NCBI GenBank assembly: GCA_027623195.1
Contig: JAQBUT010000002.1
Location: 111,193 to 175,192 of the forward strand
Length of the DNA stretch: 64,000 bases
Direction of reading: 5' to 3'
Origin: Chloroflexota bacterium
GTDB lineage: Bacteria > Chloroflexota > Dehalococcoidia > Lucifugimonadales > JADFKI01
A program made the position numbers and the translations under genes. Below are positions 1 to 64,000 of this stretch, in pieces. Numbering within the stretch: the first letter of the stretch is position 1; the number at the start of each line of letters is the position of its first letter. Under the pieces are notes generated by a model. That model did no database searches. It saw only the letters and a list, made by a program, of their open reading frames with translations, and was not told the origin of the DNA.

Positions 1-506
1 GTCCGCCAGCCGAACAGGCCGCTGTAGAACGCGCCTGCCGCCTCGGTGTCACTCGTACCAAGCTCGTTCCAGCACATGGCGCCCGGCTCATAAGCAATCT
101 GCGTGCCTATGTGAGCCTTAGGCTCCCACAGCGATATGTGCGCTCCCTGGGGGTCTTGCACCACCGCCATTCGACCTACATCCATCACGTCCATGGCCGG
201 CATAACGGCCTTACCACCAAGCTCCTCAGCTTTCTTCTGGCTCTCTTCGGCGCTTGCCACCGTGACGTAGTTCACCCAGTGCGGCGGAATACCCTGCCCC
301 TTCATCTCGTCGCCCATGTCGTACACGGCGGCGGCATTCAGGCCGCCCTTGTCGAACATTGTGTACGTCATGCCCTCGCCAGCCGGCATGTCCGTGGCGT
401 TCCAGCCAAACAGACCTGTGTAAAAGGCCTTCGCGCCCTCCGCGTCTGAGGTGGCCAGATCGGCCCAGCTAAAGGATCCAGGTGCGTGTTCCTTTACTTC
501 TGACAT
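1..506 (-). CDS. VOC/glyoxalase family protein (two-domain, Rv0577/CFP32-like), 3' end outside the window
   Basis: Not in the ORF track. Hand translation from the ATG at 506 (RBS AAGGAG): MSEVKEHAPGSFSWADLATSDAEGAKAFYTGLFGW...PPHWVNYVTV...GRMAVVQDPQGA...CWNELGTSDTEAAGAFYSGLFGW, a duplicated VOC module. Open to the window edge. Confidence 0.9.
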   Translation of the reverse strand, partial: MSEVKEHAPGSFSWADLATSDAEGAKAFYTGLFGWNATDMPAGEGMTYTMFDKGGLNAAAVYDMGDEMKGQGIPPHWVNYVTVASAEESQKKAEELGGKAVMPAMDVMDVGRMAVVQDPQGAHISLWEPKAHIGTQIAYEPGAMCWNELGTSDTEAAGAFYSGLFGWR

Positions 507-703
507 CAATGTCTCCTTTTCAGACTTCGATTATTTAGCACTAATGTTTGTATATTGTCCGACCTCTTGTCCAGGGTCCACAATTTATCAGGTACGGACC
601 TTACATGTGGTTGCCCAAATTATGTATTGGATCGAGAGAATTGGCACTACTTTTATGCGTCGGGCATATTCATTCCGATTTAACAGAGAAGTACCCGTCG
701 CGG

Positions 704-772
704 CCTTTCCCCCCAAGGGGGAAGAAACAATCTCCTCTCCCTCGACGGGAGAGGATTAGGGTGAGGGTGAGG
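704..772. repeat. Palindromic REP-like repeat, CCCTCACC/CCTCTCCC...GGGAGAGG family, copy 1
   Basis: Hairpins TTCCCCC/GGGGGAA and TCCTCTCCC/GGGAGAGGA followed by GGGTGAGGGTG. The reverse complement closely matches 12384-12468. Confidence 0.85.
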
Positions 773-857
773 TCGTCCTCGTCCCCGGCCGAAAAACGTA
801 CCGCAATTCAGCCATAGACAAATCCGCCTTCAACGTGATCCCGAAGCCAGGCCCGCC

Positions 858-1556
858 CTACCCCAGCAGCAGCTTGCTCAACTCGGCCGGGTGGCTAAGC
901 ATGGGGTAGTGTCCTGCATCCAACTCGTACCATGCTGCGTTGAGCTTGTCTGCGGTGGCCCGCTGATGTGCCTCCGGTGGGTTGACACTCAGGCGGCAAC
1001 GGATGACCGTGGCTGGCCACTCCTGCGACCAGAAGCCGTCTAGCTCTCCGGGCGCGTCCGAGGCCTCGATTGGATGCGCGGTGCAGCGGTCTACGGCCCA
1101 GGCCTTCAGCGTCGGCTCCAGGTCGGCGAACAAACGCGTTTCCAACTCCTCTCGCGTGGGGCCGCGAGTGAGTTCTGTGGTCGTCATGGGCGCTGAATCG
1201 GGGTTACGCTGCACGATATCGGTAACCTTCTGGCCGGGCTGCGGAGCCAGGGCGTCTACGAAAAAGATGTGCTTGATTCTGTCTCGAGCCAACTCGGCGA
1301 TCTTGGCTACCACCAGACCACCGGTGCTTGTGCCTGCGAGCATCACGTTGTCAATGTCCTCGTAGAACATCAAGTCTGCTAACTCTTGGGCCTGTGTCGC
1401 GATGGTGATGCCGGGCCGAATCTGATGGCGGCGTTCGGCACAACCGTCCAGTGTCGGGACGTAGACGTTGTGTCCAGCCTCTCTCAAAATCTTGGCCGTT
1501 GGCTGCCAAATCCAGGCACCCTGAAATGATCCATGAACCAGTACGTAGTTTGCCAT
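858..1556 (-). CDS. Alpha/beta hydrolase (methylesterase-like)
   Basis: LVHGSFQGAWIW oxyanion motif, GTSTG nucleophile elbow, C-terminal DAGHYPMLSHP. Confidence 0.88.
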   Translation of the reverse strand: MANYVLVHGSFQGAWIWQPTAKILREAGHNVYVPTLDGCAERRHQIRPGITIATQAQELADLMFYEDIDNVMLAGTSTGGLVVAKIAELARDRIKHIFFVDALAPQPGQKVTDIVQRNPDSAPMTTTELTRGPTREELETRLFADLEPTLKAWAVDRCTAHPIEASDAPGELDGFWSQEWPATVIRCRLSVNPPEAHQRATADKLNAAWYELDAGHYPMLSHPAELSKLLLG

Positions 1557-1648
1557 TTCTTCTCCTTATGCTTTCTCTGTGACTGGCCGCCTGCAGGCCA
1601 GTGTCCGGGTCATTACGCTTCTTGTGGGAGCGAACCCGCCGTGACGGG

Positions 1649-2971
1649 TCAACGGGCCTCCCGCTGCACCCTGCGAACGCCACCCATATCTGCGCCCTCT
1701 AAAGGGATAGTTCCGATTACCTGCTTCGATTCCAGTTCTCTCATTCGTTCGTCTGGGTATCCTAACACTTCGCCAAGAAGGTACTCGTTGTGCTCGCCCA
1801 ACGTAGGCGCATGTTCGTGTCGTTTTTCGAAACGACCTTTATCTGAATTACCCAAGAACTTCCATATAGGGCCGCTCATAGGGTACGTTCCGGCATCGGG
1901 ATGTGTAACTACCTGGAAGTAATCTCGAGCCTGCAGGTGCGGGTCCTCGTACGTGTCCGCTCCGCAATCCAGAACAGGCCCAGCCGGAATGTTCTTGGCC
2001 TGTAACAGACGAAAGATGTCATACTTGTCACGTGTGGCTGTCCACTCGCCGATGATCTCGTCCAGTGCGTCCTGGTTTTCCAGGCGCGCTGCCAATGTGC
2101 CGAACCTACCGTCATCTCCCAGGTCCGGCACGCCCATGAGGGCGCAAAGGGCATGCCACTCGTTATTGTTGCGGATAGAAAGTGTCACCCACTGGTCTTC
2201 ACCTGTGCAGAGGTAGCAACCCTGAGGCGCAATCGCGGGGTGTCGATTGCCCCTACGCTCTCTGGGACGGCCTGTCATCTGCTCTTTCAGGAAGATCTCT
2301 CCAAGATGAGGCATGAAGGTCTCCGCCTGAGACAGGTCGATGAACTGGCCCTTGCCAGTGCGAGCCCTGTAGAGCAGCGCAGCGCAAATGGCGAAGTATG
2401 CCGTGACACCGCCTACCGCGTCTGGATGGTGCACCAGCGAATTGTTGGACAGGTCCATGTCCGGGTATCCGCGCAGCGCCGAGTGACCAGACAGCGCGTC
2501 TATGGCCATGCCCATGCTGTGAAATTTCTTGTATGGCCCTGTGTTGCCGTAACCAGGAGTAAACAGGACGATGAGGTCTGGCTTGACCTTGCGCAACTCC
2601 TCGTACCCCAGGCCCAGGCGGTCCATGACTCCAAAGGCATAGTTGGAGAAGACCACGTCGCTGAGACTGGCCATCTCCTTGAACGCCTCCCTGCCCTCCT
2701 CAGACCCCAGGTCGAGAGTCACGCCCAGCTTGTTCCTATTCAGCGCATTGAAATTGGCCTGTCGGTTCCACGCCCGTTCCCCAGGCTCGTCTTCGGGGTA
2801 ACCGGGCGTGTCTGGATTGGGGTGTATAAGTCCTCTGGCGATACGCTGAATGGCCTCTACTTTGATGACCTCTGCGCCCATGTCTCCCATAAGCACACCA
2901 CAGAAGGGACCGGCCCAGATCTCTGCTAGCTCCAGCGCCCGTACGCCCGACAGAGGGCCTTTGCTCGGCAC
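1649..2971 (-). CDS. Class III CoA-transferase (CaiB/BaiF family), catalytic-type subunit
   Basis: PLSGVRALEL...AGP...GAEVIKVE, NRNKLGVTLDL, HHPDAVGG (active-site Asp), APTLGEHN. GTG start overlaps the upstream stop. Confidence 0.93.
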   Translation of the reverse strand: MPSKGPLSGVRALELAEIWAGPFCGVLMGDMGAEVIKVEAIQRIARGLIHPNPDTPGYPEDEPGERAWNRQANFNALNRNKLGVTLDLGSEEGREAFKEMASLSDVVFSNYAFGVMDRLGLGYEELRKVKPDLIVLFTPGYGNTGPYKKFHSMGMAIDALSGHSALRGYPDMDLSNNSLVHHPDAVGGVTAYFAICAALLYRARTGKGQFIDLSQAETFMPHLGEIFLKEQMTGRPRERRGNRHPAIAPQGCYLCTGEDQWVTLSIRNNNEWHALCALMGVPDLGDDGRFGTLAARLENQDALDEIIGEWTATRDKYDIFRLLQAKNIPAGPVLDCGADTYEDPHLQARDYFQVVTHPDAGTYPMSGPIWKFLGNSDKGRFEKRHEHAPTLGEHNEYLLGEVLGYPDERMRELESKQVIGTIPLEGADMGGVRRVQREAR

Positions 2972-4197
2972 TAGACCACACCCCTATCGCGCAATTCAGT
3001 CAGGTCGCTTTCACGTAATCCAAGAATCTCGCCGTATACCTCAGGGTTATGCTGTCCTAGCGTGGGTGCGGGTGTTGGCTCGTTGCGGGGCATGTCGGAA
3101 TACAAGAAAGGCAGGCCAGTGTAGGTCAGGACACCAGCCTCCGGATGCGCCAGGTCAACGAAGTAGTCGCGAAACTTGAACTGCTCGTTCTCCAGTGCGT
3201 CAGAAGTCGTCTGAATGGGTGCGCAGGGCAGGCCCTCCCCCTGTCCGGCATCGAAAATCTCGGCTCGGGTGTGCCTGTCGAACCACTCCTGGAATTCAGC
3301 TTCGATCTCCTCACGGAACTCGGTGCGGCCTTCAGGAGTTTTGTAGCGCTCCACGTCCAAGAGTTCGGGCCTCTTTATCATCCTCGCCAGATTGGGCCAC
3401 ATGCGGGGACCCAATGGCAGAAAGCTGACGAAGCCGTCCTTGCATCGGAATGTGCCGACGGCGTATGGCTCGCGGGAGCCTGACGCCGTCAGACGAGGTG
3501 GCTTGCGCGGGTCGGTCTCGCCGCCGTAGATGTACGGCAGCCGTCGGCCAATCTGGTGAGGATGTCCGGCCATGCACTCCTGCATAGCGATGTCGATCCA
3601 CTCTCCCTTGCCGGTCATGGTTGCCTGAAATATGGCCGTCATAGTCGCCGCAACTGCCGCCGTGCCGGTGAAGTACTGGGCTGCCTCCGCGCCGTAACGC
3701 AGCGGCTCTCTCTCCGGAAGGCCCTCCCTGTGCATGGCACCACCCATGGCGAAGATGGTCAGCTCAGTGAACTCGAAATCTTTGTACGGTCCCGCTTGAC
3801 CGAATGGGGTTATGGATGTCATTACCAGGTCAACGTGGTTTTCTGACAGCGCGCCGTATCCCAGGCCGAGTGACTCCATTTGGTCCGGGGGACCGTTCTC
3901 GATAACGACATGGCTTTGCGCGGCCAACTCGCGGAAGAGTCTTGCGCCCTCCGAGGTCTTTATATCCAGCGTCACTCCCTTCTTCTGGCGGTTCAGGTGC
4001 AGGAAGAGGCCGCTCTTCTCCAGGTGCGGCTTGTCGTTGATGAAGGGACCGTGTTGTCGGGACGTGTCGCCGGTGGCGGGTCGTTCCACCTTGATGACGT
4101 CGGCCCCGTAGTCGGCCAGCATTTTGGCGCAGTAGGGCCCGGCGATGTCTGTGGAGACATCGAGAACGCGAACTCCCTCCAGGGCGAGAAACGGCAA
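2971..4197 (-). CDS. Class III CoA-transferase (CaiB/BaiF family), subunit lacking the catalytic Asp
   Basis: LEGVRVLD...AGPYCAKMLADYGADVIKVE, LNRQKKGVTLD, APTLGQHN. Has AAQYFTG at the position of the catalytic Asp. Confidence 0.92.
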   Translation of the reverse strand: MPFLALEGVRVLDVSTDIAGPYCAKMLADYGADVIKVERPATGDTSRQHGPFINDKPHLEKSGLFLHLNRQKKGVTLDIKTSEGARLFRELAAQSHVVIENGPPDQMESLGLGYGALSENHVDLVMTSITPFGQAGPYKDFEFTELTIFAMGGAMHREGLPEREPLRYGAEAAQYFTGTAAVAATMTAIFQATMTGKGEWIDIAMQECMAGHPHQIGRRLPYIYGGETDPRKPPRLTASGSREPYAVGTFRCKDGFVSFLPLGPRMWPNLARMIKRPELLDVERYKTPEGRTEFREEIEAEFQEWFDRHTRAEIFDAGQGEGLPCAPIQTTSDALENEQFKFRDYFVDLAHPEAGVLTYTGLPFLYSDMPRNEPTPAPTLGQHNPEVYGEILGLRESDLTELRDRGVV

Positions 4198-4367
4198 AGG
4201 CCTACCTCATGCGCAAGACGGCGACAGGGCCAATTCTCCATGCGTCGGAGCCAGGTTGTCAACCGGCGTTTATAGAAAGGACGGCTTGGTAAAAATTATG
4301 CCTTTGCAGTTGGATACCTGCCGTAACCGTTTGGCTCAGATATTAGGCTAAAAGCAGGAGGGTTCCC

Positions 4368-5696
4368 ATGGCATTGAAGACTTACGGAACGATGGGCGTG
4401 GACTGGGAGGAGCGTATCGACTATGACAGGCTGCGCACGCAGCGCTTGGACAAGGCCAAGGCTCTCCTAAAGAAGTCGGATATGGGCGCGATTCTGACTT
4501 TCGACATGAACAACATTCGTTACCTCACGGCGACGATCATCGGCACGTGGGCCATGGACAAGCTGGTGCGCTATGCCCTGATGCCCCAGGATCACGAACC
4601 CATTCTGTGGGACTTTGGGTCGGCTGCCAAGCATCACCAGCTTTACTGCCCATGGCTAGGCGACCGCTCCCGCGCAGGCATCTCTACCCTGCGAGGCGCT
4701 ACTCCCGAGGGAGCGGGTCTCGCCGCCGACGTGGCAAAAAAGATACGCATAGAGCTGGAACTGCGAGGCCTGAAAGACGAGCCACTGGGCGTGGACATCG
4801 TGGAACCCGTGGTCCTATTTGCGCTGCAAAACGAAGGGCTGAACGTGGTTGACGGGCAGCAGCTAATGCTGGAGGCCCGCCGTGTAAAGACTGACGACGA
4901 AATCACCCTGCTGAACATGGCCTGCGGAATGGTCGATGCCGTCTACGACGAGCTGTACATGATGCTGCGGGCCGGTGTGCGCGAGAACGACGCTGTCGCC
5001 CTAGCCAACAAGATTCTTTACGAGCTTGGCTCGGAGCATGTGGAGGGCGTTAACGCCATCTCCGGCGAGCGCACAAATCCGCATCCGCACAACTATAGCG
5101 ACCGTCTGTTGCGGCAGGGCGACCCGGTGTACTTCGACATTCTTCATAGCTACATGGGCTATCGAACGTGTTACTACCGCACCATGGTCATCGGCAGCGC
5201 GTCGCAGGCGCAGATCGACGCATACAAGAAGTGTCGCGAGATTCTGGACATCTCCATCGACAAGGTGAAGCCTGGTATCACCACTGCCGACATCGTGAAG
5301 GACTGGCCCAAGGCCCAGGAGTTCGGCTTCGAAAACGAGGAGGCCGCGTTCGCACTGCAGTACGGGCACGGCGTCGGACTGTCCATCTGGGAGAAGCCTA
5401 TCTTCAGCCGGTTGGTGTCGTTGGACAACCCGCAGCCCATCGAAGAGAACATGGTCTTCGCGTTGGAAACCTTCTGGCCTTCCGCTGACGGGTGGTCGGC
5501 GGCCCGCATCGAGGAGGAGGTTGTTGTCACCAAGACCGGCGCCGAGGTAATCACCCGCTTCCCCGCCGAGCAGCTGATGGTGGCGGGACCGCGCTACCAC
5601 ACCGCCACGGGGCCGCTATCGGCCACCCGGGAGGCGCAGTCGCACCTGAACCGCGCCGACGGCATTCCCCCTGGAATAGCAGGGGCGCACGCCTAG
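4368..5696 (+). CDS. M24 family (Xaa-Pro peptidase/creatinase-like) metallohydrolase
   Basis: RRVKTDDEI, YFDI..SYMGY, GHGVGL, ALET, RIEEEVVVT pita-bread fold motifs. RBS AGGAGG. Confidence 0.92.
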   Translation: MALKTYGTMGVDWEERIDYDRLRTQRLDKAKALLKKSDMGAILTFDMNNIRYLTATIIGTWAMDKLVRYALMPQDHEPILWDFGSAAKHHQLYCPWLGDRSRAGISTLRGATPEGAGLAADVAKKIRIELELRGLKDEPLGVDIVEPVVLFALQNEGLNVVDGQQLMLEARRVKTDDEITLLNMACGMVDAVYDELYMMLRAGVRENDAVALANKILYELGSEHVEGVNAISGERTNPHPHNYSDRLLRQGDPVYFDILHSYMGYRTCYYRTMVIGSASQAQIDAYKKCREILDISIDKVKPGITTADIVKDWPKAQEFGFENEEAAFALQYGHGVGLSIWEKPIFSRLVSLDNPQPIEENMVFALETFWPSADGWSAARIEEEVVVTKTGAEVITRFPAEQLMVAGPRYHTATGPLSATREAQSHLNRADGIPPGIAGAHA

Positions 5697-5768
5697 TTTC
5701 TTTTGGGTAGACGGCTTTGGGAAAGAGTTGTGGCAAAACGTCGCAACACATAAAGGGGAGTCAACGGC

Positions 5769-6521
5769 ATGGGTAGTGAGGCGTTTGAACGGCACATCTC
5801 TCTGGAAGGCGCGTACAACTTTCGCGACCTGGGCGGCTATCGCACGAACGATGGCCGGACTGTCAAATGGCGGAGCCTGTTTCGGAGTGGCGAACTTCAC
5901 CTCTTGACCGATCTGGATGTGTCGCGGTTGCGAGGTGAACTTGGTCTAACCACGGTTTTGGACCTGCGAACCACGGACGAAAGCGACGCCGGGGGCATGG
6001 GGCAATTGCAAAATCTAGGGGTTCAACATCACAGCCTACCTTTCACTGCCAGTCTAGCCGAAGATTTTAATTTGCTTCAGGCAGTTCAAAACATGGGAGA
6101 GTTTTATATTGAACTCACTTCTCGAAAGGCTTTCGGAATTAACCTGCTGGAGGCGCTCAACTTGATTGCCGATCCTCATAATCACGCGCTGACCTTCCAC
6201 TGCTCTGTTGGCAAAGACCGGACCGGAGTTTTGGCGGCCATTCTGCTCGGAGCGTTGGGAGTGCCTGACGAGGAGATTGTTGCCGATTATGAGCTGTCGC
6301 AGGCGGCAATGGACTCGATAAACCAGAGAATTATGGCAGACCCCGTTAGATCAGAACGCAACAGGCTGTTGCCCAATTTCACCCAAGAAGCGGCACCAAA
6401 GGCCATGCGAGTTTTCCTGTCTTCCTTGAGGGGCGAATACGGTTCCATGCGCGGTTACGTCGAAGCGCAGGGAGGGGATGATGCCTTGTTTCAGCAACTG
6501 GAAAACGTGCTTTTGGAGTAG
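5769..6521 (+). CDS. Tyrosine-protein phosphatase (Y_phosphatase3/IphP-like)
   Basis: NFRDLGGY, LFRSG, DLR, P-loop HCSVGKDRTG, DYELS. Confidence 0.93.
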   Translation: MGSEAFERHISLEGAYNFRDLGGYRTNDGRTVKWRSLFRSGELHLLTDLDVSRLRGELGLTTVLDLRTTDESDAGGMGQLQNLGVQHHSLPFTASLAEDFNLLQAVQNMGEFYIELTSRKAFGINLLEALNLIADPHNHALTFHCSVGKDRTGVLAAILLGALGVPDEEIVADYELSQAAMDSINQRIMADPVRSERNRLLPNFTQEAAPKAMRVFLSSLRGEYGSMRGYVEAQGGDDALFQQLENVLLE

Positions 6522-6556
6522 CGGCAGCTCTTATCAGGCGTCGACGGGTCTGCCAT

Positions 6557-7345
6557 TTATCCAGCGCCCTCATCTGAGTCTGGAGGGAACCCTTCGTTTT
6601 CAGTGAGTAAATGATGCTTCAAACGGTCCAGACGTCCGCTAATGGTCATGTCTACTAGCGTGTCACCCGTGCGAATAGAAATGCCTCCCAATACCGATGG
6701 GTCGACCTTATAGAATGTCCTTACCTCCCTCTTAGCCATTTGAGCCAGAAAGTCGGATATCTGCTTCTCCTGGTTGGCGCTCATCGGGACCGCCGTGGTG
6801 ACAATCGCGAACCCAATTGATTTCCTAGCTGGAGGTTCCCACGTAAGTTTCGACAGTTCCTCGGTCGCCTCTGAAAGGAGTTTTTGTTGCTCCTCTTCAT
6901 CGAGTGATCGTTGCAGTGAACGCTCTGCTGCGGCCATAACCAGCTCTACAAATGAGTGGTGCAGGTCCTGATACGCCAGTCTGCTTTCCTGGCGCAACTG
7001 ATCCTTGGTCCGCTTCAATTGAGTCTCGGCTGCTTTGCGGGCCCGCCTAAGTCCATCTTGCACATGTCTCTCAGCCAACTCTTCGGCGGCTCGAAGCAGG
7101 GCGTCCCCTTCCCTGCGCGCTTCGGTCAACAATTCCTTCCGAGTTCTGACCGCCTCGTCGGTGATGTTACTGGCGTCTTCTTTATTCGCCGCCCACGTTT
7201 TCTCCTCCTCAGCACGCGTCTTTAGTTTCCGCATAAGTGGTTTGAAGGCAAGCAGGTACAACACCCCCCAGAGTACCAGGAAGTTCACGGTGTATATCAG
7301 CAGGCTGGGAAGGTGGACTCCCAGCCGTTGCAGCGTGTCCAACAT
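6557..7345 (-). CDS. atpF: F0F1 ATP synthase subunit b fused to the C-terminal domain of subunit delta (orphan copy)
   Basis: N-terminal LGVHLPSLLIYTVNFLVLWGVLYLLAFKP TM helix, charged coiled coil, then AIVTTAVPM...VDPSVLGGISIRTGDTLVDMTISGRL (delta/OSCP C-terminal signature). Confidence 0.85.
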   Translation of the reverse strand: MLDTLQRLGVHLPSLLIYTVNFLVLWGVLYLLAFKPLMRKLKTRAEEEKTWAANKEDASNITDEAVRTRKELLTEARREGDALLRAAEELAERHVQDGLRRARKAAETQLKRTKDQLRQESRLAYQDLHHSFVELVMAAAERSLQRSLDEEEQQKLLSEATEELSKLTWEPPARKSIGFAIVTTAVPMSANQEKQISDFLAQMAKREVRTFYKVDPSVLGGISIRTGDTLVDMTISGRLDRLKHHLLTENEGFPPDSDEGAG

Positions 7346-7347
7346 TG

Positions 7348-8250
7348 CTAATTCCCGTTCTTGGATGTTGCTTCATTGTTGCCTTCGGCGACGACCATCA
7401 GCACCACAGTCAATCCCGCAAACACAAAAGCCTGTAGAGTTCCGAGCAGTATTTCCAAACCGTAGAATGGGACAACCAGCATCAAGGGAGTCAAGAAGGA
7501 GATCACTATTCGCAGCAACTCACCAGCAGTTAGAGCTCCAAACAAGCGGAAGGTGAAACTAAACAATCTTGCCAGGATGGTGATGTCGTGTAGAACTGCT
7601 GCGAACATCTTAACCAGACCAGCCAGCGGCTTCCCCCTTATGAGGCTTTGAATGGGGAAAAATTGCCTAAAATAAACGATCCCTTTAGTTCTAAATACGT
7701 GAAGCTCAACAAATATACCAGTAACAATTGCCAACGAAAGAGGCATGTTAATGTCGGTCCCCGCTCCTCGCAACAAGGCAAACGTCCCTTCTGCGCTGTC
7801 TGGAGATTCAATCAACACCGGGCCGTAGACCGGCAAAAGCGTAATCCAGGCGTTGGCGGTTATGAAGAGAAAAAGTGTCGCCACGAAGGAAAAGGTCACG
7901 ATGGAATACCGCTCTCCTGCGATTCCTTTGAACAGCCCCCAAAGGGACTCCAGGATAATGTCAACCGTTCTCCGGCTTTGCGGGAACACGCGGCCGCCAG
8001 GCCCAATAGCGAAGCCTATCAGTCCGATGAGGATGAGCGTTGCCAGCCAGGAAGATAGGATAGTGTTGGTGATCGCGAAAGAGCCGATCGTATATAAAGT
8101 GTCGGCTTGCAGGTGAATTGTGGGGGGCGGTACCAGTTCCTTTATGCCGAAAATATCTCTTGCCAGCAAGCGAAGAAGTACGCCTCCAACGCCGGCAATT
8201 ACGACGCATAGAATAGAGACCTTTACCAGGGTACGTCCGGTAAATATCAA
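7348..8250 (-). CDS. atpB: F0F1 ATP synthase subunit a (orphan, divergent)
   Basis: ITNTILSSW, FLFITANAWITLLP, TDINMPLSLA, FSFTFRLFGALTAGE (conserved Arg), FYGLEILLGTLQAFVF. Start uncertain (TTG). Confidence 0.88.
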   Translation of the reverse strand: MIFTGRTLVKVSILCVVIAGVGGVLLRLLARDIFGIKELVPPPTIHLQADTLYTIGSFAITNTILSSWLATLILIGLIGFAIGPGGRVFPQSRRTVDIILESLWGLFKGIAGERYSIVTFSFVATLFLFITANAWITLLPVYGPVLIESPDSAEGTFALLRGAGTDINMPLSLAIVTGIFVELHVFRTKGIVYFRQFFPIQSLIRGKPLAGLVKMFAAVLHDITILARLFSFTFRLFGALTAGELLRIVISFLTPLMLVVPFYGLEILLGTLQAFVFAGLTVVLMVVAEGNNEATSKNGN

Positions 8251-8430
8251 CAGAAATACCTAAAATGCGATACGTCCGACTTCCACGTAGGGAATTCCGA
8301 GCTTTAACCGAAATTGGCCGAGTGGGTCGTTGACGATTGAAGAAGTCAATCGCCTAGTCTTTTGCCAGAATGTTAAGGTCATGAAGGCCGCGATACAAAT
8401 GGCAAACGCTGGCAGGCGTCACGCGCGCCC

Positions 8431-9315
8431 TCAGATTGCGACCGCCTCCAAAGCCGCCATAGGCCCGTGTCGCAGTATTGTGGCCAACTGGTCGCGGTCC
8501 ATGACCAGCAGCTCCCCGGCGAAGCCCAGCGCGTTTATCGAGATGCCTTCGAAGTGCTCGCGGCTGCGGGGCACTAGCATCATCCAGCGTAGCGTAGCTA
8601 GCAAGTTGTACTTTCTTCTCTCATCAGACGCTTTTCCCAGTCCAACGCCGTCCAATAAGGCTGCGTAATTTTCAAGGAGCATATTGCCGGCCTCCGATAT
8701 GGACAGAGTGTCAATCCCATCCAGCATGGCTATGCAGTGCTGAAACGATAGCATCGGCGATTTCCATATCCCGGTTGTTATTGCTGCGGCATCAATGGCC
8801 GTTTCGATGGGCACGGGCGGCCCATTTGAGTTCAGCGGCAGCGGCACTATCTGAAAATGCTTGTGGCGCTGGCTGGCACCGGCGACCTCCCCTGCGTTGT
8901 AGAAGGCCAGACCATCGAACTCCTGCATGCACGCCCACAGGGCTTCGAAATCTGCCAGCCTTAGTGACGAAGTTTGCTCTTCGAAAACTCGCGTAATAAT
9001 TAGCAAGTGGTTGTTGACAACCGGGAACTTGTTCAGGATGGCCACGTGGGTCTCTGATATATCGGCGACGAACAGGTCCTGGTCGTACGGCAGAAAAGGG
9101 TCGAAGTCCGGCGGATGGACCTCGGGGTTAGCCTCATGCGCCTTGAGGGCCAGGCTGGACACCACCCGAACGTCGAAGGCTATACCCTGGTCCTCCACGG
9201 TCTCTCGCGTAGTCTCGATTGGCCGCAGCGCGCCTCTTTTGATAGCCTGCCGAGTGCTATTTTCGATGGCGCGCCACAGCGTCCCGGCCTGGAGGGTCAG
9301 TCTGCTATCAGGCAA
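8431..9315 (-). CDS. ATP adenylyltransferase / Ap4A phosphorylase II family
   Basis: FDPFLPY, LNKFPVVNNHLLIIT, FYNAGEVAGASQRHKHFQ (HxHxQ), ISINALGFAG. Confidence 0.92.
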   Translation of the reverse strand: MPDSRLTLQAGTLWRAIENSTRQAIKRGALRPIETTRETVEDQGIAFDVRVVSSLALKAHEANPEVHPPDFDPFLPYDQDLFVADISETHVAILNKFPVVNNHLLIITRVFEEQTSSLRLADFEALWACMQEFDGLAFYNAGEVAGASQRHKHFQIVPLPLNSNGPPVPIETAIDAAAITTGIWKSPMLSFQHCIAMLDGIDTLSISEAGNMLLENYAALLDGVGLGKASDERRKYNLLATLRWMMLVPRSREHFEGISINALGFAGELLVMDRDQLATILRHGPMAALEAVAI

Positions 9316-9322
9316 ATGTACC

Positions 9323-9760
9323 TCACCCCAGCCCGTCGATTTCGTAAGTGGTGACCTCCAGCAGGTAGCCGTCCGGGTCGCTGAAGTAGATGGACTGGCA
9401 GTCGGCGTGCACCAGTTTTTCGTAATCTATCTGCCGATCTTTCAGATGTTGCTGGTACGCAACAAACGTCACAGCGTCGGTGCCGAAAGCTATGTGGCAA
9501 GCTCTGGGACCCTGGCCTACGGGTGCCACGTAGGTCCGTTCCTGATTCTCCTCCAACAATGCTAGCTTGGTCGTGGCGTTGCCGATGTACGGACTGGAAG
9601 GACCCGCATTCGGGTCTAGCGCCGCAAAGCCGAACATCTCCGCATACCACCTCTTTGATTCTGCCAGGTCGCGTACCACGAAGGCCGCGTGGTCCATACC
9701 GCTAACGGTCAGTTGTTCTCTCAAAATTGTCTCCTCGTCGATGTAGTGAGGGTTAGCCAT
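9323..9760 (-). CDS. VOC/glyoxalase family protein
   Basis: DHAAFVVRDLAESKRWY, HIAF, SIYFSDPDGYLLEV. Confidence 0.9.
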   Translation of the reverse strand: MANPHYIDEETILREQLTVSGMDHAAFVVRDLAESKRWYAEMFGFAALDPNAGPSSPYIGNATTKLALLEENQERTYVAPVGQGPRACHIAFGTDAVTFVAYQQHLKDRQIDYEKLVHADCQSIYFSDPDGYLLEVTTYEIDGLG

Positions 9761-10025
9761 TAATGTGAGAATGGTAGCAAATTGCCCGGTTCGTTGGGGG
9801 GCGAATGGCTGGGGCTCCCGGCGTTTCCTTGACCGGCCCTATACCCGTTGCTAAACTCGCCCCTGGATGTTCGGCGAAGACATGCCCTACAGGTAGAACG
9901 TTATAATGCAAATGCAGGACGAGGCTCGCCGATGATATGGCGGGCGTTACGACTGAATGTTTTAGCTTGCGTCCGCATTCTGCATTGGACAACTTGTAAA
10001 ATATGAACTTTGAGGGGAGAAGCCA

Positions 10026-11141
10026 TTGGCTGACAAAGTAGGCCTGGCCATTATTGGCTCAACGGGAATAATAGGGCGAGTACACATCGATGCCATTGCC
10101 CAACTGGATAGTTGCCGTGTGGTTGGCATCACCGCGCGGAGCCAGGAGCCGCTTCGGAAGCAGGCGATGGAGCAACATGTAACCATGTACGCCACTCTGG
10201 ACGAGGTGCTGGAGGACCCGGAGGTCGACGCCGTGGTAATCGCCACGCCGCACCCGTCTCACCTGGAGATTACGCTGAAGGCAGCGGCGGCGGGTAAGCA
10301 CATCCTCGCAGAGAAGCCAATGAGCGTTACGCCATCCGACGCCGACGCTATGATTGCCGCCGCCAAGTCGGCAGGAGTGAAGCTAGGGGTTCTCTTCAAC
10401 AACCGCTTTCGTCCTGAGGCCATAAAAGCCAAAGAGCTTATTCAGCAAGGCGCCATCGGCTCCATAAACCGAGTTAGCATGTCCAGCGTCATGCTGCGCA
10501 GTCAGGACTACTACGACCGCCTGGATTGGCGCGGCCGCTGGGACATGGAAGGCGGCGGCGTTTTGATTAACCAGGGCATCCACGCCATAGACATGATGCA
10601 GTGGCTCGGCGGTATGCCAACGACCGTCTTCGGACGGATCACCGCTCACAGGCACAACGTCGAGGTTGAGGATCATGCCACGGCGGTAATGGAGTTCGCT
10701 GGCGGCGGCCACGGTACGCTGCACTGCACCACGGCCCAGGCCCCTAATCAACATCGTATAGAGATTTGGGGTGAGAAGGGTGCACTGATCCTGGATAACT
10801 GGGTGCTGACGCTACACAAGATTGGAACGTCGGTCACGGACTACGTCAATAACAACAAGGACGTCGCCTTCACAACCCCCGATGTTCAGACCGAGATCTT
10901 TGACGACTTTGAATCGATGGCAGGCACCCATGCGCCCGCCATTGACGACTTCGCACGCGCCATCCTGGAAAACAGGGAGCCGTCCATAACTGGCGAGGAT
11001 GGCCTTAGGTCGCAGGAGTTGGTTGCTGCTGTCACGCTGTCCGGTTGCCGGGAGAAACTGGTGCGTCTGCCCGTGGGCCGCGCCGAGTACGACGGCCTCA
11101 TGAACGAACTGCGCACCACAAGACGGATGCCTGGCAGGTAG
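10026..11141 (+). CDS. Gfo/Idh/MocA family oxidoreductase
   Basis: IIGSTGIIG, DAVVIATPHPSH, KHILAEKPM, GGGVLINQGIHAID, VEVED. Confidence 0.93.
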   Translation: MADKVGLAIIGSTGIIGRVHIDAIAQLDSCRVVGITARSQEPLRKQAMEQHVTMYATLDEVLEDPEVDAVVIATPHPSHLEITLKAAAAGKHILAEKPMSVTPSDADAMIAAAKSAGVKLGVLFNNRFRPEAIKAKELIQQGAIGSINRVSMSSVMLRSQDYYDRLDWRGRWDMEGGGVLINQGIHAIDMMQWLGGMPTTVFGRITAHRHNVEVEDHATAVMEFAGGGHGTLHCTTAQAPNQHRIEIWGEKGALILDNWVLTLHKIGTSVTDYVNNNKDVAFTTPDVQTEIFDDFESMAGTHAPAIDDFARAILENREPSITGEDGLRSQELVAAVTLSGCREKLVRLPVGRAEYDGLMNELRTTRRMPGR

Positions 11142-11169
11142 CGCATTCTAGGTAGACCCTCCGATAGCA

Positions 11170-11239
11170 TGTCATGCCGAAGAGATTGTCTGGATTCGCA
11201 GGCGTGCGTTCTAGATGCCCAGCTCTGCTCGGAATGACA
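11170..11239. repeat. TGTCAT(T/G)CCGA...TCGGAATGACA palindromic repeat, degenerate copy
   Basis: Terminal inverted repeats TGTCATGCCGA (11170-11180) and TCGGAATGACA (11229-11239). Same family as 35818-35924. Confidence 0.65.
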
Positions 11240-11284
11240 CTATCTTTCGTTTGGAAATAACGAAATCGAAGGAAATCCAGAAAT

Positions 11285-12328
11285 ATGAAGTTCGCCTTGT
11301 TTACGCATGTGCCTTGGCCTGAGGGATACGAACCGGCGAAGATTCTGGCAGAGACTACCGAGCAGATTCAGTACGGCGAGGAACTGGGCTTCCACAGCGC
11401 CTGGTTTGCGGAGCACCACTTCTCGCGCTACAGCATGGGCTCGTCGTCGCTGGTCATAGCTGCTGCTATTGCGGCAGCAACAAAGCGTATTCGTTTGGGC
11501 ACTGCCGTGCTGGTCCCGACTCTGCATAACCCGATACGTCTGGCCGAGGACGCCGCGACAGTAGACGCCATCAGCAACGGTCGTCTGGACCTGGGCTTCG
11601 GTCGTGGCAGCGGCGGTTACGAGTACGGGGGCTTCAACGTAAGTCGGGAGGAGAGCCAGGCCCACTTTCAGGAGAGTGTGCGCATAGTGGAGGGACTTTT
11701 CACCACAACCGAGTTCTCATATGCCGGACAGTTCTACCAGTTAAACAAGATAAACCTGGTGCCGCCGGTTACGCAGAAGCCTCACCCGCCCATGTACGTC
11801 GCAGCGTCGTTTACGCAGGAGACTTTGGACTTCGCCGTGTCGACGGGCCACAAACTGGCGTTGGCCGTAGTGCAGGACACCGAGCAGTCCCTGGACCTGT
11901 GCAAGCGCTTCGTGAAGATGTCGGCCGAGGCGGGCCACAACATACCCATGTCGGAGATACCGTTCTTTCGCTACTTCTACGTGGCCGAGACCGAGGAGCA
12001 GGCGCGTGAGGATACGGAGTCTCATATCAACTGGATTCTAGATATCATGCAGTGGCGGCGCATCTTCGACAAGGGCAGCAGCGAAGTGCCTTACAGCATC
12101 GAGGACTGGCGGCGCACTCGCACAGACGCGCCCTTGAGTTACGAATACATCAACGAGAATCGGGCATTCATCGGCACTCCCGAGCAGTGCGTCGTGAAGA
12201 TTCAGCGGCTGCGGGACGAGGGCATCGAGTACTTCGGCTGCAACTTCCACTTCGGCGGCATCTCGCATGAAAAGGCCATGAAGTCCATGGAGCTTTTTTC
12301 GAAAGAGGTCATGCCGCAGCTCTTGTGA
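11285..12328 (+). CDS. LLM class flavin-dependent oxidoreductase (luciferase-like monooxygenase)
   Basis: WFAEHHF, RIRLGTAV, HNPIRLAEDAATVDAISNGRLDLGFGRG, PHPP, GTPEQC. Confidence 0.93.
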   Translation: MKFALFTHVPWPEGYEPAKILAETTEQIQYGEELGFHSAWFAEHHFSRYSMGSSSLVIAAAIAAATKRIRLGTAVLVPTLHNPIRLAEDAATVDAISNGRLDLGFGRGSGGYEYGGFNVSREESQAHFQESVRIVEGLFTTTEFSYAGQFYQLNKINLVPPVTQKPHPPMYVAASFTQETLDFAVSTGHKLALAVVQDTEQSLDLCKRFVKMSAEAGHNIPMSEIPFFRYFYVAETEEQAREDTESHINWILDIMQWRRIFDKGSSEVPYSIEDWRRTRTDAPLSYEYINENRAFIGTPEQCVVKIQRLRDEGIEYFGCNFHFGGISHEKAMKSMELFSKEVMPQLL

Positions 12329-12383
12329 GGAGTGGTGTGTGGCGTAATTGGTTTCGACGGTGGCTGTATCGATGGTTTAACTC

Positions 12384-12468
12384 TTCACCCTCACCTCAGT
12401 CCTCTCCCGTCCAGGGAGAGGAAGACGCCCCTTCCCCCTTGATGGGGGAAGGCTGGGATGGGGGTGAA
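12384..12468. repeat. Palindromic REP-like repeat, CCCTCACC family, copy 2 (composite of two inverted units)
   Basis: TTCACCCTCACCTCAGTCCTCTCCCGTCCAGGGAGAGG followed by CCTTCCCCCTTGATGGGGGAAGGCTGGGATGGGGGTGAA, between convergent genes. Confidence 0.85.
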
Positions 12469-12547
12469 AGAATTGCCGATGACCAGCGTCGTAGTTTCGG
12501 GAAATGACTGCAACGAAAGAAATGCGGGAGAGGCATGCTCGAGAATG

Positions 12548-12988
12548 CTACTCCCCGGTGCCCAATCCCAGAAAACGCGCGTGCACATCCTCGGCGTTCA
12601 GAACCACCTGTAGCTGGCCATCGGCGTCGGTCTCGAAAGACGAGTCCTTGTTAAATTCTTCGACCATAAGGCCAAGCGCCTTCTTCAAAGTAGCATCCGT
12701 CATTGCGCTTGCCGCGCTATGGGTCTCGGCCCCAATTGTCAGCATTACGGCGATCTCTTCCGCCAGTAACTCCCGTTGAACAACGGACTTCTGAATGTCG
12801 GCGATGGCCTCCATGCGGCCGGCCCCCAGGTAGCACCCGCCAAACGACAGAAGCTCAAAATTCTCGCCATCCAGCTCCACGTCGGACTGCCGCTTGGGTT
12901 CCAGGCCGTTGTCTGTCAGGTACTGACGAACGTGAGAGTCTTCGGCATGCGGCTTAGTCTGACTGAAGAAGATCTGCACGGTGTACAT
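12548..12988 (-). CDS. Hypothetical protein (146 aa)
   Basis: ATG at 12988 with AAGGA upstream gives MYTVQIFFSQTKPH...FGGCYLG. The longer ORF start overlaps the S9 peptidase and was rejected. Confidence 0.7.
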   Translation of the reverse strand: MYTVQIFFSQTKPHAEDSHVRQYLTDNGLEPKRQSDVELDGENFELLSFGGCYLGAGRMEAIADIQKSVVQRELLAEEIAVMLTIGAETHSAASAMTDATLKKALGLMVEEFNKDSSFETDADGQLQVVLNAEDVHARFLGLGTGE

Positions 12989-13160
12989 GTCCCATTCCTT
13001 GGGTTCAACGCGAATGATCATTTGTTGGATGCTCCTTAGAGTCAGGTTAGCATCGGCGCGCGTTCGAAGTCCAGTTGTTTGCCTCAATAACCTTGTCCAC
13101 CGATGCTCCCTGACATAACATTTGGAAAGCACCAAGCCGGTATACCTCAAAGGACAAATA

Positions 13161-15140
13161 ATGCCATTGCAGACCGCTCCATACGGCTCCTGGAAGTCTC
13201 CCATAACGTCAGAACTTATCGTCTCTGAGGCCATCAGCATAACATGCTTGGCCCTGGACGGCGACGACGTCTACTGGGTAGAGATGCGGCCTTCTGAAGG
13301 CGCCAGGAACGTGGTGGTGCGTCGCACTCCGGACGGCAAGACGCAGGACGTCACTGGCACGCCGTACAACGTGCGCTCGCGTGTTCACGAGTACGGCGGT
13401 GGTGCGCTGACGGTGGCCGACGGCGTGGTGTACTTCTCGAACTTCGACGACCAGCGTCTGTATCGGCAGGAGGTCGGGGGCGAGGCCAGCCCGCTAACGC
13501 CCGAGATAGACATGCGCTACTCCGACGGCGACATAGACCGCCGACGCGGTGTCATGGTCTGCGTGCGCGAGGACCACACGTCGGCTTGGCAGGAGCCTGT
13601 GAACACACTGGTCGCCATCGACCTGCGGCGCGGCGGCGGCAGTCGTGTGCTGGTATCCGGCAACAACTTTTACACTAGCCCGCGCATCAGTCCAGACGGC
13701 ACGAAGCTTACCTGGCTTGCCTGGAATCATCCCAACATGCCTTGGGACGGCACTGAGCTTTGGGTCGCGGAACTGCTTCCTGATGGCGGCGTGGGCGAAC
13801 GACAGCTTGTGGCCGGGGGCAGAGAAGAGTCTATATTTCAACCGGAGTGGTCGCCGGGCGGTACGCTGTACTTTGTCTCCGACCGCACTGCTTTCTGGAA
13901 TATTTTTAGATATACGGGGGTAGGGCAAGCTAGTGAGGCAGAGGCTGCTGTGGAGCCGATGTGTCCGATGGAAGCGGAGTTTGGCCTGCCTCAGTGGGGA
14001 CTGGGCGTCGGGACGTACGGTTTTGCGTCGGAGGAGCGCATCATCTGCGCATACAACCAGCAGGGAACCTGGCACATCGCCGACCTGGATACGCAAACCA
14101 AAACTCTTCAGAGGGTGCCCACGCCCTTTACTGACATAGGCCGCATGGGCTTGAAGGTTGGCTCAGGCAAAGTGGTATTCACCGCAGGGTCGCCTACGAT
14201 GCGCATCGCCCTGATGCTGCACGATCTCAATGTCGGAAGCACGGAAGCCTTGCGCGCAACCAGTGAGTCAGCGGTGGATGACGGGTATATCTCGCAGCCT
14301 CAGGTAATAGAGTTCCCCACCGAGAACGGCGTGACGGCCCACGCCTTTCACTATCTGCCAGCCAACCAGGACTTCCAAGCGCCCGAGGGCGAGAGGCCGC
14401 CGCTAATCGTGATTAGTCACGGCGGGCCGACAGGCGCTACGACCTCTACGCTAAGCCTGATGACCCAGTATTGGACCAGTCGAGGCTTCGCCGTCCTGGA
14501 CGTAAACTACGGGGGCAGCACCGGCTACGGCACGGCTTACCGACGACGGCTCAACGGCAACTGGGGCGTCGTCGACGTGGACGACTGCGTTAACGGAGCG
14601 AGGTATCTTGTGGAGCAGGGCCTGGCGGATGGCGAGCGGCTGGTCATTCGCGGCAGCAGCGCCGGCGGCTACACTACCTTGGCGGCGTTAACATTCCGGG
14701 ACGCCTTCAAAGCAGGAGCCAGCCTGTATGGCATCTGCGACCTGACTGCGCTGGCGGAGGATACGCACAAGTTCGAGTCCCGTTACCTCGACACAATGAT
14801 CGGGCCGTACCCCGAGCGGGAAGACCTTTATGAGCAGCGTTCCCCTATCAATTACACAGACCAGTTGTCCTGCGCCCTCATCCTATTTCAGGGCTTGGAC
14901 GACCAGATTGTGCCGCCGAAGCAGGCGGAGGCCATGCTGGCCGCCGTGCGAGAGAAGGGTCTGCCCGTAGCTTACGTCCCCTTTGAGGGCGAGCAGCACG
15001 GCTTCCGCAAAGCTGAGAACATTCGCCGGGCTCTCGATAGTGAGCTTTACTTCTACTCCCGCGTGCTTGGCTTCGAGCTTCCCAACGACCTGGAGCCAGT
15101 GGAAATTGAGAATCTGCCGTCAGTGGGTAGGAGAGCTTAA
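13161..15140 (+). CDS. S9 family prolyl oligopeptidase / acylaminoacyl peptidase
   Basis: APYGSWKSPI, HGGPT, VNYGGSTGYG, GSSAGG nucleophile, QGLDDQIV, GEQHGFR. Confidence 0.95.
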   Translation: MPLQTAPYGSWKSPITSELIVSEAISITCLALDGDDVYWVEMRPSEGARNVVVRRTPDGKTQDVTGTPYNVRSRVHEYGGGALTVADGVVYFSNFDDQRLYRQEVGGEASPLTPEIDMRYSDGDIDRRRGVMVCVREDHTSAWQEPVNTLVAIDLRRGGGSRVLVSGNNFYTSPRISPDGTKLTWLAWNHPNMPWDGTELWVAELLPDGGVGERQLVAGGREESIFQPEWSPGGTLYFVSDRTAFWNIFRYTGVGQASEAEAAVEPMCPMEAEFGLPQWGLGVGTYGFASEERIICAYNQQGTWHIADLDTQTKTLQRVPTPFTDIGRMGLKVGSGKVVFTAGSPTMRIALMLHDLNVGSTEALRATSESAVDDGYISQPQVIEFPTENGVTAHAFHYLPANQDFQAPEGERPPLIVISHGGPTGATTSTLSLMTQYWTSRGFAVLDVNYGGSTGYGTAYRRRLNGNWGVVDVDDCVNGARYLVEQGLADGERLVIRGSSAGGYTTLAALTFRDAFKAGASLYGICDLTALAEDTHKFESRYLDTMIGPYPEREDLYEQRSPINYTDQLSCALILFQGLDDQIVPPKQAEAMLAAVREKGLPVAYVPFEGEQHGFRKAENIRRALDSELYFYSRVLGFELPNDLEPVEIENLPSVGRRA

Positions 15141-15141
15141 G

Positions 15142-15702
15142 GTGTCTATAGTTCTGCTGATGGGCTTCGTCACCTTAATCTGGGTGGTGGAGATTTTGGA
15201 CGGCTTTACGGGTAACAGCCTGGACCAGTATGGCATCGTGCCTCGCAATATCCATGGCCTTGTGGGTATACCGCTGAGTCCGTTTCTTCATGGCGGGCTG
15301 GGCCACGTGCTTTCCAACACACTGCCCCTGTTAGTGCTGGGCGGCCTTGTTGCCCTTCGAGGCAGAGCAATTCTAGTAGGTCTAACCCTGTTTGTGACTT
15401 TTCTTGGTGGTCTGGGCATCTGGGTAATCGGTAGGCCTGGCGTCCATATTGGAGCCAGCATACTGGTGTTTGGTTTCTTTGGGTACCTGGTGGCGCGGGG
15501 CTGGTACGACCGCAGCGTTCTATCTTTTGTAATCGCCGTAGTCGTTCTGATATTCTACGGCGGCCTCATCTTCGGCGCGCTACCTTCGCAGGGCTTTGTT
15601 TCCTGGGAAGGGCACCTGACGGGCATGCTGGCAGGCATTTTTTACGCACGGATTACTCGGAAGAGGCGGCTTCCGGCCCAGGATTCAGCAAAAGAGCCAT
15701 AA
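15142..15702 (+). CDS. Rhomboid family intramembrane serine protease
   Basis: SPFLHGGLGHVLSN, HIGAS, VSWEGHLTG. GTG start after GGAG, just past the peptidase stop. Confidence 0.88.
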   Translation: MSIVLLMGFVTLIWVVEILDGFTGNSLDQYGIVPRNIHGLVGIPLSPFLHGGLGHVLSNTLPLLVLGGLVALRGRAILVGLTLFVTFLGGLGIWVIGRPGVHIGASILVFGFFGYLVARGWYDRSVLSFVIAVVVLIFYGGLIFGALPSQGFVSWEGHLTGMLAGIFYARITRKRRLPAQDSAKEP

Positions 15703-16204
15703 GGTATTCGTCCAGGTACTCGCCATTAAACAGCATTGCTTTTGGCTCGGTGCCGTAGGTCTGAAAGCCCACGGACCGGTATAGACCGTATGCCGGAGTA
15801 TTGACGCTGGTCACCGCAAGAAGTATCTGCTCCAGGCCCGGCAATGACTTTGCCTGCTCGATAGCCCTGCGGATTAACTCCCTGCCGATGCCATCCCCTT
15901 GAGCCTCGGCGGAGACGTACATGCCCCAGAAGTGGCCTTTGTGGCGCGTCTTCTCTCCAGAATCTCGGCGAAATCCCACCATGCCCCTGAACACCTCGTC
16001 GTGAAACAGGCCCATTATGAAGTCGTCGCGTGAACGCTCGGTACTGCGGAGCCGCTCCTGCACAGCCTCCAGCGGCGTGTCGCGCTGCGACTCGTAGGAC
16101 TGGCCAAAGGCTTCGGGATGCTCCTTCAGCGCTTGCAAACGAAGTTCCTGATACGCAGGTGCGTCGACTTCCGTCAGTTGTCGATAGGCTATGGTGGGAG
16201 CCAT
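15653..16204 (-). CDS. GNAT family N-acetyltransferase
   Basis: LRLQALKEHPEAF, WGMYVSAEAQGDGIG, NTPAYGLYRSVGF. 3' end overlaps the convergent rhomboid gene by 50 bp. Confidence 0.92.
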   Translation of the reverse strand: MAPTIAYRQLTEVDAPAYQELRLQALKEHPEAFGQSYESQRDTPLEAVQERLRSTERSRDDFIMGLFHDEVFRGMVGFRRDSGEKTRHKGHFWGMYVSAEAQGDGIGRELIRRAIEQAKSLPGLEQILLAVTSVNTPAYGLYRSVGFQTYGTEPKAMLFNGEYLDEYLMALLLNPGPEAASSE

Positions 16205-16226
16205 TATTAATTTGCCTTGGGTAGGA

Positions 16227-17018
16227 CTACTTCCCCAGCTTCTTTGCCAGAGCGGCGCCGTGCTCCTTGGTCCAGTCGCTTATGATGCTGACGTCCCAGC
16301 CGATGCAGAAGTGTTTAACGCCCATCTCGATGTACTCTTCAGCGTCGCTGCTGTCCTTTAGCTCGATGCGAGGCGCTACGCCCATCTTCAACGCCGTCTC
16401 GATGATGTAGCGATCAGCCTCTTTGATGCGCGGGTCGTCCCACTGGTCAGGAATACCGATGCTCATGGAGTAGTCTGCCGGACCGAACTGCACCATGTCG
16501 ATGCCGCCTATGGACAGGATCTCCTCCAGGTTCTGAACGGCTGATTCCTTTTCGATCATCAGGGCTACCACGGTGTCCTCAAGGGAGTCGATATATTCGG
16601 TCAGCGTGGCCTCGCCGTAGCCGCCGTCGCGTCTCATACCTACGCCTGCGCGCCCTCCCGCCCTTGGCGTATCGGCCCTGGAAGCTGAAACAGCCTCGCG
16701 GGCGTCGTCAGCAGTCCAAATGTCGGCGAACAGGAGGTTCTGAATCCCTGAGCCTACCGCTCGAACAGCCAGATAAGTACGGGGCTGCTGTTCAATTTTC
16801 ATCATTGAGCTCATATTCGGAAAGAGGTCTACCGAGCGACCAAAATTCTCCAGGGACATCAGGTCGTAGGGTGCGTACTCGCCGGAAAACTCGATGTAGT
16901 CCATAGTCCCGGCCAGGCCGATAACCTCCACCATGCCCGGCCAAATGGAGTGCAGGTGCATGGCTATGCTGGGCTTGTCCTCGTTAAGAAGCTCTCGAAG
17001 CACATTGCGCTTTTTCAT
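16227..17018 (-). CDS. HpcH/HpaI aldolase/citrate lyase family protein
   Basis: ALMIEKESAVQNLEEILSIGGIDMVQFGPADYSMSIG. Confidence 0.9.
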   Translation of the reverse strand: MKKRNVLRELLNEDKPSIAMHLHSIWPGMVEVIGLAGTMDYIEFSGEYAPYDLMSLENFGRSVDLFPNMSSMMKIEQQPRTYLAVRAVGSGIQNLLFADIWTADDAREAVSASRADTPRAGGRAGVGMRRDGGYGEATLTEYIDSLEDTVVALMIEKESAVQNLEEILSIGGIDMVQFGPADYSMSIGIPDQWDDPRIKEADRYIIETALKMGVAPRIELKDSSDAEEYIEMGVKHFCIGWDVSIISDWTKEHGAALAKKLGK

Positions 17019-17286
17019 TCTTTTCTCCTGTATCTGAGTAATAGGTTACTTGCGTAAAATTATTTGGCGGCTACATGATACCCTAAGCATCGATTGGCGT
17101 TGCATGCGGGCCAACGCCGTGTCCCCGAAGCGCCGTAGAAGTGCAATTGGGATTCGATGCTGTCCAGGGTAATCAGTGCGGTTTCCGTGTTAACTGCCAA
17201 GGCCTGGACACCTGTCTGTTCGAGAAAATTTATTCGAGTAATATGCTAAAATCCCAAATATTCAGAGTAATGGGGAAATCTAGAAT

Positions 17287-18000
17287 ATGGACCTCTCTTC
17301 TATAAAGGTTCTCACCTTCGATATCGGTGGAACTGTGTTTGATTGGCACAGCTCCATCACCGCCGAGGTCAACCGGTTGGCAGGTGAGCGCGGCGTAGAA
17401 GTAGACGCCAGCCGTTTTGCCAACGATTGGCGGCGTGGGATGTTCCAAATGCTAGACAAGGTCCGCAGTGGCGAATTGCCCTGGATGAACGCTGATGAAA
17501 TCCATCGTTTGATGCTGGACGACATAACTCCCGGGTATGCCGCTCTTGAGCTCAACTCGGCGGACCTGGACGATCTCAACGGGGTATGGCATCGGCTCAA
17601 AGTCTGGAACGACGCCCCGGCCGCTATCGATAGGTTACGGGGTCGATACACGGTGGTGGTTTTGACCGTTCTCAGCTGGGCTATCGCGGTTTACAGTTCG
17701 GAGGCAAATAACCTTCAGTGGGACGGGATTCTCTCCTGTGAGTTTCTTGGGCATTACAAACCGTCGCCTGAGGCGTACCTCTCAGCCGTGAGTCTGCTGG
17801 GCGTACAACCGCAAGAGACAATGATGGTGGCAGCCCATTACGGCGATTTGCGCGCGGCCATGGGTGCCGGTCTTCACTCGGCCTTCGTCTCCCGTCCGGA
17901 CGAGCGCGGCGTGGGCGACAAGACCGAGTCGGGTCCTCAGCCTGACTTTGACGTTAATGCTAAGGACTTCGCCGATCTGGCCAATCAACTCCTGGCCTGA
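17287..18000 (+). CDS. Haloacid dehalogenase type II (HAD superfamily)
   Basis: FDIGGTVFDW, YKPSPEAY, MMVAAHYGDL, FVSRPDE. Confidence 0.9.
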   Translation: MDLSSIKVLTFDIGGTVFDWHSSITAEVNRLAGERGVEVDASRFANDWRRGMFQMLDKVRSGELPWMNADEIHRLMLDDITPGYAALELNSADLDDLNGVWHRLKVWNDAPAAIDRLRGRYTVVVLTVLSWAIAVYSSEANNLQWDGILSCEFLGHYKPSPEAYLSAVSLLGVQPQETMMVAAHYGDLRAAMGAGLHSAFVSRPDERGVGDKTESGPQPDFDVNAKDFADLANQLLA

Positions 18001-18048
18001 AGATTTTCCGCCTAGAGCAAACGCACCAGTCCAGGTGAAGGCAAAGTA

Positions 18049-19131
18049 TTAGCCTACCGTCAGCTTCTTCAACATCTCCTCATCCAACTCCACGCCAAGG
18101 CCCGGGCCGTTGGGCACGTCCAGGTATCCGTCCTTGACCTGCAGAGGCTCCTTTAGCACCGGCCAGCGGTCGCGGATGGAAATGTCCTCGATGTTGTACT
18201 CCTGGGCGTAAGGAATGATCGAGTATGCCGCGCAAACATGCAGGTGGGCAACGGTGCTCAGAATCGGCTGAGTGTTGTGAACAGTGATTGGCTTTCCAAA
18301 TGCCGTGCACAGGGCAGCGATCTTCTGGAATTCGGTGAAGCCAGGGGCCTTCACAATGTCTGGCTGGATGATGTCCACCTTGCCCTTAACTATCAGGTCA
18401 CGGTACTCGTAAAGCGTGTAGATCATTTCGCCCGCTGCTACCGGCATAGCCAGAGCATCCGCCACCTGGGCCAGGCCGTCCAGGTCGTAATGAGGCCGAG
18501 GCTCCTCGTAGTGGAAGACCCCTAGGGCCTCCAGCTTCTTGCCTATCTCGATTCCGTGGTGCACCGAGAAAGCCCCGTTTACGTCCACCAGGATGTCGAT
18601 ATCATCGCCGACTGCTCTGCGCACCTCGGTGACGGTGGCGATTGTCTCGTCGGCCGGGTCGTCGATGGCCCCTGGGACCGCGCTGTGCAACTTGTAGCCG
18701 GAATATCCCTGCTCTACGAAGTGAGCGGCGCGATTCGCCTCCTCTAAAGGCGTCATGTTGCGATTCATAGAGGACGCGTACATGCGGACCTTGTCGCGGA
18801 CCTTACCGCCAAGCAGCTTCCATATGGGTTGGCCTAGCGCCTTGCCCTTGATGTCCCACAAGGCGATGTCCAGGCCGGCAATGGCACACCAGATGGCGCC
18901 GCCCAACTCAAGGCCGCTGCCGGCGCGCTGCATGTCGTCGAAGCGAGGCTGGGTGTCAGTCGGGTCTTTGCCGATTAATGCAGGCGTAAGCAGGTCCTCA
19001 ATTAGCGTTTTGATGACTGTTGGCTGGCGGCGAAAGCACTCGCCGATTCCGGTTATGCCTTCGTCCGTAAATACCCTAACGAAGGGGTAGTCACCGTCCA
19101 AGATTAGACACTCGACGCTGGTAATTTTCAT
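18049..19131 (-). CDS. Mandelate racemase/muconate lactonizing enzyme family (enolase superfamily)
   Basis: AGLDIALWDIKGKALG, LVDVN, YEEP, AGE, IIQPD, HN, PGLGVELD. Confidence 0.93.
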   Translation of the reverse strand: MKITSVECLILDGDYPFVRVFTDEGITGIGECFRRQPTVIKTLIEDLLTPALIGKDPTDTQPRFDDMQRAGSGLELGGAIWCAIAGLDIALWDIKGKALGQPIWKLLGGKVRDKVRMYASSMNRNMTPLEEANRAAHFVEQGYSGYKLHSAVPGAIDDPADETIATVTEVRRAVGDDIDILVDVNGAFSVHHGIEIGKKLEALGVFHYEEPRPHYDLDGLAQVADALAMPVAAGEMIYTLYEYRDLIVKGKVDIIQPDIVKAPGFTEFQKIAALCTAFGKPITVHNTQPILSTVAHLHVCAAYSIIPYAQEYNIEDISIRDRWPVLKEPLQVKDGYLDVPNGPGLGVELDEEMLKKLTVG

Positions 19132-19262
19132 GGGTCGCATGCTCCGTCACATAGTTTTCGGACACAGGGTATAACGACGGATGAATCCGCGCAACGCTGG
19201 TCAGGAATGCAGTTGCCCCCTATCGAGGCAAGCCCCTAAAATGGTTAGGCACCAGTTGACGC

Positions 19263-19350
19263 GGAGGGGTGGCCGAGAGGCTTAAGGCACCTGTCTTGAA
19301 AACAGGCATACCGAGAGGTATCGCAGGTTCGAATCCTGTCCCCTCCGCCA
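19263..19350 (+). tRNA. tRNA-Ser (anticodon TGA)
   Basis: GGAGGGG...CCCCTCC acceptor stem plus GCCA, anticodon arm CCTGT-CTTGAAA-ACAGG, long variable arm ATACC-GAGA-GGTAT, GGTTCGAATCC T-loop. 88 nt. Confidence 0.97.
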
Positions 19351-19586
19351 GATTATTTGTTATCGCCCTTACACCGCCTTTTGACCAGCTTTCACGATCT
19401 TGCCAGTTCAGACCTCGCATAACTCGTTTCCCCTTCATTTACTAGCATCCCTATAGCCGCATGCCCAAATCTGTTGACCTGGTGAATCCTGGGCTGTATC
19501 GTCAGGCTTGAGTTTCGGTGTATCCAGGCCATCTTTCGAGATATCCGTATGGGGAAGCCCGAAACTCAAGAAAATGGAGACGACAG

Positions 19587-20720
19587 ATGCTACCAGAGTA
19601 TATAAGGGAATCAGTTACGTATGGCCTGTTTTTCGCTGCGGGCATCATCGTGTTTTTTGTGGTGCTTGCGGCCACCACCAATGCGGTGATGAGGATTCTT
19701 GCCCGTCGATACGGCCGCACTCACCCAGACTCACTGGGCGTAGAGGTCATCAGGATACTGCGAGGACCGCTGGAGCTGTTCTTCGTTCTTGCGGGCGTGT
19801 TCCTGGGGTTCGTGTCGCTCACACAGCAGACCCATGAGGTCTTTGCCACCATTAGTTTGGTTGGACCGTTTACAACTACCGGGGCGTTGGTCGGGTTTGT
19901 GCTCATCCTGACTTACGTGCTGGAACGGGTCGCGTTTATGGCCCTGACCTGGTACCTGCGAAACTATGCTCACAGGACTGAGACGACAATAGATGATCGC
20001 ATCGGTGTACTACTAAGGCGGCTAATGCCAGTAGTCATGTATGCGGTCGGTGGGCTAATAGCCCTGGAAGTGGCAGGGATATCCATTAGCCCACTTCTTG
20101 CTGGCCTGGGTATCGTCGGTCTGGCTGTGGCCTTGGCCTTGCAGCCTACGCTGGGAAATTTCTTCGCCGGTACCTATGTGATGAGTGAGGGCGAGTTGCA
20201 TGAGGGGAATTACATCGAGCTGGAGGGCGGTCCGGCAGGTTTTGTTGTGGAAATAGGGTGGCGTAGCACGAAGATTCGCAGCGTTCAGAACAACCTTGTG
20301 ATCATACCCAATGCCACTATGGCTGACAGCATTATCACCAATTACTTCAGTCCAACTCCCGTATTGACCACAATTGTCGAGTGCGGTGTAAGCTATGAGT
20401 CGGACCTTCAAGAGGTGGAGAATATAGTTTTGGAAATCGCCAGGGATGAGGTGGCCCGGTCAGAAGTCGGCTACGAAGCCTTCGAGCCACTAATGCGGTA
20501 CGCAGAATTTGGCGATTCCAATGTGAACTTCAGGCTCATCTTCCAGGCTACGGACCGAGGAGGCAGCTTTGCTATCAAGCACGAAATCATGAAGCGAATC
20601 CACGCGCGATTCGTCAAAGAGGGCATTGAGATAAACTACCCGGTGCGCAAGTTGTTACTGCCCACTGCGGACGGTCGAGAGGACTTGCCATTCCATGTAA
20701 AGGTTCACAGCGGGGTTTAA
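19587..20720 (+). CDS. MscS family mechanosensitive ion channel
   Basis: Multiple TM helices, LLAGLGIVGLAVALALQPTLGNFFAG, IGWRSTKIR, IIPN, GVSYESDL, GIEINYP. Confidence 0.93.
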   Translation: MLPEYIRESVTYGLFFAAGIIVFFVVLAATTNAVMRILARRYGRTHPDSLGVEVIRILRGPLELFFVLAGVFLGFVSLTQQTHEVFATISLVGPFTTTGALVGFVLILTYVLERVAFMALTWYLRNYAHRTETTIDDRIGVLLRRLMPVVMYAVGGLIALEVAGISISPLLAGLGIVGLAVALALQPTLGNFFAGTYVMSEGELHEGNYIELEGGPAGFVVEIGWRSTKIRSVQNNLVIIPNATMADSIITNYFSPTPVLTTIVECGVSYESDLQEVENIVLEIARDEVARSEVGYEAFEPLMRYAEFGDSNVNFRLIFQATDRGGSFAIKHEIMKRIHARFVKEGIEINYPVRKLLLPTADGREDLPFHVKVHSGV

Positions 20721-20759
20721 TCGAAAAGGCCGTTCAAAGTAACAGGCCTAAGGACATGC

Positions 20760-20799
20760 AAAAGGCCCACGCTGACATCCAGCGTGGGCCTTTTATTTT
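20760..20799. terminator. Bidirectional rho-independent terminator
   Basis: AAAAGGCCCACGCTG-acatc-CAGCGTGGGCCTTTT between convergent genes. Confidence 0.9.
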
Positions 20800-20871
20800 G
20801 GCTAGTGCCGGCCAACTAAACGGGCCGCCATTGTTGCCCTATTGCCAGCTATCCAAGAATATCCAAAAGGA

Positions 20872-21348
20872 CTATCCGCCGTAGAACCAGCCGGTCCCCC
20901 ACATCTCCAGGGGCTTATCCTCGCGACGGTGCTCGGCGGCAATGACCTCGCCCACGAAGACTGTGTGGTCGCCCATGGCCAGCTTGTCCGACACCTTGCA
21001 CTCTATGTAGGCATAAACCTCATCCAGCACAGGCGCGCCGGTAGTTCCCGGCCTGAAGGCGTGTCCGTTAATTAGTTCGCCCTCGACGGTGGTAGGCCTG
21101 AAGAAGTCCTCGGCAAACTGCTTCTGCGACTCGGACAGGAAGTTCACGGCAAAGGTGCCGGACTTCTCCACGGCAGAGTGCAGTCCGCTGTCGGCCTTGG
21201 CGGCGACCATTACCAGAGGGGGGCTGAAGGATGCCTGGGAAAGCCAATTTACTGTGCCCGCGCCTACCTCGTCTCCAGATGCGGAACTCATCACGTAGAG
21301 GCCGTACGTAATCTGGCGTAATGTCTGTTTTTTGATATCAGGATCCAC
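20872..21348 (-). CDS. Flavin reductase family protein
   Basis: ITYGLYVM, SQASFSPPLV, FAVNFL, GAPVL, GDHTVFVGEV. GTG start with AAAGGAG RBS. Confidence 0.92.
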   Translation of the reverse strand: MDPDIKKQTLRQITYGLYVMSSASGDEVGAGTVNWLSQASFSPPLVMVAAKADSGLHSAVEKSGTFAVNFLSESQKQFAEDFFRPTTVEGELINGHAFRPGTTGAPVLDEVYAYIECKVSDKLAMGDHTVFVGEVIAAEHRREDKPLEMWGTGWFYGG

Positions 21349-21428
21349 GGTTACTCCTTTCGGCAGGTTTGCGCATAGCATACCGATATTCGCGCTCGTT
21401 GCCAACCTGCCGAAAGAGAAAGCCGATT

Positions 21429-22418
21429 CTACAGTACGTGGTAGAGCAGCAGATGGTCTCGCAGCACATCCGTGGCGAAGTCGTTCATGACGTAGCGCCA
21501 TACCGAGTGGATGTGGTTAGCGCCGTTCTGGCGGTTGTCGTACTCGATTACAAAATCGCCGCCGTGAATGCGATAGTAGTGAGGCTCTCCCGCCTTGGCC
21601 GGCCCGCCCCAGGCAAGGTACAACGCATCCAGGCCGCCATCCTTGAGGGAGTCCAGTCTTTCCTGTGACACATCTGCCCGCACCGAGTTAGTGTATTCCG
21701 CAACCAGCGATGTCAGTATCTCCCGCTGCGTAGCGTTCATCTTTGTGGCTTGCAGCCCCTGCTCATATGGCATGGAGGCTCGGGCAGCGCTGAAGGTAAG
21801 CACGTCTGGGGGCGCCTTGTCGAAGATGGTGGCCGTACTTCTTTGGCCCGCGTCCAAGTTGTTCATTAGCTCGATGGCCAGGTCTTCCCTGGGACCCAAA
21901 ACTCGTAGGCCGGTATGTGGACCTTTGCGGACTTCGGCTGGGTTGATGCCCAGGAACAGAGGCGTAACGGAGATCACCTTGTCGTTCCATATGCTGAAGT
22001 GCATGGACACATGGTGGCCCTCAACTCGCCAGCCCCATGGGTCGCTTCCGCCTGGTTCCCCGAAGATAGTGAAAAAGTAAAGCGTGGTATCCCTTGGCCA
22101 GGTAACAGCGTTTAGTTCTACCTCGAGCGGTCCTAAGATGGCCTCGTGCTCGATGATCTGAGTAGCAACCTTATAGCCGGAATCCGTTAGACCCGTCGCC
22201 ATGACGGCGTTTGCCAGCTTGCGTTGCTCATCAGTCATGTCTCGCAGCGGCAGCCCGTGCCTGTTTATAGGTGCGAAGTACCAGAAGACACGCTCAGCGT
22301 CCAGGTAGGGATAGGTGGCCCGTTCTTTCTGCCCGGCATCCAGGCTTTCCAGCAGCCTGTTGCAAGCCTCTGACATTTCGGCGGCGGCCTTCGCGTGTGG
22401 GGCTGTAATTGTAGCCAT
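21429..22418 (-). CDS. DUF3500 domain protein
   Basis: YFFTIFGEP, WGWRVEGHHVS, YYRIHG..FVIEYDN...NHIHSVWR...NDF. Confidence 0.9.
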   Translation of the reverse strand: MATITAPHAKAAAEMSEACNRLLESLDAGQKERATYPYLDAERVFWYFAPINRHGLPLRDMTDEQRKLANAVMATGLTDSGYKVATQIIEHEAILGPLEVELNAVTWPRDTTLYFFTIFGEPGGSDPWGWRVEGHHVSMHFSIWNDKVISVTPLFLGINPAEVRKGPHTGLRVLGPREDLAIELMNNLDAGQRSTATIFDKAPPDVLTFSAARASMPYEQGLQATKMNATQREILTSLVAEYTNSVRADVSQERLDSLKDGGLDALYLAWGGPAKAGEPHYYRIHGGDFVIEYDNRQNGANHIHSVWRYVMNDFATDVLRDHLLLYHVL

Positions 22419-22682
22419 ATCGTGTGTCTCCTCCTATTTGTGTTGCATCCGTTTCGAACGAGAGCCTTTCAAGGCATCCAAGCTGGCGGACTTTTGGCTA
22501 ATGCAGCTTAGATACTCAGGTCTAGCAGCTTGGACATCACCTCATTTGGTGAATGACAATGCCAGCCAATGAGGCGAATTGGAGAATAATAGGGCAACTA
22601 TATCTTGCTTAGGAGGTGTTGTCAGGACGCATTTTGGCTGTAGCCATGAGGATTCCGTGAGGATTTGCGGAAAGGCGGGGTT

Positions 22683-23702
22683 TTAGTGACGGACGACGAC
22701 CCGCAAGACCTGAGCCTGCTCCTCGTCCGTTGCCCGGAAGGCTTCGGCGGCGTCGGCCATATCGTACTCGCGAGTGAGCAGAGGGGCCAAGTCTATCTGG
22801 TCGGACGTTACCAGGTTTACAGTCCTGTAGAAGTTGGCCCGCGTGGTGGCCCTGGGGAAAATCATAGTCAACTGGTTCAGATAAAGCTGTAGAAGCTGAA
22901 TGCCGTTCCAGGGCCGCGGGGATATGCCGAATCCCATCATGCGACCGCCGGGCCTGGTCATGGCTAACGCCTGGTGCATGGTCTCTGGCGTTCCAACGGC
23001 TTCGATGACGACGTTGGCGCCGTCGCCTCCGGCACCCTGACGCACCTCGGCAACGGGATCTTAATTCCTGGCGCTGATGATGATGTCCGCTCCGAATTTG
23101 TCCACTAGCTTCAGCTTCCACGGGCTGCGTCCCACGGCGATTACAGGGTACGCTCCGGCTAGCTTGGAAAGCCGCACGTGTATTAGGCCAGTGCCGCCCA
23201 GTCCCAAAACAACGGCGGATTCGGAGGGCTGGATGTCTACCAGCAATTGGGCATGAACGGCGGTGCTAAGCGGCTGAATCAGCGCGCCCAGGCCGAATGG
23301 CATATCGTTGGGAATTCGGAACGAATGCGTGTCAGGCATGATAAGGAACTGACTCATGGTGCCGTCGACCTCCCGGCCTAGCAACTGAATGCTTTGGCAG
23401 AGGTTCTCCTTGCCCAGTATGCAGCGCTCGCACGACCAGCAGTTGAGGTTGGGGTTGAAAACTACATGGTCGCCAAGGGCCAGAGCGTTCACACCCTCAC
23501 CAATTTCGCGGACAACGCCTGTGGCTTCATGGCCAGGAACCCTGGGATATGCCACTGGCGTGTCACCTGAGTAAATGTGGACGTCGGTACCACACAGGGC
23601 CGTCGCCTTTACCTCGACTAGCACCTCGCCCACACCAGGTTTAGGCTCAGCGGCCTCGGTTATTTTGATATCTTTGGGTCCCTGTAGCTCTACCTGTCTC
23701 AA
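22683..23702 (-). pseudogene. Zn-dependent alcohol/sugar dehydrogenase (MDR family) interrupted by one in-frame TAA at 23061-23063
   Basis: CGTD, GHE, C-x2-C-x2-C-x7-C and GLGGTG in the first ORF. The frame continues through TAA as DPVAEVRQGAGGDGANVVIEAVG...LRVVVRH. 340 codons in total. Confidence 0.85.
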
Positions 23703-23726
23703 TTGACTATCTCCATCTGATTACGT

Positions 23727-24806
23727 TTATCGAAGATTCGGAACTACCTCTCCGGCAAACAGTCGGATGGATTTCTGCACCAAGTGCTGGTCGATTCTAC
23801 CGCCCACGTTGGATTCCATGATGAAACCTTCCAGCTCCAGCTCATCGCGCAGCTGCTGCAAGCGGCTGGTCACTGCGGCAGGGTCGCCGAAGGCAAATCT
23901 GTCCCTCAAAAGATCTTCATACGTGATAGTGGCCAGACTCCGGGATCTTTCAGCTCGCTCCTCACCTGCGGCGGCGGCCTCTTTGCCAATGTCGCCGGTG
24001 AAGGCTCGTTGCAGCCTGGCGTAGGCGTGCGTGGCGCTTTCTTCTGGCTCGGCCAGGGCTTTTTCCTTTGAATCCGCAACGTAAATCGGGATTCGCAGAA
24101 TAACCTGACCTTTTCCTGGGTATCCGGCGTCGTCCCAGGCCTTACGATAGTCCTGTATTGCCTCCGCCAAGTCGGGCACCGTCATGCCTCGCAGCCCAAC
24201 CAGTATGTTCAGTCCCATCTCGCCATATAGCGCGAAGGACTCCCTGGTTGTTGCGGCAGACCACAATGGTGGGTGCGGCGTCTGGAACGTCTTGGGAATG
24301 ACACAGACATCATTGAATGAGTACACGTCGCCTTCGTAAGAAAACTCTTCTTGTGTCCAGGCGAGCCTCATGACGTTTAGGTATTCGAGGAACCGTGCTC
24401 GGCTTTCGTCGTAGGGGACGTCGTAGCCCTCGTAAACCCTGGTGAATCCGCTGCGACCAACACCCAGGTCCAGTCGTCCCTCACTGATGTTGTCCAGGGT
24501 GGCCACCTCTTCCGCCATGCGGATGGGATGCCCCAGAGGAAGTACCAGAACGCCAATGCCTATGCGAAGATGGCTAGTCCGCCCTGCTATGGCTGTGGCG
24601 AGAATGAGGGGTGCGGATACGATGGAGGGAACTCCACCGCTGCGGTTGGGCGTAGCAAAATGGCGCTCTGCTAGCCACACCGTGGTGAAGCCCTGTTCCT
24701 CGGCAAGGCTAGCAGTAGAAAAAGCTTCATCGAATGCCTCGGACTGACTAAGGCCGTACCTGTAGTCGCATTCCATGCTTAGCCCGATGTGCAATGTGCT
24801 GCTCAT
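23727..24806 (-). CDS. LLM class flavin-dependent oxidoreductase
   Basis: WLAERHF, HPIRMAEEVATLDNISEGRLDLGVGRSG, PHPPLW. Confidence 0.93.
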   Translation of the reverse strand: MSSTLHIGLSMECDYRYGLSQSEAFDEAFSTASLAEEQGFTTVWLAERHFATPNRSGGVPSIVSAPLILATAIAGRTSHLRIGIGVLVLPLGHPIRMAEEVATLDNISEGRLDLGVGRSGFTRVYEGYDVPYDESRARFLEYLNVMRLAWTQEEFSYEGDVYSFNDVCVIPKTFQTPHPPLWSAATTRESFALYGEMGLNILVGLRGMTVPDLAEAIQDYRKAWDDAGYPGKGQVILRIPIYVADSKEKALAEPEESATHAYARLQRAFTGDIGKEAAAAGEERAERSRSLATITYEDLLRDRFAFGDPAAVTSRLQQLRDELELEGFIMESNVGGRIDQHLVQKSIRLFAGEVVPNLR

Positions 24807-24893
24807 GGCATTTTCCGCCTCAAGTATATCTAGTCGGCGGTATCTTATATGCACCTCATATATTTATGCAAAGGGCCAATATGCAGATTGGCC

Positions 24894-25787
24894 TTACATC
24901 ATGCCTGAGATTAGCTTCTTGGCTTGTGCCTCGGAAATTCCTAGCTTGCGATGAGCCATGGGGCCGCCCTTATCAAGGACTGGCTCGGCCTCGTCAAGGC
25001 TAGGGTTGCCTTTGACCTGGTAGAAGACGCCGATGTAAATGTCGTCGCCCCAGACCATTGCCTTTTCGCAGGCCTGCTTCCAGTCGGTGACATCATGTTC
25101 CATGTCCTCGAGCTTGGAAACCCGCTGGCGGAAGAATTGAGCGGTGTTGTCTCGGTTGAAAGTTACGCAGGGACTCATGACATCAATCAGAGCAAATCCC
25201 TTGTGCTGAATTGCCTGCTTCATAAGCTCAGCCAGGTGTCGGGGATCGCCGCTGAAGCCGCGAGCGACGAAGGTAGCGCCGTTCATTACTGCGGCAGTGA
25301 GCGGGTTCAGGGTTGGTTCTATGTTCCCAAACGGCGTGCTCTTGGTCTTCATGTCCATGGAGCTAGTAGGAGATACCTGCCCCGTCGTCAGACCGTAGAT
25401 CTGGTTGTTCATTACGATATAGGTAAGGTCCATGTTGCGGCGTGCCGTGTGGGTAAAGTGGTTGCCGCCAATGCCGTAACCGTCGCCGTCGCCACCTGTC
25501 ACGATGACGTTAAGCTCGTGATTTGCCATCTTAGCGCCTGTGGCTACTGCCAGGGACCGGCCGTGCAGCGTGTGCATGCCGAAGGAGTTGAAATAGCCAG
25601 GGAAGTTGGACGAGCAGCCAATCCCACTAACCGTAAGAATCTCGTGGGGAGGTATGGCTAGGTCGGCGCAGGCCCTTTGCAGGGCGTTTAGCACGCCGAA
25701 ATCACCACAGCCCGGACACCAGTCTGGCTCCGCGGGGCCTTTGTAGTCTCGGGCAGTTAATTCAATTGTGGGTGTAGCTGCGCACAT
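24894..25787 (-). CDS. korB: 2-oxoacid:ferredoxin oxidoreductase beta subunit
   Basis: WCPGCGDF, SGIGCSS, HTLHGR, GGDGD, NNQIYGLTTGQ, SPCVTFN. Confidence 0.93.
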   Translation of the reverse strand: MCAATPTIELTARDYKGPAEPDWCPGCGDFGVLNALQRACADLAIPPHEILTVSGIGCSSNFPGYFNSFGMHTLHGRSLAVATGAKMANHELNVIVTGGDGDGYGIGGNHFTHTARRNMDLTYIVMNNQIYGLTTGQVSPTSSMDMKTKSTPFGNIEPTLNPLTAAVMNGATFVARGFSGDPRHLAELMKQAIQHKGFALIDVMSPCVTFNRDNTAQFFRQRVSKLEDMEHDVTDWKQACEKAMVWGDDIYIGVFYQVKGNPSLDEAEPVLDKGGPMAHRKLGISEAQAKKLISGMM

Positions 25788-25799
25788 AGTTTGACCTCA

Positions 25800-27593
25800 C
25801 TAAACCATTATTTCGTGGACTGGAACAAAGACGTCTGTCTTGCCCGCCAGAATCTCTTGCACGCCCTCAACGATGTGATGGGGCATAAAGGGCTCGCCGT
25901 CGTACTTGCGAATGTGCCCGTCGACGGTAACGCCGGTCTCGCCACGCATGTATCGGTGGAACTGGCCGGAGTGATTGTTCTCTACAATTATTGTCTTCTT
26001 CGCATTGGATACGACTTCTGAGATAGCGTCGCCGTGGAAAGGAACAATCCATTTTACAGGAAGGTAGTTAGCCGTCACTCCCTTATCCTTCAACTGCCCC
26101 AAGGCTTCTGTAATCGCCCCGTATGTGGATCCCCAACCGATCAGAGTCACGTCCGCGTTAGCGGGACCTTCCAGCTTTGGTGCCGCCACAACGGCGGCCA
26201 GATTCTGGAACTTGCGGTCTCGTTTTTCCACCATCGCTCGCCGCTTGATTGGATTGGTGAACTCATCGCTGATGAGGATGGAGTTTTCATCGTGCTCATC
26301 GGTGGCGACCACGTGGGCGTAGCCCTCGACACCCGGCAAGGCTCGAGCAGAGATGCCGGTATCAGTGTTCCTGTACCGCCAATAATCCTCGGTACTGTTG
26401 CTGGTGCCATTGTCCGTTGTTATCAAGTCACCCCTGTCTATCTCGGGATGCATGTTAATCTCATCGGGGTCGAAGCTGAAACGACCTTCACCAATGAGTA
26501 GGTCGGTAAGCACGATAGCCGGGCACTGGTACTTGTCTGTAAGGTTGAATACCTCGGCCATTGTGTTGAAAGAATCTTGAGCATGTAGTGGTGCAACAAT
26601 GAAGCGTTGGAAGTCGCCCTGGCTGGCGCCTAGAGCCTGCCAAAGGTCGCCCTGCTCCGTCTTGGTTGGCACGCCTGTAGATGGGCCAGCCCTCTGTACG
26701 TCGATGAATACGACTGGAATCTCCATCATGCTGGCAGCACCAATGGCCTCAGTCATAAGGGCGAAACCGCCGCCGGAGGTCGCGCACATGGTCCTGCAGC
26801 CTACGTGGGCCGCCCCGATGGCCATGTTGGCCACACCGATCTCGTCTTCCACCTGTCGGACCATGATGTCCAGGTCTCGGGCGTTTTGGGCCATCCAGTG
26901 CAACACACCCGTGGAAGGGCTCATGGGGTAGGCGCAGTAGAACTTCACCCCCGCCGCCGCGCCACCCATGGCAACGGCATCGTTGCCCGCCCAGACGGCC
27001 AGAGGCTTGGGCCCATTGCCCAGTTTGGCCTCGAACGCCTGGAAGTTGTCGGTTGCGTAGTCGAAGCCAATTTTGGCGACGCTCACGTTTTGGTCGATGA
27101 CTTCCTGGCCCTGCCTCTGGAAGCGCAATGTCAGCGCTTCTTGTAGGTCGTCGAAGGATAGCCCGATAAGGGAAGCCGTCGCACCAATGGCAACTGTGTT
27201 CTGTACAAGGGGGTTGCGCCCGGCATTGGTAAGCTCATCCACTGGTATGGGGCAAAGCTGTGCGCCCGCAGGGGCGTTGTGGGGATTCACCAGATCGCTG
27301 TTGTAGATTACTCGTGTATTGGGGCCCATTAATTTCAGGTGACGGTTCATCGTGTCCTGGTTTAGACAGAGAAGAAGGTCCAGCTTGTCACCATGGTTGT
27401 AGATGGGATTCTCGCTAACCCGCATGGTAAGGAATATATGCCCGCCACGTACTATGGACTGGAAAGCGTTATATGTATAAAGGTGAAGTCCGCGTCGGAC
27501 AAACACCCGAGCGAGGATATCGCCAGGCGTCGCTATGCCCTGCCCTGCGGAACCACCAATGGCGAGAGCAAAATCATACCCTCCCGAACTCAT
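25800..27593 (-). CDS. korA: 2-oxoacid:ferredoxin oxidoreductase alpha subunit (gamma-alpha fusion)
   Basis: GSAGQG, YPMSPST, QVEDEI, ATSGGGFALM, QRAGPSTGVPTKTEQGD. ATG 7 nt after GAGGAG. Confidence 0.93.
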   Translation of the reverse strand: MSSGGYDFALAIGGSAGQGIATPGDILARVFVRRGLHLYTYNAFQSIVRGGHIFLTMRVSENPIYNHGDKLDLLLCLNQDTMNRHLKLMGPNTRVIYNSDLVNPHNAPAGAQLCPIPVDELTNAGRNPLVQNTVAIGATASLIGLSFDDLQEALTLRFQRQGQEVIDQNVSVAKIGFDYATDNFQAFEAKLGNGPKPLAVWAGNDAVAMGGAAAGVKFYCAYPMSPSTGVLHWMAQNARDLDIMVRQVEDEIGVANMAIGAAHVGCRTMCATSGGGFALMTEAIGAASMMEIPVVFIDVQRAGPSTGVPTKTEQGDLWQALGASQGDFQRFIVAPLHAQDSFNTMAEVFNLTDKYQCPAIVLTDLLIGEGRFSFDPDEINMHPEIDRGDLITTDNGTSNSTEDYWRYRNTDTGISARALPGVEGYAHVVATDEHDENSILISDEFTNPIKRRAMVEKRDRKFQNLAAVVAAPKLEGPANADVTLIGWGSTYGAITEALGQLKDKGVTANYLPVKWIVPFHGDAISEVVSNAKKTIIVENNHSGQFHRYMRGETGVTVDGHIRKYDGEPFMPHHIVEGVQEILAGKTDVFVPVHEIMV

Positions 27594-27919
27594 ACGCAAA
27601 CTCCTCTTTTGGGCCTAGTGCCTATATTGGGGCCGTAGCCCAGATTTAGGTATATTATCATGTTCACCGGCCCATGAGAACTAATTCGCCGCGCCGTAAT
27701 GGGACGGTACTGGTATGTTGGTATGCCAGATTAGATGCAGATAATTTCTTGTCGGTAGTTGAGGGTTGTCGATTGCTTATCGGCTCTCTGGGCTTGAAGA
27801 TCACTGGATAACCGTTGAATAATACCAATTCATGATATCATTCCTTCTGGCCCAATTACCGGGCTTTAGGAGCAACTAACCACACTTTCAGAGCAACACG
27901 TGGAGCAACTCAAAAAAAG

Positions 27920-29080
27920 ATGAAGATTCATGAGTACCAGGCGAAGCAAATTCTTGCCAAGTATGGCGTGCCCGTCCCCAAGGGAGGCGTAGCAGACTCC
28001 CCTGAGGGGGCAAAGAAGCTAGCGGATGACCTGGGAGGCAAGGCTGTTGTCAAGGCGCAGGTACACGCCGGTGGGCGCGGCAAGGCTGGCGGCGTGAAGC
28101 TCGTATCCTCCTCTAATGAGGCTGGTGAGTACGCCAAGTCGATTCTCGGCACTAACCTTGTTACCTTTCAGACTGGCCCTGTTGGTGTGCCGGTGCGGAA
28201 GGTCCTGGTGGAGGAGATCATCGACGTGGGCGATGAGCTTTACCTGGCCATGGTCATCGACGGTGCGGCGGAGGGTGTGGTAGCCATTGCCAGTCAAGAG
28301 GGCGGAATGGATATTGAGCAGGTCGCCGACGAGACGCCAGACAAGATTCTGCGCGTCGCCATAGACCCGGTGCTGGGGATTCAGCCGTATCAGGGAAGGC
28401 AGTTGGCTTATGGCCTAAAGGTAAAGCCCGAACTGGTCGGGCCTATTACCGCGTTGGTGGAGAGTCTCTACAAGGTATTCCAGGAAAACGACTGCTCGTT
28501 GGTGGAGATAAATCCCCTGGTCATTACTTCCGACGACCGGGTGCTGGCCGTAGACGCCAAGCTAACTATTGACGACGACGCCATGTTCCGCCACAAAGAC
28601 CTGGATGATCTGTACGATCCCGAGCAGGAGGACCCAGGCGAGGTTGAGGCGCGCAAGTTCGACATCAACTACGTCAAGCTGGACGGCACGGTGGGTTGTA
28701 TCGTGAACGGCGCGGGCCTGGCAATGGCAACCATGGACGTGGTGCTATCAGGCGGGGCCAAGCCGGCAAATTTTTTGGACATCGGTGGTGGTGCGGATGA
28801 GGACAAGGTGGCCAACGCCCTCAGAATAGTTCTTATGGACTCTGACGTTGAGCTGGTGCTTGTGAACATATTCGGCGGCATCCTCCGGTGCGACGTGGCC
28901 GCGAGGGGGCTCGTGCAGCATGGCAAGGCAGACCCGTCAGCGATGCGGCCAATGGTGGTTCGCATGTTGGGAACTAACGCCGAGGAGGGCCGCAAGACCT
29001 TGCAAGAGTCGGACCTGGACGTGACGCTTGTGGAGGATTTGGCCGGGGCCGCGGAGGCTATTCGCGCTGCTACTAGCTAG
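27920..29080 (+). CDS. sucC: Succinate--CoA ligase (ADP-forming) beta subunit
   Basis: MKIHEYQAK, KAQVHAGGRGKAGGV, EINPL, NGAGLAMATMD, NFLDIGGGA, NIFGGILRCD. Confidence 0.97.
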   Translation: MKIHEYQAKQILAKYGVPVPKGGVADSPEGAKKLADDLGGKAVVKAQVHAGGRGKAGGVKLVSSSNEAGEYAKSILGTNLVTFQTGPVGVPVRKVLVEEIIDVGDELYLAMVIDGAAEGVVAIASQEGGMDIEQVADETPDKILRVAIDPVLGIQPYQGRQLAYGLKVKPELVGPITALVESLYKVFQENDCSLVEINPLVITSDDRVLAVDAKLTIDDDAMFRHKDLDDLYDPEQEDPGEVEARKFDINYVKLDGTVGCIVNGAGLAMATMDVVLSGGAKPANFLDIGGGADEDKVANALRIVLMDSDVELVLVNIFGGILRCDVAARGLVQHGKADPSAMRPMVVRMLGTNAEEGRKTLQESDLDVTLVEDLAGAAEAIRAATS

Positions 29081-29151
29081 CTACCGCCACGACAATCCGG
29101 TCCAATTGTCAGGACGGGCCCTCCAGATATTAAAAAACAAAAAGGGCGACG

Positions 29152-30027
29152 ATGGGAATTCTTGTAAACGAAAATACTAGACTGCTGGTGCAGGGGATTA
29201 CCGGACGCGAGGGCGGCTTCCACGCCATGCGGTGCAAGGAGTACGGCACCAATCTGGTGGCCGGCGTGACTCCTGGCCGAGGGGGGCAGACCTTCGACGA
29301 AAATGTGCCTGTCTTCAACACGGTGGAGGAGGCGGTCGACAAGACGCAGGCCAACTGCGTGCTGATATTCGTGCCGCCCCCTTTCGCGGCGGATGCAATA
29401 GTGGAGGCGGTTGCCGCTGGCATACCAACCATCGCCTGCATAACTGAAGGCATCCCTGTACGGGACACAATTAACGTCAAACGCTACATACGCGGCAAAT
29501 CGGTTACCTTAATCGGTCCCAACTGCCCTGGTATGATCACACCCGGCGCCAAAGCCAAGGTTGGCATTATGCCAGGCAATATACATATTCCCGGGAGAAT
29601 AGGCGTGTTGTCTCGCAGCGGCACCCTGACCTATGAAGCCGTGGGGCAGCTAACCGCCCTGGGAATTGGCCAGTCTACGTGTGTTGGCATCGGCGGAGAC
29701 CCTGTTAATGGATCGTCCTTTGTGGACATGCTGAAATTGTTCAACGCGGATCCGGACACGGACGGCGTGGTGATGATTGGCGAGATTGGCGGCACTAGAG
29801 AACAGGAAGCGGCAGAGTACATCAAAGCCGAATTCAAGAAGCCAATGGCCGCGTTTATAGCGGGTCGCAGCGCCCCTCCCGGCAAGCGGATGGGACACGC
29901 GGGTGCTGTTATCACCGGCAGGGCCGCCCGCGCTGAGGAGAAAGAGAAGGCCTTGGCTGCGGCTGGAGTGGCCATAATTCCAGGACCTGGCGATATCGGC
30001 AAGACGTTCCAGGAGGTCATAGGCTGA
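29152..30027 (+). CDS. sucD: Succinate--CoA ligase alpha subunit
   Basis: [34 protein letters not shown] (phospho-His). Confidence 0.97.
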
Positions 30028-30070
30028 CTCTCGTTGCCTGATGACCCAAACACTCGGCTAAATCGAAATT

Positions 30071-30108
30071 AAAAAAGGCGGGCGCCTCTAAGGGTCGCCC
30101 GCCTTTTT
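30071..30108. terminator. Bidirectional rho-independent terminator
   Basis: AAAAAAGGCGGGCG...CGCCCGCCTTTTT between sucD and a convergent gene. Confidence 0.9.
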
Positions 30109-30129
30109 GCTAATAATGGACTAGCTGGC

Positions 30130-31578
30130 CTACCAGGTATCCTCGCAGTTATCGAGGTTAGTGTCGCTATTGGTTCCGTCGGGGCAGGTAGTGTCTCCCC
30201 ATTGAGCGTCGTTCCGGTTCCGGGCGTTGTCGAGATTCTCGGCATCGGTCAGGTCAGCGTTTCTCATGTCCGCATCTCTTATGTTGGCCTTGTCGAGATT
30301 TGCATCCTGAAGACTGGCGCCATTCAAATCGGCGTCGTCAAGTATGGCATTGCTGAGGTCAGCTCCATCCAGGGTTGCACCTTCGAACGTTATGTCGCCA
30401 AGTTCCATTCCCGATAAATCGGCGTCCGTAAGGTTGGCGTCGGTAAAATCGGTCCCGCTGCCCAGGATAGAGTTCGTGAAGTCCACATCCTCTAGTTGGG
30501 CGCTATCGAAATTCGCCCCTTCCAGAATGGTGTTAAAGAGCGTTGCGCCCGAGAGGTCGGCGTCTTCAAGGCTGGCGTCCGTCAGGTCTGCATCCGTCAG
30601 GTTTGCAATGCGCAGGTCGCTGCCGTCCAGGTTGGTCTGTATCATGCTGCTACCTGATAGGTCTGCGGCTACCAGGTATGCCTCGTCTATGATCATTCGG
30701 TCCAGGTTCAGATTCGTAAGGCTGGTGCCTCTCATTTGGGCATCTAGCAGACTTATGCCAATTACTATGGCTTCGTCGAAGTCCGCGTTCTTTAATTCTG
30801 CCCCGATGAATTTCGCGTCCACGAGGTTGGCGTTTCTGAAACTGGCATCCTCCGCGATAGCGTCGCTGAAGTCGGCTTTTTTCAGGTCCGCATCGTCCAT
30901 GACTGCGCCGGTCAGGTCGGCTCCCCGTAGGTTAACACCCACCATGATAGCGTCGCTAAGATCAGCACTCATGACGTCGGCATTAGTTAAAATTGCTCCA
31001 CTCAGGTCAGCCCCACTCAGGTCTGCACCTTCTAAATCTGCAGCCGTGAGATTGGCGTCCTTAAGGTTGGCCCCGCTGAGGTCCTTGCCGCTGAGCTTGG
31101 CCTTAGTCAGGTTGCATCCCTCTAAGTCGGCGTTAGGTGCGAAAAGGGTACACGGCACGGGAGTACGCGTAGCCGTGGGCTCAAGGGTCGCCGTCGGTTC
31201 CGGTGTCGGAGTGTCGGCTATAGGTGTAGCCGTGAACTCAGGAGTTGCCGTCGCTGTCGGCTCCGGCGTGTTGGTTGGCTCAGGCGTAGAAGTGGGTGGC
31301 GCCTGAGGAGTAAATGTCGCGGTTGGCTGGGGCTTGGGTGTGCTTGTTGCCGGCAACGCCGTCGCTGTTGGGGCAAGCGTGGCCGTAGGTATAGGTGTGT
31401 TGGATGGCTCCGGCGTTGGGGCAGGCGTGTCGGTTGGAGCAGCGGCCTGGTTATTGGATATGTCTGTCTGTCGCAAATCTTCCAAGACTTGCTCTCTGCT
31501 CGCCAATGCGTCCGAACAGGCTGTTATTAAGAGTAACAACAAAGGAACTGTCAATATGAAAGCAATATTGCGAATCAT
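30130..31578 (-). CDS. Pentapeptide-repeat lipoprotein with Pro/Thr-rich linker
   Basis: Signal peptide with LITAC lipobox, about 100 aa of PTxTP linker, roughly 60 A[DN]Lxx repeats, C-terminal TTCPDG cap. Confidence 0.9.
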   Translation of the reverse strand: MIRNIAFILTVPLLLLLITACSDALASREQVLEDLRQTDISNNQAAAPTDTPAPTPEPSNTPIPTATLAPTATALPATSTPKPQPTATFTPQAPPTSTPEPTNTPEPTATATPEFTATPIADTPTPEPTATLEPTATRTPVPCTLFAPNADLEGCNLTKAKLSGKDLSGANLKDANLTAADLEGADLSGADLSGAILTNADVMSADLSDAIMVGVNLRGADLTGAVMDDADLKKADFSDAIAEDASFRNANLVDAKFIGAELKNADFDEAIVIGISLLDAQMRGTSLTNLNLDRMIIDEAYLVAADLSGSSMIQTNLDGSDLRIANLTDADLTDASLEDADLSGATLFNTILEGANFDSAQLEDVDFTNSILGSGTDFTDANLTDADLSGMELGDITFEGATLDGADLSNAILDDADLNGASLQDANLDKANIRDADMRNADLTDAENLDNARNRNDAQWGDTTCPDGTNSDTNLDNCEDTW

Positions 31579-31842
31579 AGGTATCTCGGGTCCCCTCCTA
31601 GAGATATGGCGAAAAGATAACTCCGACAATGTATTTCAACGACAAAGTCTAAGAATCATTTAATGGAATTACAGGTGCGCATATCATGGTGAAGGTCTGA
31701 CCAAATTAGGGTCAATTCGTTATGGGGCCTTATATTGCGAATTTCTGAAACGCTAAATGCTCTTGGTGGGTTGCGAATACGTGTTTGAAGAGGTGTACAA
31801 GCCTTGGAATTTAACAAGACAAGTAAGAGATTGTTGATGAAG

Positions 31843-31871
31843 AAAAATGGGCCCGCCTTCATGGCGGGCCC
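31843..31871 (-). terminator. Rho-independent terminator of the membrane-protein pair
   Basis: GGGCCCGCC/GGCGGGCCC stem followed by ATTTTT on the minus strand. Confidence 0.75.
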
Positions 31872-31908
31872 TGGAGTTTCCGGTGAATACGGACGATGGC
31901 GTCCCGAT

Positions 31909-32646
31909 CTAAGAGAGCATCTCCCACAATCGGTTTGACTGCCAACGCAGCACTCGGACGATAGTTGCCAACGCCAACCCTATCCCAGCGAACAGGGACG
32001 CCATGCCAACGAATTTGAGAGGCTCCAGCCAGAGCTTTATGGCGTTGATAGTGCCAAGGTTGGCCAACAGACCGCTGCCCTCTAACGCGGGGTTGAGTTG
32101 AGTCGCAATCGAGTGGTTCCAGTAGCCGTACGCTAGCGCCGAAGTCGGAATGCTTATGATAAGCGCCGTCATGAGAATCATTGTGCCCATCATCATGAGC
32201 ATAGGGAACATCTTCGCCGTCATTGGAGGCTTTATGATCCGCACTTCCGCACCAAGGGCTTCCTGTACTCTTCCGCCGCCGGTCCTCAAGGCTCCTAGGA
32301 TTGTGGCCAGTAAGAAGGTAACGCCGCCCAGCATCATACCGACGCCAAAGAACTTCAGAGCGGGCAGCCAGATCTTCGTGGATTCGATGAAGGCTATTTG
32401 GGTGGCCAGTGCCGACCCTGTTGTGGCCGCCTCACGCGTTATCTTCGATGCGGCGAAATAGTCGGCCGCGACGCCCGAGGTAACGAGGCCAACGATGAAC
32501 GCTGCCACCACGATCATGAACCCCATGCCCAGGAACGGGACCCACATCTTGCTTGCCATGCTCTGCATCCCGGTCACTTCTACAGGTAGGCTGTTCGGTC
32601 CAAACAGAATGTCGTCTCTTTTGTTCGATATAGTTGTTGTTGCCAT
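31909..32646 (-). CDS. Uncharacterised membrane protein, two internal repeats (about 4 TM)
   Basis: RBS AAGGAG. Two hydrophobic hairpin modules, each with Y..S..T...A..GS.L...I...K.WL..LKF.G. Confidence 0.85.
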   Translation of the reverse strand: MATTTISNKRDDILFGPNSLPVEVTGMQSMASKMWVPFLGMGFMIVVAAFIVGLVTSGVAADYFAASKITREAATTGSALATQIAFIESTKIWLPALKFFGVGMMLGGVTFLLATILGALRTGGGRVQEALGAEVRIIKPPMTAKMFPMLMMMGTMILMTALIISIPTSALAYGYWNHSIATQLNPALEGSGLLANLGTINAIKLWLEPLKFVGMASLFAGIGLALATIVRVLRWQSNRLWEMLS

Positions 32647-32692
32647 TTCATAATCTCCTTCTTTTGATTGATTTGTACTGATGTTTCGGTCG

Positions 32693-33082
32693 TTACGCCT
32701 GGTGCTTACGAGCCCTAAGCTCCGGAAGCGCCGCCGCCATCGTGTTGGCCCTTAGCCTCACGTTCTTAAGAATGTTTACGAAGGCAAAGCCGAACCCTGC
32801 TATGAACATGGAAATGCCCAGGAATGCGAAGGGCAGCACCCAGTCCCTAACCGCTTCGATGCTTCCTAACTGTGACAGCAGTCCTGTGCCGGCCTCTGCG
32901 GCGTCACGGACCGCCTTGCTGTTGGAGTAATAGTCCCCCGTCATGATCGCCAGGACAATCCAGACGACCGCAGCGATCATCACTGTCATAGCCGCGCCGA
33001 ACCAGAAGACCGCTGCTGTCTTGATTAATGGGGACGTTCGCTTCGCCTCGCTACGTAGTTCATCGTTATTTTTGGTGGTCAA
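32693..33082 (-). CDS. Uncharacterised membrane protein, single copy of the same module (2 TM)
   Basis: TTG start after AAAGGAG. GDYYSNSKAVRDAAEAGTGLLSQLGSIEAVRDWVLPFAFLG aligns by eye with both repeats of the downstream gene. Confidence 0.82.
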   Translation of the reverse strand: MTTKNNDELRSEAKRTSPLIKTAAVFWFGAAMTVMIAAVVWIVLAIMTGDYYSNSKAVRDAAEAGTGLLSQLGSIEAVRDWVLPFAFLGISMFIAGFGFAFVNILKNVRLRANTMAAALPELRARKHQA

Positions 33083-33481
33083 ATTGTTCTCCTTTCTTTC
33101 CTATAACCAGGTCCCTCTAGAAATCAGCGCCGGTCTGCCCTTCTGTAGATCCCTCCGAGCAAGCCGTTCGTGTTGGCGCTGTTAATTGTTTCGATGTCGT
33201 TGACGTGCCATTAGTTTGGTAGTCTTATATACAAAAGGCCCAACTTAGTGGAATCCGCCACGGCCTCAACCTCCTCGGGTACTTGTTGCATCACAAAGAC
33301 AGCGAAACTCGTATTCGAATCCATTTGTTTAAAGGCCTTCGCATGGCGTAATGTTCTTCGAAAGGTTCCCGACCATGGATTGGTTACGCGCAAACCGGCA
33401 CCCAGGGCAGAATCGGTACGAAGAGCTAGGCCACCGATCGCGTCTTGATTTGGAATGCCAGGAGTAAAGAGAGGACTGAGA

Positions 33482-34696
33482 ATGAACATGTCTGAACCCA
33501 GCATCACTGTCTATGGAGCACCCTGGTGCCCGGACTGCAAAAGAGCGAAGCAATTTCTCGGCGAACAGCGCATCCCCTATAACTGGGTGGACATCGATCA
33601 GGATGAGGAGGGGCGCCAACGGGTCCAGGAGGTCAACGACGGCAAGCAGATCATCCCTACTATCGTATTTGAGGACGGTTCGTTGCTCGTGGAGCCTACT
33701 AACGCGGAGCTTGCGGCCAAGTTGGGCATTGAGGCCAAGGCAACGAGGAACTTTTACGATCTCATCGTAGTCGGTGGCGGCCCTGCCGGACTTTCCACTG
33801 CGCTGTACGCAGCCCGCGAGGGCATAGAGACCTTGATTATAGAGCGCAGCGCTGTTGGTGGTCAGGCGGGTGTCACCGAGCGCATAGACAACTATCTGGG
33901 CTTTTCGGACGGCATAGAGGGCGCGGAGCTTGCTAACCAGATGCGCCTCCATGCCGAGCGATTCGGAGCGGAGATCCTTCAGGCACAGAGCGTCACGAGC
34001 CTGAGCGCCATGGGCGACTATCGTCTGGTCACCACGGAATCGGGAGACGAGTACTGCGCAAGGGCCGTACTGTTGGCTGTGGGAACCCGTTATCGAAGGC
34101 TCAACGTACCCGGCGAGGAGGACTTCATCGGCGCGGGCGTCCACTTTTGCGCCACATGCGACGGCCCCTTTTACAAGGGACAGGACATGCTGGTAGTTGG
34201 CGGAGGCAACAGCGGCGTCGAGGAGGGTATCTTCCTCACGAAATTCGCGAACAAGGTCACGGTTTTAGAGCGGGGAGACCGCCTGGGCGCAAGCCAGGTG
34301 TTGCAGGACATGGCCGCCACCAACCCCAAGATAGAAATACGCACTTCCACTGTCGTAGAGGAGTTTCTCGGCAATGGCCGGCTTAGTGGGGTTAAGGTGA
34401 AGAACTTGGAGACGGGACAAACCGAGGTGATGCATCCTGGCGGGGTGTTCGTCTTCATCGGCCTAGACCCCAACACCGCATTCCTGAAGGGCACCGTGGA
34501 CCTGGACCAGTACGGATTCCTAAAGACGTATGACAACATGCAGACCAGCATGGACGGCGTATTCGCGTCGGGCGACTCTCGCGCGGGCAGCACCAAGCAG
34601 GTGGCCAGCGCGGTAGGCGAGGGAGCCGCTGCCGCCCTCATGATTCGGCAGTATCTGGAAAAGTTCGAAGGCAACAGAGGCTACAAGGGAGACTAG
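33482..34696 (+). CDS. Glutaredoxin/mycoredoxin-like domain fused to thioredoxin-disulfide reductase
   Basis: N-terminal YGAPWCPDC...IPTIVFEDGS, then GGGPAGLSTA, HFCATCDG, GGGNSG, TSMDGVFASGD. Confidence 0.92.
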   Translation: MNMSEPSITVYGAPWCPDCKRAKQFLGEQRIPYNWVDIDQDEEGRQRVQEVNDGKQIIPTIVFEDGSLLVEPTNAELAAKLGIEAKATRNFYDLIVVGGGPAGLSTALYAAREGIETLIIERSAVGGQAGVTERIDNYLGFSDGIEGAELANQMRLHAERFGAEILQAQSVTSLSAMGDYRLVTTESGDEYCARAVLLAVGTRYRRLNVPGEEDFIGAGVHFCATCDGPFYKGQDMLVVGGGNSGVEEGIFLTKFANKVTVLERGDRLGASQVLQDMAATNPKIEIRTSTVVEEFLGNGRLSGVKVKNLETGQTEVMHPGGVFVFIGLDPNTAFLKGTVDLDQYGFLKTYDNMQTSMDGVFASGDSRAGSTKQVASAVGEGAAAALMIRQYLEKFEGNRGYKGD

Positions 34697-34965
34697 TGGT
34701 GGAGCGAACGTTGGGCGTGCTTAAGGTCTTTGTTATCCAGGGGTGTCTGGGCTGCAAACGGGCGATGGAGTTGGCTAACTGGGTCAGGGGAATCAACCCT
34801 CGCCTGGTAGTTGAGATTATCGATCTCGCATTGAGTCCTAATGCGGGCCGCAACCTGGTCTTCGCGGTGCCGACGTACGTATACGATAATTCGCCTGTTT
34901 TCATAGGAAACCCCAGCCAGGGGCAGTTGAAGGCCTGGTTGGACGAGCTTGAAAAGGGAATCTGA
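34696..34965 (+). CDS. Small thioredoxin/glutaredoxin-fold CxxC protein
   Basis: GCLGC, VEIIDL, FAVPTY, GNPS. GTG start overlaps the reductase stop. Confidence 0.78.
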   Translation: MVERTLGVLKVFVIQGCLGCKRAMELANWVRGINPRLVVEIIDLALSPNAGRNLVFAVPTYVYDNSPVFIGNPSQGQLKAWLDELEKGI

Positions 34966-34973
34966 GGCACAAC

Positions 34974-35702
34974 TTGTGGTCTTCTTTTAACGGGCGCAAA
35001 AAGCAGCCTTCCATGCAGGAGCTTGAACTGGAGGAGTCCAGCAAGCTAGAGCTGTTCAGCGCAATGGATATCTTGCAGGACCTTCCGAAAAGTGAGATGG
35101 AGGCGCTAATGAACAGCACTCCCATGCACACTGCCAAAAAGGGAACGGAGTTCTACGGGTCCGATGGTCCGGAGGTGCTGTTCCTCCTCAAATCTGGCAA
35201 GGTCGAGATGTTCCGCCGGTCCATGGATGGCAAACGTCTGACCCTGGCTATTATAGGGCCCGGCACAGTTTTCGGTGAAATGTCATTGATCGGCCAACGC
35301 ATGGTTGGCACCTGCGCAAGGGCTATAGAAGACAGCGTAATTTGCGCGCTGAGCCGCTCCGATGTCGAGACGCTCATGTCAGAGCGACCACAGGTGGCGC
35401 TGCGAATCATTGCGGTGCTGGCAGGCAGGCTCCAGCAGACGAGGGACGCGCTAGAGGAGATGGTATTCAGCGATGTCACGGGCCGGGTATCGAGCCTTCT
35501 GCTCAGGATGGCCGACGACCACGACGTGATCGAGGGTTACTCTCACCAGGACCTGGCCTCGATGGTCGGCTGCCTGCGCGAAAGCTTCACGGCAGTCATT
35601 GATCGGTTCAAGGAGAGCGAGGCGCTGGTAACCGGTCGAAGGCGCATTGAGATAACCGACCGCACTCAATTGGAGCGAGTGGTCAGTCAGCGAATGGCCT
35701 GA
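34974..35702 (+). CDS. Crp/Fnr family transcriptional regulator
   Basis: LFLLKSGKV, GPGTVFGEMSL (cNMP-binding fold), HTH SHQDLASMVGCLRESFT. Confidence 0.92.
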   Translation: MWSSFNGRKKQPSMQELELEESSKLELFSAMDILQDLPKSEMEALMNSTPMHTAKKGTEFYGSDGPEVLFLLKSGKVEMFRRSMDGKRLTLAIIGPGTVFGEMSLIGQRMVGTCARAIEDSVICALSRSDVETLMSERPQVALRIIAVLAGRLQQTRDALEEMVFSDVTGRVSSLLLRMADDHDVIEGYSHQDLASMVGCLRESFTAVIDRFKESEALVTGRRRIEITDRTQLERVVSQRMA

Positions 35703-35817
35703 ACTGCTTTCAAATTGTCGAACGCAATGTAATCCGTCTTATTCGTTTGTACTTCGCCTATAGTTCCGGTGGTGATCAACATTCTTGATACAATTTAATT
35801 CAAGGGCCTCCGGTCAA

Positions 35818-35924
35818 TGTCATTCCGAGTCCGTCGCAACGGGCGAGGAATCTGAAGCGCGTCGACTATGAGGAAAGCATCGGTCTTAGATTCCTCTTTG
35901 CGCTTCGCTCCACTCGGAATGACA
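35818..35924. repeat. TGTCATTCCGAGT...ACTCGGAATGACA palindromic repeat (MITE/REP-like)
   Basis: Perfect 13-bp terminal inverted repeat plus internal GAGGAATCT/AGATTCCTC inverted repeat, between convergent genes. Confidence 0.88.
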
Positions 35925-36003
35925 AACCACTATCGTCTCTGAGTCCTGAGTGAAGTGAATATTTATCGTTCTACTGACCTAAATGGTTCCCCTTACACAC
36001 GTC

Positions 36004-37659
36004 CTACCCCGCGACCCACCTGCCGTAGACCGGGAACTGGCTGCAGATGAACTCAATGTAGGAAGGCTGGCCCGATTCGTTCGCCTTTAGGGCGCGTTCC
36101 AATGCAGGGATAATCTCGGACGGCTCACTGACACGCTCCGTGTATAGCCCTAGTCCCGCGATGACTTTGGACATGTCCACATCATCGTAGCCCTGCACAA
36201 CGTGGGTGTAAGGATCGTGTCCCTCTCCCCAGAACCCAGGGCCGTAACCCGAAAAACCGCCGTTGCTGATGTGTACGATGGTGATCCCCAGCTTCTGGCG
36301 AACCGGTACCTCAAGGTTGCCCAACATGTATCCCAGACCGGCCTCACCGGTGACCCCGACGCACTGCCTTTCCGGGAATGCCAACTTGGCAGCTATGGTG
36401 GCGGCCAGGCTGAATCCCAGCGTGGAGACATTGCCCCAACCCAGGAAGCCTCTAGGCATTAACGTGTCATACACGGTGCTCAACTGATCGCGGGTGTTGC
36501 CCGACTCGTGTGTGACGAACGAGTTGAGAGGGTCCAGCACCTTCATCAGGTCGCCATAGACACGGTATGGGTTCATCGGCGTATCTTCAGATACCATCGC
36601 CTCTCGGTACTGCGCAAGCCCGGAATCTCGCACCGACTTGACCTCGGCAGCGACATTTCCCGCGGCCCTACCTGCGCCGGAAGTTCTGGAAGATGTCTCG
36701 CTAATTAGCGCTTGAAGTGTGAATCGTGCGTCCCCGATGATGGCGTGGGCAGTCGGATATATCTTGTTGACATGCAGCTCGTTCACGTTGCAGTGAATGA
36801 TGGTCTTGCCGGCAGCGTCTGGTATTCCGTGGCTGAATCGACCGGGCGAAACGCTGGACCCGATGGCCAGTATGAGATCGCTCTTCTCCAGGTAGTGGGC
36901 CGTATGATCACCGCGCACGCCAACGAATAGCGGATGGTTTTCGGGGAAGGCGCCTTTGGCCTTCAGCGTTGTGATGACAGGCGTATTTACCAGCTCTGCA
37001 AAGGATTTCAATTCTGCCGACGCGCCTGCGTATATGACGCCCTCACCGGCGTAGATGAGCGGGTTTTGGGCTGCGAGTATCATGTCCACCGCCGAGGCAA
37101 CGTCTGCCGGGTCCGGTGCCGACTTCCAGCCCTTCACTGGCTTGTAAGGGTCGGCTGTCTCATCGTAGGTGCCTGTGGGGTCGGGAACGGCCAGAACTAC
37201 AGGCCCGGGGCTACCGCTTCGTAGCATGGTGAACGCCCGGCGCATGAACTCCGGTGTGCGCTCCGGCTTGTCGATGTAGCCGTACCACTTCGACACTGAC
37301 TTTAGGCTGGATGTGACGTCGAATTGGCTGTTCTCTGATGCTCCAATTGGTACGCCGTCGGTTATGCAGAGGATAGGTGAACCGTCCTCAAATGCCTGGG
37401 CCAGACCGGCGTAGGAATACTGGATACCGGCTGCGTTAACGCCGCCCTGAACGGTGCAGACGCCGATGCGCTGGCCTGCCGTTATGCGAGAAAAGCCGTC
37501 GGCAACGGCAATGGCATAGCGGTCGTCCCTCATCATAATCATCGGAACATTTTCACGTCCGAGAGCGTTGTTTACTCTGCAAACCGGGAAGGTGGAAACC
37601 CATTCGACCCCCTCTTGCTTGAGGATCCGTGCGATTGAACTGGCTACATCGATAGTCAT
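36004..37659 (-). CDS. Thiamine diphosphate-binding protein (acetolactate synthase-like superfamily), divergent
   Basis: ILKQEGV, ADGFSR, PGPVVL, PLIYAGEG, RGFLGWG, GEAGLG...SNGG variant ThDP motif. Confidence 0.88.
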   Translation of the reverse strand: MTIDVASSIARILKQEGVEWVSTFPVCRVNNALGRENVPMIMMRDDRYAIAVADGFSRITAGQRIGVCTVQGGVNAAGIQYSYAGLAQAFEDGSPILCITDGVPIGASENSQFDVTSSLKSVSKWYGYIDKPERTPEFMRRAFTMLRSGSPGPVVLAVPDPTGTYDETADPYKPVKGWKSAPDPADVASAVDMILAAQNPLIYAGEGVIYAGASAELKSFAELVNTPVITTLKAKGAFPENHPLFVGVRGDHTAHYLEKSDLILAIGSSVSPGRFSHGIPDAAGKTIIHCNVNELHVNKIYPTAHAIIGDARFTLQALISETSSRTSGAGRAAGNVAAEVKSVRDSGLAQYREAMVSEDTPMNPYRVYGDLMKVLDPLNSFVTHESGNTRDQLSTVYDTLMPRGFLGWGNVSTLGFSLAATIAAKLAFPERQCVGVTGEAGLGYMLGNLEVPVRQKLGITIVHISNGGFSGYGPGFWGEGHDPYTHVVQGYDDVDMSKVIAGLGLYTERVSEPSEIIPALERALKANESGQPSYIEFICSQFPVYGRWVAG

Positions 37660-37846
37660 AAATCATTCCTCTCATGTGATGGAGATTTTGTTCACCTTGA
37701 AATTCGACCCTACTTTACCATTTTGTGGCGGTTAGGTCATTGTCTAGGCATTCTGGGAAGAGATGGGCTGTTATCGTAGAGGCTTCTTCCTTGGCTAGAT
37801 GCTAGAAAAGCATACCCTTTAACAAGGGCATATGGAGCGTGGAGGG

Positions 37847-38515
37847 TTAATCTTCCGAAGGAAGAATGCCTTTGGCGATCTTGTCTTGGACTAGCCGTTC
37901 AACGTCAATTGCGGCATCAGATAGGCCTCCGCCGGGGAATCGTAACGCCCATTTGAACACGCCCGCTATCTCACCCGCAGTGCCTCTCAGGATAGATGGC
38001 TCGGCCTTTACCTGATCCAGCGCTTCGACCGACGCAGAAGCGATGCGCCTGTACAGCCGGTCCGTAACGGCCTGGAGATCGTCGCCTCCGGCTCTCTCCT
38101 CCTGATACCACTGCATAGCGTTGAACTGTAGCTTTTGCGTGCGAGGGTAGAAGGAGGCCATGAGATTCCAATCGTCGTTTTCGCCGTCCTGGTCTCCGCT
38201 TCGACGAAAGTCCGACCTCAGGATCACGCATGGAGTGTCCAGCATTTTCGCGTACATGAACTCCACCACGGTGCCGGAGTCTAACTCCGTGCCGTCGAAG
38301 TTGAAGATAGCAAGATCACACTCCATCAGCGTTTTCAGGTCTTGATTACGTATCTGTGCCGCCCGAGCGGAAGTCTGCTCCAGGTCTTGGGGCAGGACGC
38401 ATCGATACTTGCCATTAGAAACTTGCTCAATATGTGAAGCTAGCAGTGCGTTGCCGATGAGGTCTTTGTGGTCGAAAAGCTCCCCGGCGAAGTAGATTGT
38501 GTATTCGGTGGTCAT
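37847..38515 (-). CDS. Nucleoside 2-deoxyribosyltransferase / nucleotide N-glycosidase family
   Basis: IYFAGELF, LPQD, DLAIFNFDGTELDSGTVVE, SDFR, WNLM. Confidence 0.88.
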   Translation of the reverse strand: MTTEYTIYFAGELFDHKDLIGNALLASHIEQVSNGKYRCVLPQDLEQTSARAAQIRNQDLKTLMECDLAIFNFDGTELDSGTVVEFMYAKMLDTPCVILRSDFRRSGDQDGENDDWNLMASFYPRTQKLQFNAMQWYQEERAGGDDLQAVTDRLYRRIASASVEALDQVKAEPSILRGTAGEIAGVFKWALRFPGGGLSDAAIDVERLVQDKIAKGILPSED

Positions 38516-38551
38516 GTTTTCCCCTTTGGGCCTGCCAATTTTGGATTAAGC

Positions 38552-39967
38552 CTACGGTTTATCCCTCACCCACCGTGGCCAGTAGGTGATCGAGACCAGT
38601 GCTGCCACGGCCGCTAGTATAGCTGCGATCAGGTAGGTATCGCTGAAGGCCAGCACGAAGGCCTCTGCCTCTTGTCCAACGGACGAAGTGTGGAAAGCCA
38701 GCCTGCCGGCGAACACTGCGCTCATGATGGCCACGCTGGAAACTGTGCCTAAGCCGCGCGACAGCGCCAGAATCGCCCCTCCGGTGCCCAGCCTGTCTGC
38801 GGATACGGTCCCCATTATCAGCGTGGCGCTGGACGCCTGAAATAGGCCTATGCCGACCCCGGTGGCGGCCATTCGTAGGGCCACGTCCGCCACTGACGAA
38901 TTAGAGTTCAGTTGCGTGAACCACAGCGTCGAGAGAGACGACACAAGCAGTGCCACTGTGATTATGTATGCTGGCGGCATACGATCGGAGAGCCAACCAC
39001 CTACAGGGGCTGTGACCGCTCCCATGGCAGTCATGAGCATTAGCAGAATGCCAAGCGTCTTGGCGTCGGCCCCCAACGTGTCCGAGACGTAGAACGGCAA
39101 TATGAACCAGTTCACGAAGGTGGCCAGGAACATCAAGAACGATGCGATCATGGCGGGAGCCAGCACTCGATGTCGTAGAAGCGATAGGTCTAGAACAGGA
39201 CTTTCTGTGTGACGTTCGAAGTATGCAAAAGTACTCAGCCCGACCAAGGAAAGCAGGGCCAGACCAAGCACTTGTGGCGTCAACCAGCCTGTGCGCCCGC
39301 CCAGGGTAAGGAACAGGATCAACGAGCCCAGGCCGACAAAGAGCGCAACGCCTCCCCGGAAGTCAAAAGCGTTGCTAATGGAGGCTTGGCGCGGCTCACG
39401 TAGCACAATGAATGCCAGAACTATGGCAATAAGCGCTAAGGGCACACGTGCCAGGAATATGGCCCGCCAGCCGAAGGCGTCGACTAGCACGCCGCCCGCC
39501 GAGGCGCCCGTTATCAGTCCCAGTGTGGCTATACCGGCCATCAGGCCCAGACCTCGACCGCGCTCTTCGCGAGGGAATATGCTTGTCACCAGAGCAGGCA
39601 CGGAGGCCAATATCAGGCCGTTCCCGACCGCCTGCAACACGCGAAGGCCGAATACCATCGACAGATTTGGGGCGAGACCGATAAGCAACACGGCCATGGT
39701 GTAGATGCCGAGGCCAATGATGTAAAAGCGTTTGAGGCCGTACTTGTCTGCGGCGCTGCCAAGACTAAGCTGCATGCCTGCGGTGCTTCCAACGTAAAAG
39801 ACGATGATCCATTGGATTGTGCGTAGGTCGGTGCCGAGGTCGCGGGTAATATCTGGAAGGGCCACGTTGACGGTGATGTCCAGAGCGCCCAGAAAAAGGC
39901 CATAGGATGCCGCGACAAGGCCAAGCCATTTGTAGGCGTTGCCTGTTGCGTCTATAGAGAGTGACAT
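38552..39967 (-). CDS. MFS transporter (DHA2/EmrB-QacA-like)
   Basis: LDITVNVALP, GSAADKYGLKR, RVLQAVG, GWRAIF, GGWLSDR. Many TM helices. Confidence 0.92.
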   Translation of the reverse strand: MSLSIDATGNAYKWLGLVAASYGLFLGALDITVNVALPDITRDLGTDLRTIQWIIVFYVGSTAGMQLSLGSAADKYGLKRFYIIGLGIYTMAVLLIGLAPNLSMVFGLRVLQAVGNGLILASVPALVTSIFPREERGRGLGLMAGIATLGLITGASAGGVLVDAFGWRAIFLARVPLALIAIVLAFIVLREPRQASISNAFDFRGGVALFVGLGSLILFLTLGGRTGWLTPQVLGLALLSLVGLSTFAYFERHTESPVLDLSLLRHRVLAPAMIASFLMFLATFVNWFILPFYVSDTLGADAKTLGILLMLMTAMGAVTAPVGGWLSDRMPPAYIITVALLVSSLSTLWFTQLNSNSSVADVALRMAATGVGIGLFQASSATLIMGTVSADRLGTGGAILALSRGLGTVSSVAIMSAVFAGRLAFHTSSVGQEAEAFVLAFSDTYLIAAILAAVAALVSITYWPRWVRDKP

Positions 39968-39983
39968 GCTGGAGAAATGAGAA

Positions 39984-40421
39984 CTACTCCTTGCCTATGT
40001 CCTGGTTCCATTGCGAAGGATTGGCTTCAATGAAATCTCTCATGAGCTTCTTGGCCTCATCCAGGTCCATGTCGATGACTTCGATGCCGTGCCGCTCCAT
40101 CAGCTCGCGGCCCTCGTCGAAGGTCTCGGATTCCCCTGCGTACACTTTGGTGATGCCGAACTGAATGATAGCCCCGGCGCACATGTGGCAAGGCATCAGC
40201 GTGGAGTAGATGGTCATGCCATTAAAGCTGTCGATGGTCTTGCCTGCGTTATTCAGGCAGTTGATCTCCCCGTGCATTACGGGGGCAGAGTCCTGGATGC
40301 GTCGGTTGTGGCCCACTGCAACGATCTTGTCGTCGTCCACCAACACCGCTCCTATGGGTATGCCGCCCTCTGCTGCCCCTCGTATAGCCTCGTCCAGGGC
40401 CGCTCTCATGAACTCGTCCAT
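39984..40421 (-). CDS. Nucleoside/cytosine deaminase (Zn-dependent, yeast Fcy1-like)
   Basis: EGGIPIGAVLV, GHNRRIQ, HGE, PCHMC, WNQDIG. Confidence 0.9.
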   Translation of the reverse strand: MDEFMRAALDEAIRGAAEGGIPIGAVLVDDDKIVAVGHNRRIQDSAPVMHGEINCLNNAGKTIDSFNGMTIYSTLMPCHMCAGAIIQFGITKVYAGESETFDEGRELMERHGIEVIDMDLDEAKKLMRDFIEANPSQWNQDIGKE

Positions 40422-40708
40422 TTTCTCTCCCAGAGATGATGTACACGGTTGTGCATTGTAGGGCGAATACCCTAATTAAGAAAGAAGCCCAGGTGAAGTA
40501 GTCTCCTGGGTCTCACTTATACACGAGTTAGGTCTCCCTGCGGCTAGCGGACGGTCAATGATACAAGTGCCATTTATCTTGGCCCGGCGCGAATACATTA
40601 GCCGTTTGCCGCGGTTACTACTAATTCGCCGTACATGCCTCGAAGGACAGCCAGATTATATTGGGGGGCCGATTTCGATGTAAAATAAGTCAGGAGCGAG
40701 AGTGAGGA

Positions 40709-41158
40709 ATGCTTAGATATACACGGCCGACCCAGTCCGATGAACCGCCGGGAAGGCACGTTCTGGTATACGACCGTGACTGCGCCTTCTGCCTCTGGAG
40801 CGCTAACTTTATTCGCGGGCGTTCCCGAATCGAGATCACCCTTGTGCCATCGGTGGAAGTGGACCGCAGGCTTGTCTTGAACTCGTTGGATGATGACCAG
40901 TTCCAGTGGAGCGCCCATTACATTACCCCGGATGGCAGGGAGTATCATGGCGGCGAATGCATCACGCGCTCGGTGAGGCTCATGCGAGGAGGCTTTTTGG
41001 TCAGGCCTCTGGACTTTTGGGGAATCTCACTGTTCCGCGAACTGAGCTACGCTATCATCGCTAAGAATCGCCCTTTCTTATCCAGAGTGACCCGGCGGCT
41101 GTCGAGAAGCTCCTGCGGTCCGATCTGTACGCCCGGTCCGCCGAACGATTTCAACTAG
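40709..41158 (+). CDS. DCC1-like thiol-disulfide oxidoreductase (DUF393)
   Basis: VLVYDRDCAFC (DxxCxxC), YAIIAKNR. Confidence 0.82.
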   Translation: MLRYTRPTQSDEPPGRHVLVYDRDCAFCLWSANFIRGRSRIEITLVPSVEVDRRLVLNSLDDDQFQWSAHYITPDGREYHGGECITRSVRLMRGGFLVRPLDFWGISLFRELSYAIIAKNRPFLSRVTRRLSRSSCGPICTPGPPNDFN

Positions 41159-41279
41159 CCAACGGCTTAAATCCACCAGCCTCTGCCGCCAGTCCTAAAC
41201 TTCCTCGGTTCCAGACCTGTGAAAAAATAGACGTGGATCTGGGTCCCTTGCCCGCCCCTTCTTCGATGTTATGCCGAAA

Positions 41280-43088
41280 TTACCAGCCGATGGCGTAACA
41301 GGCCCTGCGAGGGTCTCCGCCGGTACTCATGACGCCGGTTTCCGGGTCGCGTTTGGAGACGGTGCCGCCCATGCCGCAGGTGGCCGCTCGAACGATCTCT
41401 CCGTGGCCTTTGCTCCTCAATGCGTCTGCCGTGCTCTCTGGGATGCCTTCCTCCAGCGATACCCTGTTGGGGTAGTAGACGTGTGGGTAGAAAGAGTCCG
41501 GCACGCTCTCGGTGGCGAATCTGGGGACCTCGACGGCCTCCTGAGGGTTCATGCCAAATACCAGCGTGTTGAGGATTAGCTGGGCGTTGGCCTGGGCTTG
41601 GTGGTCGCCGCCAGGGCAGCCGATTGTCATAACAGGCTGGCCGTCCTTGGACACGATGTAGTTGATCAGCGTTGTGCGGGGGCGTTTGCCCGGCTCCAGC
41701 CTGTTTGGGTGCCCGTCGATGAAGTTGAACATCTCGATACGAGAGCTCATGGATGCGCCCTGCTCTGGGAAGAAGACGCCCTTGGAGAGTGCGCCTCCGC
41801 TTGGGGTGGCGCAAACCAGGTTTCCATCTCTGTCGATGCAGGAGATGTGCGTGGTGCCGCCGCTGTTGCCTGACGCCCCTTCGGGTACACCCGCAACACC
41901 GGAAGGGCTGGCGTCGGCAGGCTTCTGCGTGCTCGAATATTTCCAAGGATCTCCGGCGGCAGGAAGCTCTGTGTAGGGCTTATCCGCGTTCACCAGCTTG
42001 GCGCGTTCGACTGCGTACTCCTTGGAGATTAGCCCGTCGATAGGCACCGTCACGAAGTCCGGGTCTCCGTAATATGCCTCCCGGTCTGCGAATACGAGCT
42101 TGGACACTTCAAGGAAGATGTGTATGTACTCGGTTGAGTTGTGGCCCATAGCCTCGAGGTCGAAGCTCTCCAACATATTCAGGATTTGCAGCGTCATGAT
42201 GCCCTGCGTCCACGTGGAGTGACTGCTGATCTCGTGGCCCATAAACGTGGCCTTGATAGGCTCTTCGTACTGGACCTGGTAGCTATCCAGGTCCTCCATG
42301 GTGATAACGCCGCCCACCTCAGTCGCGAAGTCGATCATGCTGCGGGCGATATCCCCTCGGTAGAAGATGTCGTTGGCCGCACGAATGCCGTCGATGCGGG
42401 TGCCGTTGGCCTCGCTCTCGGCAGCAACCATCTGCTTAAGCATACCCGCCAGTTTCTTCTGGACCAGCATTGACCCTGGCTTTGGCACCTGGCCGTTGTC
42501 GTAGAAGATGTCACGGCCACCTGGGGGGAACAGCTCGAACTGCTTGTGAATTCCTGCATTGTCGATTCGCTGCAGCATGTACTCGTAGTTAGGGAAACCG
42601 GCCTCGGCGTACCGTATAGACGGTGCTAGCACCTCAGCCACAGTCTTGGTGCCGTAGCGCTCCAGCATTGACGTTAGCGCGGCAATAACGCCGGGCACTG
42701 TGAATGACAGCGGCGCATCGGCACCTGGGCCTGTGGGAACGCAGTCGTGACCTTTCGACTTGAAGAAGTCCACCGTGGCCTTGCCGGGGGCAGTCCCCTG
42801 CCCGCTCAGAGACAGAAGGTCGCCGCTCTTGGAATCGTAGAACATGAAAACGCCCTCAGCCAACAGCGAGTAGCTTGCCATGGGCTCGGTGACTCCCGCA
42901 GCGAAGCAGGCAGCCACAACGGCGTCGAAGGCGTTACCGCCGGTCTGCAGCATCTGCATGCCCGCCATGGAGGTCAGGTAGTGGCCGCTGGAGATTACGC
43001 CTTGGGTGCCGTAGACAACCGGCCTGCCGGTGGGAGGTCGTACTACGTCGCCCTTTTCCATGTTGGGAGCCGATCCGTTAGTGGTCAT
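41280..43088 (-). CDS. ggt: Gamma-glutamyltransferase family protein
   Basis: GGNAFDA, VPG, FYRGDIA, GTTHISCIDRDGN (Thr nucleophile), PGKRPRTTL, GCPGGD, DPRR. Confidence 0.93.
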   Translation of the reverse strand: MTTNGSAPNMEKGDVVRPPTGRPVVYGTQGVISSGHYLTSMAGMQMLQTGGNAFDAVVAACFAAGVTEPMASYSLLAEGVFMFYDSKSGDLLSLSGQGTAPGKATVDFFKSKGHDCVPTGPGADAPLSFTVPGVIAALTSMLERYGTKTVAEVLAPSIRYAEAGFPNYEYMLQRIDNAGIHKQFELFPPGGRDIFYDNGQVPKPGSMLVQKKLAGMLKQMVAAESEANGTRIDGIRAANDIFYRGDIARSMIDFATEVGGVITMEDLDSYQVQYEEPIKATFMGHEISSHSTWTQGIMTLQILNMLESFDLEAMGHNSTEYIHIFLEVSKLVFADREAYYGDPDFVTVPIDGLISKEYAVERAKLVNADKPYTELPAAGDPWKYSSTQKPADASPSGVAGVPEGASGNSGGTTHISCIDRDGNLVCATPSGGALSKGVFFPEQGASMSSRIEMFNFIDGHPNRLEPGKRPRTTLINYIVSKDGQPVMTIGCPGGDHQAQANAQLILNTLVFGMNPQEAVEVPRFATESVPDSFYPHVYYPNRVSLEEGIPESTADALRSKGHGEIVRAATCGMGGTVSKRDPETGVMSTGGDPRRACYAIGW

Positions 43089-43269
43089 GTTTTATCTCCT
43101 CAGACTTTCGATGTGGCCATAACGCCCTTAAGGCGGGTTCAATCATCCAAAAAATGCTTAACGCCTACTATAACCCGGTGTACGGGCGATGGCAAACGGT
43201 ATATACGCGCCTCCGCTACGGCATAATATAGGCTGATAGAAAGTCATCGAAAAGCTGCAGGTTTGCGAA

Positions 43270-44043
43270 TTGAGCGATCGACAAGACGAATCACTGGCGG
43301 AATTAGATGCCGACCACACCCCGGAGGCCATTCGTACGCGCTTGCGTGACGGACCTTCACAGAGCTACCTGCGTGATTTCGTGTATGGGGCCATTGACGG
43401 TACGGTGACTACTTTTGCCATAGTTTCCGGCGCGCTGGGCGCAGAGCTTTCCTCAGGTATAGTAATCGTCCTTGGAGTAGCTAACCTCATAGGCGACGGA
43501 TTCAGTATGGCGGTCAGCAACTATCTGGGCACCCGCGCGGAGAATCAGCAGCGCGAAAGCGCCCGCCGCGCCGAAGAGTACCAGGTGAGGACGGTGCCCG
43601 AAGGCGAGCGGGAGGAGATTCGTCAGATATTCGCGGACAAGGGCTTTGAGGGCGCGGACCTGGAACGGGTTGTCGAAGTTATAACCGCCGAAGAGCAGAG
43701 GTGGGTGGACACAATGCTTAAGGAGGAGCTGGGCCTTACTTTGGAAGGCTCTTCTCCGATTCGCGCAGGCCTGTCAACCTTCGTTGCGTTTATGCTGGCG
43801 GGACTGGTGCCGCTGCTGGCCTTTCTCGTGAATCTGCTGTCGCCCGGATTGTTGGGCAACGCTGCAATTTGGAGTGCCGTAATGACAGGTATAACCTTCT
43901 TCGCCATCGGTGCGCTCAAGGCTCGTTTTGTCCAGGAACGCTGGCTTTGGGCCGGCACAGAAACCCTGGTGGTCGGAGGCGCCGCCGCAGGCCTGGCCTT
44001 CCTGGTAGGCATGCTGCTCAAAGGCATCGTGGATGCGGTTTGA
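43270..44043 (+). CDS. VIT1/CCC1 family iron/manganese transporter
   Basis: DFVYGAIDGTVTTFA, GDGFSMAVSNYL, EREEIRQIF, EELG. Confidence 0.93.
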   Translation: MSDRQDESLAELDADHTPEAIRTRLRDGPSQSYLRDFVYGAIDGTVTTFAIVSGALGAELSSGIVIVLGVANLIGDGFSMAVSNYLGTRAENQQRESARRAEEYQVRTVPEGEREEIRQIFADKGFEGADLERVVEVITAEEQRWVDTMLKEELGLTLEGSSPIRAGLSTFVAFMLAGLVPLLAFLVNLLSPGLLGNAAIWSAVMTGITFFAIGALKARFVQERWLWAGTETLVVGGAAAGLAFLVGMLLKGIVDAV

Positions 44044-44139
44044 GGTGGTTTGCCCGCGTGGCAAGCCACATGGTTAGGCGTTTCGTACAAGTCATTTGCC
44101 GCCTCGAGTTCCTCGCGATGTTCGGAATTACGAAATGCC

Positions 44140-44814
44140 CTACCCCTGCCTAAGCTTGTCTATCGAAAAGTCGTCGCTGTTTACCCAGTCGCGGTAAGTC
44201 TTCTCGGCATCCAGCACGCGTTGGGACTCTGCGATGATGTCGTCCACCGCCGACACGGGGATGCACACCACACCGTTGGCATCGGCGTGGATGATGTCCC
44301 CGGGCGTGACCAGCACATCGCTGACCCTAACCGGCACCTGCGACTCCATAAAGCCGAAGTTGCCGTGGGCGGGCACTGCGCCCGGCGCGTAGTACTGGAA
44401 CCCCATCTCGCGGACTGTATCCACGTCACGTACCCCGCCGTCTGTCACCAGTCCGATGGCCCCGAGCTTCATTGCCACCGTCGCAAGGCCGTCACCAAAG
44501 TGGCAACCGTGCCCCGGCTTGGAGCTAAGGTCCTTCAGCACCAGCACAGCCGGATTGGGCGTGTCGCGTATCGCCTCGAAAAGTTGGTACATGCGCTCTC
44601 GGTCCTGCACGCGCCCGTGGGTTGTGGTGTCCAGCGTGGCCGTGACTGCGTACCCCACCATCACGCCCATCTCCGGGAACATGCAGCGAATGTCGTATCC
44701 CATGAACCCGTCCGTATTGCTACGAATGTTGAAAGGTTCGATGGCGTTGGCTATAGTAGGCGTGTCTATCTGCCGTAGAGCATCCAGTTGGGCTTGTGTG
44801 AGTAGATTATCCAT
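44140..44814 (-). CDS. RraA family protein (HMG/CHA aldolase-like)
   Basis: DTPTIANAIE, VGYAVT, GLVTDGGVRD, PGDIIHADANGVV. Confidence 0.9.
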   Translation of the reverse strand: MDNLLTQAQLDALRQIDTPTIANAIEPFNIRSNTDGFMGYDIRCMFPEMGVMVGYAVTATLDTTTHGRVQDRERMYQLFEAIRDTPNPAVLVLKDLSSKPGHGCHFGDGLATVAMKLGAIGLVTDGGVRDVDTVREMGFQYYAPGAVPAHGNFGFMESQVPVRVSDVLVTPGDIIHADANGVVCIPVSAVDDIIAESQRVLDAEKTYRDWVNSDDFSIDKLRQG

Positions 44815-44910
44815 ATGAGTCCTCGCATGATTTCTTAATACACGGTCTTTTCGGTCCACTTCAAGCCGTCGGCCGTTAATCTAAAATACCTGGGAAAGGA
44901 TATCAAAAAA

Positions 44911-45819
44911 ATGGTAAACAAAGTTTTGATGACCGGGGCCACTGGCTACATCGCCAATCAGTTGCTACCCACCTTCCGCGAGAACTACGAAATGGTGCTG
45001 GTGGACGTTCGTGAGGAAAATCGGAACGGGAACAAGGTTGAAGGCGCTATCATGGCCGACCTTATCGACACAGACCGTTCCAAGTACGCGCACCTGTTCG
45101 AGGGCGTCGATGCTGTAGTCCACCTCGGCCACAAGCGGCGCTCCGGAGAGCCGATTGACCACTTCTTCGACGAAAAGGATAACGTGCAGATGGCATACAA
45201 CGTGTTGCGTTGCGCCTACGAAGCCGGTGTGCCGAGGCTTGCCATTGCTAGCTCAAACCACGCGGCGGACTGGTACGAGCACAACCTCATCCATAAGCGC
45301 CAGATGGAGGTGTTGGACCCGTATAAGCTGCCTTTGTCGGACAACTTCTACGGCTGGGCCAAGGCCACCTACGAGCATCTTGGCTTCCTGTTCGCCAACG
45401 GCATTGGCGGATTCCAGGATGCCTCGGGCCGAGAGCAGCACACGGGTATTCCATCGACAACTCGCAAGATGGGCGTGGTGATGGTGCGCATCGGCGCGCC
45501 GCGTGAGCTGGACCCGAGCAATTACGTGGATGACCAAGCCAACTACAAGCGCGACCTTGGGGCGTACATAAGCCCACGAGACATTACGCAGCTATTCGCA
45601 AAGGCCATTGAAGCGCCGAACATCGAGAACGAGCACGGCGTTCCATGGCAGGTGGTCTACGGCATTAGCAACAACACTCGCGCCTTCTGGTCGCTGAGCA
45701 ACGCCAGGCAGGCGCTGGGCTACGAGCCGGAGGACGACTCTGAGGTCAAGTTCGCGGATGACATAAAGCGCTTCCTCATGGATGGCGGCGCTTCCGGCGG
45801 CCGCGTCCAAACGTCTTAG
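44911..45819 (+). CDS. NAD(P)-dependent oxidoreductase (epimerase/uronate dehydrogenase-like SDR)
   Basis: TGATGYIA, ASSNHA, YGWAK (YxxxK), RIG, GYEPED. Confidence 0.9.
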   Translation: MVNKVLMTGATGYIANQLLPTFRENYEMVLVDVREENRNGNKVEGAIMADLIDTDRSKYAHLFEGVDAVVHLGHKRRSGEPIDHFFDEKDNVQMAYNVLRCAYEAGVPRLAIASSNHAADWYEHNLIHKRQMEVLDPYKLPLSDNFYGWAKATYEHLGFLFANGIGGFQDASGREQHTGIPSTTRKMGVVMVRIGAPRELDPSNYVDDQANYKRDLGAYISPRDITQLFAKAIEAPNIENEHGVPWQVVYGISNNTRAFWSLSNARQALGYEPEDDSEVKFADDIKRFLMDGGASGGRVQTS

Positions 45820-45855
45820 GGTGGTGGATAGCCAGGGCGGCGAGACGGACAGCGC

Positions 45856-46743
45856 TTGAGCGCCTCTGTCATGCCACGCGTTGACGAAACGATGAGGCTG
45901 CCCGACGGCAGGCGTCTGGCATATGCAGAGTACGGCGATCCTTTGGGCCAGCCTGTTATGCTGTTCCATGGGGCGCCCGGTTCCCGCCTGGGTTGGGGTC
46001 TGTTTCCCGGCTGTCCCTTTCGCGAGGGCGTGCGGTTGATCGCTGTCGACAGGTTAGGTTATGGCGGGTCTGATGCGCGTCGAGCCAACGCATTTGCGGG
46101 CTGGCCAGACGACGTATCCGCCCTGGCCGACGCCTTAAAGCTAGACAAGTTTGCGGTGGTAGGCGTCTCCAGCGGCGGCCCGTATGCGCTGGCCTGCGGA
46201 TGGAAGATACCCGACAGGTTGACGGGCCTTGCAGTAGTAAGCGGAACCTCGCCACTGGCGCCGGAGGCCACAGGGGAGGTGCCGCGCGGTATTCGGTTAC
46301 TCTACATCATGGGTCGCAGGGCCCCGTGGCTGCTTCGCCTCAACATGTGGCTGTCCGGCTTCAAGTTCCGGCGAAACCCGGAGCGATACATTGCCAAAAC
46401 GGAGTACGGACTTGCCGGCGCGGATAAGATTGCTTATTCCAAGCCTCAGGTAAGATTGGCTGTCACGGAAATCATGAGAAGCGGCCTCAACTCAAACAAC
46501 CAGGCAGTAGCCAATGATCTTATCGCCCAGTCCAGACCCTGGCCATTCGAACTCCGAGATGTTCGGACGAAGGTCCACCTGTGGTATGGCCTGGAGGATC
46601 GTACTGTACCGCCTTCAATGGGCCGCTATTTGCAGAAGCATCTGCCCAACTGCGATGCCGACTTCATGCCCGAAGCCGGGCACATGTGGCACATCGAGCA
46701 TATGGGCGAAGTGCTGGATACCTTACTAAATCACACGTCCTGA
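45856..46743 (+). CDS. Alpha/beta hydrolase
   Basis: LPDGRRLAYAEYG, FHGAPGSR, DRLGYGGS, GVSSGG, EAGH. Confidence 0.92.
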   Translation: MSASVMPRVDETMRLPDGRRLAYAEYGDPLGQPVMLFHGAPGSRLGWGLFPGCPFREGVRLIAVDRLGYGGSDARRANAFAGWPDDVSALADALKLDKFAVVGVSSGGPYALACGWKIPDRLTGLAVVSGTSPLAPEATGEVPRGIRLLYIMGRRAPWLLRLNMWLSGFKFRRNPERYIAKTEYGLAGADKIAYSKPQVRLAVTEIMRSGLNSNNQAVANDLIAQSRPWPFELRDVRTKVHLWYGLEDRTVPPSMGRYLQKHLPNCDADFMPEAGHMWHIEHMGEVLDTLLNHTS

Positions 46744-46778
46744 CTCGCTCTGGATAAACCGCCGTTCTGTACCTCGAC

Positions 46779-47234
46779 TCAGCGTCTCCCTCTTGGGTTT
46801 TCTCCTTGGCCGAAGGTGGCTGCCAGGCCCTGGACTAGCTCCTGCCTCTCGGTATCGGTCAGCTTTGCCTCGGGGTGCAGCCATACGTAGATGGCCGGGG
46901 GCATTTCGCCGTCTCGTACAGACTCGGCTGCCTCCCTTGCCTCTTTTTAGACCCGGTCCCATTCGGAGTAGTTAAGCTCATCCCTGGCTTCGTCCACATG
47001 GTTTTGAATCATCCAGGACACGGGGGCTACGTTGGAGTACCAAGGCCATCGCACCTGATTGCTGTGGCAGCCGAAACAGGCCCGCACAGCTAGTTCGCGA
47101 GTGTGGGCCCCTTGCCAAGATGGCTCGACTCTTACCGGTGGGTTGGCGTGGCTGCGTCCGTAGGGGGCCAGTTGAATCATAAGCAGCAGGGCGAATGATG
47201 CAACGGCGACGTAGATGCCCAGTCGCTTGAACAC
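46779..47234 (-). pseudogene. Haem-binding (Haem_bd-type, CxxCH) cytochrome c domain protein interrupted by an in-frame TAA at 46947-46949
   Basis: N-terminal anchor, RACFGCHSN...WPWYS.VAP.SW...LNYSEW. The frame continues after TAA as [37 protein letters not shown] (MPP, probable axial Met) to TGA at 46779. Confidence 0.85.
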
Positions 47235-47390
47235 TTCATGCTTCCTTTGCCTTTAGTTCGTGGCTTCATGTAGTCTAATGATATCTTCTCTTTTGCCGCG
47301 TGGTGAAGGCGTCAGGAGACTTCTTCTTCCGGCATATGGGGAATTAACGGCAACATCCAAGGATGGTTAAAAAGGCGGTATACCCAGGTA

Positions 47391-47987
47391 ATGAAAGAGG
47401 TTCTCCTCTCGGTTCTGCGAAACAAGAATACTGGCACAGCGGATTTTCGGCGGGCGTCCGATCAGCTAGCTCACCTTGTCTCAGCGGAGACGTTGGCCAA
47501 GCTTAAAACGTCGGTTTACGGCATAGAAACGCCTGTGGGTACGGCAAACGGCGCATCAGGCCCAGACGATGTCATGTTCGTCCCAATCGTTCGGGCGGCG
47601 CTATCTATTCTGCCTGCCTTTCTCGACATGGTGCCGGCCGCGCCCGTAGCCTTCCTGGGAATCGAGCGGGACGAAACTACTGCTCTGCCCAACATCTACT
47701 ACCGAAAATTTCCCCCTACCTTGCCAAACAGGGCTGTCATCATCGATCCCATGCTGGCCACGGGAGGCAGCGCCATGATGGCTGTGGATATCCTGGTCGG
47801 CCAGGGATTAAAGCTCGAAAACATCTACTTCACAGGCGTCGTAGCCGCGCAGTTTGGGCTGGCTGCGCTTTCCGAGAAAATGCCCCAGTCGAATATTACG
47901 GTGGCGGCCATCGACCCCGACCTCAACGAGCAGAAGTACATTGTTCCCGGCCTTGGGGACTACGGCGACCGCTACTACGGCACGTAG
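47391..47987 (+). CDS. upp: Uracil phosphoribosyltransferase
   Basis: LRNKNT...FR, IETP, VPIVRA, RDETT, IDPMLATGGS, YIVPGLGDYGDRYYGT. Confidence 0.95.
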   Translation: MKEVLLSVLRNKNTGTADFRRASDQLAHLVSAETLAKLKTSVYGIETPVGTANGASGPDDVMFVPIVRAALSILPAFLDMVPAAPVAFLGIERDETTALPNIYYRKFPPTLPNRAVIIDPMLATGGSAMMAVDILVGQGLKLENIYFTGVVAAQFGLAALSEKMPQSNITVAAIDPDLNEQKYIVPGLGDYGDRYYGT

Positions 47988-48036
47988 GTTTTTGGGTATG
48001 CAGAGCGGGGTCTTGCTCGAATCCGTGCCTCCGCGC

Positions 48037-48846
48037 CTACCTCATACCGTCGTCGGTCCAAGCCCTGGCCACGTCTATGCAGCGCATGAACTCCACGTCT
48101 GAGTGAGCCTTGATGTGCTGGATAAGCTTCTCCAGAACCATCATCTTGGCCAGGCGTCCCGTGGTGTGCGGGTGCATATTCATGATAAGTGCGCTGCCGT
48201 ACTGATACGCGCCGTCGAACTCCATCTCCCACGCCTGGTAAACGTCCTGCGGGGTGTTCATGGCGCCGCCGGTCCGGTTGTAAGCGTAGTAGTGCGCGTC
48301 GCCCTGCGCCCAGTCGTTGGGAATCTCCACGATGCGTCCGTTGGGAGTATCCACGAAGTATGGCGCGTCGTGACCCATCAGGCTGGAGTCGTACACAAAG
48401 TCGCGCTGCTTCAGAAACCCCAACGTGTCCTTGCTGGCCTCCAATGAGGGCGAACGGAAGCCCAGTGGCCTTTCGCCGGTGATGCCCTCCAGGATGCCCA
48501 TGGCCTTGTCGAGGATGCGTTCCTCCTCGTCGGGCTCCAGAGTGGCAGGCGGCTCGTGCATGTACCCGTGCGCTCCAATCTCTATGCCTCGGCCGTGTAT
48601 CTCGCGGACAAGCTCTTCGTTGTTCTCCGCCGTATAGCCGGGGACGAAGAACGTCGCCGGGATGTCGTAGCGGTCTAGCAGGTCGATGATGCGCCTGGCC
48701 CCGACCCGAAGCCCCAACTCGTTGCGCGACATTACGGACGGCTGATTGGCTGCGTCGGGGTTGCGGTTCAGCAGCGCAGACACGCCGTCCAGGTCGAAAG
48801 TAAGCATTACCATGCATTTCGTATTTCCAGGCCAAATTCCAGACAT
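48037..48846 (-). CDS. Polysaccharide deacetylase family (PuuE/PgdA-like)
   Basis: LTFDLD, ATFFVPG, EIGAHGYMHE, GFRSP, YDSSL, MHPH. Confidence 0.9.
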   Translation of the reverse strand: MSGIWPGNTKCMVMLTFDLDGVSALLNRNPDAANQPSVMSRNELGLRVGARRIIDLLDRYDIPATFFVPGYTAENNEELVREIHGRGIEIGAHGYMHEPPATLEPDEEERILDKAMGILEGITGERPLGFRSPSLEASKDTLGFLKQRDFVYDSSLMGHDAPYFVDTPNGRIVEIPNDWAQGDAHYYAYNRTGGAMNTPQDVYQAWEMEFDGAYQYGSALIMNMHPHTTGRLAKMMVLEKLIQHIKAHSDVEFMRCIDVARAWTDDGMR

Positions 48847-49054
48847 TATTTTTTTCTCCACCAACTTGACTGTATTTTCGCAACGAAGCCGTAGACCCAT
48901 TCAGGAAGACGGTGCGCCTAACGGTCGCGGGTCGATTATATAGGCGCGATGCGATAATGTCTGCCTGGCGCTCCCGCTCCCCGGCTGGCGTAATCACGAA
49001 ACAGGCCCCAATGCCCGCAGTCAAATTACCAGGCTGGTTTGCTACAATTCCCCG

Positions 49055-50347
49055 ATGATTGCGCCCGCTTCCCCTGCCGCAACCGACTCCTGGATGCATC
49101 GCCTGCCGTTCTTCTACGGCTGGGTGGTTTTGGCAGCTGGAGGAATGGGCATGTTCTTCTCGGGCCCGGGCCAGACCTATGTTGTTTCCATATTCGTGGA
49201 CCCAATGCTGAACGACCTGGGCTGGAGCCGCACGCTGTACGCTGGGCTCTACACCGGCGGCACCATCACCGCCGCGACGCTGGTGCCTGTCGTCGGAAAG
49301 ATGCTGGACCGGTACGGCGGGCGGGTAATGCTCGTAGCCGTTTCGCTAATTTTCGGCGTGGCGATTCAGCTGATGCGGTTCGTAGACGAGCCTTTGCAGC
49401 TCTTCTTTGGCTTCTTGGCAATACGGGCCTTGGGCCAGGGCTCTCTTGGCCTGATCTCTACTACGCTGGCGGCAATGTGGTTCGTCCGCATGCGGGGAAG
49501 GGCCATGGCCTTCATGGCGCTGGCGTCGCCTGCCAGCCAGGCGGCGTTCCCGATGCTGACCTTCTTCCTCATAGCGGCGGTGGGATGGCGCAGCGCGTGG
49601 GGAGTGCTAGGTCTGATTGTGTGGATAGCCCTCGTGCCCACCGGCGTGTTTTTGGTGCGACGCAGCCCGGAGGCCATTGGCATGCTTCCCGACGGCGACA
49701 GACGCACGGCAGAAGGGGCAAGCGATAGGCCTGGCGATTCACGGTCGCAGGACTGGACGCTAGGTGAGGCCGTTCGCACCAGGTCCTTCTGGCTGCTGCT
49801 GATCGCCGGGTCGTCCCTCTCCATGATTAGCACGGCGCTGGCTTTCCACCACATATCGCTGATGGTCAGCAAAGGGCTGGGGGCGGGCATGGCTGCCGGA
49901 GTGCTGAGCTTTACTGCGCCAATAGCACTGGTCGGCACATTCCTGGGCGGGTTCCTGGCAGACAAGTTGCCGAACCGGTTCTTGCTTGCGGCTGGACAGG
50001 TAGGGCTGCTGATGACCATGCTGTGGGTGCTGAACGTGTCCGAGGCCTGGGAGGCCTTCGCCTACGGCGGCATTATGGGCCTAACCCAGGGAACCATCAT
50101 GACAGTGACCAACGTTATCTGGCCCAACTACTTTGGCCGGGCGCACATCGGCAGCATTAGAGGCGTGGCCAGCTCTGCGATGGTGGCCTCCTCGGCGTTG
50201 GGCCCGCTGCCCTTCGGCTTCATCTTCGACAGGACGGGCGACTACAACGTCGCCATTCTGGCATTTCTAGGCCTGCCCATCGCCTGCGCCGCGCTCAGCC
50301 TGCTGGCCCGCCCTCCCGTGAAGCGGCTAGTGGCTGCGGGGAGGTAG
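49055..50347 (+). CDS. MFS transporter
   Basis: FFYGWVV, GKMLDRYGGR, WFVRMRGRA, GWRSAW, GFLADK, YFGR. Confidence 0.92.
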   Translation: MIAPASPAATDSWMHRLPFFYGWVVLAAGGMGMFFSGPGQTYVVSIFVDPMLNDLGWSRTLYAGLYTGGTITAATLVPVVGKMLDRYGGRVMLVAVSLIFGVAIQLMRFVDEPLQLFFGFLAIRALGQGSLGLISTTLAAMWFVRMRGRAMAFMALASPASQAAFPMLTFFLIAAVGWRSAWGVLGLIVWIALVPTGVFLVRRSPEAIGMLPDGDRRTAEGASDRPGDSRSQDWTLGEAVRTRSFWLLLIAGSSLSMISTALAFHHISLMVSKGLGAGMAAGVLSFTAPIALVGTFLGGFLADKLPNRFLLAAGQVGLLMTMLWVLNVSEAWEAFAYGGIMGLTQGTIMTVTNVIWPNYFGRAHIGSIRGVASSAMVASSALGPLPFGFIFDRTGDYNVAILAFLGLPIACAALSLLARPPVKRLVAAGR

Positions 50348-50355
50348 GGGTGTCA

Positions 50356-51282
50356 CTACCCCCAGCCATACTGGGTTTTGAATTCCTTCCGCTGCTCTTC
50401 GGTCTCGATCACCGTGCCGTCGGGGAAAGTTGCTCCGATGATAGAGGCGGCTTGAGCGAGTTGGGTGTTGGTCGTGCCGACTGCACCCCGCAGGTCGGCC
50501 CCAGCCAGGTAGGCCCCCGTCAGGTAGGCCCCAGCCAGGTAGGCCCCCGTCAGGTCGGCCCCGTTCAGGTCGGCCCCCGTCAGGTAGGCCCCCGTCAGGT
50601 TGGCCCGCGACAGGTCGGCCTCCGCCAGGTAGGCCCGCGACAGGTCGGCCCCCATCAGGAAGGCGCTCGTCAAGTCGGCCCGCGACAGGTCGATACGCTT
50701 CAGGACGGAGATTAGTTTCGCATCTCCGGTGTGGGAACCGCTGGCATCGTCATCGCCGCCTGTCGCTTCAGGACCGCCCAGCAGGGCGGCGTCCCTCAGG
50801 AAGCCGAACACCGCATTTCTGTGTTCCACATTAGCCAGGACGCGGATTGTGGCGGCGGTCCTGGCCCGCATGACCTGAACACCTCGCTCGTTGTTCAGGG
50901 CGTTGTTGACGATGAACGTGCCCATGCTGTCCAGGTAGCTGTTCAGCGTCTCCTGTTGCACGCGCCCGCCTGCGATTTCACGGTCTGATTGGACGCGCTC
51001 CTCCGCAATCCTGCGGTCAGTCCTGTTTTCTGAGCGTTGGATCAGGGTGCCGATGACGACGATGGACAGCGGGATCAGAAGCAACTGCATCCAGTCCTTC
51101 AAGGTCATATCGCCAAATCCGAACTCCAGCACGCCGGTGCCCACTAGAGCTGGTATGCCTATTACCACGAAGGCCACAACCAAGATGATCACCGCTGCCA
51201 AGGGGCTTACACGGCGTGATTTTGCATTGGCCAGAAGGGATTGTGCGGAAAACTTCTTGAGAATTCGCATGGTGAGGTGCAT
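50356..51282 (-). CDS. Membrane-anchored pentapeptide-repeat protein
   Basis: Two TM helices, TLKDWMQLL, LNSYLDSM, RARTAATIRVL, then A[DY]L[ST]G repeats and GATFPDG. Start at 51282 or 51270. Confidence 0.85.
   Translation of the reverse strand: MHLTMRILKKFSAQSLLANAKSRRVSPLAAVIILVVAFVVIGIPALVGTGVLEFGFGDMTLKDWMQLLLIPLSIVVIGTLIQRSENRTDRRIAEERVQSDREIAGGRVQQETLNSYLDSMGTFIVNNALNNERGVQVMRARTAATIRVLANVEHRNAVFGFLRDAALLGGPEATGGDDDASGSHTGDAKLISVLKRIDLSRADLTSAFLMGADLSRAYLAEADLSRANLTGAYLTGADLNGADLTGAYLAGAYLTGAYLAGADLRGAVGTTNTQLAQAASIIGATFPDGTVIETEEQRKEFKTQYGWG
50491..50700. repeat. 15-bp tandem repeat (14 units, CAGGT[AC]GGCCC....) encoding the pentapeptide repeats
   Basis: caggtcggccccagc caggtaggcccccgt caggtaggccccagc caggtaggcccccgt ... 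visible directly in the sequence. Confidence 0.9.
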
Positions 51283-51319
51283 TATACCCGTTGACTCAGG
51301 ACAATGGTTTTTGTCCGTT

Positions 51320-51352
51320 TGTCGTTCCAAGGAGGCACGACGAGGAATGACA
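51320..51352. repeat. Short degenerate TGTC.TTCC...GGAATGACA palindrome
   Basis: TGTCGTTCC (51320-51328) and GGAATGACA (51344-51352). Termini match the 35818 element. Confidence 0.5.
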
Positions 51353-51371
51353 TTGGGCAGGGACCGCCAAC

Positions 51372-51411
51372 AAAAAAAGCCCGTCTCGCCAAATTTGGCG
51401 AGGCGGGCTTT
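51372..51411 (-). terminator. Rho-independent terminator
   Basis: AAAAAAAGCCCGTCTCGCC-aaattt-GGCGAGGCGGGCTTT, downstream of the minus-strand ThDP enzyme. Confidence 0.88.
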
Positions 51412-51438
51412 GCCTGAACCCATCGAAAAGATACAAAA

Positions 51439-53079
51439 CTAACGCCAGTAGCGGGCGATGTTTACCTCTTCCTTGGTCATTATCTCCAGCACGGCAGGAC
51501 GGTTCTCGCGGGTCTGCTCCAGCGCGCGGCGGATGGCGGGGCCGACCTCGTCGGGATTGTCCACGCGCTCGGCATATGCGCCCAGGCCCTCTGACACCTT
51601 GGCGTAGTCGCCGCCCAGCTTGTTGCTGCCCCAGTGCTCCGTGGCATGCGGGAAGTGGTCGTAGTAGTGAGTCATGACGCCGTTGTTCAGAACGATGGTC
51701 AGCGTGCCGATGTTGGACCGCGCCGCCGTCTCGATGTCCATGGCGGACATGCCAAATGCGGCGTCGCCCATGATGTTGATGACCGTCTTTTCCGGCGCGG
51801 CCAGCTTGGCGCCCAGGGCCAGACCAAGGCCGTAGCCCAGCTGTGTCGACTTGCCCCACCCGAGGTAGCCACGAGGCTTCGTCACGGGCCAGAAGGGCAC
51901 TATCTGCTCGCGGGGGTAGCCGGAGTCGTGGGTGACGATGGCGTTGTCGATGTCCACGTTGGCCATCATCTCGTTGATCACTCGGTAAGGACTGATGGGC
52001 ACCTCGTCCGACGTGAAGTTGGGACCCCACACGGCCATGAACTCCTCGCGGATTTTTTGTATCTCGGCACGAACGCCGGTTACGTCGCCCCTGCCCTCTG
52101 CCCCTAACTGCCGTTTGACCTCTTCGATCATCTGCTGCAGGACTATCTTGGCGTCGCCGATGGCGCCGTATTCCGCCCTGTAGTCCTTGTTAACGTCCTC
52201 GGCGCAGTTGGTGGAGTGGCCTAGCGTGACGCCTGCCGGCATGGGCGCGTTGAAGTTCGATATGGTGAAGCTGGTCCCCATGCCCAAAACGAAGTCAGTC
52301 TTCTCCAGGAAGCGCGCGGCCATCAGCGTTCCTGACGACGCGGCGGTGCCCAGAGCCAGCGGATGCGTCTCCGGGAAGGCGCTCTTGCCCGCCAGGGTCG
52401 TCATCACCGGGATGTTGGTCAACTCTGCGAACTCTACCAGCTCATCGGAGGCCTCGGCGTAAAGCACGCCCTGTCCTGTGTTGATGACCGGGTTCTTGGC
52501 CTTAAGTAGTGCCGTTACCAGGTCTCGAACGTCCTCCTGGGACGCGCCGGACTTGCGGACCTTAACAGGCTTGTAGTCCAGGGTGCCTGGAAACTCAGCT
52601 TGGGCAACATCGCCTGGGAACTCCAGCAGCACCGGGCCTGGGCGGCCATGCTTGAGTTGAGTCATGGCTCGGCCAACCATCTCCGGGATGCGCTCGACCA
52701 TGTTGATGTTGCCGGCCCATTTGGTGATGCCCTGGTAGTTGGGTACTGCCTCGAAGTTGGGGTGGACGCCCTGCCGGGCAGCCGGGTTGCCGCCGGGGAT
52801 AAGCAGAATGGGGACCGAGTCGGCGTAGGCCTGCGCCACGCCGCCGAATGCGTTCTCAGCGCCCGGCCCTACCTGCATGGTGAATACGCCGATCTTGTTG
52901 CCGTTGTTTACGCGGCTGAAGCCGTCGGCCATGTTGACGCCCGCGCGCTCCTGCCGACACATGACGGGACGTATCCCCTCCACGGAGCAGGCGTTAATCA
53001 GCGTTTGGGCGGGAAAGCAGGAGATCCACTCAACGCCCTCGGCCTTGAGAATCTTAGCCAGAACCTGGTCACCGTTCAT
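51439..53079 (-). CDS. Thiamine diphosphate-requiring enzyme (acetolactate synthase-like superfamily)
   Basis: CRQERAGVNMADG (catalytic Glu), GPGAEN, RPGPVLLE, GWGKSTQLG, MGDAAFGM...LNNG. RBS AAGGAG. Confidence 0.93.
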   Translation of the reverse strand: MNGDQVLAKILKAEGVEWISCFPAQTLINACSVEGIRPVMCRQERAGVNMADGFSRVNNGNKIGVFTMQVGPGAENAFGGVAQAYADSVPILLIPGGNPAARQGVHPNFEAVPNYQGITKWAGNINMVERIPEMVGRAMTQLKHGRPGPVLLEFPGDVAQAEFPGTLDYKPVKVRKSGASQEDVRDLVTALLKAKNPVINTGQGVLYAEASDELVEFAELTNIPVMTTLAGKSAFPETHPLALGTAASSGTLMAARFLEKTDFVLGMGTSFTISNFNAPMPAGVTLGHSTNCAEDVNKDYRAEYGAIGDAKIVLQQMIEEVKRQLGAEGRGDVTGVRAEIQKIREEFMAVWGPNFTSDEVPISPYRVINEMMANVDIDNAIVTHDSGYPREQIVPFWPVTKPRGYLGWGKSTQLGYGLGLALGAKLAAPEKTVINIMGDAAFGMSAMDIETAARSNIGTLTIVLNNGVMTHYYDHFPHATEHWGSNKLGGDYAKVSEGLGAYAERVDNPDEVGPAIRRALEQTRENRPAVLEIMTKEEVNIARYWR

Positions 53080-53172
53080 GGGACACTCCTTTCGGGGCTG
53101 AAAGCAATCAGCCACCAGCTTTGCCTGTAAGACTTTAGCTGACTGCTAGTGGCTGAAAAGCTGAATGCTTTA

Positions 53173-54066
53173 TTACCTTTGTCTAATGAACTTCTGTATT
53201 CGCTGGCCTTCAAGCACCTCGCCGACGTACATATCGCCGTGAGAGTCGACGGCGGCGCCGTGTGGTGCGACGAACTGGCCTGGCTCGTGGCTGCTTTCGC
53301 CGCCTAGCTGGGACAGCACCTTGCCGGTGGCCGCCTCAACGATGGTCAGGCGATGCTGCAGCTCCGATACATAAGCCTCACCATCAGGTCCGAACGAGAC
53401 GGTGGTAGGCTGCCGGAAGCCCGTCCACATAGCCAAGAACTCGCCTTCCTGATTGAAGATCTGAACCCGGTGGTTTTCGCGGTCGCAGACGACGACTCGC
53501 CCTTCGTGGTCGATGCCAACGCCGTGTGGCAGATGGAAGTCGCCAGGATTGGTCTTGCCGGGCTCGCCCCAAGATAGGATGAGCGATCCAGTAGAACTGT
53601 ACTTATGCACGCGGCAGTTGCTGTATCCATCGGAAACGAAGATATCCCCGCCGTCCCCAATTGCGACATCTGTCGGCATGTTGAACGGTCCGCCGGGCTT
53701 TTCTACCAGGAACCGCTGTGTCTGCTCACCGGTGTCGGAAGGCTTGTCCCTGGAACCCAGCGTTAGCAGAAGCTTGCCTTCCTGGTTGTACTTCAGCACC
53801 ACGTGAGAGTTTCTGTCCACCAGGAAGATGTCGTTATTGTCGTCGACCAGTACGCCGTGAGGCTCCTTGTGCTCTACGTCCCATGAGGTGATCATGTCGC
53901 CCTCACGAGTAAAGATCACCAGGTTGTGAGTGCCTCGGTTGTAAACATAAACGTTGTCGTTCTTATCAACGGCCACACCGGCAACCTGCTTGAACTCCAT
54001 ACCGTCCGGCAGTTTGCCCCAGCCGCTGTCCAGTTCATAGGTATAATTACCGCTTCCAAAAGCCAT
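53173..54066 (-). CDS. NHL-repeat protein (peptidyl-alpha-hydroxyglycine alpha-amidating lyase-like)
   Basis: FNMPTDVA, VSDGYSNCRVHK, FHLPHG, DRENHRVQIF, PHGAAVDSHGD. Confidence 0.9.
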   Translation of the reverse strand: MAFGSGNYTYELDSGWGKLPDGMEFKQVAGVAVDKNDNVYVYNRGTHNLVIFTREGDMITSWDVEHKEPHGVLVDDNNDIFLVDRNSHVVLKYNQEGKLLLTLGSRDKPSDTGEQTQRFLVEKPGGPFNMPTDVAIGDGGDIFVSDGYSNCRVHKYSSTGSLILSWGEPGKTNPGDFHLPHGVGIDHEGRVVVCDRENHRVQIFNQEGEFLAMWTGFRQPTTVSFGPDGEAYVSELQHRLTIVEAATGKVLSQLGGESSHEPGQFVAPHGAAVDSHGDMYVGEVLEGQRIQKFIRQR

Positions 54067-54257
54067 ACTGTTCCCCCTATCTAAAGCCTATGCAATAAGC
54101 ATCGAGAAATGAGTCCGTGTCCCTTTAGAGCGCGTGATTTGGTCGGACGCTACTATAAAGGTGTAATGGGGTGGTGGTCAAGCGAACATTTGCCGGGCAT
54201 GTGCCAGCATCGATATTTCGGTCATCGGGCGTATCCTGCAGAGGATATTGCGCCAAC

Positions 54258-54944
54258 TTACGTCTGCGTCGGAGCGATGGCGAAGTCGTGGACGCTTTCC
54301 ATGTTGTTTAGGGTTTCCGCCAGCTTCCGGAAGTTGTCCGTGTTTTTGGTTCGTATGGTCATCTCGTACTGCATCATATGGGTGTCCACGCGGTAGCTGG
54401 TGGTTGTGCAGGTGAATTCGTGGGTCTTGACCATCGACTGAAACTCGTTCTCCGGAGTAGAGTTGTCCTCGTTAAATCGTACTCGCAGCCGAGCGAAGCT
54501 GTAGGTTGGGGCCTTGTTTTCCACCAGTCGCAGCACGGAGAGCGTGCCCACTGTGAGTATCAAGGCTATTAACGCTGCGAACAGCATCCCGGAGCCGATC
54601 ATTATGCCAATAGACGCTGTAATCCATATGGAGGCGGAGGTGGTCAGGCCGCGAATGGTCAGGCCTTCCCGAATGATTACGCCAGCCCCCAGGAATCCGA
54701 TGCCCGTCATGATGCCCTGGGCCATGCGAGTGGGGTCGGTGCGTACGGCCTCCACGGGGATGTTTGGAATGGCCTGGAACTGGTAGACGGTGAGCAGCAT
54801 TAGCAGGCTAGAAGCTGTGGCAACCAGCGCATGCGTCCGGAAGCCTGCAGGCCGACCGAAGTAGGTCCTCTCGATACCTACAAGGGAGCCGGCCCCGGCT
54901 GCCAACACGAGGCGAATGACGATTGTTATGTACTGGTCTTCCAC
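54258..54944 (-). CDS. MgtC/SapB family protein
   Basis: GIER...PAGFRTH, DPTRMAQGIMTGIGFLGAG, GLTTSASIW. Confidence 0.93.
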   Translation of the reverse strand: MEDQYITIVIRLVLAAGAGSLVGIERTYFGRPAGFRTHALVATASSLLMLLTVYQFQAIPNIPVEAVRTDPTRMAQGIMTGIGFLGAGVIIREGLTIRGLTTSASIWITASIGIMIGSGMLFAALIALILTVGTLSVLRLVENKAPTYSFARLRVRFNEDNSTPENEFQSMVKTHEFTCTTTSYRVDTHMMQYEMTIRTKNTDNFRKLAETLNNMESVHDFAIAPTQT

Positions 54945-54972
54945 AGGCGCAAACCCTTTGGTAAATCTGTCC

Positions 54973-55962
54973 TTAGCTCAGCCTATATGCCCTGGTGGCG
55001 GTGTCGTGGAACAGTGACGCTCGCTCGCTTGCTGAAAAATCTTTGGACATACGCTTGAAGGCGTTCCACATTACGTTGTAGGAGAAAGAAGCCTTATCCA
55101 CAGGGAAATTGCTCTCGAACATGCAACGCTCCGGCCCGAACTTCTCGATGCACCACATGTAATAGGGGGCCGTGCGCTCGGCTAGTTGCTCCGATGTAGG
55201 TGGCGTGTCCTGCAGGTGCCAATCGAAGCCGTAGGTCACCATTCCACAACCCCCGACCTTGACGACAACGTTGGGGTTTTCGGACAGCTTTGCCATGTCA
55301 GCCTGCCACTGCGGGAAAATCTCGTCACGCTTGTCTGCGTACGGCCCGATGCCCAGTGGCCCCCCAATGTGGTCCAGAATTATCGTGGTGTCAGGGAAGG
55401 CCTTGGCCAGGCCGTCCAGCTCCAGGATTTGCGGGTGATACAGCCACGCGTCGTAGGAGAGGTTTCGAGGCTGCAACTGGGCAAAGCCTTCGCGGAACTT
55501 GGAATCGCCTAGTAGACCCTTGGGTGGCCTGCGGTAGGCCGGAATGTCTGGACTGGCGTCCCATGGGGACGCGTGGCGTATGCCTCGGAATTTCCCGTGG
55601 GCTGTTTCAATGTGCATGTCTAGTATTTCGCCGGCGCGTTCGCCGATCGTGAAATCCACGTGACCCACGATGCCCGCGATGACATCCGTGCTGCCCTGCA
55701 TGCCACTGTTGCTATAGACGTACTCGGTCTCGCCCAGAGGCTTTAGCTCATCCGGCCCGCTCTGCCTGTACTCGGAGGACGCCTCGACGAAGACGGTGCT
55801 CGTTATGTTGTGGCCCGAATTTGTGTCACTCAGGAGGTCTTCGAGGATGTAGCGGTTGTCCGGCCGGTCCCATAGGTGGTGGTGCGGGTCGCATATAGGC
55901 AGGTCTGGTTCCAGCGTTCCCTCTTCGGTAAGCTTTAGCCAGTCTTCTCGAGGCGTAACCAT
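54973..55962 (-). CDS. Amidohydrolase family protein (Amidohydro_2, lactonase-like)
   Basis: ICDPHHHLW, TVFVEA, FRGIR, LDHIGGP, CMFESNFPVD. Confidence 0.92.
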   Translation of the reverse strand: MVTPREDWLKLTEEGTLEPDLPICDPHHHLWDRPDNRYILEDLLSDTNSGHNITSTVFVEASSEYRQSGPDELKPLGETEYVYSNSGMQGSTDVIAGIVGHVDFTIGERAGEILDMHIETAHGKFRGIRHASPWDASPDIPAYRRPPKGLLGDSKFREGFAQLQPRNLSYDAWLYHPQILELDGLAKAFPDTTIILDHIGGPLGIGPYADKRDEIFPQWQADMAKLSENPNVVVKVGGCGMVTYGFDWHLQDTPPTSEQLAERTAPYYMWCIEKFGPERCMFESNFPVDKASFSYNVMWNAFKRMSKDFSASERASLFHDTATRAYRLS

Positions 55963-56024
55963 ATTTGCTCCTTAACAGGCTTTTATCTCATTTGTCGGTA
56001 TGGCAGATGTCGGAGTGTCGTCGG

Positions 56025-57515
56025 TTAGCCGCCCGACGAGAACTTGCCCGCCCCCTCGCCGGCAATCTTGCCGAACACCGCGCCGCACGTCAGGCCTGAG
56101 CCGCCGGGATAGTTGTTGTAGAAGATCCCGCCGGTCAGCTCGCCCGCCGCATAGAGACCGGGGATGGGCCGGTCCTCCGTATCAATTACCTGTGCCTGAG
56201 GGTTAATTTTGAGCCCGCCGAAGGTGAACGTGAGTCCGCAGGTCACTGCGTATCCCATGTAAGGTGGCTCATCCAGCGTCAAAGCCCAGTTGGACTTGGG
56301 GGGCTCCACTCCCTCAGTGTGCTTGCCGTCTAGCACAGTGGGGTTGTACTCGCCCGGCTGCACCGCGGCGTTGTAATTGCGCACCGTGGCCGCCAGCGCT
56401 TCGGGCTCAATGCTCATGCCATCGGCCAGTTCCTCTATGGTGTTTGCCTCCACTACGGACGCCTGAGGAATGAAGTACTCGTCCCTCAGCAGGTGCTTGG
56501 TCTTCTGATCGAATAACTGGAATGCCACGCGCTGGGGCTGCTTGAGAATCTCCTTGCCGTACTTGGCATAGGTATAGTTGCGCAGGTCGGCGCCCTCGTC
56601 CACGAATCGATCTCCGTTCACGTTGACGATAAGCCCAAAGGGGTATGAGTGCTTTTGGAAGAGGTCCGCGATAACCCTGTCCCCTGTGGGAGGCGCGTTC
56701 ATGTCCCAGGCTACGGCGTGGGAGCCGCTCCAGTGCCCGAAAGACTGTGCGCCGATGTCCAGGGCCATTCGTATGCCGTCGCCCGTGTTGAACTGGGTGC
56801 CGCGTACCTTGGCCAGTTCCCAGCCCTGTCCCAGGTACCTGGTGCGCATCTCGGCGTTGGCCTCGAAGCCGCCGCACGCCAGAACGACTGACCTGGTCTT
56901 AATTTCGCGGTAGCCTTCAGGGCCGCGAACGGTAATGCCGCTGATGTTGCCCTGTGTGTCGATGTGCAGCTTATCGGCCTTGGTCTGGTACAGAATGGAG
57001 ATGCCCTTGCGTTCCGCAGCCTGGAACTCCTGATCTGACAGGCCTTTGCCCGCGCCAACCGCCTCGACTATGAGGCCTCCCCAGAAGCGGTACTTGCCCT
57101 CGTGCATAAAAGACTGCCTTCCGTAGGCTAGAACCATGCGGACGCCCTGCCGCTGGAGCCACTTCATCGTGGGCAGGGACTGACCTATAAGGACCTGCGC
57201 CAGCTCGGGGTCGGAGAGGCCCTCCGTCACGCGCATCAGGTCGTCGTAGAACTTGGCTTGGGGATAGCTTCCCACGTCCATGTTCTCCCGCTCCTCTTCG
57301 GTAATGTCGGGTATGACCTCCATGATGTCGTCTATGCCGTTGTAAACGAACCTAAATAGTCCGCCGCTGAAGTAGGAGTTTCCCCCTCTCAGGTATTCTG
57401 GGGCCTTCTCCAGGACCACAACGGACGCCCCTTGGTCCGACGCAGCTAGCGCCGCGCTTAAAGCTGCGTTGCCCGCTCCTGCCACTACAACATCGAACTG
57501 CTCTTGTGTCGCCAT
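56025..57515 (-). CDS. tcuA: FAD-dependent tricarballylate dehydrogenase TcuA-like flavoprotein
   Basis: VVAGAGNAA, RGGNS, LACGGFEAN, VRGT..NTGDG, TFTFGGL, PGGSGL...VFG. Confidence 0.85.
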   Translation of the reverse strand: MATQEQFDVVVAGAGNAALSAALAASDQGASVVVLEKAPEYLRGGNSYFSGGLFRFVYNGIDDIMEVIPDITEEERENMDVGSYPQAKFYDDLMRVTEGLSDPELAQVLIGQSLPTMKWLQRQGVRMVLAYGRQSFMHEGKYRFWGGLIVEAVGAGKGLSDQEFQAAERKGISILYQTKADKLHIDTQGNISGITVRGPEGYREIKTRSVVLACGGFEANAEMRTRYLGQGWELAKVRGTQFNTGDGIRMALDIGAQSFGHWSGSHAVAWDMNAPPTGDRVIADLFQKHSYPFGLIVNVNGDRFVDEGADLRNYTYAKYGKEILKQPQRVAFQLFDQKTKHLLRDEYFIPQASVVEANTIEELADGMSIEPEALAATVRNYNAAVQPGEYNPTVLDGKHTEGVEPPKSNWALTLDEPPYMGYAVTCGLTFTFGGLKINPQAQVIDTEDRPIPGLYAAGELTGGIFYNNYPGGSGLTCGAVFGKIAGEGAGKFSSGG

Positions 57516-57933
57516 TTACGTATTCGGCCTCCATTTATTTGTAGGCAGCCGTAGCCTAATGCCGCGTCATTGAGAGGGTGAGCCGTGTTCAGCCATGACC
57601 ATTGTCAAAGGGTTTTACCCAGGTCGTGGCGAGAACTCGCTCCCTTTTCGGTATTCTTTTTCTGGGCTGACGGTACACGATTCTTGGCCACCTGTAAAGA
57701 AATTTCCAGCCTGGAATAACGATGGTGGTCAAGACCTGGTAGTTAGTTCGCAGTAATTTGTTTTTAGTTAATTGCGAGCGGCAACCGCGGGGGGAAACCA
57801 GATGCTAAAAACCGATTACTTAAAACTTATCCCTTGATAATTGGCTGGCGCGAAATCTGTCCATATAAACGAAGTGGGACATGTGCGTCCCAATCTCTTG
57901 CTATGGCCAGATTGCTTTTGTGGTCAAAGACTG

Positions 57934-59880
57934 ATGGATAGCGTCGCCAGACTTAAGCGCCAGCGTCCGTGGCTCCTGATTGGTTCAGGGGTTGTTATCG
58001 GTTTGGCGCTGGTTGCATTTCATTTTCTGCGGCTGGGCGAACCTCAGCCTGTGGGGCTGTACGTCATTTACTGGACGGCAGCGACCTTGTTGGCAGGCCT
58101 CATTATCCTTTTGGGTTACGCCCAGGCAATGACATACGCGATACGTTTGCAGACTCTGGCTGAACTGGCGGATTTGGCGGGCCCATCGCCTGAGGCCGAT
58201 CAGGTTGTCGCAGGGTTTCGTGGCGCATTGGAGACTATGTACGGTGTGAGTTTGACGGCGTTTGTGGACGCTAACGGAGACGTCTGTATTCCTAATCTCA
58301 CAGATGATGATTACAGCATTCGGGAGGCCTTCAATCGGCTAATTGAAGGCGCTGGAAACGCAGATTTCCGGCTTGATAAGGCTACAGGGACAAATGCTTC
58401 TGATATTGAGGATATCGTGGGCGAATCGGTAGGCTCCGCCCTGGGGGAGTCTCTGGTCATTTTGCCTGGGAATCTGCCGGGCTCTCTGGCTGGCACGGCG
58501 CTTCTGACGGGGCCCCGCAGGCAACACTTTGATGCGGAGCAACTCCGTTTTATGGCTCTACTCTGGTCCAACGTAGCCTGGGCCTTCGGGTTTCGACCGG
58601 CTGCTGATGTCGAGGCGGATTCACCGCAAATGGATGAATTTGACGAGCTTTTTTCGCAGATCGCGAGTCCCGGTGACATCAGCGAGATTCTAGAGCGAAT
58701 GGCCATCAGCGCGTCTGAGGCAATCCTGATGAACGAGACTGACGGCGTCGGTCTACTCCTAGCGGATGCTGCCGATGGCAAGTGCATAGCCTCCGGGGGG
58801 ACGGGTAGACTGCTGGACTGGAATTCCAGCTCCGGTATGGCATCCAAACTGGATTTCGAGCCGGGTGACGCCTCCTCCAAAGACCGTGACGTTGTGAATT
58901 ACTCGCTGTCGGGCGACAGCGGGAGCAATGGTCTTTCCCCCACCTTCAAGGGGGCGGTCTTCCTTGAAAGCCTGGGCCTGGACCACCTGCTGGCCGCGCC
59001 TATATTACGGGACGCCGAACTTATCGGGGCACTGGTGGCAGTAAGAGGTTACCCCTACGGAGCCTTTCAGCCGGAGGATGAGGTCAAGCTGATTCAGTTC
59101 GCCTGCGCCGCCTCGCAGCCCATGTACAAGGCGTTGCGACTGGCAAAAGAGATGGACCGCTTGACCCGCCTGGATCGTATGGCAGCCTTCAAGTCGGAGC
59201 TTGTGTACAACATCTCCCACGAACTGCGTACGTCGCTGTCCTCGCTCAAGGCTGCCACCGACATGCTGTTGGAAGGCGATAGCGTCCAGCCAGGTAGCGA
59301 GATCTATGGCCGACTTTTGCACAGCATCTCTCGCAACGTTGGGAGGCAGGAGTCGCTAGTGGCCAACATCGTGGACATGGCGGGCATCGAGGAGTCCTCC
59401 CTGCGACTAAAGTTGGAGCGCGTGGACCTCACCTCTGTGATGACGGAGACAGCCAGCATATTGTCTCCTCTAATCACTCAGAGAAGTCAGACACTGGAAG
59501 TGTCGATAGAGCCAGAACTGCCTCGTATGTTGGCCGACAGACAGAGAATTTCTCAGATACTTGTGAACCTTGTCTCCAATGCCCAGAAGTACTCTCCGGA
59601 AGGTTCGGAAATCGCCTTCAGTGTGGTACGCAAGGGGTCCAATGTACTTTTCACGGTAAGCGACTCTGGCCCGGGTGTGCCTCCGGAGGAAAGGGCTCAG
59701 GTATTTGAGGCGTTCTACAGGGTGCAGGACCAACGATCTCAGGGTGTTTCTGGGAGCGGCCTTGGCCTAGCGATAACCAAGTCACTGGTGGAACTGCACT
59801 CAGGTTCCATTTGGATTGAAGACGGACCTTTGGGCGGGGCCGCCTTTATGGTCTTACTTCCAATAGAAGGCAACGAATGA
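57934..59880 (+). CDS. Membrane-anchored sensor histidine kinase (2 TM, GAF-like regions, HisKA, HATPase)
   Basis: LLAAPILRDAELIGAL...F..EDE (GAF-like), ISHELRTSL (H-box), NLVSNAQKY, DSGPG, GSGLGL. Start uncertain (57841-57934). Confidence 0.92.
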   Translation: MDSVARLKRQRPWLLIGSGVVIGLALVAFHFLRLGEPQPVGLYVIYWTAATLLAGLIILLGYAQAMTYAIRLQTLAELADLAGPSPEADQVVAGFRGALETMYGVSLTAFVDANGDVCIPNLTDDDYSIREAFNRLIEGAGNADFRLDKATGTNASDIEDIVGESVGSALGESLVILPGNLPGSLAGTALLTGPRRQHFDAEQLRFMALLWSNVAWAFGFRPAADVEADSPQMDEFDELFSQIASPGDISEILERMAISASEAILMNETDGVGLLLADAADGKCIASGGTGRLLDWNSSSGMASKLDFEPGDASSKDRDVVNYSLSGDSGSNGLSPTFKGAVFLESLGLDHLLAAPILRDAELIGALVAVRGYPYGAFQPEDEVKLIQFACAASQPMYKALRLAKEMDRLTRLDRMAAFKSELVYNISHELRTSLSSLKAATDMLLEGDSVQPGSEIYGRLLHSISRNVGRQESLVANIVDMAGIEESSLRLKLERVDLTSVMTETASILSPLITQRSQTLEVSIEPELPRMLADRQRISQILVNLVSNAQKYSPEGSEIAFSVVRKGSNVLFTVSDSGPGVPPEERAQVFEAFYRVQDQRSQGVSGSGLGLAITKSLVELHSGSIWIEDGPLGGAAFMVLLPIEGNE

Positions 59881-60569
59881 AAATTCTCATAATAGACGAC
59901 GAGCCGGACATACGGGAGATAATCTCCATAGCCTTTAACCTCCGCTGGCCGGATGCCACGGTGCTTATGGCAGGAAACGGTAAGCAGGGCTTGGAGACGG
60001 CTAACGCTGAAAAGCCGGACCTCGTCATTTTGGATGTGACTCTGCCGGACATCGAGGGATTCGATGTATGCAAACAGATTCGCGCCAATACGGACGTTCC
60101 TGTGATGTTCCTCACCGCGAGAGACTCAGAACTCGACAAGGTCAGGGGACTTGAGGCGGGCGCGGACGACTACATCATCAAGCCTTTTAATCACCTGGAG
60201 CTGTTGGCCCGGGTCCGTGCCATTCTGCGTCGTCACAGGTCTCAAAGCCCCGGTGGGCCAGAATCCCAATACACGAAGGGCAAGCTACAGATAGACTTCG
60301 GCGCTAGGACCGTTACGGTAGACGGAAATGTCGTGGACCTTCCTCCTCTGGAGTACAGCCTTCTCTACCACCTCGTGAAGAACGCCAACAGGGTAATTCC
60401 TCACAAGACTTTGTTGGCCAAGGTGTGGGGACGGGAGTACGTGGACCAGGTGGATTATCTGAAAGTTCATATTCAGCACCTGCGCTCAAAGATCGAAGAT
60501 GACGCTCATCAACCGCGAATGATCGTGACGGAAAGGGGCGTCGGATACCGATTTGTGGAGCCTGAATAA
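59877..60569 (+). CDS. OmpR/KdpE family response regulator (canonical receiver)
   Basis: IIDDE, LVILD, FLTA, YIIKPF, winged helix ending RGVGYRF. ATGA overlap with the kinase. Confidence 0.95.
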   Translation: MKILIIDDEPDIREIISIAFNLRWPDATVLMAGNGKQGLETANAEKPDLVILDVTLPDIEGFDVCKQIRANTDVPVMFLTARDSELDKVRGLEAGADDYIIKPFNHLELLARVRAILRRHRSQSPGGPESQYTKGKLQIDFGARTVTVDGNVVDLPPLEYSLLYHLVKNANRVIPHKTLLAKVWGREYVDQVDYLKVHIQHLRSKIEDDAHQPRMIVTERGVGYRFVEPE

Positions 60570-60743
60570 CCGCCGCTCAGCTTGAGAATGACGCCTACGC
60601 TTATGCATTACATCAGCATTTCTTATACGTTCATGCCTGTTTACTGCGACTGGGGCCGTTGACACTGTTCGCTAAGGGTAGGTATGGTGAATTGACTGTT
60701 TCACAACAAGCTAATTTGTGGAGGGTACCAAGGGGGGTTCATA

Positions 60744-61439
60744 TTGAAGGTCCTGTTTTTCAGTCATGACGGGGACAAGGTCGAGCAACTCGGTCTTGCT
60801 CTTCGATTGCGATGGCCGGATTTACGTCCGCTAATCGCCTCTGAAGGCCGCGTTGGCCTGGAGGTAGTGGAGCGCGAAGAGCCGGATATTATTATCATCT
60901 GCGAAGACCTGCCGGACATGACCGTCTGGGTGGCCATCAAAGAGATTCGACTTTTCTCCGACGCGCCCATAATAGTGGCGTTAGAAACCGACGGTGAAAT
61001 GGAAGTCATCAAGGCGCTAGAGATGGGCGCTGATGAGTTCATTCGCCTCCCATGCAACCTAACCGAGTTTATGGCTCGCGCAGTGGCGATTGTTCGTCGT
61101 GTGGGCCTCACCAAGCAGCGTAGCGACGAGACTCCCATCCGTTGCGGCGATCTGCTGATAAACCCGGCCACGTACGAGGTCTACCTGGCGGACAGCCGAC
61201 TAGTCCTCACCCCCACGGAGTTCAAGCTCCTGTACCTGCTGGCGAAGAATCGGCACGTTACCCTTTCGCAGGATTTCATTCAGAGGGTGATCTGGTCCGA
61301 GGATATCGAAGCAGGCGAGGCTCTAAAGAAGTACATTCAGCGTTTGCGCCGCAAACTAGGCGACGACGCCCGAAATCCTATCTGGATCAAGACGGTTCAC
61401 GGTGTAGGATATCGGTTCGCTGCCACCACGGCAGCCTAG
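60744..61439 (+). CDS. OmpR family regulator with pseudo-receiver domain (phospho-Asp replaced by Cys)
   Basis: FFSHD in place of DD, IIIICEDLPD, FIRLP in place of KP. Intact wHTH LTPTEFKLL...HGVGYRF. Confidence 0.88.
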   Translation: MKVLFFSHDGDKVEQLGLALRLRWPDLRPLIASEGRVGLEVVEREEPDIIIICEDLPDMTVWVAIKEIRLFSDAPIIVALETDGEMEVIKALEMGADEFIRLPCNLTEFMARAVAIVRRVGLTKQRSDETPIRCGDLLINPATYEVYLADSRLVLTPTEFKLLYLLAKNRHVTLSQDFIQRVIWSEDIEAGEALKKYIQRLRRKLGDDARNPIWIKTVHGVGYRFAATTAA

Positions 61440-61610
61440 TTTCTAATAGGGCATTGGGCGTCGGGCTCCTTGCCCTTTATCGGCCTTGAAAACTCCGTTT
61501 CCAATACCCTAGTCACTTGTTACTCACATTTTTTCACCTTAGTGTCCCCCTTTTGGTACTGGCCTTCCCCCATTGAATTCACGGTGCGAGCCCTATAATG
61601 GCTTTGCATT

Positions 61611-62264
61611 ATGGGATATATTCTAATTATAGATACACAAAAAGAAGTTTGTCGCGCTACCGCCGACCTTCTCACCCCCGATGGTTTCGAAGTAATATCC
61701 GAAGTCGATAGTGGTGATGGAATTTCGCGGCTTATGCAGCGTACCCCTGGCCTGGTAATCATGTCCGAGAGCATGCCGCCACTGGACACTATTGAGCTTT
61801 TGCCGTTAGCCCGTCGCCTGACGAGTTCACCGATAATCGTGATCGGCGATGGTGGCGAGACTGCTGTGGTCAAGTGTCTTTTGCAGGGCGCTGATGTTTA
61901 CTTGAGCAAACCGGTGAATTGCAGGGAACTGCACATCAGAGCGCGATCACTGTATCGCGACGAATCTGTAGAGACAAATGAGTACTCTCGAACCCGTACT
62001 CGGTACATGCTGTCTGAGAACGACCTGTCCAAAGGCCTGCTGGCAACGCTTACCAGGACCGAGGAGCGTCTGCTTCGGTGTCTCATGGAGAGCGCTGGCG
62101 AGGTCATCAGGCACGAAGACCTTATGAGCATGGTCTGGGGCGAGACGGTTAAGAAAGAAAGGCTGCGTTTTTACATCCACAGCCTGAGGCGCAAGCTAAT
62201 GTCGGAGTCAATCAGTCTTCTGACGTTGAACGGGATTGGTTATCGCCTGCTGCCCATGGCGTAA
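61611..62264 (+). CDS. OmpR-like regulator with pseudo-receiver domain (phospho-Asp replaced by Ser)
   Basis: IIDTQ, LVIMSESMP, GADVYLSKP. wHTH LTRTEERLL...LRRKL...GIGYRL. Confidence 0.85.
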   Translation: MGYILIIDTQKEVCRATADLLTPDGFEVISEVDSGDGISRLMQRTPGLVIMSESMPPLDTIELLPLARRLTSSPIIVIGDGGETAVVKCLLQGADVYLSKPVNCRELHIRARSLYRDESVETNEYSRTRTRYMLSENDLSKGLLATLTRTEERLLRCLMESAGEVIRHEDLMSMVWGETVKKERLRFYIHSLRRKLMSESISLLTLNGIGYRLLPMA

Positions 62265-62293
62265 GTCAGGCCTCACCTCGGTTTAGCGAGCCT

Positions 62294-62509
62294 CTACCTG
62301 GGCTCATCCAGGTCATCGTCCGACTGCTCATATAGCATAACCACGGTATACCTCTGAATCCCGGTTTCCGCAGACAGCTGTACAACGTCTGTAGGCGAAA
62401 CCGTCACAACGCGAAATTCAGCCCGACCGCTTTCCGACTTTAACCACTCGTTGGCCTGCTGTTCCACGCCAATGGGAGTCGCGGCAGAAAAAATCTTTAT
62501 CTGATACAA
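62294..62509 (-). CDS. Small hypothetical protein, weakly Cse60/DUF2758-like
   Basis: TTG 5 nt after AGGAG. The QIKIF...VEQQANEWL...YTVVMLYE pattern resembles Cse60-type small proteins by eye only. Confidence 0.55.
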   Translation of the reverse strand: MYQIKIFSAATPIGVEQQANEWLKSESGRAEFRVVTVSPTDVVQLSAETGIQRYTVVMLYEQSDDDLDEPR

Positions 62510-62930
62510 GCGCACTCCTGTATTCCCTTAGATTTCTCTGTATTCCCGAGCTGGCCTTAGTGAAATTGTGGCTCGGGCCGTAAAAACCGGACTGCGTGCC
62601 ATGTAATAGTGGCCTCCACCACCCATAAGGCAAAGTTATCATGCTGTTAGCCAAGGCATGACACGTTGTTAAATAAGGGTGTACGTTGCACTCCTCTGCG
62701 GCGCAGCCCCTGGTGATCTCCGCATAGGTGCATTGTCCGAATGATAATTAACGTTAGTTAATATTGTACATAATTGTGGGATATACGAAACCTTGTTTAT
62801 GGCGTTATATGCTTTCTTATCTTGATATTTCGGAACCGAGATTGGGCTCGTGTGGGCGGCAGGCCGCAGCATGTCGAATCTTCGCTTGCATAACGTCACA
62901 ACCCGCCTATGGAGCGCCTGATGATTAGCT

Positions 62931-64000
62931 ATGAATGATAGTCCCCAGTGCGCTAACTGCTTTCAGGATATTTCAATGACCCCCGTTTTCGAGAATGGGG
63001 AGGTCTACTGCTGCGATGGCTGCGTTATAGGCGGCCCGTGCGTTTGCACGTATGACGGCCCTCCCATGAAGCTGGATACCAAAAGCATTCTGGCATCGGC
63101 AGGCTACGATTTGGAAGCTTTGGCTGCCGAGTTGTCCGTGTGTGCCAACTGCTTCGAGGAGTTCACACGAGAGCCGGTGTACGCCAAAGATATAGCCTAC
63201 TGTTGTAAGGGTTGCATACGCGGTGGTCCGTGCGCCTGTACCTACGGTGAGGCATCCAAAGCACCCGAGAATGTGCCAGCTATCAAGCATGAACTAGACC
63301 TCGAAGAGCCTATATTCGCGGGCTTTGAAGTCGAGATTGTTCCGGAGGCGCAGGTCGGCGGAGATGCACCTGGCTTCTTAAAGACGAACAGCTTGTGGGA
63401 ACAGATCTCTCAATGGGACGATATAACCCCTGACGACGAAGCAGAGTATGAAGAGCAGAGGGTGAACGACCTCTGGCTGCTCCGACAGGAAATTACGGGT
63501 CTAGAAGAATCTGAAGAGAACGAAGGGCAAGATATTGAGAGGCCTGCGTACGTTCCGCAGGAACCGCAGCCGTTCGATTTGGATGTCGATCTGGACATCG
63601 ACCTGGCCATTGATTCCCCCCTGCAGTCGGTTGTGCAGCGCGGGACATACAAGGTCGTAGCTTCCCCTTTGGATGAGGTAACCGACGTTCGCACCTTCAC
63701 GTCCGCGCTGGACTCAACGCCTTCGGTGGAGAGCGCGATCCTGACCCACTACAGTGGTGATGTCGCCACCTTCGAGATCGAGGCCCGCAACCTGGATAGG
63801 GTCATTCGTGAGTTGGTGGAGGGCGACTACTACCCGATCCGAAGTTTCAATATGACATCCGAAGGCTTGGAGTTGACGCTGCGTTCCAAGGCTGGTGACC
63901 TGCTGGCCACAGCCGGGCAGCGGGAACTAGAATCCCAGGCCCCAGATTACGAGGCCCCTCCCTTGGCCAGATGGGACGGCGCAGCATATGACGCAGGCTC
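62931..64000 (+). CDS. Hypothetical protein with two tandem N-terminal 7-Cys metal-finger (metallothionein/TRASH-like) repeats, acidic linker and a small alpha/beta domain; 3' end outside the window
   Basis: Not in the ORF track because it has no stop in the window. Hand translation: MNDSPQCANCFQDISMTPVFENGEVYCCDGCVIGGPCVCTYDG...VCANCFEEFTREPVYAKDIAYCCKGCIRGGPCACTYGE..., open for 356 codons to the edge. Confidence 0.85.
   Translation, partial: MNDSPQCANCFQDISMTPVFENGEVYCCDGCVIGGPCVCTYDGPPMKLDTKSILASAGYDLEALAAELSVCANCFEEFTREPVYAKDIAYCCKGCIRGGPCACTYGEASKAPENVPAIKHELDLEEPIFAGFEVEIVPEAQVGGDAPGFLKTNSLWEQISQWDDITPDDEAEYEEQRVNDLWLLRQEITGLEESEENEGQDIERPAYVPQEPQPFDLDVDLDIDLAIDSPLQSVVQRGTYKVVASPLDEVTDVRTFTSALDSTPSVESAILTHYSGDVATFEIEARNLDRVIRELVEGDYYPIRSFNMTSEGLELTLRSKAGDLLATAGQRELESQAPDYEAPPLARWDGAAYDAG

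Follow-up and report, generated by a model that had tools for sequence, protein, structure and literature searches.

The window analysed here is a stretch of 64,000 nucleotides from the genome of a bacterium of the Chloroflexota class Dehalococcoidia, and it contains two adjacent genes for proteins related to stator subunits of the F-type ATP synthase (Table 1). The upstream gene encodes a paralogue of AtpB, the a subunit, and its product is designated a'. The downstream gene encodes a b subunit joined to the delta subunit's C-terminal domain, designated b-deltaC. In the window, the two genes are separated by 2 nt; because of this short gap, a gene atpE between them is excluded, and since b-deltaC starts 2 nt past the a' stop codon, translational coupling is likely. 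On one side, the pair is flanked by a convergent Tyr phosphatase gene (PF13350), and upstream, on the same strand as the pair, by an Ap4A phosphorylase gene (PF19327/PF09830). A first-pass annotation of this DNA had described an atpB-like gene next to a b/delta-C fusion without room for atpE and had named both neighbours; both open reading frames were found where it had placed them, and the neighbours were supported by the profile matches.

Table 1. Features of the stator gene pair and its upstream region (positions in the window).
Feature	Position	Strand	Remark
a' gene (atpB paralogue)	7348..8250	minus	300 aa, TTG start
b-deltaC fusion gene	6557..7345	minus	262 aa; ATP-synt_B and partial delta/OSCP profile matches
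7-bp inverted repeat	8334..8352	.	about 85 nt upstream of a'
His221 codon, in place of outlet Glu (Ca E235, Ec E196)	7588..7590	minus	9ITJ alignment
Arg235 codon, essential stator arginine (Ca R249, Ec R210), kept	7546..7548	minus	9ITJ alignment
Ala239 codon, in place of inlet-end Asn (Ca N253, Ec N214)	7534..7536	minus	9ITJ alignment
b-like part of b-deltaC, residues 1-166	6848..7345	minus	membrane anchor (N21-F22, P36, R44), then coiled coil
delta C-terminal domain of b-deltaC, residues ~179-252	6590..6811	minus	delta N-terminal domain absent

An independent contig from an estuary study (run X3) covers the pair together with both flanks, with 22 letter differences and 1 gap in 3325 bases, and the pair is therefore not an assembly artefact. 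In the estuary strain, no insertion or deletion is present within the pair itself. The same strain (X3, X5) lacks one base of the Tyr phosphatase gene at window position 6244, which results in a predicted frameshift. In addition, low-depth contig pieces with about 86-89% identity to both genes (window 6570-8307) were identified in X3 and X5, and a second related estuary population seems to carry the pair as well. The GC content near the pair is 0.51-0.53, compared to 0.57-0.60 in the adjoining sequence. Further away, positions 858-5696 and 10026-12328 of the window form a catabolic stretch without relation to the pair, coding for a family III CoA-transferase, an M24 peptidase-like protein, a luciferase-like monooxygenase and a Gfo/Idh/MocA oxidoreductase.

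The inverted repeat upstream of a' is a possible terminator or regulator site; terminator-like sites were found seven times in the scan, with 3.9 expected by chance. A sigma70-like promoter was not found upstream of a' (region-wide, 1 was observed and 2.0 were expected). When the four loci known to carry the pair (see below) were compared by eye, the inverted repeat was not seen upstream of the other three, nor was an upstream motif common to all four. The sequencing runs listed for the pair include no RNA run, which speaks neither for nor against expression.

For b-deltaC, the b subunit profile PF00430 was matched at residues 16-145, and of the 172 positions in the delta profile PF00213, only 73-172 were matched. 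The AlphaFold model of the protein (mean pLDDT 86) consists of a long helix (residues 12-147), a short helix (150-166) and a delta-C domain of four strands and two helices, which matches delta-C of bacterial F-ATPases; a helical delta-N bundle is not present in the model. The initial description of a b protein carrying the C-terminal delta domain alone is thus supported both by the profile and by the model. The coiled-coil b-like part is as long as the b subunit of the host (167 aa), and its best match in the PDB is the C. aurantiacus enzyme. In a comparison of 23 fusions of this orphan type, G9, N21-F22, P36 and R44 were kept throughout, and counted from G9, the first strand of delta-C is reached after 173 residues in 13 of them and after 171-174 in 19, a span that fits a stalk still required to reach the top of F1. 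The conserved positions of delta-C are retained at a mean of 0.68, compared to 0.74 in the fusions of another Chloroflexota family, f146, which is described below. The 'DGS' motif of delta is mostly 'DA[T/S]', with the glycine retained in one of the 23 proteins. Among the proteins obtained in a search of representatives, a few (P0185, P0199, P0210 and P0171) contain two or three delta-C-like stretches in tandem or, in one case, repeated b-like segments before delta-C.

The host genome is a metagenome-assembled genome (MAG) of 87% completeness, and by its named relatives the lineage belongs to SAR202/Dehalococcoidia. A complete operon for the ATP synthase, consisting of an atpI-like ORF (ATPase gene-1) and atpB, E, F, H, A, G, D and C, is present on host contig C42, and the main operon on which the first-pass reading depended was thereby located, with a normal a, a normal b and a full-length delta. 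Just after atpC, a convergent gene (L001:5167-5793 on G000:C42; PF06971 and PF02629) codes for what we take to be a Rex-like redox-sensing repressor. One c gene (atpE) and one alpha/beta pair were found in the genome; PF00006 gave three matches, namely alpha, beta and a weaker third one elsewhere, which its score and length suggest to be Rho. The housekeeping a contains every canonical channel residue, atpH is intact, alpha has 503 aa, and the delta profile is matched by the host protein at positions 2-172, as in the two other genomes that carry the pair. Since this operon is separate and full, and since a' and the housekeeping a share no more than about 30% identity, the pair is an addition to the ATP synthase genes of the host, and its identification as dispersed housekeeping genes was rejected.

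The coupled pair was identified at four loci: in the host, in G050 (a SAR202 MAG of the host's order, VGZV01000033.1, 96% complete), in G651 (another Dehalococcoidia order, 93% complete) and on a metagenome contig (L037). An occurrence of the pair in relatives, which the first-pass annotation had proposed to look for, was therefore confirmed in two further Dehalococcoidia genomes and one contig. The two genes are joined by the 2-nt gap or by overlaps of 4, 4 and 8 nt, and the neighbours differ at all four loci, none of them being conserved. A separate main operon is present in both G050 and G651 (with beta interrupted by a contig end in G651). In each of these genomes, a single c gene and a single alpha were found and delta is of full length, while the fusions in their pairs contain delta-C alone, without delta-N. 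A further pair of a' and fusion is represented by consecutive accessions (NIO07565.1/NIO07566.1) from a MAG whose own label is Deltaproteobacteria. For nine more couples, the longest contig of both partners is of equal length (2033, 3105, 4350, 5002, 8362, 11421, 16409, 38872 and 121509 bases), which suggests that a' and fusion are co-located in these cases, possibly with atpE between them; the couple on 5002 bases and the NIO pair fall into one cluster, and a close match to L037 is given by the couple on 38872 bases.

The pair is rare, and its distribution is patchy. Full-length matches were obtained in 3 of 401 genomes of the class, in 2 of 401 in a second, largely overlapping draw from the class, in 2 of 401 genomes of the order (host counted) and in 1 of 16 genomes of the order of G651. 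Among 401 genomes of the phylum, the host alone has the pair, and five other matches are housekeeping fusions. A search of 26 other genomes of the host family, two of which belong to the genus of the host and are 86-89% complete, did not reveal the pair in any of them, and it is therefore dispensable for the lineage. Narrow pattern scans gave one locus in genome contigs and two in metagenome contigs, two of these three being one contig, and a search of 72,556 plasmid records with b-deltaC as query resulted in a single match, an ordinary delta. A third a-like match, in G021 (L034, G021:C3), was rejected since it sits in a complete operon and is of a distant, proteobacterial-looking type; this second atp operon of G021, located beside parAB-like genes, is probably a contamination of the bin. 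The next-best a matches, in G056, G493 and G574, are housekeeping genes adjoining atpE.

A midpoint-rooted tree was computed from 62 a sequences, without P0058 and without many of the housekeeping rows that are nearly identical to one another. In this tree, the 26 sequences of the a' type are united on a single branch (support 100/99) nested among a subunits of the Dehalococcoidia type. This branch splits into the close clade, with 10 rows (support 100/100), and the sister clade, with 16 rows (94/91). In a quick tree of 79 rows, the 23 orphan-type fusions likewise form one branch (SH-aLRT 99), split into 9 and 14. In both trees, the host and G050 are placed in one subclade and G651 in the other, and the clades of a' and b-deltaC match. 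The grouping of the fusions with Dehalococcoidia b and delta has a support of 59, and a grouping with f146-like sequences is not rejected (p-AU 0.55); by BLAST, Dehalococcoidia b and delta-C were preferred for 23 of 23 fusions. The simplest history would be a duplication of atpB-E-F-H, followed by loss of atpE and delta-N and by patchy retention or transfer. Among the four loci, dN is 0.36-0.59 for a' and 0.49-0.85 for the fusion, with dS from 1.2 to saturated; where dS is finite, dN/dS is 0.12-0.52, rough values given the saturation and the GC differences. Both genes are under purifying selection. Strain variants gave 1:4 non-synonymous to synonymous codons for a' and 4:3 for the fusion, numbers which are too small to weigh.

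The a' protein was identified as a member of the ATP-synt_A family (PF00119, 78.7 bits with a cut-off of 33.9), and it scores under every NCBIfam equivalog cut-off. It carries a further helix at the N terminus, as do the a subunits of Dehalococcoidia. Both by sequence and by fold, its top PDB match is subunit a of C. aurantiacus (9ITJ/9ITQ); for the predicted model of a' (pLDDT 73), Foldseek gave an E value of 2e-11 and TM scores of 0.65/0.75 with 9ITQ. The positions of a' were mapped by alignment to 9ITJ, with the E. coli numbering given by motif. For the C. aurantiacus enzyme, a proton path was described with R249 as checkpoint, an inlet including E258, E280 and N253, and an outlet comprising S238, K242, E239 and E235 (PMC12002316). 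Residues were counted in 9 non-redundant close members and 16 sister members of the a' family and in 97 other best matches taken as housekeeping, after four rows of the same cluster, the duplicate entry of the window and one distant sequence had been dropped.

The essential arginine, the glutamine of helix 6 (Q273 in a') and the inlet glutamate E258 are present in 25 of 25 members of the a' family, and the inlet glutamate E280 in 24 of 25. The inlet-end asparagine N253 was found in none of the 9 close members, in 4 of the 16 sister members and in all 97 others; in the a' family, it is replaced by Ala, Val, Thr or Ser. The outlet glutamate E235 is present in 1 of 9 close members (7 have His), in 9 of 16 sister members (3 more have Asp) and in 97 of 97 others. 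Among 64 distinct motifs from the fetched loci, the 60 that do not come from pairs all carry both residues. According to PMC10306403, the inlet-end Asn and the outlet Glu are conserved widely, but not universally. In the close clade, divergence is strongest in the outlet helix segment (213-226), with a match of 0.17 to the housekeeping consensus, compared to 0.71 for housekeeping a subunits; the arginine segment and helix 6 hold 0.62-0.64. For E. coli, it was reported that the exchanges N214V/L/Q/E lower the conductance with growth on succinate being retained (cited in PMC11121307), and that E196L has small effects on pKa values, the activity being lowered by mutations at these positions (PMC8754430). 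Judged by these replacements, a' looks like a retuned, slower proton conductor. A lysine at the position of E258 was seen in a few otherwise ordinary a subunits (3 of 97; P0052, P0088, P0124, L091).

Taken together, the pair probably has a function, with the housekeeping enzyme as its target, be it as an extra stator, as a brake or as a swap. That it is an accessory stator which depends on the c-ring and F1 of the main enzyme is well supported as an inference. As the best explanation, which we favour tentatively and at somewhat less than even confidence, the pair would provide an extra, slow-conducting stator on the only c-ring and F1 of the host and would raise H+/ATP for conditions of low proton motive force (pmf). 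In such an arrangement, b-deltaC would dimerise with itself or with the b subunit of the host, anchor a', and dock on an alpha subunit through delta-C. According to Ueno et al., delta-N fills the central site of alpha3beta3 and thereby restricts the enzyme to one stalk (PMC12229609); b-deltaC has no delta-N and would therefore not need this single site of F1. The a' protein would occupy a free face of the c-ring, where its arginine would impose a second proton release and uptake per c subunit per turn; with the arginine intact, each passing c would drop and regain a proton, and therefore even a slow a' would raise the number of protons per turn. By this second proton path, H+/ATP would increase and the threshold pmf would decrease. 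The exchange of Asn for Ala and the remodelled outlet may slow the second path or shift its pH dependence, and may limit both speed and reverse pumping. The pair might thus serve as a conditional 'low gear' in energy-poor periods, in which rotation is slowed and more protons are used per turn. Its stator could either be added beside the normal one, or could displace delta and b2 with several copies being bound.

Given the canonical delta and the single rotor found in the hosts, the reading as a second stator is the most economical one. A more far-reaching version, which we consider slightly less probable again, regards the pair as a separately encoded and probably mobile 'gearbox', by which a single-stator enzyme would be converted on demand into a mixed two- or three-stator form, with H+/ATP set by expression and operation at about half of the usual pmf. 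Several points weigh against an extra stator. Unlike the short, dimerising delta of C. aurantiacus, the delta of the host is full-length and canonical, and a second stalk may be blocked by the delta-N of the host. In the engineered enzyme, Ueno et al. joined delta-dN to alpha because they doubted that free delta-C binds stably (PMC12229609). The two channel changes combined may abolish conduction, the glycine of 'DGS' is nearly lost, and the pair was not found in the other family genomes searched. The first-pass annotation had proposed an accessory, swappable stator, and none of the three refuting conditions named there applied; the accessory nature is supported by the separate operon, the recurrence and dN/dS, and swapping is one of three possible modes. 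An additional stator is favoured over a swap because delta-N is missing, and a brake is possible because the channel residues are changed.

With the same docking, the pair could act as a brake, a doubtful possibility that nonetheless deserves weight: a' would conduct little or nothing, its arginine would trap the carboxylates of the c-ring, and rotation would stall, so that wasteful ATP hydrolysis or proton leak would be halted during dormancy. The complete loss of the inlet-end Asn and the near loss of the outlet Glu in the close clade, both residues being invariant in the other sequences counted, are in line with this function, as is the concentration of divergence in the outlet helix; furthermore, molecular dynamics predict an interrupted proton chain for N214L (PMC11121307). 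A plug, however, would not require the buried inlet acids E258 and E280 and the helix-6 Gln, which are almost invariant, and the partial retention of both changed residues in the sister clade resembles retuning rather than a fixed inactivation. The succinate growth reported for E. coli mutants also holds for aliphatic residues at N214, which argues against a complete block.

A one-for-one exchange, in which the pair conditionally takes the place of a, b2 and delta of the housekeeping enzyme to give a single stator with another pH optimum or rate, appears quite unlikely. All stator requirements are provided by the pair, b-deltaC is the working sole stator gene in family f146, a clash with delta-N of the host would be avoided, and the pKa values and thus the pH dependence are moved in the alkaline direction by N214L (PMC8754430). 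However, c and F1 share an operon with a, b and delta of the housekeeping enzyme, so that the latter are always made along with them, and without delta-N there is no obvious limit to one stalk, so that a replacement would drift into the multi-stator case. An action independent of the housekeeping F1Fo is improbable: for a second set of c and F1 that escaped assembly, an unrelated rotor, or a role as a sink for c-ring and F1 assembly, it can be argued that the hosts are MAGs of 87%, 96% and 93% completeness and that other Chloroflexota have split atp operons, but each of the three genomes has one c gene and one alpha, AtpR was not found in them, and the four loci share no conserved neighbour. 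Finally, a decaying remnant of a duplicated operon, to which the scattered occurrence, the length of the branches, the loss of conserved residues and the lower GC might point, is highly improbable and already largely refuted by frames intact at 44-67% identity, dS near saturation, a dN/dS of at most about 0.5 in place of the value near 1 named in the first-pass annotation for a decaying duplicate, a junction of b and delta-C that is exactly in frame and conserved in length, and matching trees of both genes.

The H+/ATP ratio is usually regarded as fixed for a species through the size of the c-ring. In two papers from 2025, it was shown that the number of stators also sets H+/ATP, one of them dealing with an engineered and one with a constitutive two-stator enzyme (PMC12229609, PMC12002316). 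If the extra-stator reading is true, H+/ATP would become switchable within one cell through a second stator with genes of its own, and energy-starved Dehalococcoidia would gain ATP synthesis at low pmf. If the pair is a brake, it would represent a new type of regulator on the Fo side, for which a subunit a paralogue was used. Being only 1.7 kb in size, the pair is directly testable, and it could become a portable part for the tuning of ATP synthases. In searches of the open literature, a description of such a stand-alone pair was not found. A preprint proposed that multi-stalk enzymes adapted to low potential are recognisable by a delta that is short or fused to b; the terms 'SAR202' and 'stand-alone' do not occur in it, and its beta-centred neighbourhood supplements could bear on the novelty (10.64898/2026.10.01.756066). 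The parts are known, and it is the stand-alone arrangement and the systematic remodelling of the channel that appear to be undescribed.

Among the known systems, N-ATPases have an operon atpDCQRBEFAG and a long b with a delta-like tail, and they accompany a normal F-ATPase (PMC2881411). The pair shares with them the long b with a C-terminal delta segment, the absence of delta-N and the presence in addition to a normal F-ATPase, and this part of the likeness noted in the first-pass annotation stands. The N-type models, in contrast, gave 23.4 bits (TIGR03306, cut-off 302) and 58.2 bits (TIGR03321, cut-off 224.7); AtpR (PF12966) was found in none of the three host genomes, with the M. acetivorans positive control being matched; and a' nests among Dehalococcoidia a subunits, in a tree comprising no verified N-ATPase sequence. 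An identity as N-ATPase was rejected since the two genes stand alone at 4 of 4 loci, without c, F1, AtpQ or AtpR of their own. By their sequences, the genes appear to derive from F-ATPase genes of the Dehalococcoidia type, with a likeness to N-ATPases in architecture alone. The mycobacterial b-delta is also a stalk fused from b and delta; it has 445 aa, contains the whole delta including the N-domain and is encoded in the operon, whereas the protein described here has 262 aa with a match to the C-terminal domain alone.

The same b-deltaC architecture is found in family f146 of the Chloroflexota, with 175 versus 173 residues to delta-C. Here, an atpB-atpE-atpF/deltaC unit is present, and in 5 of 5 genomes that are nearly complete and were chosen because they matched (G936, G974, G872, G856 and G1114; L110-L114), b and delta are each matched by the fusion alone. 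The F1 genes are located elsewhere, and alpha carries an insert. Since no other b or delta was matched in these genomes, b-deltaC without delta-N can serve as a working stator, and the f146 enzymes are candidates for natural multi-stalk enzymes. The f146 unit differs from the pair in being the sole stator, in including atpE, in belonging to a separate clade (three sequences compared) and in an a subunit that keeps the RLFGN motif. The tuning of a rotary motor by alternative stator isoforms is also represented by the V-ATPase subunit a isoforms Vph1 and Stv1, which differ in coupling, and by the alternative stator sets of flagella; both are different machines, and the analogy is a functional one.

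The two-stator F1Fo of C. aurantiacus (9ITJ series) is from the same phylum as the host and is the closest PDB match of a' and of the b part. It contains two a subunits and a c10 ring, with each stalk bound via delta-C on the beta-barrel of alpha (PMC12002316). Its two stators are identical and encoded in one operon, whereas the pair is a separate, divergent two-gene unit with changed channel residues; its delta is of 157 aa with a short, dimerising delta-N, by which the two stators are made possible, whereas the delta of the host is full-length and the pair is without delta-N. In the engineered FoF1 of Bacillus PS3, delta(dN)-alpha (9JC1), delta-C is likewise used alone, and up to three a-b2 stators with an H+/ATP of 5.8 were reported (PMC12229609). 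In the same work, the removal of delta-N resulted in about two stalks on average, with a maximum of three, in an equilibrium pmf of 68 versus 133 mV and in a lower pumping activity (PMC12229609). In the PS3 design, delta-C is placed on alpha and the native delta is removed, whereas in the natural system described here, delta-C is placed on b, the native delta is encoded, and a' is a distinct paralogue. With its free-standing paralogous genes, the pair would by analogy come closest in its mode of action to the 'a-b-truncated delta' unit of the PS3 design.
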